Assembly: GCA_030704615.1 (NCBI GenBank)
Contig: CM060732.1
Coordinates: forward strand, 62,930,001 to 62,994,000
DNA from: Takakia lepidozioides
Taxonomy: Eukaryota; Plantae; Bryophyta
DNA length: 64,000 bases
Reading direction: 5' to 3'
Shown here: positions 1 to 64,000 of the stretch, one piece after another
Numbering within the stretch: position 1 is the first letter of the stretch
Layout of the letters: each line of letters begins with the position of its first letter
The notes under the pieces: generated by a model
Databases searched by the model: none
Seen by the model: only the letters and a program-made list of their open reading frames with translations
Told to the model about the DNA's origin: nothing
Made by a program: the position numbers and the translations under genes

Positions 1-406
1 TCGTAGCTACTGTACCACCAGTCCCACTGCTGCTTGCTGAAGCTGCCGGTGCAGCGGCAGGTGTAGCCACTGCCCTCGTGGCTCTAGTGCCCCTAGTGAT
101 GGAGACATAGTCGGGTGACCAGTACATCCTCCACTCCTCGATCTCAACCTCATGCCCCCGCCTGAACTCATGGTAATCATCCATAGGCGGCCCCTCAAGG
201 TGCTGAAACAGCCCTTTCCATGCCATGAACGGCGTAAATAGTTGTGGATTGCGCATTTGCTGCAAATCACACCAACTATCAAACTCTTGGATAAAATCAT
301 CCAACTCAATGGTGCCCACCGCCCCAGAGTATCTTCGTGGCCCCTTGGTAGCTCCATACATCTCCTCCATTGTGTCCCACAATAATGGCAAAGAAACAAC
401 TTGCAT
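1..406 (-). CDS. Partial Gag-like ORF of a Ty3/gypsy-type LTR retrotransposon (runs off the left window edge)
   Basis: Minus-strand frame from ATG at 406 stays open to position 1: MQVVSLPLLWDTMEEMYGATKGPRRYSGAVGTIELDDFIQEFDSWCDLQ...WKGLFQHLEGPPMDDYHEF. The YSG...DDFIQEFDSW...HLEGP spacing resembles retrotransposon gag capsid N-termini. It is absent from the ORF track, probably because there is no stop in the window. Confidence 0.6.
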   Translation of the reverse strand, partial: MQVVSLPLLWDTMEEMYGATKGPRRYSGAVGTIELDDFIQEFDSWCDLQQMRNPQLFTPFMAWKGLFQHLEGPPMDDYHEFRRGHEVEIEEWRMYWSPDYVSITRGTRATRAVATPAAAPAASASSSGTGGTVAT

Positions 407-631
407 CGCCGGTATGAGCCCTCCTGATTCACAATCCGAATCAGAACATTCCGTGGAAGACACAGGAGGTGAAGGTGGCCTAAACCGCACACCTCGTCTC
501 GTGTACCCACTAGTATCGCTAGTGCTCGAACCGGCACTGTCCCCAGCACTAGTGGCACCTCCGTGTTGACATTCAACCGGTCATGAACATGTCCCTAACC
601 CCCTCTCCACAAGGTAACCGGGTAGAGAACC

Positions 632-3600
632 TGTTGCGGCTTATGGTTTGGAATACTAAGTTCCTAACATAGCCTACACCTGAACTTGCATGACCATGGG
701 AATATCATGAAGATACTCCTCAAACCGCCCTCCACGAGCTTCAAAATTCGGCCTTCCAGACCACATGCCAGTCCTTAGTCCACCAGTGCCTCCACGAGTC
801 AGCACAGGCCATCCACAGGTCAACACGGGCCACCACAGACCAGCACAGGCCCACACAGCTCACTGGTCACAGCCGTCACAGTCCCACAGGCCACTGGGCA
901 CAGCCTGTCACAGCCCCTCACAGCTCGTCACAGCCTCAAAGGCCTCAGGCACAGCCTGTCACAGCCCCTCACAGCCGTCACAGCCCCAAAGGCCATGGGC
1001 ACGGCCTGTCACAGCCCCTCACAGCCCGTCACAGCCTCAAAGGCCTCAGGCACGGCCTGTCACAGCCCATCACAGCCCCAAAGGCCTCAGGCACGGCCTG
1101 TCACAGCCCCTCACAGCCCGTCACAGCCCCAAAGGCCTCAGGCGCGGCCTGTCACAGCCCCTCACAGCCCGTCACAGCCCCAAAGGCCATGGGCACGGCC
1201 TGTCACAGCCCCTCACAGCCCGTCACAGCCTCAAAGGCCTCAGGCACGGCCTGTCACAGCCCATCACAGCCCCAAAGGCCTCAGGCACGGCCTGTCACAG
1301 CCCATCACAGCCCCAAAGGCCTCAGGCACGGCCTGTCACAGCCCCTCACAGCCCGTCACAGCCCCAAAGGCCTCAGGCGCGGCCTGTCACAGCCCCTCAC
1401 AGCCCGTCACAGCCCCAAAGGCCATGGGCACGGCCTGTCACAGCCCCTCACAGCCCGTCACAGCCTCAAAGGCCTCAGGCACGGCCTGTCACAGCCCCTC
1501 ACAGCCCGTCACAGCCCCAAAGGCCTCAGGCACGGCCTGTCACAGCCCCTCACAGCCCATCACAGCCCCAAAGGCCTCAGGCACGGCCTGTCACAGCCCC
1601 TCACAGCCCGTCACAGCCTCAAAGGCCTCAGGCACGGCCTGTCACAGCCCCTCACAGCCCGCCACAGCCTCAAAGGCCTCAGGCACGGCCTGTCACAGCC
1701 CCAAAGGCCTCAGGCACGGCCTGTCACAGCCCCTCACAGCCCATCACAGCCCCAAAGGCCATGGGCACAGCCTGTCACAGCCCGTCACAGCCCCACAGGC
1801 CTCAGGGCACAGCCTGTCACAGCCCCGCACAGCCCGTCACAGCCCCAAAGGCCATTGGGCACAGCCTGTCACAGCCTGACACAGCCCGTCACAGCCCCAC
1901 AGGGCACAGGGCACAGCCTGTCACAGCCCATCACAGCCTCAAAGGCCTCAGGCACGGCCTGTCACAGCCCCTCACAGCCCATCACAGCCCCAAAGGCCAT
2001 GGGCACAGCCTGTCACAGCCCGTCACAGCCCCACAGGCCTCAGGGCACAGCCTGTCACAGCCCGCACAGCCCGTCACAGCCCCAAAAGGCCACTGGGCAC
2101 AGCCTGTCACAGCCTGACACAGCCCGTCACAGCCCCACAGGGCACAGGGCACAGCCTGTCACAGCCCATCACAGCCTGTCACAGCTTGCCACAGCTTGCC
2201 ACAGCCCATCACAGCCCATCACAGCCGCAAAGGCCTCAGGCACGGCCTGTCACAGCCCCTCACAGCCCATCACAGCCCCAAAGGCCATGGGCACAGCCTG
2301 TCACAGCCCGTCACAGCCCCACAGGCCTCAGGGCACAGCCTGTCACAGCCCCGCACAGCCCGTCACAGCCCCAAAGGCCACTGGCACAGCCTGTCACAGC
2401 CTGACACAGCCCGTCACAGCCCCTCACAACCCATCACAGCCCCAAAGGCCATGGGCACAGCCTGTCACAGCCCGTCACAGCCCCAAAAGGCCACTGGGCA
2501 CAGCCTGTCACAGCCTGACATAGCCCGTCACAGCCCCACAGGGCACAGGGCACAGGGCACAGCCTGTTACAGCCCATCACAGCCTGTCACAGCTTGCCAC
2601 AGCCCGTCACAGCTCGCCACAGCCTGACACAGCCCGTCACAGCCCGTCACAGCTTGCCACAGCCTGTCACAGCCCCACACATGGCCGCTCTGGCAGTTTA
2701 GCCATTTCTCCAAGGGGTTTAGCCACGCCAAGCTAGGGTTTGTGTCTCTTGGACTCTAGGCTTCTTTCCACCGAGCTATGGTGGCTGTGAGGAAATCAGC
2801 AAGGTATTCTTGCTCTTTCGGCTCCCACACACCACCATAGTAGCCCTAAGCCATGAGGTGGTTGCCACAAACCAAGCCTTCTTTCTCACTTAGCCTCCCC
2901 AAACACGCCACTAAACTCAATGGCAAACAACCAAGCCCTGCTGGTTCCCAGCCCTTGTGAGCACTCATTCAAGCACTCTCCTTGGCCATAGCATCTGTCT
3001 TAGAGCCTATTCCAGCCCCCTACACCTGCTGCTTCAAGAGTTGCGCTCCCTTCAAGCTTGAAGTTGAAACCCCAACTCACATAGGCCCTACAAGTGCTTT
3101 TCTTTCACTCCAAGTGGAAACCAGCCCTAGACCTTCCGTTCTAGCTCTCTAAAGCTTGAAAACAAGAGCCTCAATGGGCTGAAGGCATGCTCCACACATG
3201 CCCCACTCTCACCATAAGAGAATCAGCTCCTTTGCTTCATTTCTTGCACCCACAAACCCGAAAATACAAGCTTCAGCAGGCTGAAAGCATGCTCCACATG
3301 CCCTACAGGGAAACCAGCCCCCTCTTCCTTGCTTGCCCTCCAAGCTTGAAGATGGAAGCTTCAATGAGCTGAATACATGCTCCACACATGCAACCTCTTC
3401 ACACAAGAGATATCAGCCCCCTATCTTGGCTCCTTGGCTCCTTGATGCTCTCTAAGATAAGATTAAGCACTCCACAGCCTTTGCCAAGTTCCTGAAACCC
3501 TAAGGCTTACATTTCCAGCCACAAGACACTTCTCTTGTGGTGCAAGAGCTCTTCTTCCAAGCTCTGAAACCCTAGGTGCACATTCCATGGCCTTGCCGCA

Positions 3601-4433
3601 CATCTTAGCTCCTGTTCCAGCCCTGCTTTTGCCATGACAAGAGCCCTCTCAATGCTGAAGCTCGAGATTGAAACCCAATCTCACCATACTCCACAAAGTG
3701 CACTGATTTGCCCCAAGCAAAATCAGCCCTTTCGCTTGGTCTTGCAATCCTTCACACAATGAAAGCTCGCATTCCCAAGTCCAGTTCTCAGCTTTGCCAC
3801 CAAAGCCACTATAACCTGCTCTTGACTGGTCCTCTTCCCAATCGTGCTTGCTCATGCATGTACACAATCTGGAACCATCAAGGTGCTCTGGAATTACCTG
3901 CAGCATGGTGCTTTCATCTCTGAAGCTGAAGATCGAATGCCAAGGTCTACCACCTCGTAACCCACATCGCCTCCGCTTCTAACAACTAAGAGCTCCACGG
4001 TGCTCCTTGCATAACAACCTGGTTTCTCTCATTCTCAAGCAAAAACCACAAGTGCTACAACTAACTCGTATCTGGCACTCATAGATACGAGCTGATCTTT
4101 CTCGAGTGATAAAGAAGAAGAATACAAGCACAAGCTCATGCGAGCTCACAAAGCTGAAGCATAAACTCATGCATATATAACCTCATCACTCAAATACAAG
4201 TCAAGCCAAGTGCACCCCACGCCATGGGGAATCCACACTACGGCGCCATAGCTAGGCGCGGTGAGGCTCAACTCGAGAAAGATGAGCCTCCCGCGCTTGC
4301 CGTGAAGATAACCACTCCAGGGCCTAAATCTGCCTTGACCCCTGGATTGACACTTGGGCCAATCCCAAATGTCAATATGTAAAAGCTAGCTATTTCCTAG
4401 CTAGTTTCACACTAGTGGTAAAATAACTTGACA
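632..4433 (-). mobile_element. Putative long 5' LTR / 5' non-coding region of the gypsy-like element
   Basis: On the minus strand it begins TGTCAAG (plus ...CTTGACA ending 4433) and could end ...GCAACA (plus TGTTGC at 632), just upstream of gag. Sequence character changes abruptly at 4434. No canonical TGG PBS was recognised, so the boundaries are tentative. Confidence 0.4.
840..2676. repeat. Tandem array: 51-bp higher-order unit built from 10-bp GTCACAGCCC subunits
   Basis: Unit GGCACGGCCTGTCACAGCCCCTCACAGCCCGTCACAGCCCCAAAGGCCTCA (copies start at e.g. 1090 and 1141), with 41-bp and CAAAGGCCATG variants. Confidence 0.95.
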
Positions 4434-4465
4434 AGTGGCTGTTTTCTTCTGAAATATGGAGGACG

Positions 4466-6187
4466 ATTAAGGCATCGTTGACGATGCCTTATTCTGGCCT
4501 GTAAAATGTACGTAGAGGCATGGTTTGAGGCAGAGATGAACATGATTAGGGGTGGATAGTCTGCCTAGTGAGGGGACGTTCGAAACCAAAAATATGAATG
4601 GTATTAAGGCATCACCGACGATGCCTTAATCTGGAGTGAAAACCTAGTTTTGATTGGACTTTCAAGCAGAGATGAAGAGGATCCAAGGTGGAGAGTATCA
4701 AAATTCAGTGGCTGTTTTAAACAGAAATAAGGAGGCAGATTAAGGCATCGTTGACAACACCTTAATCTGGCCTGTCAAATACACTTTTCATGCATACTTT
4801 GAAGCAGATCTGAACAGGATTAGTGGTGGGTAGTCTGCACTTTGAGGGATGTCTTGAAAATAAATGAAGATGCGAATTAAGGCATCGTTGACGATACCTT
4901 AATCTGGAGTGTAAAATCTGTTTCTGGGGATACTATGAAACAGAGAGGAACACGATCTGGGGTGGAGAATATGCTCATTGAAGGGCTGTTTTACATATAA
5001 ACAAGGAGGCAGATTAAAGGCATCGTTGACGATACCTTAATGTGGAGTGTAAAATCTGTTTCTGGGGATACTATGAAACAGAGAGGAACACAATCAGGGG
5101 TTGAGAATATGCTCATTGGAGGGCTGTTTTAAACATAAACAAGGAGGCAGATTAAGGCATCGTTGACGACACCTTAATCTGGCCTGTCAAATACACTTTT
5201 TCAGGTATACTTTGAAGCAAATATGAACAGGATTAGTGGTGGGTAATCTGCACTTTGAGGGATGTCTAGAACATAAATGAAGATGCGAATTAAGGTATCG
5301 TTGACGATACCTTAATCTGGAGTGTAAAATCTGTTTCTGGGGATACTATGAAATAGAGAAGAACTCGATCAGGGGTGGAGAACATGCTTATTGAAGGGTT
5401 GTTTTAAATACAATCAAGGAGGCAGATTAAGGCATCATTGACAATACCTTAATGTGGAGTGTAAAATCTGTTTCTGGGGATACTATGAAACAGAGAGGAA
5501 CACGATCAAGGGTTGAGAATATGCTCATTGGGGGGCTGTTTTAAATATAAACAAGGACGCAGATTAAGGCATCGTTGACGATGCCTTAATCTGAAGTGTA
5601 AAATCTGTTTCTAGGGATACTATGAAACAGAGAGGAACACGATCAGGGGAGGGGAATATGCTCATAGAAGGGTTGTTTTAAATATAAACAAGGAGGCAGA
5701 TTAAGACATCGTTAACGACACCTTAATCTGGCCTGTCAAATACACTTTTCAGGCATACTTTGAAGCAAATATGAACATGATTATTGGTGGATAGTCTGCA
5801 CTTTGAGGGATGTCTAGAACATAATTGAAGATGCGAATTAAGGCATCGTTGACGATACCTTAATCTGGAGTGTATAAACTGGACTTCAATTCATAGAGGA
5901 AGAGGATGGGGTGTGGAGAGTAGTCACATTGAATGAGTGTTTCAAACAGAAAAAAAGAGGCAGATTAAGGCATCGTTGACGACACCTTATTTTGTCCTGT
6001 CAAATACACATTGATGCTTACTTTGAATCGGAGAGGAACAGTGTCATGGGTCCAGAGTGTGACGACAGACGACAGCTTGATCTATGATGTATACTTTGAA
6101 GCATATGAAGTGTATTTTTCAATAGGTGGGCGTATTTAGAAGCAGGGAGGAAGAGTCATAATAAGGCATTGCTGACGACACCTTAAT
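4466..6187. repeat. ~137-bp-period array of a 28-bp palindrome ATTAAGGCATCGT-TG-ACGATGCCTTAAT (13 copies)
   Basis: Copies start at about 4466, 4603, 4739, 4876, 5013, 5151, 5289, 5426, 5563, 5700, 5837, 5964 and 6160. The spacers belong to two related types (CTGGCCTGTCAAATACAC... and CTGGAGTGTAAAATCTG...). The palindrome contains stops in all three forward frames. Confidence 0.95.
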
Positions 6188-6218
6188 AGTGGTCTGAATC
6201 TGTTGTGGGAAAACACAA

Positions 6219-9200
6219 ATGAATGCAGAAAAAAAGGAAGAAGGCGGGGAAAGCCAGCCTGCACAGGAGACATCTGTTCCTGATACTCAAGATGAAGACC
6301 CATCTGACAATTACGAAGATAAAGTGCATTCATTGATGTATACCTCCAAGGTAAACTCCAGGAAGGTCATAAATTCCATGGAAGTTCGGGACAACACTCT
6401 TATGATTCCCTTATGTAGGATGATTTCCATGCCTGCCGTTTGTCCAGCCCTGCATCATGATATCAAGAAGCTACACGGTGATTTCATCCACGGGTACATG
6501 AAGGGCTCCGCAATTTTTTACGTTTCAGTGACAGACATCCAGGGATCAGAAAAACTGGTTGACGAAGAGATTATGGCCGGTTGGGACCCGCTTTGGAATG
6601 AGGTGAATTCGGAGTTTGAGGCAGAGCTTTCCCAGAACCCATCTCACATGCAGTACATGGGGAAGATGTTCTTCGTATGGGATGGTAATCACCGTTTGGT
6701 TGCCTGGATGGAATATATCACGAGAATGTATGCCGACAACAAAGACTGACACCACCGAGTTCTGTCAATGGTTTTGGATCCACAAGGCAAAATAACCCAA
6801 CTTCTGACTGTCATGCACGATGTCAACAAGTAAGTCTTGTTTTGTTTTCCTCTTTGTGAACTACATTTCTGTCCCTCGGTTCAAGATTCTTGTACTCATT
6901 TGTTTTCAATGCAAGGGCACGGAGACATCACACGTCACCATGAACATAGTGCATACATTGTTTCGGATGCAAAGTATAGGAGTCATGCCGTTGGAAACAT
7001 TCTCCAACGTCTTGTCTGCGGAGACACTGAAGAAATGCCAGACATCAAGAAGTCTGAAACTTGGTACAATATGACGAGGGAAGCTTTCCTCGAGTACTTG
7101 TACGTGGTAAGACTAGTCCCTTGACTGTTTTGAGTTTTCTTTCATTTTTGGTTTGAAGTTGTCCCTACATGGCCTGAGATGTAATAATAGGCCACCGTTC
7201 TTGTGTCACAGCAAGAAATTGCAGATGCTGGAGAGCGAGCGAAGCTAGAGTATTATGCCACTACTCCGGAGGAAGAGAGAACAGCAAATGGGGTGGAGAC
7301 CAAAATGAAAGATGAGATGGATACGGCAAGGAAAAACCTCAAAAGTGCGTTTGACAAGAACATACGAATTGCTGACCCTGGGCTAGGAAGGGGGTTTCTA
7401 GAGCAGATTCGGATACACTGGAACAAGCCCACCAAGCCTGAGATGACACATGAAAAGATCCACCGTCTGTTGATTTCTATGGTTGAGCCGGCTCAAAAAG
7501 TGAGGTGGCTCGAAATCTGGAACTCCGATCCAATCGTCCGGGACACAAACAATTTCCCAAAACCGCATAGGGACCCTGAGACAGGAGTGGTGTCACCAGT
7601 GAGCGACCGTGCATTTGAGACATGGTTGCACAAAGCCACCTTATGGAGCCAAGTAAGCCAAACGTTCCACATTGTTCGCAATGACTTCATTGTTTTTATG
7701 GTTGAACCACTGGAGATATGGTCGTTCTTTTTGCAGCTGGAGAAGCGGGCCATTGAAACATTGGAGAAGTCACTACTAGACTACAAAATCACCATGACAT
7801 CTCCCAACATCAAGTTTGAGTCCTACGTTCGTAAATGGAGAAGAGAGCTCTGGAAGTATGCATTTTTCCGGGAGTTCGAGAAGGAGGGAGGGATTCTTTG
7901 ATCTAAAGATTTCGATCATCAGTACAACGGCGAGGAGGCAATGAAACGTCTGCTGTACAGGTGTGTGCACTGACTCAATTCTCTTTCTGTGAGGGGGAAA
8001 TTAAGGTGTCGTCAATGACACCTTAATTTGCACATTATAGGTATGCCCATATCCTGCTTACAGTGGACCTTCTGGGACTTTCATCCTGTAAGGGGGTTTG
8101 ATTTAAGGTGGCCTCAATCTCTGCACCTCTGTCCTTACTTTCAATTGCAATGCAGTCTTGTGCAGTTCTGTATTGTGTCATTCTCTTGTTTGATTGTTAT
8201 TTGAGAGATGGAATTAAGGTGTCGTTGACGATACCTTAAATCCATGCCCTCTTGGGATGAGTTTGCCATGAAGGGGGTTCTTACATGGTCTGATTGTTTG
8301 GAAAATTAGCAACATCAGTTATGGAGTCATGCCTCTTAGTGCCTGGATTAAGATGTCGTTGACGACACCTTAATCCTTAGAGTGAAATGCAGCCATTTAT
8401 GGCAGTTCAATGGCCATTTCTGTTGCGTTCAAGGAAACTCTCTAAGCGGGATGGTCTTATTGTCTGCAGGTACTTTCGCTTTGTTCTTATTCTGAAGAAC
8501 ACATTGAGTGAGGATCCAGACTTCATTCGTGGATGGGCGAACCCAAACGATGAAACCACAATGTACACTGCTGGCATTGTGAAGGATTGGGGTCGGGCAC
8601 ATTACCATGACTGTGGGTGGTATGTGAATTGCCCCAGAGCTTCGACTCCCTGGGAGGAGAATGTCATGAGGAATCAGAACGAAAACGCAGATTCACTGGC
8701 CCCCCGGACAAATGAGGAGTTGCAGCAAAGAGCCTTGGCGCTACTGAATAAGAAAGAGCCTACAAAACCGGCCACCCCTACTGACGGCAAGAAGAAAAAG
8801 AAGGGGAAACAGATAGTGGAGGCTTCAGTGGCTGCTGGGGCTGCTGGGGAAGCAATGGCAGACCTTGCTGACATTGTTGGGCTAGCTGGGGGTTCTATTG
8901 ATTTGACTGTGCAATCTGCCAAGAAACAGCAGACACAGGTCGCCATCACATCCACCGCGGTAGATCGGCGCAGTACACACATAGCAAAGAAACGCCTTTA
9001 CGAAGCACGGCTGTGTGTGTCCATGGTGGTGGCCCCGCACTTCCAGCGTAAAACAGCCAACGATGGAGTCAAGAAAGTCCACTTTCGTGGGTGTCAAGTC
9101 ACCTACATGGGACCATCTGTGCTCTTTCCTCACCATGGTGAGCACGCCACATCTATCGTACTCTGGTCATTTTTGTTGCATTGTTGGGGGAGCGTAGGTG

Positions 9201-10308
9201 GTGCATTAAGGTGTCGTCAACGACATCTTAATATGGGAGGTACAACGGATCACTAGTTCGGGTGTTTCCACTGCAATTTGTCAATCTCATTCGATTGCCT
9301 GTCCTCATTTTAGGTGACCAGGACGCCATGTTGGGTGAATGGAGTGCAGCAGCCCTACGCGACAGATCTTGTCATCCTTGACATCCCAGATGGGCTTCCA
9401 GTGCCTGATATCATTCCCACAGATGTGACTCCAGCCTGGAATGCTCATAATCCACTTTACTGGCAGTGGGCCTTCTCTTTCAGCAACAAGTTTCTGTCTG
9501 ACGCTGGGTCGCTTTTGATACAGGGTGAGGACATGGCATCCCGCCGGATGCGTCACATCTACATGAAGTCCTCGGGGTTCAAAATCCGCAAAATTTGGAC
9601 CTGTGTCAATACCCTGCCACTATCTAGTGCAGAGTTTCCCGGGCAGAAGGTACTCGCCTGGGCTTTGTTGTGTGTTATTGTTTCGTGAAATTTCTCTTCA
9701 CAACGTTTCTAACATTGGTGCTGCTGCAGACACATGTGTTCAAGGCCATTTGTCTTGCTCAAATTCGGCCAGACACCACTCTTGCTCATGTTGGCCATTT
9801 CGACGTTTGGGAAGGGGGGCTTCACATAGACCCGGAATGCGACCCTGTGGAATCCGATGTTATCCACAACTATGTGGACTCCTCGCAGACATTGAAAAAA
9901 ACTGGTGGCATTCCATGACGAGGTGCTCGGGAGAAGTCACCTGCTTTCATGCAGTTTTTGATCGAGACATGCAGCCGGCATGGTGGGAAAGTGGTGGACC
10001 TGTCCATGGGTACAGTTTGGTGCCCAATCAAATTCCATTTCTTGGGTGCACTTCTTTGCCTTCAGATTGTGCTTCTTACTTTGTTTCGTGGATCCATTTC
10101 CACTGTTGCAGGGGCTTCCTTCCATGCATGCAAGTATGCAGGCAGGCATTTTTTTGGGATGGAGGGGGACGAGCAGCTCTACTCTCAAGTCATCGCACCT
10201 TTGTCTGGGGGTTCATCGCATTCGACCCAGACTGAGAACATTGTTGTGGAGCAGGATCTGCAAGAGCCCGATGCTCTGGATGTTGATTCCGATTTCTCAT
10301 GTGAGTAA
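6219..10308 (+). pseudogene. Spliced gene for a ParB/Sulfiredoxin-like domain + beta-class (N6A/N4C-type) DNA methyltransferase-fold protein, pseudogenised
   Basis: Approximate exons: 6219/6229-6829, 6915-7106, 7212-7651, 7737-7960, 8470-9137, 9314-9649, 9730-10016, 10112-10308. The N-terminus has FFVWDGNHRLVAW (ParB/Srx GxxR box). The C-terminus has DLVILDIPDG (motif IV-like), then (W)RGAREKSPAFMQFLIETCSRHGGKVVDLSMGTGASFHACKYAGRHFFGMEGD (motifs X-I-II). Lesions: in-frame TGA at 6747, 7899 and 9916; frameshifts near 7040 and 9075; damaged splice sites near 6914 and 10017. Confidence 0.8.
7998..9232. repeat. Four dispersed intronic copies of the 28-bp palindrome
   Basis: ATTAAGGTGTCGTCAATGACACCTTAAT (~8000), ATTAAGGTGTCGTTGACGATACCTTAA (8213), ATTAAGATGTCGTTGACGACACCTTAAT (8347) and ATTAAGGTGTCGTCAACGACATCTTAAT (9205). 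All lie inside predicted introns 7961-8469 and 9138-9313. Confidence 0.9.
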
Positions 10309-11092
10309 GTGCTAGTTCAGTTGTGGCAATTCACTGACATGACGGCGCATCCTTCCATTTCCATCCTTCCTGCACAAGTTGGGCCAGCTGAATGTATATG
10401 GACTTACATTGTTTGTTTGTGTGTACAGGAGCCCAAGGTCGCCACGGTTCCTCCCTTTCTTTGCTAACCCACAATTTTTCCCAAATCCGAAAGCAGATTT
10501 TAAATTGCCATGTTATGCGGAGGCTGTAGCTTCGGAATATAGTCTCCTCTCTTCTCCCCTTGGTTTGCTTTTAAACAGAGAGGGTTTTGTGCAAAGCAGG
10601 TCAATCAAGTCATATTGAGGACTTGATCACGGACCTGGAAGTATATGCAGTGGCATGATGACCTTGCTGAACAGTTCTGCCTTCGTTTTGGACGCCGACT
10701 CCAGTAGCACAAAATATTCTTCGTCGGAATTAATCTTCAGTTCTTAAACAATTTACTTTGAAGCACCAAATGGTCTCTCCACCTTCTTTGCAACTGTGTG
10801 TCAGCAACTATGTCGACTTCTGATTGCTGATGAAAGGACAATCACAACCCTCACCAGTGGGCAAAAGTTCAGTGTAGAGGTAGGGGGATTTAGCAACCAC
10901 TACTCAAAAATGCATCTTAGTTTTGCATTCATCTACAAACTATATTCATCCATGTACCATTCGTCAAACATCCTTTCATCCCCCGTTCATCCCCCGTTCA
11001 TCCATCGTTCATCCATAACGATGAATGACGTATGCATGATACACAACCCGCAGTAATAGGTCCTCTAGGCCGAATAGGTGTCCGCGGTTATA

Positions 11093-11180
11093 GGTGAGCA
11101 CATGCAGATCCGTGAGCAGAATTCTGTTCACGGAATTTTCTGCTCATTGAATCTGCTCACGGTTTAGCAATCCCCTACTG
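11093..11180. mobile_element. Possible transposon right end with short direct/inverted subterminal repeats
   Basis: CCGTGAGCAGA (11110), TCTGTTCACGG, TCTGCTCA and TCTGCTCACGG (11152) are clustered just before CCCCTACTG (11172-11180). Confidence 0.35.
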
Positions 11181-12939
11181 GAAGAAACTACTTAAGTGCA
11201 CGGACCAAGGATATGTGCACCTCTATTGGTCTAAAAGACACATTTACTAACAAGGCTGGGAGAAATGTTGGTGTGACGAGGTAACATGAATTGTTGTCAA
11301 TTCAACAATAAATAAATGTTTCCACACTGAGAATTGTTTGTAGATTGATTAATGGTCAAAGTGTATAGGTTCTTTTTGTATGTTGATGCAATTTTTCTAA
11401 TGTAACTGTTGCCTACAAGATTTTGGATCCTAGACTGATGTGTGGATCTTATGGTACATTATACATATTGAATTCTAGTGGCGCTCTTGCAGAACAACCA
11501 TGACTGTTATAGGACATCGTGACTTTGAGGTATGATAGAGAGTTTTAATATACAGGGAATGGTTCCAGATGGAGGAATTGACGAGCTTCTAATTATGGAG
11601 ATTCCTCTGACAAGAGTCACGCAACATCAGTCAAGAGCGACGATTATTTTGTAGATGACCTTCCATCAATATTCACCACCACAAATATATCGGATCAGAT
11701 TCATGCACCATCGACACCATCTACTTTTGTGGAAGCTTGTCTATCTATGGGTCCAACATATCCCGGTTGAAGAGACTTTTTTTGCATCAACTGACGATAT
11801 CAACCTTAAAGGCTACAAATCATGATAAGACTAGTTGCAACAATTACGGATCTGAAGTATCGCAAGATGTTTCAGCACCACCACTCGTAGTCAAGGCACA
11901 AAATGAAATGGAGCTTAAGAATGCCAATATGTGGGGTGACGATGATTTTTGGTTTGATATTCCATTATTGAAAGAAGTAGATGATGCACTTTTCAAGTAC
12001 CGTGACAAATGTGACAAACTGAAAGTGGAGTTGGGTATTACATCCTTGGTCACCAACAACAGCTCAAAAACCACTTCCAAAATCTAATACTTATATACTG
12101 CAATATTACATTGAATATAACTGATCCATCCACCGCTGCACAACTATTGAAAGACCTCACTAGGTAGGACTACTGGAGCTTAGCTGATTTGATTTGGACT
12201 ATGTGGACAAAATTTGGTACATATGCCCTTGTTGGTAGCACACTAATGCCAGCCTCTTAGGCTAGGTTGGACATTTGCTTTGCAATTTAGTTATGGTTTC
12301 TGATTTTGCTTTTACACATGCTAAATGGCTCCTTAATGTCTCATGGAACTTGGGAGGGATCGAACAGACTTTACTTTTTAAGGACCTTTTGTGAAGATCC
12401 AGTACACAATGGAAATGACCCTCTTAATTGGTTTGTGCCAGAACTCACAAAACATTGAATTTGAAGTAGAGTTTATGATGATTTTGTGTCTCTCGTAAAA
12501 TTGTCGAAAACATTATGTCTCGTTAGAACCATCCGTTCCATGATTCGGAAGATAGACCTTCCCTTCCGTGAAACGGAAGGTGTTCTTGAGATACATGCAC
12601 TTGGCGTCCGGTCCGGAAGGCCACATCCTAGCAGGGCATTCCCTCAGCGGAGATATGGTCAAAATACAAAGGGTGAAAAGCCAAAGGGTGTTATGTGAGG
12701 GGAACTGCCCCAGTCCAGGGCATTCACAGGCGGAAGCCCCATGGAAGTACCGACTGCCCATGAATGTCCGTGGGCGGGGGCATTCCCCGACATGGCATCC
12801 GATTGGCCCACGTGTCGCTCAACCTGCCTCTGCACTGGGTTGAGCACCAGAAGATTGTGTGGAAGGTTTTACACGTGGCGCTTCATAGGCACTTCCGGCA
12901 GGTTGATCTGACATAGTTTACGACCTAAAAGAGAGTACT

Positions 12940-13970
12940 AAGGTTGTTTTACAAATGCAGATTGGGCAGGAGGTGCTAATAGTAGAAGATCTACTTCAAG
13001 TCATTGCTTTGTTGTATTAGGTGACGCTGTATCTTAGTCTAGCAAACGACAAACTTCAATAGCTATTTTTTTAAGAGAAGCTGAGTACATGTCAGCTACA
13101 CAAGCAACAAAAGAAGCTATTTGGTTGCGGACAACCCTTTTTTTAGGCGAAAAATAGCCAAAAAGCTACAAATAAAATATGGAGTTGACATAGTTATATA
13201 AAAATATGGGATCAAAATACTTTGTTGGAGCCAGCTACAGCTCTGTACATAGGGAGACGGAGCCAAAACGTTTCATTATCATATAGGCTTGGCGCCTTCA
13301 ATTTTGGATCTCAATTTTGTAACTATAGCCAGATCTATACAGATACACCACTAGATATCGCAGAGTCTGCACTATGATGCCTCTATAAGCTCCCATGTAG
13401 TGCCTACATATACACCCGGCTCGTCTTATCATTTATTCCATTTATTCCAAGTAGCGTTCAAACCAGCCCTTTTTTTCCATATTCCAATATTGGAGCCACA
13501 AATTTTGTATCCTAAAAATCAGAGTGTTGCCCTCACAAATTTTTATTTGGTTTCACAGTTTGCCAAAACTCAAACCTGAATTGAAGTATTGTTGCCAGCC
13601 GTTGCACCACCAAAGTTTTTGAATATAATCGCCAATTCAGTTCCAAGGAGCCTGCTGACTGTAGCCACGTCTGTGAAACTTCAGAAATGAAAAAAGGGGC
13701 TGGTTGTAGAAGCTACTTATGGGGCACCTACAACCACACCTACAACTCTATGTTGTGACAATCGAAATTTGATTGCACCAAAACGCCGTTCGAGAACCTA
13801 TTGAGATTCAACATCACTACATTTGGGAGGTTGTAGGCAAATGAAAAATTGAAGTGGGCTATTGCCCAATAAAAGACATGGTTGCTAATGTTTTGACAAA
13901 AAGCTTACCAAAGCCTAAGCACATCAAGTGTTCACTTGAACTTGGTGTTATTTTCCAAAGACATTGAAAG
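12940..13970 (+). mobile_element. Degenerate Ty1/copia RNase H fragment split by an insertion
   Basis: 12940-13130 encodes NADWAGGANSRRSTSSHCF...SKRQTSIAI...EAEYMSATQATKEAIWLR. 13720-13950 continues ...CCDNRN...IEIQHHYI...DMVANVLTKSLPKPKH, with stops and frameshifts. Confidence 0.85.
13131..13708. mobile_element. MITE-like insertion in the copia RNase H
   Basis: Interrupts the copia frame. Its ends, ACAACCCTTTTTT and AAAAAAGGGGCTGGTTGT, are imperfectly inverted. Confidence 0.45.
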
Positions 13971-14003
13971 GTTGAGATTACAAGAACATCTCAATGAGAG
14001 AGA

Positions 14004-14312
14004 GGTTGAAAAACACCTCCAACAAATTTACAACTTGACTTGTTGAGAAAATTAATAACTCTGAACTAAGAGAGCTTTGTCTTGAGGTTAAAGCTAGTCC
14101 CATTATGAGGTTACTTAACACATATAATAAAAATAGATGTAAATGTCAAATCATTAGAGATTGTTTTTAGCCTAGCTAGAACTGCATAAGAAGCTGGGGG
14201 GTGAAGCCACAGATCAATTATTCTTGCTGTGTGCTTCTATGGTTGGATGGAGAGTGGATCCACAATCCACTGCCTTAATCCACTTGGCTACGTCCGCCCC
14301 GTCTTCTCAACA
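14004..14312 (+). mobile_element. Probable copia 3' LTR
   Basis: Follows a purine tract (GAGAGAGAGG), contains TATAATAAAA and ends ...TCTCAACA. Homology to the duplicated PPR flank starts immediately after it, at 14313. Confidence 0.5.
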
Positions 14313-14654
14313 GCCATTTGGGTCTTGGGGCACTGTCAGATTTAACTAAACTTATGCTGGTGCCTTTCTAGTCTCAACTCGTGCAATGCTGACACTTGCA
14401 TCTCGGAGAGGATGCTCATGTTGAATGTGAAAAGCAACGGTGAGAATAGTTCCAATCATAGTCCAAGTTCTTGATCTCATTTTTTCCCAAGATTGTGTAC
14501 TCTTGGACCATTGTCACTTTCCACCCCGAGCCCAGAATAGACACAAGCAAGTGTAAGGGTTCCATTCCATCACAGCCCAACTGCATCTCTTGGCCAGTTG
14601 CATAGATTGGGATTTGACTGTAGAAAAAGGATCAGTGAGAGGCACCATGCCCAT

Positions 14655-15280
14655 GTGGCACAACCCTGCCATCCTGCAGTTTCCCAAAACTTACAGTTAC
14701 CACGTTTACACTCATACATCTCAAATCTCCTAATAATTCAAAGAAAGACATCTTTGGAGGAGAGAGGCCCTGCTATCTTTCACAGGGCAGTGTACTATTG
14801 GTCAGCTAGACAAAAACTGTCCTAATACTCTTTCAGCTGCAACCATTAAATCTTCATCATCAAATGATACCTGACATTTTCAGAGGAGGTCCATGGGTAC
14901 ATTGATGTTAGAACCATCACTAGATTGTTCTTGTATCATCACAGCTAGCTCAGCCTTCACAGAGGAGGGTTTGACCAAGTCTAAATCCAAAGGGCCTTCC
15001 TGGTGTGCATAAGCCTGAAGTCTGGTGATCAATGGACTTTCCTGTAAAACTATGTGTGTCTGACTGAGCAACCGATTTTCAACCACATGCTCCACAAAGA
15101 CCAGGGCTACAACCACCAGAGTATTGAGAATCTCTCAATTACCAGGGGACAACCTTGAACAACCTAGTTTCATGCCCTGAGTGAAGATAGCCTCACCTTA
15201 TTCAACATGTTGTCCCACAACTTTGAAGGACCTGAAATGAATTCCTTCCAAAGATGTTCCATCCTTATTGCTTTCCCTGC
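14655..15280 (-). pseudogene. Truncated PDF-PPR pseudogene (PDF-motif exons plus the first bases of the PPR exon)
   Basis: Exon-like ...AIRMEHLWKEFISGPSKLWDNMLNK|GTGAG (~15197-15276), a frameshifted second PDF exon (~14875-15041), and the CTGCAG|GATGGCAGGGTTG PPR-exon start at ~14672. Confidence 0.7.
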
Positions 15281-15618
15281 ATCCAAATACCAGATCTTTA
15301 GCAGCATCTAATTGTCATTTAAGATATACGAGTGAAAATTCCAAATGAACCTCTCTATTGGCAAGTTTCATTTAATTCAAATACGCAAAACTAAAAACTG
15401 TTCTTGATTTTGTGACTTGGAATTTGGGAGCTCAATTCTCATGTCCACTACCAGTCAAGCCTCATAATCTCAGGATCTTCACACTTACTGTTCCTGGAAA
15501 TCTGTCAACAAGTAAGAGAAAGTGCAGGACTAATGATCTCTTTCAACTTACCAAGAAGTAACCATGACCTTCCTTGATGTGTGAAGTGACGCACTTTCTT
15601 CTATGCATGTTACTGGTT

Positions 15619-18468
15619 TCACCAGTAATCCCCACACGAACAAACCCCATCCTGGAAGTGATGAAAACGGTGGGCATCCCGTACAACAATTGCTCGCCCA
15701 ACAATCTTTGAGATGAACTTGGTTGCAGTGTGGCAGTCACCGCACACCCGAAGGTTTTTAGTGATGTGGATGGGTGTCCCAGGGGATGTACTGATAAGCC
15801 CTAAAGCTATGGCCAGCTTTTCACTGTGGTGGCAAAGCGAAGTTTCCTTTTGCTCCTCCTCCACATCATGCAATACAAAGCGTGTGTCTGGCACGTACCC
15901 AGCCTCCTTCATCATCTCAAACAATTTCTTCAGCTCAGCATGGATTTCCCTGATTCGTGGATGCAGTTTGTCTTCTACAACAAATGTATGCACCTGGTTG
16001 TCCACCTCAATGCTGCTGCGCCCAGGCTCCTTTTTGACACCTCTGTCCTCCATCAATTTTCTCACCTGCGCCTTTTCATCCCACCTGCCAGCTGCAGCAT
16101 AGATGTTTGATAGCAGCACATAAGTTCCGGCATGCTGTTTATCCCACTTGAGAACACATTTTGCCGCACGTTCTGCTACCTTCACATCGCCATGAATTCT
16201 GCAGGCACCAAGCAAGGATGCCCACACTGAAGCACTTGGTTCAACTGGCATATTGTTAACAAATTCCTCTGCCTGATCTAGTTGCCCTGCACGACCAAGA
16301 AGGTCAACCATGCAGCCAAAATGCTCCACTGAAGGACTGAGGCCATGATCTTGACTCATGGAATCAAAGAGGTGATGCCCTTCTTCCACAAGGCCTGCAT
16401 GACTACATGCAGAGAGCAGAGATATAAAGGTGATGCTGTCTGGCTTCAAACCTTCCTGTTGCATTTGTTCAAATACTTGCAGGACCTCCTTACCACAACC
16501 ATGCTGAGCATATCCTGCAATCATTGTATTCCATGATACCACATTTCGTCTGTCCATTGTATCAAACACATGACGTGCATCCTTGAGCCTCCCACACTTT
16601 GCATACATGTCGACAAGGCTATTCTCCAAATTGACATATGATGCAATCCCAGCTTTTGTGATGTCGGCATGGACCTCTCTGCCCTTTTCCAGGGCCCCTA
16701 GGCTGGCACAAGCATTGAGAACACAAATGAATGTAACTCTGTTGGGCGTTCCCCCCTCCCGTAGCATTTGCTCATAGATATGAAAAGCCTCCTTACCACA
16801 CCCATGCTGAGCATATCCTGCAATCATTGAAGTCCATGAGACTACATCTCGTTCAGCCATACTGTCAAACACCTGACGTGCATCATTGACACTCCCACAT
16901 TTGGCATACATGTCCACAAGATTATTACCCAGATCAACATTTGATACAATTTCAGCTTTGACAATATCAGCATGGACCTCTTTGCCCCTTTCCAGAGCTC
17001 CTAGGCTCCCACATGCATCTAGAACACCAATGAACGTGACCACATTGGGTGTCATCCCTTCCTGTTGCATTTGCTCGTAGATCTTCAAAGCCTCCCTACC
17101 AAACCCATGTTGAGCATATCCTACAATCATTGCACTCCACGAGACCACATTTCGTTGAGCCATATTATCAAACACCTGACGTGCATCCTTCATGCTCTGG
17201 CATTTGGCATACATGTCAACAAGGGCAGTCTCGAGGATGACATCTGGCACAATTCCAGCTTTGATGATGTCAGCATGGACCCTTTTGCTCTTTTCCAGGG
17301 ATCCTAGGCCGGCACATGCATTGAGAACACAAACAAATGTGACTATGTTGGGTGTTACCTTTTCTTGCTGCATCTGCGTATACATCTTCAAAGCCTCCTT
17401 ACCGTACCCATGTTGAGCATAACCTGCAATCAGCGCAGTCCATGACACCACATTCCGTTGTCTCATATTGTCGAACACGTGACATGCGTCCTTCATGTTA
17501 CCGCACTTGGCATACATATCAGTGAGCGCAGTCTCCAAAATCATATCTGGAGCAATTCCAGCTTTGATGATGTCAGCATGGACCTCTTTGCCCTTTTCCA
17601 GGGCTCCTAGGCTAGCACATGCATTCAGAATGGAAACGAATGTGACCCTGTTGGGCCTTACCCCTTGCTGTTGCATTTGCTCATACATATCAAGAGCCTC
17701 CCTACCACACCCCTGCTGAGCATATCCTGCAATCATCGCACTCCATGAGACCACATTCCGTTGCGCCATTTTGTCAAACACTTGATGCGCATCCTTCATG
17801 CTCCCGCATTTGGCATACATATCAGCAAGGGCAGTTTCCAACAAAATATTTGGTGCAATTCCAGCTTTCATGATGTCAACATGGACCTCTTTGCCCATTT
17901 CCAGGGCTCCTAGGCTGGAACACGCATTTACAATGCAAATGAATGTAACCATGTCGGGTGACACTCTTTCCTGTTGCATTTGCTCATATATCTTGAACGC
18001 CTTCCTACCACACCCATGTTTGGCATATCCCGCTATCATTATATTCCATGAAAAAACATCTCGTTCAGTCATATTGTCAAACACTTGGAATGCATCCACT
18101 ACACTCCCACACTTCGTATACATGTTGACAAGTGTGTTGAGTAGAAAGGTGTTTGGCTTCAATCTGCTTTGGATAATGTGGGCATGCACCTGCTTTCCCT
18201 CTGCTAAATGTTTCATCTTGATGCACTCCTGCAAGAGACAGACATAAGTACTGCAGTCTGCCCGAATGCTTTGCTGGTGCAAAATGTGCAGTGCCACTTT
18301 CAGTTGGCCTGCCCTACACAGTGTCCTCACATACCCACAAATGGCAGAAGAGTTATCCTTGACTCCCTCTCTTGGCCTTCTTTCAAGAACAGTGGCCATG
18401 TAGGAGGTGCGACCGCTTCTGCCGCTCTCATGTCCAATGGACAACTGTGCCTGATTCAACCCTGCCAT
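15619..18468 (-). CDS. PLS-class PPR protein with E1/E2 and DYW deaminase domain (organellar C-to-U RNA editing factor), 949 aa
   Basis: L,S + 5x(P,L,S) + P2,L2,S2, PG box PGRSSIEV, HSEKLA, CGDCH and terminal CSCGDYW. The ORF is intact. Confidence 0.97.
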   Translation of the reverse strand: MAGLNQAQLSIGHESGRSGRTSYMATVLERRPREGVKDNSSAICGYVRTLCRAGQLKVALHILHQQSIRADCSTYVCLLQECIKMKHLAEGKQVHAHIIQSRLKPNTFLLNTLVNMYTKCGSVVDAFQVFDNMTERDVFSWNIMIAGYAKHGCGRKAFKIYEQMQQERVSPDMVTFICIVNACSSLGALEMGKEVHVDIMKAGIAPNILLETALADMYAKCGSMKDAHQVFDKMAQRNVVSWSAMIAGYAQQGCGREALDMYEQMQQQGVRPNRVTFVSILNACASLGALEKGKEVHADIIKAGIAPDMILETALTDMYAKCGNMKDACHVFDNMRQRNVVSWTALIAGYAQHGYGKEALKMYTQMQQEKVTPNIVTFVCVLNACAGLGSLEKSKRVHADIIKAGIVPDVILETALVDMYAKCQSMKDARQVFDNMAQRNVVSWSAMIVGYAQHGFGREALKIYEQMQQEGMTPNVVTFIGVLDACGSLGALERGKEVHADIVKAEIVSNVDLGNNLVDMYAKCGSVNDARQVFDSMAERDVVSWTSMIAGYAQHGCGKEAFHIYEQMLREGGTPNRVTFICVLNACASLGALEKGREVHADITKAGIASYVNLENSLVDMYAKCGRLKDARHVFDTMDRRNVVSWNTMIAGYAQHGCGKEVLQVFEQMQQEGLKPDSITFISLLSACSHAGLVEEGHHLFDSMSQDHGLSPSVEHFGCMVDLLGRAGQLDQAEEFVNNMPVEPSASVWASLLGACRIHGDVKVAERAAKCVLKWDKQHAGTYVLLSNIYAAAGRWDEKAQVRKLMEDRGVKKEPGRSSIEVDNQVHTFVVEDKLHPRIREIHAELKKLFEMMKEAGYVPDTRFVLHDVEEEQKETSLCHHSEKLAIALGLISTSPGTPIHITKNLRVCGDCHTATKFISKIVGRAIVVRDAHRFHHFQDGVCSCGDYW

Positions 18469-18671
18469 CCTGCATGTTTCTAAACTCTTAATGGTAACCT
18501 CATACCCTCACCTAATATACCTCGACTTTCCCAGATACTTCAAGCAATGATCTCTCCAGGTACTTGATAAATGTTAACACGCTTAAAAACCTACTGCAGT
18601 CATATATTGAGAGTACTACCAATTTGATCCTCTTGAATTTGGAAATCTCTCAGAAATCATCGAAACGGTAC

Positions 18672-19215
18672 CAATTGTAGTCTGGGCGTGGAGCTCCATG
18701 TTGTGCGGAGATAGTAGAAATATGACCATGTGCTCGACTAGGTATTCCGGCAGATAGCTCTGTTTTCACGCAAGCAGGGTTCGTCCCACTCTCAATCCAC
18801 TGGGCCTCCTTGGTGCGTCTACGTCTGAAGTCTGGCGATCTTGGACTTTCATAGGGAAACCACATGGTTTCATCTGAGCAGCCACAACTTTGGCCCTGGC
18901 CTCACAAAGACCAGGATACAAGCTCTGAGCTTCTGTCAAATAACAATGAACAACCTTGAACAGCCTACTCTCATGCCCTGCTAGTACGTCAGAACCACCT
19001 AGCTGTTTTTTCCGAGGAAAAGTAAAATTGTGGTTAATGTAAGCAACTGGAGACAAAATCCAGTCCACAACGTATCATAATGCCAGCTCCATCCCCAAGC
19101 AAAATCTGTCACCTCCTAAATGAAGATGGCCTCACCTTCTTAAAGCGTTTGTCCCGCCACTGTGCAGCATCTGAGAAGGACTCCTGCCAGAGCCGCTCTC
19201 TTCCTATCGCTTGGT
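18672..19215 (-). other. Upstream PDF-motif exons of the 15.6-18.5 kb PPR-DYW gene (degenerate)
   Basis: 19136-19215 encodes QAIGRERLWQESFSDAAQWRDKRFKK|GTGAG. 18672-18850 encodes ESPRSPDFRRRRTKEAQWIESGTNPACVKTEL...YN, with a phase-2 donor matching the acceptor at 18470. The acceptor of the second exon reads AT rather than AG. Confidence 0.75.
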
Positions 19216-21071
19216 CTGCATGCAAACACCGTTAAAACAAGAGCTTATTGCCTGATACTTCACTGAGGAATTGTGGGTCTCTCTTTCTTTCTCACACATA
19301 CAAAAGAAACACTTTGAGACACAGAAAAGCGGTATACACACATTTCAGGCCCCACTCAAGGAGCTCACTGAAGGAACACAATGATATCGATTACACAAAT
19401 CTTCCTCAACCGCCTAGGTTTTAAAATTCCGCTCGACCAACATGGTATAGTTCCTGCTGCCTTCAAGAACAACAAGGAGCCTGCATCCTCTCAATTCAGA
19501 CAGTTTACAGACAGAGCACACTTCTGTACCTGTCTTCGCTTTCCCTGCAGGCTGAGAAGGCGTCATAGGCATCACTGGCAAGGAAATGATGCCCATTGGA
19601 GCTCCACAGCCTGGCCCATTTATAAGGTGCCCCATGTGAGGATTCCCCTCCCATTCCCAGCCTCTGGATATGGCCTCTGCCTCACATCCTTCGAACCTTC
19701 AAAAAGGGCAGGGCTTGTAACAGAACATACGAAGATATTCCTCGTAACCGAATATGCTTGACGGCTTACTCTAGAGTAGTCTAATTGAAAATCACGTCAT
19801 TGTGCACCTACTCACAAACACGAAGGATATCCAGGTGTTTCGTTCCCAGAAGCACTGATGATTGTCCATGGGTCCCGAGCCGGAGACAAAGGCAGCGCTG
19901 ATCAGCGTTGTTGCTATAAGTTACATTGGCCTGTGGGTTCACTCTGCATTTGAGGGCCTTGCGACTCAACAACGATTCGCATGAACGCCGATGTTCAGAA
20001 TACTAATTTTCACTCAGGGTTTACGGCTTTCTCCACAGTGCTGTTGCAGTGTGCATCAATTGATCCGAACTTATCCCTATGACGTCCGAGAATTTGAGCA
20101 AATGTGAATGCAAAGCTAAACGCAGGCGGATGCATGGCTCCGGACTAGCCTTATGCGCGGCGTCCCTGCACAAGGTCTAGTTTCCAGCAATATTGAGGGG
20201 CATGGCACTGTTCTTCACCTTGCCGGAGCAGCCTTTCCTTCCTCTCTCGTGTACACAGGGCATGTGCATGCATTTGCGTTATAGAACCATACGAGTTGCC
20301 ATCGATTAGACTCCAGGAAGAGTCGTAGCTAATCGGATTGATGCCATCGTTATTGGGCTTGCATCTGCTGTCTTATGCTCAGGTCTACAAGTTCCACTCC
20401 AAGACAGCATCCGTTGATCAAGATCTCGGCCTTTCATTTGCAGTTCCGGTAAGTGAGCTGTGTAATTAGTGATTTGGGACTATATGAAGAGCCGAGGTTG
20501 AGTTTACCAAGAAGAAAATCATCATCATATAAAATATTCAGATCTGTACTTGTACTATGTTTGTACAGTGGCAGGAATCTTGTCGCTCTATGCAGCATCA
20601 CTCACCAGTAGAATTGTACACTAGTGAAGTACATGGGAGGAAATCCCAAATAGTAGATGCTTTGAGGTGATATCGTTCCCGTTCCCGAGGCAACACAATA
20701 TACATCATACCACGTACTGCAAGTTTTGGCCTTGCGTGCTAGGATATGCCCCTACCTCCTCTCCTTCCCCATTCGGTCCTCCCACGTTCAAGAACACTGC
20801 TCGACACAGAGAGAGACAGGGCCCAAACAATGAGAACACGATCAATTTAAGTTAAGTGGGGGATCCAGCTTAAATTTCGAGTGAATCACCATCTTTTATT
20901 GCCTCTTTATTGCACAAGCAATTCAAACAACGAATTACACAGACCAATTGATCCGAGACATCTATTCAGGCGGCTGCCATGCTTGACACTCTCGGACTGA
21001 AATGACGAAATGTTTCAATGTACAACCACGGGAGTGGAAGATTCTCACTCTCGGGGGAACTCCAAACCACT

Positions 21072-22135
<1,064 letters not shown>

Positions 22136-24122
22136 GGCTACAAACTCAACACCCACCGGAAGTAGAGAGCGCGAGACACAGAATTTCGTACTGCACAGTG
22201 AAGACGACGAAGTTGGAGAGGGGCTGGCGAGTTATATGAAGAGCGCAGCCGCCCTCAGGGATTTGTGCCACCATGGACGCCACATGGGCCTGCAATCTTC
22301 CCAATGGGCTGCTCGCCCCCACCCAGATGAGGCGCATCCTGCACGCCAATGGGCGCTGGCGCAGGCCGATGTGAGAGTGTGGCTTCCAGCAACTGCCATT
22401 GGCTCTGCAATGCTAACCACGAGCTTGCACGTAACAGCGTGATGCTTGCCATATCCCTCCCTTCCTGTTGGTTGTTCGCCCGTGTGGGCCCAGGGAAGAC
22501 GGCCAGAATTTCCTGGTTAAGTTCGTTTTTCTCACAAAAATTCACCTTTAGGAATGGCGTCTTCTTCATCTCTGTGCACTGGGGAGTGAAAATTGGTTGT
22601 GGGGGAGTCTCAAGGGCAGAGTTTTGTTATCCAGATCGGTATGTACACTGTTTCGCTTAAACGGTTTCAAGACTGGACTCTATCTAAAAATACAGTGGCT
22701 TGACGGCACCATCAATGTCTGTAAGCACAATCACGTGCTTAACTTGTCAAATTTCCGTTGCAGAAGAGACGTTGATATCGAACTCCGAGATCACCTGCCT
22801 ACTCACATGCTTCAATCTCTGCCAGAGATTGAGGAGAGGAGTTCAATAAAACTCGTGGGATAAAAAACTATAACATGCACCATCGAGCACTGTGCCCATG
22901 GCTTGAAAATTCATCGTTGCACGCATGATACATGCGGGTGACGGCGGTGGAGGAGGAATTTCTTACTAGGCATGCTTAGTTAGCTGTCAGAGATCAGTAG
23001 TCAGACAACAGGAAGAGTCTAGAACATCCTAACTCTCTTACAACACTACAGATCAAGAAGCGCGCTTGGAAGGATTCATTTCACCAAATGAGACACCAAA
23101 CATATATTGAAAACCAAAATTGATCTCCATCTTTAGCCGGCAACATAAGCAACATAAGTTATATGAGGTAGATCTGTACACTACGCAGCAGACAATCGAA
23201 AGGAACATAAGGATTGAACCCTGCTTCAGCTCTTTCACGTTGATGGACCCACCATGCTGGAGCCCTCGCCAGATAACTTGGGAGGAAGGTTCGCAATCCA
23301 ATCACTACCTCCAGGCTGATCTCCCTAAATATATGATAGCCAATCCACAATCCTATCCAGTGACTATTTTTTAGGGTACTTCCAACTTTCATGTGCAAGT
23401 TTCGCTTTTCATGTTGAAGGGCTGTAATTTTGACTGCCCTTCATCCTTCTTTTGGAGGCCATTCATCACCCCCTTTCACTATTAAATGCTTTGGAATGTA
23501 GAAGAGTGCTATGCGATTGTGAGTAGCCTACTGATAAGGCGGTGGCAGGACAGGTGGCGAGTTGTTGGGTTCGATCCTCAAGGAGTGTAATGTAACCTGG
23601 ACTGTGTAACTCCAGCGTACTGTAATCTTGGGACTCTCAAACCCTGTGTTTGGTGTAACTCCTAGCAGGACATTTATATAGGAGTTACACAGTCCCTTAC
23701 AAGTCCCCCTTGATCTCTTAAGCCATTCCCTGAGTAGAATTCTTTGTTTTACTAAGCATGTTTAACCAGTGTCACTCCGGATTTATACTCCCTTCAGTTC
23801 CATGTGACTGTTGAGAAAGGGTGGAGAAATTTTGACATGAAGAACATACGGTGCACGCATTTACTTCTTACATTATTCCTAGTGTTCACTCAAAAAAATC
23901 TTTAAAGTGAAACCTCCATTTGAATCCTCCAGCTTTCATTTGCAAGTTTCATTTTTCTCTGGACCTTCGTGATGAAAGGTTCAGAGTTTTTCTTGCCTTT
24001 CTTTAGAAGGGCCCATGTTATTTTGTCCTTCATAAAATGGAGCAGTTTTGCAAGGTGAAGGGCGGCCGTTGCAGTCTTCCAAAAATAGCCAGAGGCCCTA
24101 AATCACATGAGGTTTCTGTTGT

Positions 24123-24821
24123 GGTGATGTCAGAAGTTCAATCGCTGGTGGCCATATTGCGCTCAGACATGGGCATGCATTGGTGGATGGCTGCTTGCAA
24201 CACCCAATTGAGACGCAGCGATTGGTGCAAACAAGCGTTGTGGCTGCGGTGCAATCCTGCGCGGGACTTATCTCTGCAATCCGCTTCACACTTCAACTGC
24301 GCTGTTTTTACTTAGTGCATTTTCTTCTCCTCTTTCCTACAGTGTGCCGGATGAAGATTGTGGGCCCCGCATTCATCCAATCCTGAAGCAGAGCCGGAGG
24401 GGAAGCTATCCAGCAGATAGCGCTCTCATTGGCCGCCCAGATTTTCCCCACCCGCTTCCCGCTACATTCTCGCTCCATATTTTCACGAGCCTGCAAGTTT
24501 CTTATTTTGTGGACAGAGACCAATTCTCATTAACAATCGGCATATTCCATCCATGATAGAGGTCGGTGGATTCGTGGATTCCTGGATTCTACCATCTCAT
24601 CTTCATCCGTCTTCCTTGTGTACATTTTACCGTGGCACGCTGGGAAATCAGCAAGCTCCTTGAGGCGAGCCACGTTGCAAACTGCGAGATTATCTCCACC
24701 GAGTTACTCTGCCCTCCTATTTAGCCTAGTCCTCCTAGCTCCACCTTCAGAGTCTTCTCTTTTCTCTCTCTCTACACTCCCCTGCCTGCTTGCTCTCTCT
24801 GGACCACAGTTGTTGGCAAAA
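24123..24821 (+). promoter_or_regulatory. LHCB promoter/5' UTR, near-identical to 38664-39362 (inverted)
   Basis: ACGT-core box GCCACGTT (~24670), GATA/TTATC motifs, TATTTA (~24718) and a CT-rich leader. Confidence 0.6.
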
Positions 24822-25813
<992 letters not shown>

Positions 25814-26857
25814 ATCAGCTATGTAGACATTGGGAGCTCATTGAATAGTTCGCAGGTGTATTATACAAGGTTGTTCTCTAGTCTTAAGAGAACTGGTCTC
25901 AAACGTTTGGCTCCAATTTTTGCCTTGGTAATGTGCAGATACCACGTTTTGCTATAAACAGTCTTGTCGCACTGCTACTCGTTTTCTTTGTCATACAATG
26001 TAACTGGTATTGAGTCTATCACTCCCTCCTAATGCTGTTTCTGTGAACTTCTCAAATGTGGAGGTCGCCCTAAAGCTGCGAGAAGTAGAATAGACTGACT
26101 CAGTTAGTTTAGAAGATTGCACGCCCGAAAAACTCCGAAAGTGAAAATTATTAGTAGAATGTTTCATCATCACCCCTCAAAGTTGAGAAGCTGGGGAGTA
26201 TCACTGAATGTTCAAATAATTGCTTGGCAGATTTCTCTCCGACAACTTCAGACGTAATTCTACTTTTTAATCCAGAAAGATCTTGCTCGTTTGAAGGCAA
26301 GTTTATTGCGTTAAATGGAATTGTAAATCACGAGTAAATTGTAAACTATGCGTCCATTTGAATGTAACTCTATACTTGACAGCTTCGGCTGTGAAATACT
26401 TATCTACCCTACCCTCTTGTGCTGTACTTCAGTACTACGTCATATATTCTAAACACATAATGAGTTTTCTTTCAATTCGGTTCCTATTTACAATAATGAC
26501 ATAATTACACATGCCTCTGCGCATAAATCTGCTCCTTCTAATCAAATGGGAAATAATGGGTAACAATAATCATTATGATCAAGCTGAATCGTTTAGTAGA
26601 AAAGTTATATTCAAATATGTAGTACAACAGTCAATTTGCACACAATGTTGCAACTCAATTCTGCTAAAATTACATTATCCCTGTGAGTGCGAGCACCACA
26701 TGCTGTGGCTTGCTTTCATACTGTGGCTTGCTTTCTCTCCTATGCCCAACCGACCAAAGACCTCAGGCACTGACAAGAACATGGCATCCTTTTGCTATAC
26801 ACGCATGTTCAAACAGCATGTAATACAACTCCCATTTCTGTACGGAAAAGATTGTTA

Positions 26858-27107
26858 ACTTCCTCTCAGTGCCTCTCCTTGGTATACTGTCTCCACAATG
26901 TCGTTGAACTTTAGCTTGTCCTTGAGTGCCCAATTGATTTTGTTGTTGTTCCCGTGCCTGAGTCAAACATGATGTGTTTATTCCAAAAAAACACGTGATA
27001 GTACAGAATGACAAAACTCATACATTGTGTTGAAGTCTGGGACCTCTGTCATATCCACAAGGTAAATCATTTATGGTGTCCGCCACTGAAGCCAGCACCT
27101 CATCCAT
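26858..27107 (-). pseudogene. YLS8: DIM1/YLS8 (U5 snRNP thioredoxin-like protein) pseudogene exon
   Basis: After a CAG acceptor: MDEVLASVADTI...IYLVDMTEVPDFNTMYE...NKHIMFDSGTG/NNNKINWALKDKLKFNDIVETVY, with deletions and frameshifts. Confidence 0.85.
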
Positions 27108-27594
27108 CTGGATACCAACCCCACAGACTAGAGCATCGTTTATCAACATAGAGCTAAGAGAAAGACACGAGCATGGGAAAAGAAAATCAATAGCGGAGAG
27201 AAAGAGAGAGGAGAAAAGAAGCAGAAACAAGCTTATCACAGTTGCAGGAGGCCAGTGGACAGAGTCTAGGGCTCTCATAGCCGTGAAGCTATGTCATACA
27301 ACAATGGCATGGTATAGCAGTCAATTACCTGGGGGAAAACAATCCTCTCAATGGGATGAAAATCTCAATTTGGAACAACCATAACTCTCCTGCAGCCAAT
27401 CAGCAGAATACAAACCAAATGTAGAGAGAGAGAAACAGTGCACCAACGCATTAGGGCACCCGTGCTGCTTCATCTTGCTCAAAGTTGAAGTTGAAACATA
27501 TTGTTGAACTGGATGCTTTCTTCCAGCTTCACTCCTTACAAAAACAGTGCCAATTGTGAGCTTTCTGCTCCGCCATTCAGGCATGCTGTATGTG

Positions 27595-30500
27595 TCACCA
27601 GTAATCCCCACATGAACAAGACCCATCTTGGAAGTGGTGAAACCGATTGGCATCTCGCACAATAACTTCTCGCCCAACAATTTTTGAGATGAACTTGGTG
27701 GCTGTGTGGCAGTCACCACACACCCGAAGGTTCTTGATGATGCGGATGGGCATCCCAGCAGGCATGCTGATGAGCCCGAAAGCAATGGCCAGCTTCTCGC
27801 TGTGATGGCAAAGAGAGAATTCCTTTTGCTCTTCCTCTACATCATGCAATACAAAGTGTGTGTCAGGCACATATCCAGCCTCCTTCATCTGCTCAGACAA
27901 TCTTTGGAGCTCAGCGTGGATTTTGTCAATCTGTGGATGTGATTTGTCATTGACGATGAATGTATGGACTTGCCTGTTGACCTCGATGCAGCTGCGTCCT
28001 GGCTCCTTTCTGACACCTCTCTCCTCCATCAGGTTTCTCACCCTGGCTTTGTCATCCCACCTCCCAGCCGCAGCATATATATTTGATAGCAGGATGTAAG
28101 CTCCAGCATGCTGTGGATCACTCTCAAGAATGCTTTTGGCGGCACGTTTTGCTACCTCCACATTGCCATGAGTTCTGCAGGCACCAAGCAAGGCCCTCCA
28201 AACGGTAGCTGCTGGTTTGACTGGCATTTGGTTAATGAAGTCTTCTGCCTCATCTAGTCGTCCTGCACGGCCAAGAAGGTCCACCATGCAGCCATAATGC
28301 TCCACTGTAGGAGTGAGGCCATGATATCGAGTCATTATATCCAAATAATGACGGCCCTCATTCTCTAGGCCCACATGACTACATGCAGAGAGAACAGATA
28401 TGAATGTGCTACCGTTCACTTTCAGGCCTTCCTGTTGCATTTCTTCAAATAATGAGAGCGCCTCCCTACCATACCCATTCTGGGCACATCCTGCAATCAT
28501 TGCATTCCATGCAATCGCATCTCGTCTGACCATGTTGTTGAACACTTGACGTGCATCATTTATGCTCCCACATTTGGCATACATGTCAGCAAGGGCTGTT
28601 TCCAGATAAACATATGACAGAAATCCAGCTTTCCTGATCTCAGAATGCACCTCTTTGCCCTTTTCGAGGGCTCCAAGACTCGCACACACATCGAGCACGC
28701 AAATGAACGTGACCCTGTCAGGGGTCACCCCTGCTTCTTGCATTTGCTCATAGATCTCATAAGCCTCCCTATCAAACCCATGCTGAGCATATCCTGTGAT
28801 CATTGCACTCCATGAGACCACATCTCTATTAGCCATTCTGTCAAAAACTTCCCGTGCATCCCTCATGCTCCCGCATTTGGCATACATGTCAGCAAGGGCC
28901 GTTTCCAAAATGACACCTTGAGCGATTCCAGTTTTCATGATATCAGTATGGACCTCTTTGCCCTTTTCCAGTGCTCCTATGCTTGCACATGCATTGAGAA
29001 CACAAGTGAAGGTGACACTGGTGGGGGTCACCCCTTCCCGTCGCATTTTCTCATAGACCTCAATAGCCTCCCTACCACACCCATGCTGGGCATATCCTGC
29101 AATAATCACATTCCATGAGACCACATTTCGTTCAGCCATATTGTCAAACACTTGACATGCATCCTTCATGCTCCCACATTTGGCATACATGTCAGCAAGG
29201 GCAGTCTCCAGAATGAGATCTGGCGGGATTCCAGCTTTAATGAAGTCAGCATGAACTGCTTCGCCCTTTTTGAGGGCTCCTAGGCTGGCACAGGCATTGA
29301 GAACGCAAATGAACGTGACTCTGTTGGGCCTCACCCCTTCCTGTTGCATTCGCTCATAGATGTCTAAAGCCTCCCTACCACAACCGTGCCGGGCATAACC
29401 TGCAATCATTGCACTCCATGAGACCACATCTTGTTTAGCCATATTGCAAAACACCTCATGTGCATCCTTCATGCTCCCACATTTGGCATACATGTTGGCA
29501 AGGGTATTCTCCAGAATGATATCTGACTTAACTCCACTTTTGCTGATGTCAGAATGGACCCGCTTCCCCTTTTCCAGGGCTCCAAGGCCAGCACATGCAT
29601 TGAGAATGCAAATGAACGTAACTCTATTTGGCATCACTCCTTCCTGTTTCATTTGCTCATAGATCACGAGAGCCTCCCGACGACACCCATGCTTTGCATA
29701 TCCTGCAATCATTATATTCCACGTACTCAACTCTCGTTCAGGCATGTTGTCAAAAACTTGGCGTGCATCTGGCACACTCCCACACTTGGCATACATGTTG
29801 ACAAGGGCATTGAGGAGAGAGATGCTTGGCTTGAATCCACTCACAATTACGTGGGCATGCACCTGCTTCCCCTCTGCCAGGTCTTTCATGTTGATGCACT
29901 CCTGCAAGAGAAAGATATATGTACTCGAATCGGCCTGAATGCCTAGTTCGTTCAAAATCTGTAGCACCTCTTTCTGTTTACCCGCCTTACATAATGTCTT
30001 CACATACTCACAAGTGCCAGAAGAATTATTGTTCACTCCTTCTCTTGGTCTTCTTTGTAATGCGGGGGTGGTGGAGGTACCCCTGCTACCTGTCTGATGT
30101 AGGACACATAACTGTGCTTGATTCAAGCCTGCCATCCTGCATGACAGAAAACTCTCGGTTACAAACCTTTGCACTCAAACATAAATCTCCTAGATACTTG
30201 GAAGAAAAATCGTAGCCAGAGGACAAGTTTTCCTAGATTTACATATTACCAGTTAGCTACTCTGACAATAAACAGTCCCAATTCTACATGTTTCAGTTGG
30301 AATTCTTGAACCATCATTAAGACAATACCCGTTGTATTCTCGGCCGTGTACATTCATAGTAGAACCATCACCACATGGTGCTCGCCCTTCTATCATGGCA
30401 AATAGCTCTGTTTTCAGCCAAGGAGGGTTTGACCAACTCTCAATCCAAAGGACCTCATTGGTGCGCTTATGTCTGAGGTCTGGAGATCTTGGACTTTTCT

Positions 30501-30703
30501 GTGAAAACCACCAGTGGGCAGCTGAGCAGCGAAGTTTCAACCACAGCTGTCATAGAGCAACCACCAGGCCTCTTTCAAATAATAGGGAACAACCTACTTT
30601 TGCTCCTCAGGAAGATGCCTTACCTTATAAGACCTGTCGTCCCACCACTGCGAAGGATCGGAAATGAGGTCCTGCCACAGCAGGTCCATGCTTATAGCTT
30701 GGC
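27595..30703 (-). CDS. PDF-motif + PLS-PPR-E-DYW protein (spliced; first exon uncertain)
   Basis: Main exon 27595-30136 (L,S, 4xPLS, P2L2S2, E, HSEKLA/CGDCH/GDYW). In-frame upstream exons are 30329-30498 (KSPRSPDLRHKRTNEVLWIESWSNPPWLKTEL...) and 30624-30703 (QAISMDLLWQDLISDPSQWWDDRSYK), with canonical GT-AG and matching phases. Candidate first exon 30821-30956. Confidence 0.9.
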
Positions 30704-31634
30704 CTGCATTCAACACGTAGAACTTCAGCAAGCAGCTCAATTCTTCTGAAGGGGTTTGGAGGTACATAATGCAGCAGATCCTCTGGGCATCCAGCTTGGC
30801 AGTGCCGGGCAATGAAATACTTGCAAATATTGCCCAGCGTATAATGTCCAAAAGGACGAAGAAAGTTGGTCTTGATTGCTTGAGAAGGGAGCCCCACAAA
30901 CTCCAAGAATCTGCTGCCTCTTCCTTCTCTCCGAACGGGCAGAGGGATGGCAGCATGCTCCGTCGCTATCCTGTGTAACCCAAGGCCCTGTCTTCTGCTT
31001 GCGATGAAGGGGCGGGATGCTTCACGTCTTGGTGCACGGAGTAACGAATCTGCCCCACATGAAACTGATCATCATACTCTTTCGTTGTAGTTGTAAGCTT
31101 GTACCTCCTACGACACTTCAATGTAATTAGTTTCAGTCTGCAAGATTAGAATACGCATAGGGGGCGTGTAAACTGTCTGCGTTGGATCTATACACCAGAT
31201 TGTCGATTTGAAGCTAGACACATTTTGGTCGAAGGAATTCTCTACGGGTTGTGTAAGAACATTGTCCCATGTCCTCCTTTCCTCATTTCCTTCAATATCT
31301 GCTAGAATATGTGACATTCGTGATATACCTACATTCTTTCCAATCATTTTGTGTGTCAATGTGTGGGGGAGAGAGAGATGGAGAAAGGATAGCTTGCAGT
31401 AGCCCCCGCAAAAGCAGGGATGGACCAACGCAGATTCGTAGTGTGTTCTTTAACGAACCTTGGCAGGTCTAACCTGTGAGGCGTAGTTCAGTATGGATAC
31501 CCAGCCCCAAAAGTCTATAACTCAAAGCAGCCAAGATGTAATTCTCCTCCCCTAGCCCCACTTTGAGATGTAATTGCCCAGCAATTAGGAGCTGCTAATT
31601 ATCTCTGTGTTGGTGGTGCTTGAGGGCTATCCAA

Positions 31635-33295
31635 GTAACAAGTGTACACAACTTTGGGCTGCAGAGGTTATTGGCAGATTCTTTGCATTGGTTGGGACAA
31701 CTGGTCTGATAAGGTGAGGATGCCTCTATTGCTAAGCACTATTACGTCCAGGATAGAAAGGATTGTCCTCTATGTCAGCAACAGTGCAATGTTATGGAAG
31801 AAAATCCAAGTCATTTGGTCGATGGTCCCCACGCCTGGGCACTAGTCTACACAACTTATACTAAAGCTGTAGCGTGTCTCACAATGTGAATTCAATTATA
31901 TGGATAGTGAGGGAGGGGCACTGAAAGGGCCACATAGATGGACATCAATGGACATCATCGTGCCATGCTCCATGATATTTTGACAGATTGACGGGTACAG
32001 TATGCATGGAAAAGATCCTGCCAAAGGTGATGATCACTATTTACGGATGGTTATGAAACAGAAGGACTGGAGTCATGTAAAGCTTTATTGCACAGGATAC
32101 GTTGATTGCAGGGTACAGTATGTATGAAGAAAATCCTGTGAGCTGGTGGTGTTTTATTTTTTCAGACTAGACCATGATTTCAGTTGCTTTGAGTGATCAA
32201 AACTAAGATCTTCACATTGGCACTAGTGCTTCTCATGTTCGATTCATTGGTTGTCAATCAACAATAGCGTTGAAGTTGGTTTTTTCAAAGTTTTGGCCTT
32301 TGTTTTGAAGCGATGTTTGTGGAGCTTGTGGTTGTAGCCTGGTCTGGGAGGCTGTGGTCAGATTTATCACGGCTTGCTTTTCTACTGGTGCTTTTCAACT
32401 TCATTAGACTTCAGGCACAAGCGCATAAAGGAGCTCCTTTGGATTGGTATTCAATGGAACCCAGCTTGGGTAAAAGCTAGCTACAGACGAGGTGGATGGC
32501 TGCCAATCAGAGTATGGCTCTTTTCCTTGTGAGAACTTGGATTTTTTAAGATGGGAATCTAGAGTCTGGGATGATGGTCCAAGGACAGCGTCTTGGTCAA
32601 CATGTGCTCCGGAACAACACGACTCTGGTAAACAATTACCCTGGCTTGAAGGTGGCATTGGCCACCACAAGCTCCTTCAGTCTTCTGCAACACCTGGAAT
32701 TTTTGTATGTTTGTATGGTTGTGCTGTGCATGAGACACATAAAGAGCTCGAGTAGATCAAAGAAATATAGCTACCAAAGCACCACTCAATAGAGACTGAG
32801 GCATTTAGAAGAAAGCAAATTCCGATGTTTATGAGTTCTTGATTGCAGGTCAAGCAATAAGCATAGCACAACTCTGGCAGTCTTTCACAGATTGCTCACA
32901 GTGGGGGGACAGCAGATTTGAGAAGGTGAGGATATCTACATTTAGGATGCAAAAGGTTTTGTCTGTCAGCAGGTTGTTCATGTTTGTTAGCCGGTGCTTT
33001 GAAAGTAGGTTGCTGAAGTTGACTCCAGTCAATTGAAAGATGCTTGTCTCTGGTGGTTGTAGCCTGGTCTTGCCAGTCTCATTGTGGCTCCTGAGCGTCC
33101 CACTTCTGGTCTTTGCAGAAACATCCAAGATCAACAGACTTCAGACATAGGAGCACAAAGGAATTCCCTCGGATTGAGAGTTGGTCAAACCCTTCTGGGG
33201 TGAAAGCAGAGCTAGCTGCGAAGAGGCAAGTTCCAGTACAACTGTGAATGGTTTTTGATGTACACCATCGAGCTCCATGCCAAGAATGCAACAGT
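31635..33295 (+). pseudogene. Two degenerate PDF-motif exon pairs upstream of the 33.5 kb PPR gene
   Basis: First pair: ~31635-31713 (..DSLHW/WDNWSDK|GTGAG) and ~32398-32490 (SLDFRHKRIKELLWIGIQWNPAWVKA). Second pair: 32849-32925 (QAISIAQLWQSFTDCSQWGDSRFEK|GTGAG) and 33119-33295 (KHPRSTDFRHRSTKEFPRIESWSNPSGVKAEL, then a stop and a lost donor). Confidence 0.7.
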
Positions 33296-33466
33296 TATTG
33301 TCTGTTTTATGATTATTCGAGGGTTGCAGTTGAAACTGATAGAAATTATGCAGTTTGTTCTCAAAGAAGCTGACTACAGTAGTTGTGTAATGTTGATATG
33401 TAGCAAGAAGCCTGCTAGTCCTTTGACTCTAAAGGTCCACAACTCAAGAGTTTTGCGTCCTGCAGG

Positions 33467-35993
33467 ATGGCAGGGTTAAATCAGGGACAGCTGTTGGTTG
33501 GATGTCAGAGTGGTGACAGGGGTAGCACCTTCACAATCATCACTACTGTCGAGAGAGGACCAAGGGAGGGAGTCAACAACAACTCTTCTGACACTTGTAG
33601 GGAAGGGCGACCGAAAGAGGCATTGCAGATGTTGAACCACCGAGGCATTTGGGCAGACTCCAACTTGTATGTCTCTCTCTTGCAGGAGTGCATTGACATG
33701 AAAGACCTTGCAGGGGGCAAGCAGGTGCACACCCAAATAATTCAAACTGGATTCAGGCCAAGCATCTTTCTCCTCAACACCCTTATAAACATGTATGCCA
33801 AGTGTGGGAGCATGGTGGATGCACGGCAAGTGTTTGACAAAATGCCTGAACGAGATATGTTTACATGGACCAACATGATGGCAGGATATGCCAAGGATGG
33901 GTGTGGTAGGGAGGCTTTCAAGATCTACCAACAAATGCAACAGGAAGTAGTAGCGCCCCACAGGGTCACGTTCATTTGTGTTCTGAATGCTTGTACCATC
34001 CTTGGAGCCCTTAAATGGGGCAAAGATATCCATGCTGACATCATCAAAGCTGGAATTGTGTCAGATATTATTCTGGAGACAGCCCTTGCTAACATGTACA
34101 TGAAATGTGGGAGCATGAAGGATGCACAGCAGGTCTTCGACAAAATGTCTCACCGAGATGCGGTATCATGGAACACCATGATTGCAGGATATTCTAAGCA
34201 TGGGTGTGGTATTGAGGCTCTCAAGATCTATGAGCAAATGCAAGAGGAAGGGGTGTGGCCCACCAGGGTAACGTTCATTTCTGCTCTCAATGCATGTGCC
34301 AGCCTAGGAGCACTGGATAAGGGCAAAGAAGTCCATGCTGACATCATGAAATTTGGAATTGCATCATATATTAACTTAGAGACTGCCCTTGTTGACATGT
34401 ATGCCAAATGCGGGAGCATGAAGGATGCACATCAAGTGTTCAACAAAATGCCCAAACGTAATGTGGTCTCTTGGAATGCAATGATTGCAGGGTATACTCA
34501 ACATGGGTATGGGAGGGAGGCTTTGGAGATGTATGAGCAGATCCAACAGGAAGGGATGAATCCTGACAGGGTCACGTTTACTTGTGCTCTCAATGCCTGT
34601 GCGAGTCTTGGCGCCCTGGAAAAGGGCAAGCAGGTCCATGCAGACATATGTAAAAGTAGAATTGTTCCAGATATCATTTTGGAGAATACCCTTGTGGACA
34701 TGTATGGAAAATGCGGGAGCATGGAGGATGCTTGTCAAGTGTTCGACAATATGACCAAACGAAATGTTGTTTCATGGAGTGCAATGATCACAGGATATGC
34801 TCAGCAGGGGTGTGGTAGGGAGGCTTTCAAGATCTATAAGCAGATGCAATGGGCACGGGTGGCACCCGATGAAGTCACATACATGTGCATTCTCAAGGCG
34901 TGTGCAAGCCTAGGAGCCCTGGATAAAGGGAAGGAGGTCCACTGTGACATTTTGAAAGCTGGGATTGAATCGTATATTACCCTGGAGACTGCCCTTGCCG
35001 ACATGTATGCAAAATGCGGGAGCATGAAGGATGCACGTCAAGTGTTCGACAATATGACTCAACGGAATGTGGCCTCATGGAGTACAATGATTGCAGGATA
35101 TGCCCAGCATGGGTGTGGTAAGGAGGCAATCCAACTATTTGAAGAGATGCTACAGGAAGGCTTGAAGCCGGAAGGAATCACTTTTACATCTCTTCTGACT
35201 GCATGTAGCCATGCAGGCCTAGTGGACGAGGGTAGTCACTATTTTGATTCCATGGGTCGTGATCATGGTGTCACTCCCACAGTAGAGCATTTTTCCTGCA
35301 TGGTAGACCTTCTTGGCCGTGCAGGGCAATTGGATCAGGCAGAAGATTTCATTAACAAAATGCAACTCAAACCAGATGCGGGGGTGTGGAGGGCACTGCT
35401 GGGTGCCTGCAGAGCTCATGGTGAAGTGGATGTAGCAGAACGTGCAGCACAAAGAATCCTCAAGAGTGATCCACAGAACTCTGCAGCTTATGTGCTCCTA
35501 TCTAACATCTATGATGCGGCTGGGAGGTGGGATGATAAAGCAAAGGTTCAAAAATTGATGGAAGACACAGATATTAGAAAGGAACCAGGGCACAGCTGCA
35601 TTGAGGTTGACAACCAGTTGCATACATTTCTTGAAGAAGACAGATCACATCCACAAATTGAAGAGATCCATTGGTGAGCTAACGAAATTGTTTGGGCAGC
35701 TGGATGAGGCTGGGTATGTTCCGGACAAACACTTTGTATTGTATGATGTGGATGAAAAGCGAAAGGAATTGTCTCTTTGCCTCCACAGTGAGAAGCTGGC
35801 AATTGCTTTTGGCCTTATGAACACCTCCCCTGGGACACCTATCCGCGTCATCAAGAACCTTCGGATGTGTGGTGAATGTCACACTGCCACCAAGTTCATC
35901 TCGAAGACTGTTGGCCGAAAAGTTGTTGTGTGGGATGGCTACTGCTTTTATCACTTCAGAGATGGTGTGTGTTCTTGTGGGGATTACTGGTGA
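33467..35993 (+). pseudogene. PLS-PPR-E-DYW gene with a +1 frameshift at the start of the DYW domain (truncated E+-like protein or pseudogene)
   Basis: The 736-aa PPR ORF ends EEIHW* at 35677. The DYW tail (GELTKLFGQLDEAGYVPD...HSEKLA...CGECH...GDYW) continues in another frame to 35993. There is an extra T in ATCCATTGGTGAG near 35671. Confidence 0.9.
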
Positions 35994-36843
35994 AACACAC
36001 AATAGACGAATGAAAATGTGACCCCTCTACATTAGGGCAGAGAGGTCATGACTTGTCATTTATTTGGTCACACAGAAAGTAAGAAGGAAAGTTTGTAAAG
36101 TACCTGGGAAGCTCAAAGAGCTGACGGGGCCGCCGAAACGAGGAAGCAGGACAGGAAATTGCGGCCCCCGCATTGAATGCATGAAGAAATTACTGATGTT
36201 GGGGGTAACCTAAACCATGACTGTAGTCTGGGAGTCTGGTGATGTTGCTCGAGTGAGAGGGGAAGATCATGTAGTTGGCAATTCCTCGAACTGCTCGCCC
36301 CACAGTAGCTGGAGAGCCATGCATCTGGCCTTTAATCCTCCAGAGTCTGAATTGTGAAAATTGAGCTCCCCATTTCGCAGTCAATCAAAGACCAATCACA
36401 AACCTGCTACATGAAGCAAGGCTCTTCACACTCCATGGCAACTTGCTGAGACGGCTTAGAAGGGCACAATGGAGAGTCCAATTGACAAGTCTTCCGAGTG
36501 GCAAGCATTACGAGAGAAGTGAATAAAGCTTGGATACCAGCATACAGTCTACAGGTTCCAATGCTACACCAACACCTCAACAGATTACACACAATGAGTC
36601 AAAAGTGGGGGTCCAGGCTGTGACCCCGCTATAACAAGACATGGAAGAAAGAAATTTCTTGTAAGCATGTCCTACGGGCCATGCTAAATAGGCCGGCAAC
36701 AGTAAAGTACTGGTAGTAGGGGAAAAGGCATCCCCAGTGGGCCTGCACTTCAAATTTCTGAGGCCCAACCAAAAACCTTCTCTTGCCGAGCAATGATTAA
36801 CAATGATAAACTTACTGTTACCCACTTTTCTCCATATCACTTT

Positions 36844-37072
36844 TATTTTTTTTAAAGGGAAACACCTGGGAGCGACAGCTCACAAATCAGGCCCCTTGAT
36901 AGAGAGAGGAGAAAATAACCTCTCAGTAACCTCGCCCTAAGGCTTTCCGACGCGACACTGCGCCGGGAAGGGGGAGAAGAGCGTACCACACCCGTCAAGT
37001 AGCAGGATTTGACCCCAGGGTCATCCGGATGGCACTCAGTGCACTTTACCAACTGAGCTACTGACTGTTGGT
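36844..37072 (-). mobile_element. tRNA-derived SINE with A-rich tail and TSD
   Basis: Minus strand: A box TAGCTCAGTTGG, B box GGTCAAATCC, 3' AAAAAAAATAAAA. TSD ATATCACTTT at 36834 and 37073. A second truncated copy lies at ~43386-43540. Confidence 0.8.
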
Positions 37073-37673
37073 ATATCACTTTAAGTAGATATCACTACTG
37101 CGCAGCCGAAGCTGTAAAGTGTGGAGTTCAATTCAAATGGACGTGGATTAAAATTTAATTATAATACAAATCCGTTTCACTGCAGTAAACCCACCTTCGA
37201 ACAAGCTCTCTGGATTGTAAGTGGAATTGTGTGTGTGAAGTGTGGAGAAATTTCAGGGACGACGCTGCCAAGGACTTATTTGAACATTCAGTGACACACC
37301 CAGTTTCTCAAATTTGAGGGGTGCTGATATTGAGTATGAAACGTGATATTGACCTCCTTCTCTTCCGGGTTGTTTCAGGTCTGCAATCTTATAAACGGTA
37401 TCAGTCAGTCTATTCCTCCTTGCAGCTTTAGGGCGCCATCCACAGTAAACAGCAGTAGGAGGCAGTGATAGACTAGTCACGAGTTAGAATGTATGACAAG
37501 AAGATGAGTAGGAAGTGCGACAAGACTGTTTATAGCAAAACGTGGAATCTGCACATTACCAAGGCAAAAATTGAAGCCAAACGTTTGAGACCAGTTCTCT
37601 CAAGACTAGAGAACAACCTTGTATAATACACCTGCGAACTATTCAATGAGCTCCCAATGTCTACATTGCTGAT

Positions 37674-38663
<990 letters not shown>

Positions 38664-39794
38664 GGCTGCCAACTACTGTGGTCTTGAGAGAGCAAGCAGG
38701 CAGGGGAGTGTAGAGAGAGAGAAAAGAGAAGACTCTGAAGGTGGAGCTAGGAGGACTAGGCTAAATAGGAGGGCAGAGTAACTCGGTGGAGATAATCTCG
38801 CAGTTTGCAACGTGGCTCGCCTCAAGGAGCTTGCTGATTTCCCAGCGTGCCACGGTAAAATGTACACAAGGAAGACGGATGAAGATGAGATGGTAGAATC
38901 CAGGAATCCACGAATCCACCGACCTCTATCATGGATGGAATATGCCGATTGTTAATGAGAATTGGTCTCTGTCCACAAAATAAGAAACTTGCAGGCTCGT
39001 GAAAATATGGAGCGAGAATGTAGCGGGAAGCGGGTGGGGAAAATCTGGGCGGCCAATGAGAGCGCTATCTGCTGGATAGCTTCCCCTCCGGCTCTGCTTC
39101 AGGATTGGATGAATGCGGGGCCCACAATCTTCATCCGGCACACTGTAGGAAAGAGGAGAAGAAAATGCACCAAGTAAAAACAGCGCAGTTGAAGTGTGAA
39201 GCGGATTGCAGAGATAAGTCCCGCGCAGGATTGCACCGCAGCCACAACGCTTGTTTGCACCAATCGCTGCGTCTCAATTGGGTGTTGCAAGCAGCCATCC
39301 ACCAATGCATGCCCATGTCTGAGCGCAATATGGCCACCAGCGATGGAACCTCTGACATCACCACAAAACAAACCTTATTTTTGTCTTATGTGAAGTTGGA
39401 GTGTCTGGATAGGATTGTGGATTGGGTATCGGGAGATCAGAGTGGAGGTAGCGATTGGAGCTCGCAAGTTATCCGGCGAGGGCTAGTGCGTGGTGGGTCC
39501 ATCAAAATGATTACACATGTGCTTTATTGGAGCATGGCAGTCCCAAGGGCATGGAGGAATTGAATGAGCTCTACAGGGACAGTAACCGTCCTAGGAAAAT
39601 GAGTGATGATCAGCTACAAAGGATGTATCATGTCTATTTTGCTTGGTACGGAGGAGGCCTCCATCTGGCCTCCCACCCATTTTCGACCCACCGAATGGGG
39701 AAGCAGCTTGCCATTCTGCCAATCAGTCTTTTACAAAGTGAAACTGGCCATAATTTTAGGAGCATAATGAGGAGCTTTGCAGCCTCGGATTGGC

Positions 39795-39937
39795 CCTGAA
39801 ACCTTCCTCCAGCTCGAGGTTATGCATGCTCGCTGGGCTATGCTCGGAGCGCTCGGGTGCATGACTCCTGAGCTTCCAGGCAAGAACGGCACCAAGTTTG
39901 GAGAGGCTGTGTAGTTCAAGGCTGGATCTCAGATCTT
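39795..39937 (+). pseudogene. LHCB pseudogene fragment
   Basis: [42 protein letters not shown], with a deletion, a frameshift and a stop. Confidence 0.9.
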
Positions 39938-40195
39938 ACATTTGTTGTTGTAGAAGACACTGTACCATGAATCAGGGAAATCCACGATGAGCTGAAGAGA
40001 TTTTTGAGAGGTGAAGGAGGGTGGACACACGTTGTGTATTGCATGATGTGGAGGAGGAAACAAAAGGAAACTTCGCTTTGCCACCACAGAGAAGTTCGCC
40101 ATAGCTTTAGGGCTCATCAGTACATCCCCTGGGACGCCCATTCACATCACTAAAAACCTTCGGGTGTGCGGTATGACTGCCAGACTGCGACCCAG
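39938..40195 (+). pseudogene. DYW-domain pseudogene fragment fused directly to the LHCB fragment
   Basis: Nucleotide homology to the 3' end of the 15619-18468 gene (...ATAGCTTTAGGGCTCATCAGTACATCCCCTGGGACGCCCATTCACATCACTAAAAACCTTCGGGTGTGCGGT). Confidence 0.88.
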
Positions 40196-40535
40196 TGGAT
40201 CTCAAAGACTATTGAGATCCAGGAACAAGGTGTGAAGAAGATCCTGAAATTGTGAGGCTTGACTGCTTTGCACCAGGGAATACGTGGTATCTACGCCAGT
40301 ACATGTGAACACCTTCTTGCCACGAGTTGGAGAGGCTTTCAAACTGAGTCCTCTCCTTAGGGGTGGACATGAGAATTGAGCTCGCAAATTTTGGGTCACT
40401 AAATCAAGAGCAGTTTTTAGTTGTGCGCACACGAATTAGATCAAACTTGCCAAATAGAGAGGTTCATTTGTAATTTCCACTCATATTTCTTAAATGACAG
40501 TGAGATGCTGCTAAAGATCTGGTATTTGGATGCAG

Positions 40536-41460
40536 GGCAAGCAATAAGGATGGAACATCTTTGGAAGGAATTCGTTTCAGGTCCTTCGAACTGGTGGCAC
40601 AACATGTTGAATAAGGTGAGGCTATCTTCACGAAGGGCATGAAACTAGGTTGTTCAAGGTTCTTAATAATTGAGGGATTATTAATACTTTGGTGGTTGTA
40701 GCCCTGGTCTATGTGAGGATGTGGTTGAAAATCGGTTGCTCGGTTACACACACATAGTTTTGACAGAAAAGTCCATTGAATCACCAGACTTCGGGCTCAA
40801 GCACACCAAGAAGGTCCTTTGGATTTAGACTTGGTCAAACTTTCCTCAGGTGAAGGCTGAGCTAGCTGTGATGATACAAGAACAATCTAGTGATGGTTCT
40901 AACATCAATATTGTACACATGGACCTCCTGAAAATGTCAGGTATCATGTCGATGGTGAAAATTTAATGGTTGCAGCTGAAACAGTATCCGGACAGTTTCT
41001 TGTCTAGCTGACCCATTAGTACACTACCCTGTGAAATTTAGCAGGGCCTCTCCTCAGAAGATGTCTTTCTTGGAATTATTAGGAGATTTGAGATATGTTG
41101 TGTAAATGAGGTAACTAAACGTTTTGGGAGACTGCAGGATGGCGGGGTTGAATTAGGTACAGTCCTGCATTGCAGATCACCCTGTAGTGGTAGGGTGGAT
41201 GCACATCTACAACCTCCACCGCCAAGAGAGGGAGTAAAAAAGAAGTGTGGGAATATGAGGACACTACGGAAGGCAGTTGTCGATCATGAATGACCTAGCA
41301 AAGGGAGAGCAGCTGCACACCCACATAATTGAAAATGGATCCAAGCCAAGCATCTTTCTGCTTGATATCCTTCTAAACATGTATCGCAAGTCTGGAAGTG
41401 TCGCGGAATACCTGATCGGGGGATGTTTACGTGGACCGTATTGAGAGCAACTTCATGCCA
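40536..41460 (+). pseudogene. Truncated PDF-PPR pseudogene (mirror of 14655-15280)
   Basis: 40536-40615 encodes QAIRMEHLWKEFVSGPSNWWHNMLNK|GTGAG. A degraded second PDF exon lies at ~40767-40940. CTGCAG|GATGGCGGGGTTGAAT at ~41138 is followed by a decayed first PPR motif. Confidence 0.75.
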
Positions 41461-42104
41461 AGCATGGCAATGGTGCCTCTGGCTGATTCTTTTTCTACAT
41501 TCTAATCCCAGTCTATGCACCTGGCCAAGAGATGCACTTGGGCTATGATGAAATGAGAACCCTTATACTTGCTTGTGTTTATTCTGGGCTTGGGGTGGAA
41601 AGTGAGAGTGGCCCAGGAGTACACAATCTTGGGAAAAATGAGACCAAGAACTTGGGATTTGATTGGTACTCTTACCACCATTGCTTTTCACTTTCAACAT
41701 TAGCATCCTCTCTGAGGTGCCTGCCTCTTCTACTGTCAGCACTGCCCTGTTGAGACCAAAAAGGCACCAGCATGTGTAAGTTGATAAGTACAGATACCTG
41801 ATAACGTGAAAGGGCCCCAGGACCCAAATGGTAAAAAAGAAGAATCTGGTGGGAGTCAGCTGCACGAGGTCCTCACTAGGTTTAGGGTCTTTTTAAGCAG
41901 GTGGGTATAACTTCAAGACCAAGGAGACTTAGGGCAAACCAGCTTGCTGGGCCTGCAACACCCAAGAACATGTCACGAACCCCACAGGGAGACCCGCCAC
42001 ATCAGGGTTACATGGGTTACATAGGGTTTAATGTGTTACAGAGGGTTACATGGATTACATGGGGTGAGGGTTACACCCGACAGAGTTAGAGAGGGTTATA
42101 TGGG

Positions 42105-42422
42105 CTCAGAATTTTGTAATGAGGCCGGTCAGACTGCGTCAAGGACTTAGAGTAGTTACACACTACCTCCATGGAGGTAGTTGTAGTCAGCTCCTACCAC
42201 ATGAACCACTTTCAGGGTATGGAACCCAAGACCTACACCGCCACATCGCGATCAACCTACCACCAGACCACAACCTCCACCGTGCCAACAAGATGTAGTT
42301 TTTTTTATATATAAAAGAAATGAGGAATAGGGATTGTTTTAATGTAGCGGGACCCGCTGTTAGGTCCTTGTCCCCTATGCACCCTGCGGCCTCATTACAA
42401 GGAGGCCACACAAAATTCTGAG
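42105..42422. mobile_element. MITE-like insertion
   Basis: Terminal inverted repeats CTCAGAATTTTGT...ACAAAATTCTGAG, plus internal TGTAATGAGGCC/GGCCTCATTACA. Confidence 0.6.
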
Positions 42423-43094
42423 GCGGTTATATGGGGTACATAGGGTTACATCTATGGGATTACATGGTGGCGAGGGTTACATCCAACGAAGTTACAGAGG
42501 GCTACATGGGTTGCAGAGGGTTACATTGGATTACATGTGGTGAGGGTTATAGTCGACGGAGTTATAGAGGGTTACTTGGGGGTTACACGGAGGTGAGGTT
42601 TACAAGGGGGTGAGGGTTACACGGGGCGTGGGTTACAGGGGTTATAGAGGGTTACATTGGATACGAAGGGTTACAGAAGGTTACATGGGGCTACATGGGT
42701 TACGTGGAGTTACATTGGTTGCAGAGGGTTATATAGGATTACATGCGGTGAGGGTTACACTCGACGGAGTTACAGAGGGTTATATGGAGTGAGGGTTACA
42801 CTGCCGGACAATCCTTTGGGATTTGCCATACTGGAAGGTGCATGAATCCCCCCCCCCTTCAGTCACTTTCTTTCACATTGTGCTTCTTGGAATTACCTTT
42901 ACTGTCAGGAGTCCTTCCACCAACTCCTAAGTCAGTGTAACTACTATGCAGTTGATGTTGAAGTCGTATACCTCACTGTGGAGAGGATCGTGCAGTTGTT
43001 GAAAGCAGAATGTAGTAACATGGACAACTTCTGCCACATATTCTATTATTTTTGCCCATAGAACTTGGTCTCATGGGAGGACATTTGGCATTTC

Positions 43095-43345
43095 AGAACC
43101 TCTTGCAGCGGTACCTCCTGGACCCCATGCATTGTGAGAAGAACTTCTGTGAAAACATTCTAAAGACTATCTTTGGGGAGAAGGATACGATAAACGTACG
43201 AAAGGACATGGAGATTGAAGGGATACGGTCACATCTGTGGCTAAGGCCTGATCCAAATAGACCAGGCAAAGTGCTCATGCCAGCAGCATCATATGTCCTG
43301 ACCAAATCAGAGCAAGAGGATTTTTTGAAGACATTGGGCGGGATT
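43095..43345 (+). mobile_element. CACTA/En-Spm transposase (TnpD) fragment
   Basis: LQRYLLDPMHCEKNFCENILKTIFGEKDTINVRKDME...RSHLW...MPAASYVLTKSEQEDFLKTL matches the LDVMHIEKN...KD...R.DL region of En/Spm transposases. Confidence 0.85.
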
Positions 43346-44054
43346 ACATAACATTAGGGTACATGGGTTACATGGGTTACATACAAAGTGCACTGAGTGC
43401 CACCCAAATGATTGTGGGGTCAAATCTTGCTATTGACGGGTGTGGTATGTTCCTGAGTGGTGTCCCATTCCTACGCCTCATGGCGGGGTTACTGTGAAAG
43501 AGGTTATTTTCTATTCTCACTATTAAGGGGCCTGATTTGGTTGAGGGTTACACCCAGCGGAGTTACAAAGTGTTACATGGGGTGACATGATGCGGGGTTA
43601 CATAGAGTTAGGGTTACGTGGTGGTGGGTTACACTCGGCGGAGGCACAGTTTATTCCCACAATTGAATTTATTTAATGATGTGAAGTAAAAAATGCATGA
43701 TATAAATCGGGCTATGGGGCCTTTAAAGCGTTGAACTTCATTTTGTCGCTTGCCATCTATAATGAGTATGCATTGCAAGTAGTTTTCTCTAAAATTTCCT
43801 AATCAAACTCATTGAGTTATGAATTTATTGTTCTAGATCCTTAAAGCTGCACATGTATCATCACTGGAAAGTTACATATATATAACATTTCAATCGATAT
43901 CATCCCAGAATACAACCACTAATACATCCATAAATATGGGCTTTTTAGGGGGCAACACAACAACATTAAACATCTTAGGAGATGATTGTTGAAATAATTA
44001 AAACTCGGTATGTCCAACACGGCCAAATGATATTACAATTGATTCAATAGAGTA

Positions 44055-44235
44055 GAAAATAAAATAAAATGGACCCGTTGCCGAAGCAAGCGTAACTTAT
44101 GGTGTCACTTGACCCAAAGGGCTACTGCCTTCTTGTAGGAAGGTGAACACCTTTGTAACAACCAACAGGGTGGTTTGAACCCACAACCACTCGTAAGAGG
44201 GTATATGCCCTTACCACTGGCTACATGTTGGTTCT
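44055..44235 (-). mobile_element. tRNA-derived SINE with T-rich tail (family 2)
   Basis: Minus-strand A box TAGCCAGTGG and B box GGTTCAAACC. TSD TTCAATAGAGTA at 44043 and 44236. Confidence 0.75.
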
Positions 44236-44974
44236 TTCAATAGAGTAATATTCTTATAAATATCCCCACTAAGGATATTTCTCATTGGCGAACTGGTATT
44301 TATCTAGATCCTTTAATGAAAGAGTGATCTTTAACAAATAATATTTACTTTTGTAAATACAGTGAAGTAGACAAAAGTAAGTATCCAAGTTCGGCACTTA
44401 CTTTATCTGTAATTGTTCAATTCATCTTATTGAGCAGTGTTTCTATGCACTTATATAATATATATATGTAGTATTGTACATGGTACTTTTGATTATCACT
44501 AGTGAGATGATGATTGGTTTTTACGGTACAATATTCATGGGGCTCTCACCAGCTTCAGATAATGGCATTTGGGCTCCCTATCCAATTAGGAACAAAATAT
44601 TACCGGTCTGATCATATATATATATATATGCATGCCGTATTTTTAGGGGTATCGTTACTTGTCTTTAAGCATACATTCTTATAAATATTTATTTTAAACT
44701 GCTAAGTATTGCATGTAAAACATTGTCATAAAACAGATCATTAAACTGTTTATGGATAGATTGATGAATTTTCTTCACTGTAAATATTTGTTTGGCTTAA
44801 TATTATATATTTTAAAATAATGATATGGAGACAATTATATTGATAATATATTCTGATTTTTAGGATTTTATATCTGATTGATCATTAGCTCATTTCAGCA
44901 ATTACTCTTAAAACATGCTTATAAACATTAATTAGCTTGATCATCTGAATTTTACCTAATATTTGAGCTTTTGG

Positions 44975-47900
44975 TTATTGCAGATGTGATCGACAATCCT
45001 TATCTTCCATCCATCCAATCCGTTTGAGTTCATTATCATATATAAATACATGGTTTCGCATCAAATAAGCTACAACTTCCACAAACACTATGTTTAAATT
45101 TTAAATTAATATCAATACATTAAATGACCGTATTATATTATATGAACCTTCACATGCAACGGCAATATTTAATTGTTTTTAAAAGAAACTTTGGTAGCTC
45201 TTGTAACTTACTACCATTGTATGCATTTGGATTCACTATATCATATATATATATATGATTTTGCATCATGTGAGGTAAGAGAATTATTAAAACTCTATAA
45301 ATGTAAATTTTTTACTAAACGATGAACACCTATATATATCAATTTTTCTGATTAACATCAAAAACTATCATATTGAATATGCTTAAGTTTATTTTTGAGC
45401 AGTATTGTAGTTAGAATTATATTATGTTTTGCTTCTTAAGATGAATGTATAAATACCTCCAAAATAATTAAAAGTTGTGGCGTCAATGGCAGGGCGAATA
45501 AGGAGACAAGCCATAAAATTTCCATCCTACATTAGATCAGAATACTAGTAGATACGCATGGACTTCCTCATTCTATTCAATGCAAAGATCTTTTTATGAC
45601 ATGCCAGTTACTTTTCTTTTCATAAAAAAGACGTTGCCGAAGCAAGCTTAACCTATGGTGTCATTTGGGCTTCTAATCGCAGCATTTTTTTCTCTAGCAA
45701 AACATCGCTAGATTTCGACTTGGAAATTGGGCCAGCTACTTGTACAATTATGGGGGATAAAATCCAAAAATCTCACCAAAAAGTAGAACTATCTGATCGG
45801 GAGCCTGATTTTGATAATGTGGATCAGTTAAAACATGCCACCTAGTATATAGCCGCTTTTCTAACCTGGCCACCCCTTATTCTCGCCACATGGGCGTTGG
45901 ATAGAATTCACATCTTGCGATTTTGGGTCAAAAATGAAAGAAATAAAAACACATCTAGTGGGAAGGTGGACACCTTTATGACATCCAACATGTGGTTTGA
46001 ACCCACAACCATTGGTGAGGTGGTTTGTGCCCTTACCTCATGGCTATACATTTAGGATATATGCTGGACAAACAACATCAACATATGGAGTCTTTGGATT
46101 TTTAAACCCGATACACATATGAGTAATATTTATAATTAAGACGGACAACCAATATTTAGCCCATGGGAAAGAGATCGGAATGTGCCAAAGGCAGCATTGT
46201 CTAACTGATTGTTGAAGTGGGAATGGCTTGGATAGGTGCCCATTTATTTTAAATTAACCCCTAAAGGACGAGCTAACTTTTTGGACTTTTTGACAAAACA
46301 GGTATATACCCTCTCTAAATTCGCTGTAACTACCTAACCACTGACATCCACGTGGATGAACCGTACGAGTGCATCCCTACTGACATCATGAATGACGTGG
46401 AAAAATTACTGGACTTTTGACCGTTGTATTTGGGAGATTATAACAAAATAAAAAGGCCTAAATTGTGAAAATGCAAAACACCTAGTGACAAAAATGGGTA
46501 ATTGGCATTTTCCAGATTTTTCCTGAGTGAATGGGTTCCAGATTCTGAATTTGGGCCAGTGAAGGAGTATGGGCAAAATTAGAGGGGTGCTTTGTATGTG
46601 AAGCAGGGGGGGGTATAATTCATTCCAAGTTGCTCCGCCCAGCTGAGGGCTTCCAAATGCCCTGAAATAGGGACTTGCCAGGAAATTCCCACCGTCGCTC
46701 TTTGAAGCACTCCACTGCAAAGGCCTCTGCAAAAACAATTTGGGATTTGGAGGAAGGTTCATAAATGGATGGGGAAAAGAGTGGATTTTCCGGCCAACGG
46801 CAAAGCAGGGTTTCTGGTGCCGGGAACGTGCCGGGAACAATGGTTTGACCTGCCAGCTGTGCAAATCCGGGGGTTCCGTGCCCGGTCAACGGGCGTGGCC
46901 ACCCCCTGCACCACACAAAATGGCGAAACCCTGCCACGCCATAAATTCTAGCATGCAGAGAATTCATTGAATTCCTAAATTTTTTGCTGCAGCGTCTGGA
47001 TGGGCTACAGAATTCGTTCAGGCCGCATCTCCATCGAATGTCATCCGACGGAGATACGCCCTCCCCTGCAAAAACGATGCGATCCGAATCAGGTCGGGTC
47101 GTCGTTTAAGGGTTAACAAAGTGATTGATACTTGACATAATTCTTTTGAAAGGCTAATGTTTGCAATTTCCGTATATTGTACTTTGTCGAACTTCTCAAA
47201 GTCTAACAACAGTAACATCGAAACTTGATTTGTGTTTTTATACATAGATTCTGTATGAGTCTCCTGCTCTCCCAAATCTTTTTTTATCTCACCATAAAAG
47301 CAAAAAAAATCTTCATTGGCTTCAATTACGGGAAAGGATCCGACATCAAATGAAATTGCCATCCACACAACTTGCTTCTGAACTACATGGGCAAGAGAAG
47401 GTCCCTTATGCGACAGCTCTTCGCCAGACTCTTCCAAGCAAATCCCACTCTGAAACACCCGCCTATGAGGTTGGTCCCGATCGGTTCAAAGAATTGACAT
47501 CAGTTGGCTCCACATCAAAGTGGTCAAAATGTGACTTCACTATTGCTATTGAAGAATATTCCCACTATCTTAAATTGTGGCATTACTCTCCCGGGTGTCC
47601 TATCATGGACCTCAGATTTTCCATGGAGTCAAGGACTCTTGGTGACTAAGGCAACTTTGACCTTGCCTAGTTTCTCTTCGTTTGTCCAATGGATGTATTT
47701 TCCCTCTTGTTGCTACAAGTTCATTGTTAGGCCTCCACCATTGGGCAGTTATTTTCTGGTGGTAGTTGGCATTGGCCTTCTAGTGGCCTCAATTGCTTAA
47801 ATGAAAAATAAAAATAAAAAATCTAGTAAGGTGAATAATATCATATATTTCCTACATTAATACATAATTCATTTTCACTTAGAAGAGTAGTTGTGCAGAA

Positions 47901-50900
47901 TTATAAAAGATAGGAAAAAGAAATTGAGGGTTGCATTTTTCAGACCAATAGTTGTTTGTTTTCTTAGTTTCCATGCTTCTTCCCTTTACGGTTTCAAGTA
48001 TGTATGTCTTGGAGGTATTAATTTTTTTTCCCTCAAATAACTCCAAGTAAAACTGTTGTATCTCTTTTTCCCGCCCTTACCCAACAAAAGACGAATAAAT
48101 ATGTTAAGGGTATCTAGTATCTACCATACAGTGAATGGTTTAACCATTTACCAGTTTTGTATATACGTTCATATATACGGTGGGATCAATTTCCAAAGTT
48201 CCTCCATCCTCAAAGTGTAAAGTTATAAAATTCAAATCATAGTTAAGGCCGTTGCTGTGTCAAACTGAAATATTAGTATTTTATACTATAGATGATATTA
48301 CAGATATTAAAATTGGACTTCATCTTTAAATATAATATCTATTTGTAGCACATGAAATAAGATCATGAAAGGAAGACCACAATGTAGTAGCCAAGGTTGA
48401 ACTTACGACCACAAAGATTGCAGTATGCATTGTGCAACCACTCATTGATCAGAGATCATTAACTTACTGTATAAAATCCCAACAAGTTTGAGGTCCTGTC
48501 TCTTTCGTGTCAGTGATTTCACTTAATGATACTGATCTTGCTAAAATGTCACGTTGTACCTGTTTTCAAAAAACATATTGAAGAATATTATTATATATCA
48601 TTATTATTCTATACATTGTAACCTCACTAAAGATACAAACATGTAGACCACTTATAAATCAAAGCACTCTTAGGTATGGGCCCTAACTACACTGTTCCTG
48701 TTACATGTCATATTATTTCTGAGAAACTACCGTAGAGTCCTTCGATGTCCCGAGTTTAGTATTTTCAAATTTTGCTTGTCTGAAATATTCAGAAAAGCAA
48801 TGACCTCAATGTCGTAGCGATAATGAATTCCGTGTAAGCGTTATCCTCTAGAAGATATACCCTAATTACCTCCCTAGAGGTAATTTACATGCATATGACC
48901 AACTTGTTCAAAAATTGTAAAACTTTAAATTTAGGTGCCGGACCTACTTTCTCTGAAATAATTAAATATTCAGCAGCAATGCGCCGAAGGACTCTATGGT
49001 ACTTACCACAGAAATCAGCATATCATAGGTTTCTTGATCAAGATGGCAAAATGTTGTACCGGTATCAAACAAAAGAAGTTGATACTTGCTGGTTATAGTT
49101 ATGATATCATTTCCATATTGTATATGTGAAAGTCGTGCTATGTGAAGGTCTGACACGCTGCACAAATATTTAAGTATACATTGGGTCAATTGATACCGTA
49201 ATTTACGCTTGTTTTGGCCACGTGTCCACAATTATATTTATTTAAGCATACATATTAAATGTGTTATTTTTAAACTTCGGATTATCATCAATTAGTGAAC
49301 AAAAGAAAAAAATGCATATATCATCTTATAAAGAAGAATACAATGGGAAAAACTTAAACATGCTACAATAAATAAGTCTTATAAATTCAAAAATTCTCAA
49401 TATTTATATGATATATGTTTATCAAAATATGCAATTCTCATATATGAGTTAGTTCTTACGATGGACTTTCATGAACTAAATTGGTCCAAACTACTTGTTG
49501 TCTTCTTGCAATAATATGATTTCCAATAAATAGATAACCCGATGGCTCAAATTGTGGATTATTGCTGAAGCAATGGCCGAGTATATTCTTTCCAACAATA
49601 CCATATAATTTTAATTGTGCAGGTAGTGCATGGTTGGATCCACTTAGGCCAAGCATTCCATCTTTTTCAATCATGTCAGGGTCACCTTCGATACCCGGAT
49701 TTTGTCGAAGCCCACATCTGTTGATGTGAGTAAGTTAGTCATTAATTATACAAAGTTATTGAAATTTAATTAGAAAATAAGTTACTTTTATTTTATTTTA
49801 TTTTATTTTCCCAAAGGTATTCGTCATTTAGTTTATTAGAGGGGAAAAATTAAACCCCATTGATGCCATAAGGCATAAAACACATCCATTGGAGGAAAGA
49901 GGAGCCCAAACGAAAGCAAGAGAGACCGCCGTAATGGCGAAAGCCTCGAAGTTACCACGAAAGCAGATAGATGCACTACCATTGTCGGCCAGACCCCCAC
50001 TCCACCTAATGATGCTAGAATGCATGAATGCAAGTAAGAGAAATGAGAAGGACCCTATAACGTAACCGCCTGCCTACTATTAGCGCAGCGGATGCATGCA
50101 GGCGACTTGGATGGAGGAGGAAACATGAGCTCAACATGAGGCCGTCATTTGTCGGAATTCACCTCGTTTCCCTTTGAGGTGCCTCCAGTTAATATCAATT
50201 TTAACTATCATTTATAATTGAAAGGAAAAACATTCATTCCGCATGAGATCTTGTAACATCAAGAATAAAAATGTCTTTAACAATATTTATGACAATTGGA
50301 TCTATGGTATACGATATTTACCCCAAATAAATATGAAGTGACAAATCTTTTTGGTTAGCTAGATGATCAATAATGTCTAAAGTAATAACATCTCTCATCA
50401 TATAGCCAAAAGAATGGTAACCATCCCCATAATGAGCTTCATATCCACAGGAGTAAGACGAATTTGCATCACAATCAAAGTGAGCTGTTTTTGAATTAAT
50501 TGCCCATTGTAGTTTTTGACAATTTGAGTCAGTTCGGCAATTCACCATATTAGATAAGGTCGGTTTGTACAATTCATGTGATCCCTATAAATAAAATGTT
50601 ATTTTATTATATGTTCAAACAGAGATATTATAATAAGATTTATGTAATGGTATTTCAACAAGCCATTATCCATGTCTGAGGCCCTTGGGTAAAATAAAAC
50701 CTATATGTACATTATTTGATACATTTTAAGATGTTTTGGACATAGACCATATGTAAACGTACTTTAATGGCACAAAAAGGATATTCCATATTGGACCAAT
50801 GCTTCCACTCGGAATAATACCAACAACATTTCATCCAAGTAAGAGCACTCCCAGTATCTACTAATAGATGATATATCTTCAGATCGATTATCACTTTGGC

Positions 50901-51221
50901 ATAGTATGATGTTCTCGGTTTTCCATGGATGCTCATGATGGCTGCGTTGTTAATACTACTAAACATCATTCTGTATTGAGCTTTGCTTTTATCCACAAGT
51001 GCATTTGAAATTTGGATCGACTCACTACTAGGATAATTACTATATAGTGGAAAAGTAATAAAAGCTCCAGAGTCATATGAATCTGGCAACAAGACTAGTC
51101 TTATGTTTATTTGCCACAATAAGATAATTATTATACATAATAAGACAATTGTTGTTTGCACCCATTGCAGCTTTGTCCAAGCTATACGAATATTACGGTG
51201 TAACTTAGGCACGATTGTCAT
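44975..51221 (-). CDS. A1-family (pepsin-like, APCB1/nucellin-like) aspartic protease with N-terminal membrane anchor, 8 exons, ~496 aa
   Basis: Exons 50763-51221, 50322-50584, 49460-49717, 49007-49157, 48468-48559, 48152-48254, 45457-45526 and 44975-45069 join in phase with GT-AG. Motifs: VDTGSALTW, YGDG, GMLGL, GHCFS, FDTGTT, YDNELKRIGW..C. Confidence 0.88.
46258..47112. mobile_element. Non-autonomous piggyBac-like element (TTAA-flanked) in a protease intron
   Basis: TTAA|CCCCTAAAGGACGA ... TCGTCGTTTAAGGG|TTAA, a 12/14 terminal inverted repeat. Confidence 0.6.
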
Positions 51222-52299
51222 CCTCTAGTATAGTTCCACAATAACAAAGTATTAGAGTGAGTTGATTTGTTTTGATATTAAACAAAATATGATACAACTT
51301 ACTATTGTAAATTATAATTAAATTCATGATTTTATCTTCATTTCACATGTAGTGAGTTGTACGTAATATATTGATTATGATACATTATACCATGAATCAT
51401 TCCGTGCGAACATCATCTATTATCACTACTAAATTATATCAAATCTCTAATTATTTTGGTAGATTCCTTACAAACTGAGATTTGGGTTTTTTAATGTAAT
51501 ATTATCACCACATTTGAATTATTTGGTGAGAATGTACACACTGAAAATAAATAAGTACAATAGTTTATCAATATTGACATCCAATTATTGTTCCTTTAAA
51601 ATCACTGAGTTTTAATGAAAATATTATGAACCCAAGCAGATCTCAATATTTGAGGTCATGATTGAATTGCACACCGTGTAATTTGGACGTGGAAACTTCC
51701 TCCAACGAGCGGCAGCCTGTTGCGTGGATATTACACCCCCCTCCATTTGAAGCTAAAATTGCACAAAATTATATATTTTTATGAGCATTAAACACATTTA
51801 ATTATATTCATGGCAAAGAATCCAATTGACTAATCAGTCTAATCAAAACTAATATGTTGAGCATTCTAAAATTTAAGAAACGAAGTGGTTAGGAAGTATG
51901 TGATGGTATTAGATATCAAGAGGTGGAGTTTACTCTTGAAAATGTGCTATACAAATTAGGGGTGTTTTAAAATAAAAATGCTCATTTTCAATATTTCCAT
52001 ATAAGAGGATATATGTAATTTAAAATGTCTTCCAATATAATCCTACACAAATTCTAGTGAGGACTTAAAAGTCGGGAACTAGTTTTAGTGTAGAGTAGGA
52101 ATAGGGCCCCCTAAAGTGCCATGTCATCGTAGTCCACATCAATGTCATTTTTTTGGATCTGCCCGAATTACCCAGAAAAAACCACAAAAAATGAATGATT
52201 TCAAGAAAATTATTTTTGTCAAATCTGCTCTTATACTATATATATATATATATATATATAACATATATAATTAATTTTAGCTAGAAGGGGACGGAGCCC

Positions 52300-53000
52300 A
52301 TTACTTATTTTAAAGTGAGGAAAAAATAACATAGAAGGCCATAAGGAGTACAGGGCAAGGCCACTTCAGGACCCATAGAACCAAAACACCCCTAAAACAA
52401 GTGAGCAAACAGTAACGCAACCTTGTGGTCAACAAGAACAGAAATCAGAGATCACGAAGCAAAGGAAGAACTAGCTTGTAGCCCTAAGCGGCTCGAAATT
52501 TAGATGACATGCTTAATACTGGAGCTCCTATTTCGCCAATTAATCTCATCATCCCACTCCCTTGGCAAGGGCCCATGACTAGGCGAATGGGGGCCCAGAT
52601 TGTATCCAAGTCTGAGTAACCAGAGCAGAGGATCCCTCGCCATCCGTCCAAATCCTTGATGAGTTGGGTGTGATTTCCTTGAGTACATTTGCTTAAAGCT
52701 GCAACCAAAACCTCCCAGGCATTGTGCTCCTCAGTAAGTAAATTAAGGTAGATATGCGCTGAAGGGTCGCTTAGATGGAAGGAAAAGCCGTTGAGTACAA
52801 GTAAGCACAATGAGTCTTCCATACCTGCCACAACGTGAGAAAGCGAAGGCAAACCCAAATGGCACAATTCTTCCAGAGTTGGCCATTATGAAGATTAAAA
52901 AGATACTAAATTCCAAGAAGAGTACAGTCTGATTTTAGACCATATGAAAATAGCAGAATGCAAAAACCTCAAGTAACCGCATGTATTGGGCAGTTCTTTA
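52300..53000 (-). mobile_element. Possible degraded LINE 3' fragment
   Basis: GC-richer decayed ORF-like segment next to a (TA)n tract. No diagnostic motif was firmly recognised. Confidence 0.25.
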
Positions 53001-53102
53001 AGAGGTGTTTTGCTTGGTTATTTGAATGCGTGACCTCCGCCGGTTCCTAACTGGACCCGTTACTTCATTTTTTCACCTCCACCGGTCATATATACATATA
53101 AC

Positions 53103-53271
53103 CGGAACAACCAACATGTAGCACAATGGTAAGGGCATATACCCTCTTACGAGTGGTTGTGGGTTCAAACCACCTCGTTGGTTGTTACAAAGGTATCCAC
53201 CTTCCTATCGGAAAGCAGTAGCCCTTCGACACCATAAGTTACGCTTGCTTCGGCAACGCGTCCACCCTTTT
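53103..53271 (+). mobile_element. tRNA-derived SINE with T tail (family 2)
   Basis: CCAACATGTAGCACAATGGTAAGGGC...GGGTTCAAACC...GCAACGCGTCCACCCTTTTT. TSD TACATATAAC at 53093 and 53272. Homologous to 44055-44235. Confidence 0.75.
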
Positions 53272-54207
53272 TACATATAACTGATAGGTAACCACCGGGT
53301 ATTAGAGAGAAATTCAAATAATGGCCCAACACTGGTCATTACGACGTGGCTACCGAAAATTTGCGGGCATTTACACACGTAAGGTCTAGGAAATATCTTA
53401 TTACACACATAAGGCATCACCTTACAGGCGTACCTGGATGTAAGGCAAGAAATTACGGGAATAAGGGGGCCTTTATTTACACCAAAATTTCCCACGCCGG
53501 TTTTTAGGTATTAGGTACAAGTCCTGCATCAAGGACTTTAGCTCATGTTAAAAAACTCAAAATATTTTTTGAACCGTCGATGTCTTTTTGGACGGTTCAG
53601 ATCTGATTATGGCGATAAGCCCATGGGCTTCACCCCGTAACCATGAACACCCAGAGGAGAATTGGCAATTAGTTATGCCGGTCCATTGACCGGAGTCTTC
53701 TCTTTGAAAACCTAGGGAAATTATGAAATTGAACACCCTCTAAAAATACACTGGAAATATATTTGGAGGTTTTTACGTAAGAGGTAAAGCCCTGGCCCAG
53801 GACTTTCCTGGATTTGAGACGCCTGTCCCCAGGGCAGGGGTAAAAAATCAAGGAAAGTCCAAGGGCGACGGCTTTGACTTTCGTAAAGAACAAAGCTGCC
53901 CGTTTCTGAAACTGCCTGTTTCTCCTCTGCATTGCCACTAGGGTTTCATTTTCACGTCATTGTAGCTCGCTGCCCAAGTTTGAAAATCGTCTGCCCACAT
54001 TAAGAATAAAATATGCCAGCCTGTCAGGGGACAGAACCCCTAATCTGGGATTACAGCCCTCGTCCCCGGGCAAAAACCTGTAATCACGTGCCATGGAAAA
54101 TTCCTGTCAGGGAAGCCCTAATTTTAACAAAGCCAATAAATCCGAAGGTTTTTATGGTTGTGTAAGGTGGTCCAAAAGAAAGACGGTAGGAAGGCGAGAG
54201 CTATTAA

Positions 54208-55538
54208 CCCCTAAAGGACAAGGGCCAAATTTTGCCAAGACCTCAAAAACTGGACCCTGGCCCTCTAAAACATTTATATCTTCAGATATACTAAGGCCCT
54301 GTAAGACTAACCGTTGGAATATACTCTCAACTACCCCACCTACGACCACAAAAATCCCTGTCTAAATCCAACCAGCAGATCCAAAGAACATAATGTCTAA
54401 AGTGGTGCCAAAAAAAAAAAACATGAAGTAAATAGGGAAAAAAAAAGTGCTTTTTCTATCGAATTTCCCATCTGCAAACTGGTCTGACATGACACTCTCC
54501 AGAATCTGGTGCCCTGTCATATAAGACACCGTCCCTGCAAATTTCATCTTTTTCTGACATAATCTCAGGTGGGCTGCTTTGTGTGCTAAAAATGGGGGGT
54601 CAAATTTGGGGTTTTCCTTCGGGCAGGAAAAAAGGTTTTCTCTGAAAATTGAGGAAAAATTTTGAGCAGTTCATTTGGCAATCGCTCCAGTGGGAATGTT
54701 CCGCAAAAACATTTCGGGCCAATCTGAGTCTCCTACTAGGTCTTTTTACCCCCTGCCTAGGAGACTTGCAATTGCACCTATGTGGGCCTATAATTTTTGG
54801 GCAGTAGCCCTCTCTTGTGGAGGGTTTTAGGGGGTGCCTCATCCTACCCGTCCCTAAATTGATTAGGCCTCCACCTCCCAAGGCATGTCCACAACCCCAC
54901 CCAAGTTCGGGCCACCCCTATGTTTATTGGGTTTTGGGGTCACCCACCCCACGTGTTCATGGGCCACCCATGCCGGAAATGTGTCCCGGTTTTCATGACG
55001 GAAAAACAAAATTCGCCGGATTTCACAAAGTTGATGGAAGCATCTCCAGGCAGCTCTGGAGCTGCGCACCGCTGCGCATCACTCGCTCTCTCCCCCCACC
55101 ACAACAACAGGTTTGACACCAAACCACCCCCGGAGCTACCATCGCCATTGATTCCAGCTTGGGGATTAGGCATGGAGATCTCGGAGGCAGGTCGGCCGCA
55201 GGTGCCATTTAGGGGGTAAGTGGCGCAATAAAGGGTGTTGGGAGACGCGCCACCCTACCATTGGGGGGTGCATGGAATTTCACCCTAACCTGACCCTAAT
55301 TGCCACATCATCCTCAGGGCAGTGGAAAGTGGCCTCAAAATCACGAGTGTGGCGGACTCTACGCTCTCCACGTGGCAATTGCCAGGTCGTATGACCAATT
55401 GGGAAATTCCACATCATACCTGACTTGATTTCCAATGGAATGAGCCTATGTGGGCCCACATCAGGCTTAACCTAAAGGATAACCAGCGTGTTCTCTAAAC
55501 CCAACCGACCCAAGTTGGGTCGTTTTGACGCTTAGGGA
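54208..55538. mobile_element. Second TTAA-flanked piggyBac-like non-autonomous element
   Basis: Left end TTAA|CCCCTAAAGGAC is identical to that at 46254. Right end TTGACGCTTAGGGA|TTAA is a 10/14 inverted match. Confidence 0.45.
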
Positions 55539-55836
55539 TTAAGTGGAGGATGGTTCCGGCTCCAAATTGAGTTAAGTATAGTATAGGTGTCAAGTGGTGG
55601 TTTCTTGGGGAGAATCTACCAAATAATACGACTGCATGTATGGGGCAGATATACCGTATAACTATGGAAAACTGAGAAAACGAAAAAAAATTATAATAAA
55701 ACAAAAACTAACGTTTCAGACTCTCACAGGAGGAAATTTCAGAATAAAGGAATTCTACATATACTTTTTTTTGTTCCCAGTAACTTGTTCATGGGCGGAC
55801 CGTTGGATTGGCGATCTGTAAGTATATGCGCGGCCG

Positions 55837-56100
55837 TACGTTCCAAGTTCTTAGTTTTAGAGTCTTCCTTGCACTGTGCCTTACGTTCCAAGTTCTTAGT
55901 TTTAGAAGCTTCCTGCACTGTGCCTTACGTTCCAAGTTCTTAGTTTTAGAAGCTTCCTGCACTGTGCCTTACGTTCCAAGTTCTTAGTTTTGGAGTCTTC
56001 CTTGCACTGTGCCTTACGTTCGAAGTTCTTAGTTTTAGAGTCTTCCTGCACTGTGCCATACGTTCGAAGTTCGTAGTTTTAGAAGCTTCCTGCGCTGTGC
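55837..56100. repeat. ~44-45-bp tandem repeat, 6 copies
   Basis: TACGTTCCAAGTTCTTAGTTTTAGAGTCTTCCTTGCACTGTGCCT repeated, upstream of the SDR start codon. Confidence 0.9.
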
Positions 56101-56332
56101 TGCATTCCTCGAAGTCCAAATGGAGACCCGGAAAAATTGGAGTGAATGCGATATTATCTCACTGAAGAAAGTTCTCCGAAGAAGAGCACCCTGCAAGAGA
56201 TACATCGAATCTGTCACGGTGGTGCAGCAATTGTTGTTGTCGATCTATTGCCAGACAGTGAAGGAAGATTGGACACTTGACGCTTGGGGATTCAAGAGTT
56301 TCAGGTTGAAGAAGATCGCTTGAGCCAAGGAA

Positions 56333-59300
56333 ATGGGTTCAGCGCCGAGCTCCTTCGGATCCAGCTCTACTGCTGAGAATGTAACTGCCGGTTTGGACCT
56401 GCATTCGAAGACTGTGCTGGTTACTGGTAGCTTACTTCATCCTCCTTTGTTAGTGTCGTCATGATCACATAGTTCACTCTTGGCATTGTTGCACCCTCTT
56501 GATTTCACGCGTAGCATGCTCCTTCGATGTATAAATGGAAGTTTATACAGTATAGTGCCCTGGCACCCAACCAATTGCATAGCCGCTTGCAGTTGCCCAC
56601 TGGATTACTTCTAGGAGGGTTCTTAGAAATGAAACAACCAGGCAAGTGGGATCAGATGAAGTATCCGTAGGGAAGGGAAGCGAAATGATATAGAGCGAAG
56701 AAACACATTTGACTGGAATTGGCCCTTGCATATACCTTGCTTTGTATATCTTCTAGAATCCTGCCAATTGGTCCTAATGTTCAGATTCAGACAGTGTACT
56801 GACACGTATACAGAGGGAGGAAAGACTTAGGAAGAAGGGGAGGATCGGAGCTGAAACATTGAGTTCAGAATCTGCAAACTATGCTCTTCATTTGAACAGT
56901 ACGGAAGAACAGTCGTTCGGTAGCCTTGTGGCAAAAGATTACACCAGCTTCTGGGTGAATCAAAAGGAAAGAGACGCCAGTCTACAGAACAGAGTTTCCT
57001 CATGAGAACAAGAGAGAGATGTGCGTATGGCCGCTAAATTCACAGATATGGATTGCAGGAGCGTCGTCTGGTTTAGGAGCGGAGACAGCAAGGGTGTTGG
57101 CAAAGAGAGGGGCACATGTCATTTTAGCTGTTCGCAATACAAAGAAAGGAGAGAAAGTGAAAGCGAAGATTTTGGAGACGACTCCAACTGCCCGCATGGA
57201 TGTTTTGGAGCTCGACCTCAACTCTCTCTCATCTGTTCGCAAATTCGCAGCTGATTTCAAGTCCAGAAATCTCCCTCTCAATATTCTCATGTAGGGTATT
57301 TCTCCCTCTTTCTCAGGGGAAGAAAACCTATTGTGCTTCCACAAGAGTTGTTGCCTTCAACAACATTTTCTATCGATGCTCAGTAACTTGTACAGATTTT
57401 GCTTAGGTAGTTTGGACGAGGATGGCTTGGAAGTCTTGGCTGTGCATGACATTAGACAACTTTGATCTTTGTGAACTCTTCTTACCTGGTATAATGCAAA
57501 GCCAGGTGCAGGTAAGCTTACAAAGGTGGGATTGATATGAACAGCAATAATGCAGGGCTAGTGTTGGGCAGTTTCCAGCTGTCAGAAGACGGTCTTGAGA
57601 AAACTTTTGCCACCAATCATATTGGTAAGTCAGAGTGTCTCTCTCTCTCGGCTATGGCAACAACGTGATCTCTCTCTCTCTCTCTATATATATATATGAA
57701 TTCAAGGTCAGATGGTGGGGTCAGCTGCAACATATGTCCAACTCCAGATATCCTACGTTAAACGACTCTATATCTTGGAAACAGGACTGCCCTGTCAAAC
57801 AGGCTAAGTCCTGGCAGAAGAGAGTAGAAGAGATTCTCAAGGACCTGGACCTGGATCCGCAAGTCTTGACCCCGCTGGATAAATCTGACTTAGAGGCTGT
57901 AGTGTCCAAAGCCATGTCTGTTGCCATGAGATTGTCTGATGAAAATGGAGTTAGGCAGAAAACTTCCCTGAACTTGTTTCCAGTCAGTGACATGGGGGAG
58001 GACATCTTGGATGACCTCAAGGGTCTACCCACTCTCGGCACTAGACTGAAATTTAAACTCAGGGCAGGAAGCCTACCTTGGAACAGCAAACAGAAGCAGA
58101 GAGGAAAGGGAGAGTGCAATTGCCCGTTGTGTGGGCAATCTAAAGACAGAATTCATTTTCTGATACACTGTCCGGGTTCTCTCACCAAAGAGACGCTCTC
58201 TTCAAATGTATCAAGGGAATTGTGCCTGTACCCCTGTCTACCAACTTTGAAAGTCTCGAGGCTGAGCCAAAAGCCCAGGCCCTCCTGAGGCCTAGTTTTT
58301 GGGCAAATCACACACAGCAGATTGATGCTTGTGTGAAGGGATTTCTAGAGGATATCTGGAAAACCTGGATTAATTCTATATATGAAGGTAAGTCTTACTA
58401 CCAACGTCAGCCCCTGACAGAGGTAGGTTCTGTCCCTTTTGTTCCCGCTCAAACTGGGCGCGGGGTCAATGGCCACAAGGCTACGGCAAACAACATCTTA
58501 TGAGTACAATCTCTCTCTCTCTCTCATTGATCCTCCAACCTCCAGGAATTGATTGATTGCGCAGAGATACTTTGATCTTTGGGGGCTAGAGGCTAATGTC
58601 AGTAAATGTGCAGTGATGGCATTCAACAACAGAGGAGAGGGAGGAAGTGATCTTAAGTGGCAGTGGGGTAGCCAAGAGATTCCAGTCCTCTCTTCCTACA
58701 CATACCTGGGCGTTGAGTTGAGTTTTCCTCCAACTGTAACTGGGATGCACATATCCAGAAAGTTGTTCAAACTGGCAAGGGCAAAGCGCTGAGTCTCACT
58801 AAATTTTTCCACTGCAGAGGGATTAACTCTGAGGTCAAGAAAACCTTGCTTTGCCGCATTATTAGAGCTGCCTTGGAGTACGGAGCTGCTATATGGGTTG
58901 ATAACTCCAACCGGGCTAAGTCTCTAGAATCCATTCAAGTGGGGGTGCTTAAGGAGTGCATGTCAGAATGCTCGAAAACATCCAATGTGGCTGTTCGGGG
59001 TGAGTTTGGCATCCCTTTGTTAAGCTCCCGACGAGATGAATTCAAGGTCAGATGGTGGGGTCAGTTGCAACACGTGTCCAACACCAGATATCCTAAGTTA
59101 ATCAACTCTATATCTTGGAAACAGGACCGCCCTGTCAAACAGGCTAAGTCCTGGCAGAAGAGAGTAGAAGAGATTCTCAAGGATCTGAATCTGGACCCGC
59201 CAGTCTTGACCCTGCTGCATAAATCTGACTTAGAGACTGTAGTGTCCAATGCCATGTCTGTTACCAGAAAATTGTCTGATGAAATTGAAGTTAGGCAGAA

Positions 59301-61976
59301 AACTTCCCTGAACCTGTTTCCAGTCTGTGACATGGGGGAGGACATCATGGATGACCTCAAGGGTCTACCCACTCTCGGCACCAGACTGAAATTTAAACTC
59401 AGGGCGGGAAGCCTACCTTTGAACTGTAAACAGAAGCAGAGAGGAAAGGGAGAGTGCAATTGCCCGTTGTGTGGGCAACCCGAAGACAATATTCATTTTC
59501 TGATTCACTGTCCGGGGTACTCTCACCAGAGAGACGCTCTCCTCCAATCTATCAAGAGAATTGTGCCTGTACCTATGTTTACCAACTTTGAAGTCTCGAG
59601 GCTGAGCCAAAGCCCAGGTCCTTCTGGGGCCTAGTTACTGGGCAAACCACACACAGCAGATTGATGCTTGTGTGAAGGGATTTCTAGAGGATATCTGGAA
59701 AACCCGAATCAATGTCCTTTATCAAGGTAAGTCTTACTACCGACGTCAGCCCCTGACAGAGGTAGGTTCTGTCCCTTAAAGTTCCGCTCAAACTGGGCGC
59801 GGGGTCAATGGCCACAAGGCTACGGAAAAAAACGTCTTATGAGTACATTCTCTCTCATTGATATTTTTCAAGGTAAGTCATACTACCGGCGTCAGCACCT
59901 GACAAAGGTAGTTTCTGTCCCTTTGTGTTTCGCTCAAACCGGGCACGGGGTCAATTGCCACAAGGCTACTGCAAACAACGTCTCATGAGCACATTCTCTC
60001 TCTGTGTCATTTGTCATCTAGCTCAAAGGCCAGAAGGCCACGGCAAACAATGGCTTATGAGTACATTCTCTCTGTGTCATTTTGTTCGTGAAGCTAAGCT
60101 GGTGATAGATGTATGGTTGTAATTTAGTGTTTCAATATGGGATCAATTTTCATTGGTGGTCCGGAGTCACCTTTATTGAAATCACAGTGTTTGTTTGCAG
60201 GTCCATTTCTTCTGACCAATCTACTGCTTGATACCTTGAAAGCAACGGCCAAGAAGACTGGAGAGCAGGGGCGCATTGTGCTTTTGTCATCTGGGGCTCA
60301 TAAATTCTCTTACAAGAAAGGAATTCGCTTTGACAAGCTGAATGATGAAAAGAGGTATAAAGAGAATACATGGTTAAGCTAGTGTCAGAGACTCAGCGAC
60401 TCCTTTCTGGTAATGGAAAGAGAATGTACTTATTGACTGGTTTCAAATGTTGGCTATAATGTACCTTTGTAGGGCGCCGTACTCCCCATTGGATAACCCT
60501 CCTAGATAGTTGTGGCATTTTTGGTCCACAAAACATGTGAAAGTCTACCTGGAATCGCCATTGTACTCCTGTACACCCAAGAACAATCCGGTTACAGCAG
60601 ATGCAGTCCAATGTATGCACTGTTAGCATGAAGCTTGATTCCAACATTTCTATTGAATGTGATAATATTTGCTGCTGTGCACAGCTAGTCACACTGTTAG
60701 AGGAAAAGACGAGATATTGGCAGACAGAAGAAGAGAGAGAGAAATTCGAAATAAAATGTAGCGGAGTTTATCAGCTAAGCTGTAACTGAAGTTGTTACCA
60801 TTGGGCATGGGTAAGCAGTTACAAAGGTCTTCCTGCATATGGACAATCCAAGCTGGCCAACATTCTTCATGCAAAAGAGCTCGCTCAACGTCTCCAGGTT
60901 AGTCAACAGTTTCTGTTACTAGTGTGACACCAAATGTGTGCACCATACTTGCTGATGTTGCCTAAGGATTCTTGCCCTCGAATGTCATAGAAGTGTCGCA
61001 TGCTACAAATTAGGACTGCCTAGACTGCTGCTGCAAAAATTGGACTAAAATGTTGAGGAAGTGAGGGTCTGTGTAATTTAATGGTTGTGCACTACTTGCT
61101 AGGAAGGGGGAGGGTTAGGAGTTAGGACGAGGGAATTAGGGAATTGATGGAGTCAGTGCGAATTTTTATGTTCGAAAAGACACGTTGCTCATGAAAAAAC
61201 ATGCTGCAATTGAGCAGGAAGAAGGAGCAAATGTGACTGCTAATTCCCTTCACCCTGGAGTTATCTTTACCAACATTTTCAAGGGTCAAAGTGCATTCAT
61301 CAACCGTAAGCCCAGTCTTCTTACCTGGATACCTGTCAGGGAGAAAGTGCAGGGAGGGCTTTGTAAAGTTTCTTTTTCGTTCTTTTCTCTTGCACCCCTG
61401 CCTCTTTGTGGGACATGTGGGCAAACAAGGGACGACACTTGAGTGATTTTGCATTTCGGAAAGAGGATTACAGAATCTGTCCCTGACAAATTTGTGTTTG
61501 TAACAGCTGTAACCGCTTTCTTGGCCAGCCCATTCCTGAAATCAGTTTCTCAGGCAAGATTCACTGAGCTCCGTGCATTGCAATAGAAATGAAAATGTAT
61601 GTCTGCTTTTGTCTTTATGATTTGCTGGCCTCTTGAAATCTTTCTCGTAAATGTGCCTGATATGAATAGAGAATCTCCCCTGCTGGAGTGAGCCTCCAGT
61701 GGTGAGAGTGGCCTCCCTTTCTTCCTCTTCTATTTCTCAACTGTTCCTTGAATACAGCATGCTGAACTTCGGCTTTGCTGCATCGTTTATGATTTTCTGG
61801 GTATACAGGGTGCAGCAACGACATGCTATGTGGCGACACATCCTGATGTTGAGGGGGTCTCTGGAAAATATTGGCTTGATTGCAAAGTAGAGAATAATGT
61901 GTCAGAGATGGCCAAAGACAAGGAGTTGGCAGCTCAACTATGGAAATACAGTGAGGATTTTGTTGCCGCACATTGA
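56333..61976 (+). CDS. Short-chain dehydrogenase/reductase, TIC32/retinol-dehydrogenase-like, 8 exons, ~313 aa
   Basis: Exons 56333-56426, 57059-57290, 57545-57624, 60201-60354, 60819-60897, 61218-61305, 61507-61553 (GC donor) and 61809-61976. Motifs: TGASSGLG, NNAG, YGQSKLAN, HPGVI, QGAATTCYVATHP. Confidence 0.92.
57696..60075 (+). mobile_element. Stacked 5'-truncated non-LTR retrotransposon (LINE) copies in SDR intron 3
   Basis: RT C-terminus WGLEANVSKCAVM...YTYLGVE and C-terminal CPLCGQPEDNIHFLIHCP. Two long copies (~57696-58525 and ~58530-59856) and two short 3' ends; each ends ATGAGTACA(A/T)TCTCTCTC or a close variant. Confidence 0.85.
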
Positions 61977-62819
61977 GAAGAGGTGATGATTAGTTGAAAG
62001 CATGACTGTCTCATCAGGCTGTGGAGCAAGTGGTTGAGATGCTCAAGAAATTCCACTGCGCTGCACCCAAGTTTAGGCCTGTTTTTCTTTCAATTTTCCA
62101 CCATATGAGTGATGTACACCATATCTACCACCCGAGACTGGCATTTCCCCATTGCAGTTCCTGCCATCACCTGTTGGGATCTCCTCCTCTATTTCTCTTT
62201 TTCATCTGAAGCTGATGCTGTTCCATGTGAAGGTCCCAATCTTGTCCAGGTTTCTGCAGACATTTAAACTGCAAGACCAGTCCTTGTATTACCAAGTCGA
62301 TCAGCAGGTGGTCAGCAATGTCCTTTGTTTTCATTTGCTTTGTTGGTTTGTACTTACAGGGAGAGGGTTGGAGGCATGTCGAGTACAAGTAAAAGGTACC
62401 TGCTATTGTCACCTGACTGTCATTGACTCACCTGGAGGCCTGAAAGATGTTGAAGACAAAGAATGCTAACAAGCAAATTGAAAGATTATGTTTTATTTCT
62501 CAAAACCAGCCCAAGGCGTGCACTCCTTCACACGTCGTGTTCATAGATGCTTGGCACTTTCTATACAAAAGTCCATGCATGACAGCAGACGCCAATTGTC
62601 ACATAGAAGTGACAGTGGATGCCCAGAATTTTGTCACTTCCACAGAAAGAAATTCGAACTCATTCGCCTCGCACCGCAGTACTAGAGAAGAGTTTGCAAG
62701 AGGGTTACGGTGCAACTGTAATTAACTGAGAGTTCCAGCCTAAGAAGCTGATGAAGAAGTTGGGGCTTTTCGATTTTGCACTACTTTGAAGTGGAAGAAG
62801 ACCCCACTTGAGCCAGAAA

Positions 62820-62938
62820 ATGGGTGTTAAAGAGCTACTTGTGAAGAGGCAATGGCCCTACCGGCTTTGGATCAAAGTCCACTGCTGAAGATATGACGGC
62901 CAATCTGAACCTGCAATCGAAAACTGTGATTGTGACTG
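62820..62938 (+). pseudogene. First exon of a second TIC32-like SDR (damaged 5' end)
   Basis: GNGPTGFGSKSTAEDMTANLNLQSKTVIVTG|GT is paralogous to exon 1 of the upstream SDR. It is preceded in frame by TGA (62842), and the ATG at 62820 is out of frame. Confidence 0.7.
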
Positions 62939-63169
62939 GTACTTTTCTTCACCTCTCCGTTCTCAGCATCAATCACCCCAATTTCATTCTTGAGATTTCT
63001 TCACTCAAGTGCCTAATGCCTTGTTGGTGTTTCGCACGTTTGACATTCAGATGAAAATTCAATAGAGTGAAGTGCCCTTAGGAAATTGATCATTTAGGAA
63101 CATTTAACCCGAAGTTATGGACCAAATTCAGCACGGTCTTGTGCCAGAGAGACGCATTGCAGCAGCAAC

Positions 63170-63593
63170 TGCCGGGTTATGAGAGGAGACTGCAAGGGCG
63201 TTCCAAAACCTCCCCAAAGGACTCCACAGCCTGTGAAGCCTCAAAACAAGCCTGAAGCATATACTCCTTTCCTCTCAAGAAACAAGTTTTCACAACAATT
63301 GGGCAAGCGGGAAGAGCGGGCGATGCGCGAGGAGGATCAAACACAGGATCTGACAAAAAAGGGGATCTACAGCTTGTACACCAACTTCACATATACACTA
63401 ACACCTGAGTACACCACCCCTGATCTGTGGCAGGTCGCCGTCTTTATACTAAAAGCCTAGCTTCAGCTGCTTGCCGTGTGGCGAGGCGTGACAAGCCAAG
63501 TCCGCAACGCCTTTTTATCACACTAGATCTGATGAAGAGGATGCCGCCACTAACCTAAACTAACCCTAGCTGAAATCTAACGGTTTAACGGCA
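63170..63593 (-). mobile_element. LTR-like segment
   Basis: Ends TGCCG...CGGCA with a TATA-like motif on the minus strand. No TSD was seen. Confidence 0.3.
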
Positions 63594-64000
63594 CTTTTAG
63601 CCAAAAAATATATACGATGGATGAGTATCGTCGCTTTGGATGAAAAAATAAATTTCTAGGCTAGGAAAGTATGGGCCTTCACATTTGTGAAGCCTACTCC
63701 CCATGAAAGATCTTGAGCTCCGCGAAATAAAAATAATAATAAGTAAATATTGGGGTAATCTCACCCTCCGCTGCTGGGTGAAAAACCTACCAAGGGAAAA
63801 CCTGGCATCCGCAAATTGGGCCGAGGACAAAACCCTTGGCTAGGAAAACCGTGCAAGGAGTACAAATGGTGATATACCATGACACTACAAATGTTTTGAA
63901 GTCCTAGAGAGGTCAAGTCATATGACCATAAAAATCACCATCCGCAAAGTAAGACTAAGCCACTGAAGATAAGAGGATCAAGTTGAAGTAGATCGGCTAA

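Follow-up and report, generated by a model that had tools for sequence, protein, structure and literature searches.

PPR-DYW proteins are the RNA-editing enzymes of plant organelles and are under development as programmable base editors; early-diverging plants have hundreds to thousands of editing sites. The gene described here (gene A) lies in a 64-kb stretch of DNA that was analysed as a whole (the window), and it raises the question of whether such an enzyme can carry, ahead of its PPR array, the PDF module of OSB proteins, encoded in two small upstream exons, and what the module would do there.

The enzyme part is clear from its translation: the frame 27595-30135 on the minus strand is an intact PLS-E-E+-DYW protein. 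Pfam matches PPR families (PPR, PPR_1, PPR_2 and PPR_3) in up to 11 stretches, together with E_motif (2.3e-21), Eplus_motif (2.9e-7) and DYW_deaminase (4e-45, profile positions 1-93 of 93), so that the initial annotation of this DNA was right to call a PPR-DYW editing factor. The translation contains HSEKLAIAF and CGDCH and ends in CSCGDYW*, providing the HxE and CxxC zinc ligands and the terminal DYW. Pfam finds no SSB domain in the gene A frames and the module is N-terminal to the PPR repeats, so gene A shares a module with OSB proteins and is not itself an OSB protein. By exact look-up, neither this large frame nor that of the neighbouring paralogue C is present in the protein collection.

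Upstream of the large frame, the splice sites can be read directly in the sequence. The exon 1 donor is AAG/GTAAGG (GT at 30623-30622), the exon 2 acceptor ...CACAG/ (AG at 30500-30499) and the exon 2 donor AACGG/GTATTG (GT at 30328-30327), while the PPR exon follows an acceptor reading ...CATGCAG/. The first junction is phase 0, and the second joins 2+1 nt into GG/G, a glycine, after which the frame continues as MAGLNQ.... The two small exons thus have the GT/AG sites that had been proposed for them, with phases that lead into the PPR exon at 30136. Exon 1 translates to LWQDLISDPSQWWDDRSYK and exon 2 to KSPRSPDLRHKRTNEVLWIESWSNPPWLKTEL. An in-frame ATG (30135-30133) is located immediately 3' of the last acceptor, and the warning that ORF prediction from this internal ATG would miss the PDF exons was borne out, the module sitting in frame upstream of it. 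Retention of intron 2 would lead to an in-frame stop, and the ORF at 30253..30540 terminates within this intron. The 3' end of intron 1 contains an in-frame, worn PDF first half (QLWLKLRCSAAHWW), and the profile alignment runs into the intron. The TGCAG/ acceptor of exon 1 is kept in paralogues B and C.

Table 1. Coordinates of gene A, its paralogues and PDF relics within the window.
Feature	Position	Strand	Content
Gene A, last exon	27595..30136	-	Linker, PLS-type PPR array, E, E+, DYW deaminase; stop 27597-27595 at end of frame
Gene A, intron 2	30137..30328	-	192 nt, phase 2, GT...AG
Gene A, exon 2	30329..30498	-	Second half of PDF module, KSPRSPDLRHKRTNEVLWIESWSNPPWLKTEL, and 24-codon linker
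Gene A, intron 1	30499..30623	-	125 nt, phase 0, inside PDF module after WWDDRSYK
Gene A, exon 1 (limits of the initial annotation)	30624..30703	-	First half of PDF module, ..QAISMDLLWQDLISDPSQWWDDRSYK
Stretch 5' of proposed exon 1 acceptor	30704..31097	-	Covered unbroken by one informative contig
Paralogue C	15622..19215	-	PPR-E-DYW frame 15622-18468 intact; PDF exons 19136-19215 and 18672-18850
Paralogue B	32404..35993	+	Dead, head to head with A; PDF exons 32849-32925 and 33119-33244
Relic D	40421..41408	+	Worn PDF halves 40421-40639 and 40685-40825, then short PPR fragment 41286-41408
Relic, two PDF halves	14984..15307	-	Without PPR frame downstream

Are the exon peptides really an OSB-type PDF motif, as had been suggested? 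We compared them with two profiles in six-frame scans of the window, scoring exons 1 and 2 separately and not as a joined model. A PDF profile made from PPR homologues gives 48.4 bits for exon 2 (E 1e-13) and 26.1 bits for exon 1. An OSB-only profile, made from 177 motif copies in 90 non-PPR proteins of 250-520 aa, matches both exons as well (exon 2, 29.5 bits, E 8e-8; exon 1, 22.9 bits, E 1e-5). Nine of 10 scanned proteins behind the latter profile match Pfam SSB PF00436 (6 above the Pfam cut-off, 3 below) and have PDF at the C-terminus, the layout of OSB proteins. The reverse comparison gives the same picture: a profile from PPR N-termini alone has 1,266 hits, and among them proteins with SSB and PDF reach E 1e-23 to 1e-41. 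Judged by these profiles, the gene A module is shown to be homologous to the PDF module of OSB proteins, as proposed. Across lineages, 14 columns of the PDF module are invariant (alignment A2), and gene A keeps 11 of these, the changes in the other columns being conservative (F9>I, F30>L, K31>R). At near-invariant columns, F8 is replaced by L and V50 by L, and N18 (in WWDNR, a column neither invariant nor nearly so) by D. No Pfam family matches the PDF region, either in the exon-bearing ORFs or in six homologue N-termini, and for lack of a matching Pfam model the module is overlooked in domain surveys.

The same arrangement occurs in other plants. Among the best 120 PPR homologues, 27 have one to three N-terminal PDF modules; module scores are mostly 56-80 bits, with some truncated or second modules at 10-40. 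The carriers are from Diphasiastrum (clubmoss), Sphagnum and Ceratodon (mosses), Calypogeia (liverwort), four JGI records and, by one weak match, the fern Adiantum. By contrast, none of the 58 seed-plant proteins among the PPR relatives examined has the module. As in gene A, PDF immediately precedes the PPR(-E-DYW) array in Diphasiastrum complanatum O6H91_* proteins (P0023, P0044, P0057, P0095, P0119 and others), Ceratodon purpureus KC19_1G285400 (P0076), Calypogeia fissa (P0042) and Sphagnum (P0010, P0118). The gene A motif aligns residue for residue with that of Diphasiastrum P0119 (..LWQVFFADPSQWWDNRFIKKSSKFPDFKHKSTHEVLWIEGLLNPPWVKAKL). These public models have the full signature, which is perfect in Ceratodon KC19_1G285400 and Diphasiastrum O6H91_*, whereas gene A has conservative changes; over the PPR part, they are at most 57% identical to gene A. 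Looking for the module in characterised Physcomitrium factors yielded three Ceratodon proteins only.

In the moss gene KC19_1G285400, a targeting exon is followed by a phase 1 intron, ..WWDNRNRK, a phase 0 intron, GNPRAPDFKHK.., a phase 2 intron and the PPR exon. The phase-0 intron that interrupts the module after WWD.R..K has the same position and phase in gene A and in Ceratodon (L001), intron 2 of gene A has the phase of the corresponding Ceratodon intron, and the phases 1 and 2 flanking the phase-0 intron also match, i.e., gene A has the exon plan of the moss gene. Annotated homologues together with a moss gene of identical intron plan show that the PDF-PPR-DYW fusion is a real and ancient architecture.

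Within the window, A is one of three paralogues and is intact, C is an intact enzyme with a worn PDF module, and B is dead. In all three, two PDF half-exons precede the PPR-DYW frame, with intron positions and phases of the module in common. Every exon indel in the A/B/C comparison is a multiple of 3, and exons align while introns do not. In C, the exon-2 acceptor has changed from AG to AT, with a possible in-frame acceptor at 18897-18896, and the motif is worn (WRDKR, PDFRRR, AQW, PACV), with four invariant residues lost. In B, the GT of the exon-2 donor is gone, an in-frame stop is present at 33245-33247, an additional PDF half lies at 32404-32480, and the PPR frame (33467-35677) is frameshifted ahead of the DYW domain (35601-35993). 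Among A, B and C, dN/dS is 0.59-0.74 for the PDF exons versus 0.25-0.29 for the PPR frames; the former value, from the pooled 51 codons of both exon pieces, is indistinguishable from neutral and suggests relaxed constraint on the PDF exons of the local paralogues.

This relaxed constraint, and the decay of the PDF exons in B and in C, where the enzyme is nonetheless intact, would fit a different view of gene A: assuming a PDF-PPR-DYW ancestor of the local cluster, the PDF exons may now be only a spliced 5' leader or be near loss, with the protein beginning at ATG 30135 as an ordinary PPR-DYW factor. The N-terminus offers additional arguments for this view. The ATG after the last acceptor is found in all three paralogues, and the stretch that follows (MAGLNQAQLCVLHQTGSRGTSTTPALQRRPR..), which is Ser/Thr/Arg-rich with a single acidic residue among 35, is presequence-like in composition and kept in A, B and C. 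The Diphasiastrum models P0043 and P0101 begin at the equivalent Met. Many public models have approximately 130 presequence-like residues ahead of the module, whereas no such targeting-peptide exon was found for gene A: the ATG-led frames show nothing presequence-like, blastn between the A, B and C upstream sequences gives no conserved block 5' of the acceptor, and, in contrast to presequences, both candidate N-termini (MDLLWQDL.. and MLPSLCPFGEKEE..) are acidic. Given the conserved ATG and the presequence-like stretch directly after the last acceptor, a PDF-less gene A product is possible.

However, 30135 is preceded after splicing by three ATGs in the same frame (30956, 30767 and 30689), and no stop codon intervenes. 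The one at 30689, in exon 1, has an A at position -3 and a G at +4, a good context, so that ribosomes scanning the mRNA should produce the long form. Upstream of exon 1 the frame is open to ATG 30956 (111 codons to the donor), and short upstream ORFs begin at 31075, 31072 and 31060. Gene A also retains all splice sites, an open frame and most of the invariant PDF residues, and contig data place exon 1 in a transcript at full depth. The contigs come from runs guessed to be RNA, and one of them is informative for exon 1 (record 6; 551 nt, depth 13.3, probable RNA). It is placed on 30624-31097; the predicted donor, 30624, is the exact end of the match, and 72 nt of the contig are not on this DNA. 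From 31097 the same contig continues across the proposed acceptor (30703) without interruption, so exon 1 may be longer or the intron may be retained there. Thus, of the exon 1 limits given in the initial annotation, the donor agrees with the probable-RNA contig while the acceptor does not. The PPR exon is covered by contigs with 0 mismatches at a depth of approximately 13-15, matching that of record 6. For exon 2 the depth is 314, versus 29 and 54 in adjacent bins, owing to many paralogue contigs. The contig matches listed, from runs only guessed to be RNA, include no exon 1/2 or exon 2/3 joint. Taken together, we regard a gene A protein that starts at ATG 30135, with the PDF exons as mere leader, as possible but rather doubtful.

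We favour, with moderate confidence, the reading that gene A is a spliced gene for a PLS-class PPR-DYW organellar C-to-U editing factor of an old subfamily, in which the PDF module serves as a single-strand nucleic-acid anchor. In this subfamily of seed-free land plants, the stretch from the targeting peptide to the PPR array would hold one to three PDF modules of OSB type. The gene A module is divided by the conserved phase-0 intron over the two small exons, with the phase-2 intron linking this pair to one large exon for the whole PPR-DYW part. The mRNA would be spliced, with translation beginning at an in-frame ATG further upstream, so that the protein would carry the PDF module. The module may act as a sequence-independent anchor that raises the local concentration of the editing factor at nucleoids or on nascent transcripts, with the PPR array conferring site specificity and the DYW domain performing the chemistry. 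Relative to the signature, gene A has PDF>PDL, WWDNR>WWDDR, KHK>RHK and WV>WL, and its anchor is probably weakened.

What the module contacts is a separate matter. ssDNA binding by PDF is known only for OSB1/OSB2 (PMC6963530, PMC4166229). It is conceivable that the module in PPR-DYW proteins makes protein-protein or RNA contacts, via oligomerisation, editosome recruitment or unspecific affinity for RNA upstream of the site that the PPR array binds, with no link to nucleoids or DNA. OSB2 is a tetramer (PMC6963530), and OSB1/2 prefer ssDNA in a comparison with RNA that did not show an inability to bind RNA (PMC4166229), both of which are compatible with such a role. The confidently predicted fold of the homologues' modules (alignment A2), a small helix, short strands and a helix with a pLDDT of 88.5, is likewise compatible, having no solved relative: Foldseek has no match better than E 3.5, and VIA reaches a Z of 2.6 at best. 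On the other hand, the sole experimental statement available, in PMC6963530 (citing Zaegel 2006), is that the OSB1 PDF motif suffices for ssDNA binding, and ssDNA binding by the motif is stated in PMC4166229 as well (citing the same study). We therefore consider a pure contact module somewhat unlikely. A more far-reaching proposal is that PDF anchors the seed-free plant PPR-DYW subfamily to single-stranded organellar DNA (nucleoids, transcription bubbles, replication intermediates), coupling editing to transcription, and that the anchor was lost in seed plants. Based on the present analysis this would be improbable; if true, its extreme version would have the deaminase act on ssDNA too. Finally, the idea that the exons are two unrelated open stretches with splice-like sites, a chance resemblance or gene-model artefact, might draw on the short exon peptides and the lack of a Pfam match, but is ruled out by window profile E-values of 1e-5 to 1e-13, by the two half-exons preceding the PPR-DYW frame in three of three paralogues and by the identical intron position and phases in moss.

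The PDF module is thus not confined to OSB proteins. Its presence before the PPR array is common to liverworts, mosses and clubmosses and may bear on the capacity of early-diverging plants for such large numbers of editing sites. PDF-PPR-DYW proteins also provide a concrete handle on the location of editing, i.e., at the nucleoid or nascent RNA versus on free RNA.

While the OSB module and PPR-DYW proteins are each known, the PDF module before a PPR-DYW enzyme appears to be new: the literature searched contains no paper joining the PDF motif with PPR or DYW proteins. The fusion is absent from a 2026 OSB family survey (PMC13393729) and from a moss PPR review (PMC9459714), and the published PPR-DYW architecture schemes searched take the N-terminus as a targeting peptide only. 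OSB proteins and gene A share the same module of approximately 50 residues, W..WWDNR..K..PDFKHK.T.E.LW....P.WV, although gene A differs from the OSB module in having PDL for PDF. In OSB proteins the SSB-like OB fold is central and PDF is C-terminal, whereas gene A has no OB fold and a PDF that is N-terminal to PPR-DYW. On the enzyme side, the Physcomitrium factors PPR56, PPR65, PPR71 and PPR79 (PMC9459714, PMC10482289) have a PLS array, E, E+ and DYW as in gene A. Published PPR architecture tables list accessory domains such as SMR, CBS, RRM and NYN and no PDF (PMC9459714), while gene A has two added PDF exons. Maize PPR4 (RRM) and PPR-SMR proteins (PMC9459714, PMC3858433) belong to the P class, have unrelated domains and, unlike gene A, lack a deaminase, but they resemble it in combining a sequence-specific PPR tract with a less specific module.

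The coding frame of gene A, the minus-strand PPR-DYW gene, contains up to 11 stretches of PPR repeats, an E_motif (2.3e-21), an Eplus_motif (2.9e-7) and a full-length DYW_deaminase domain (4e-45, profile positions 1-93 of 93) by Pfam, and its translation shows the zinc-ligand signatures (HSE, CGDCH) and ends in DYW. The initial annotation had placed two small exons upstream of this frame, together encoding an OSB/PTAC9-type ssDNA-binding (PDF) module; both exons, their splice sites and their phased join to the PPR exon were recovered with exactly the same boundaries. The first junction is in phase 0 and the second is 2+1 (GG/G, Gly), so that the peptides ..QAISMDLLWQDLISDPSQWWDDRSYK and KSPRSPDLRHKRTNEVLWIESWSNPPWLKTEL..REYN read on into MAGLNQ... 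Retention of intron 2 would bring a stop (ORF 30253..30540).

Features of gene A, its paralogues B and C, and their surroundings (a slash marks a splice site)
Feature	Position	Strand	Remarks
Gene A PPR-DYW frame	30135 (ATG, MAGLNQ...) to stop 27595-27597	minus	unbroken ORF
Gene A exon 1	30624-30703	minus	preceded by TGCAG/ (AG 30705-30704), ends AAG/GTAAGG
Gene A exon 2	30329-30498	minus	preceded by CACAG/, ends AACGG/GTATTG
Gene A big exon	start 30136	minus	preceded by CATGCAG/
Paralogue C	15622-18468	minus	intact PPR-E-DYW frame
Paralogue B	33467-35993	plus	head to head with A; DYW domain out of frame
Extra PDF second half	32404-32480	plus	LDFRHKRIKELLWIGIQWNPAWVKAS; upstream of paralogue B exon 1
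Relic DYW-like fragment	39851-40213	plus	
Relic with two worn PDF halves and 41-residue PPR fragment	40421-41408	plus	
Orphan pair of PDF halves	14984-15307	minus	downstream of paralogue C
LHC gene	21075-21761	minus	Chloroa_b-bind about 1e-50 (Pfam)
LHC gene	24950-25810	plus	Chloroa_b-bind about 1e-50 (Pfam)
LHC gene	37677-38420	minus	Chloroa_b-bind about 1e-50 (Pfam)

Pfam scans gave no matching model for the PDF peptide of gene A or its homologues. Among the best 120 proteins from a word search with the PPR frame, 24 carry, by pattern, WWDNR...PDFKHK within their first 250 residues. From such PPR-protein copies a PDF profile was built (22 copies), and 19 copies were aligned for a library search; this alignment has 14 invariant columns spanning clubmoss, moss and liverwort sequences. 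Against 1.84 billion representative proteins its profile gave 1,266 matches at E<=0.001. Most of the best 150 of these have the motif near the C-terminus of a protein of 250-520 residues, while 11 are PPR proteins. Nine of 10 such OSB-size proteins scanned contain Pfam SSB (PF00436) in mid-protein, 6 of them above the Pfam cut-off, and SSB in mid-protein with PDF near the C-terminus is the OSB architecture (PMC6963530, PMC4166229, PMC13393729). In the reverse test, a profile made only from OSB-size non-PPR proteins (177 motif copies, 90 proteins) gave scores of 29.5 bits for exon 2 (E 8e-8) and 22.9 bits for exon 1 (E 1e-5) in the six-frame translated window. Since both exons match this OSB-only profile, the mismatch to PDF profiles that the initial annotation had named as grounds for abandoning its motif assignment does not apply. 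Some library proteins (P0121, 1160 aa, and P0122-P0125) carry 9-13 tandem PDF modules, a number well above the one to five reported in OSB proteins.

Contigs were available from two runs on one organism, the runs being tentatively classed as RNA. Zero-mismatch contigs at depth 13-15 map to the 3' end and big exon of gene A; none of the 15 contig matches listed gives the exon joints. A 551-nt contig (depth 13.3) covers 31097-30624, with 72 letters that do not fit the DNA. Its match ends at the last base of exon 1, as expected from a spliced transcript, which also speaks for RNA as the source of the run. The same contig passes the acceptor at 30703 without a break, pointing to either a retained upstream intron or a long exon 1. 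Upstream of exon 1 no stop interrupts the frame as far back as ATG 30956, and the starts of short upstream ORFs lie at 31075-31060. Depth is about 5 over 31100-31576 and 0 at 32100-32700. In the exon-2 bins it reaches 314 (A) and 210 (B), versus 3-54 in adjoining bins, and position 30457 is covered by at least 7 distinct contigs, so that many family members in the same organism share that exon at >=90% identity.

Translation may alternatively yield a PDF-less protein from ATG 30135, or two products. The stretch after this ATG, conserved in all three paralogues, is Ser/Thr/Arg-rich with a single acidic residue among 35; the candidate N-termini ahead of the module are acidic, and neither ATG-led frames nor comparison of the A, B and C upstream regions revealed a targeting-peptide exon upstream of the PDF exons. 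However, the spliced frame is free of stops and has three in-frame ATGs before 30135, one of which, at 30689, has A at -3 and G at +4.

The three paralogues in the window share approximately 63-66% protein identity and have two half-module exons at equivalent places. Their exons align well and their introns barely, and all exon indels are multiples of three. Paralogue B is a dead copy, given an internal stop and a lost donor in exon 2 besides the out-of-frame DYW domain. In C, the exon-2 acceptor has changed from AG to AT, and an in-frame AG lying 45 nt upstream could serve in its place; four invariant PDF residues are lost (K31>R and the radical H32>R, L39>Q and W49>C). Gene A keeps every splice site and 11 of the 14 invariant residues; the other three are all replaced conservatively (F>I, F>L, K>R). 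By Nei-Gojobori comparison of A, B and C, dN/dS is 0.59-0.74 in the 51 module codons, a length at which it is not distinguishable from neutrality, versus 0.25-0.29 in the PPR frames; dS is lower in the module exons (0.33-0.43 versus 0.64-0.69). We take this to mean that constraint on the module has been relaxed in the local cluster, with A the least affected.

The three chlorophyll a/b-binding protein (LHC) genes have identical C-termini and are interleaved with the paralogues. The arrangement suggests that a block pairing an LHCB with a PDF-PPR-DYW gene was duplicated repeatedly. The extra second half upstream of B matches a partial first module that precedes the full module in Diphasiastrum models (..TRKEALWINNRFNPHWVRARL..). 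The last approximately 50 nt of gene A intron 1 (30499-30549, minus strand), in frame with exon 2, resemble a worn PDF first half; it reads QLWLKLRCSAAHWW, with consensus spacing from W3 to the WW pair. Equivalent stretches precede exon 2 in C (18851-18895, reading CSDETMWF) and B (about 33095-33118). Judged from these remnants, the second-half exon may once have been an unsplit module, or a two-module ancestor may have been reduced to a hybrid. At the window start, positions 1-4000 are G+C-rich (0.55-0.61; GC skew about -0.3). Long open frames overlap there and are packed with Pro/Ser/Thr/Ala/His-rich repeat units such as ..GHSLSQP.TARHSPKGHWAQPVTA...

C-to-U deamination is the work of the DYW domain, and the RNA upstream of the target is recognised by the PLS array (PMC10482289, PMC13324415). 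The PDF motif of OSB1 is sufficient for ssDNA binding (PMC6963530), and OSB2 is PTAC9, which belongs to the plastid transcriptionally active chromosome (PMC4080259). In PDF-PPR-DYW proteins the module would act as a non-specific single-strand anchor, concentrating the editing enzyme at nucleoids or nascent RNA. Its predicted fold is confident (helix, two short strands, helix; pLDDT 88.5); fold searches with the predicted module found no solved relative, so the binding mode is not readable from structure. Deamination of ssDNA by such an enzyme is only a remote prospect.

A literature search confined to papers outside subscription found none joining PDF with PPR or DYW. PPR goes unmentioned in a 2026 survey of the OSB family (PMC13393729), and a Physcomitrium PPR review does not have PDF among its listed domains and knows of no moss PPR protein in nucleoids (PMC9459714). 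The PDF-PPR(-DYW) architecture is present, under no name, in public proteomes. Scored with the OSB-only profile, the 120 homologues include 27 that have 1-3 N-terminal modules, mostly scoring 56-80 bits (some second or truncated modules, 10-40), in Diphasiastrum complanatum, Sphagnum, Ceratodon, Calypogeia and JGI records, plus one weak match in Adiantum; all 58 proteins from gymnosperms and angiosperms among the 120 lack the module. In full-length Diphasiastrum models, approximately 130 presequence-like residues come first, followed by the module and, after a short linker, the PPR array. In Ceratodon KC19_1G285400 (protein P0076; DNA L001), a phase-1 intron follows the targeting-peptide exon, whose last residues are ..SGG. 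Of the next two exons, one finishes with ..SQWWDNRNRK and the other opens with GNPRAPDFKHK..; a phase-0 intron of 147 nt separates them, and a phase-2 intron leads on to the PPR-DYW exon. All three intron phases are alike in gene A, and the module is split at the identical point; the proposed exon model thus fits a gene structure that predates the split between mosses and vascular plants.
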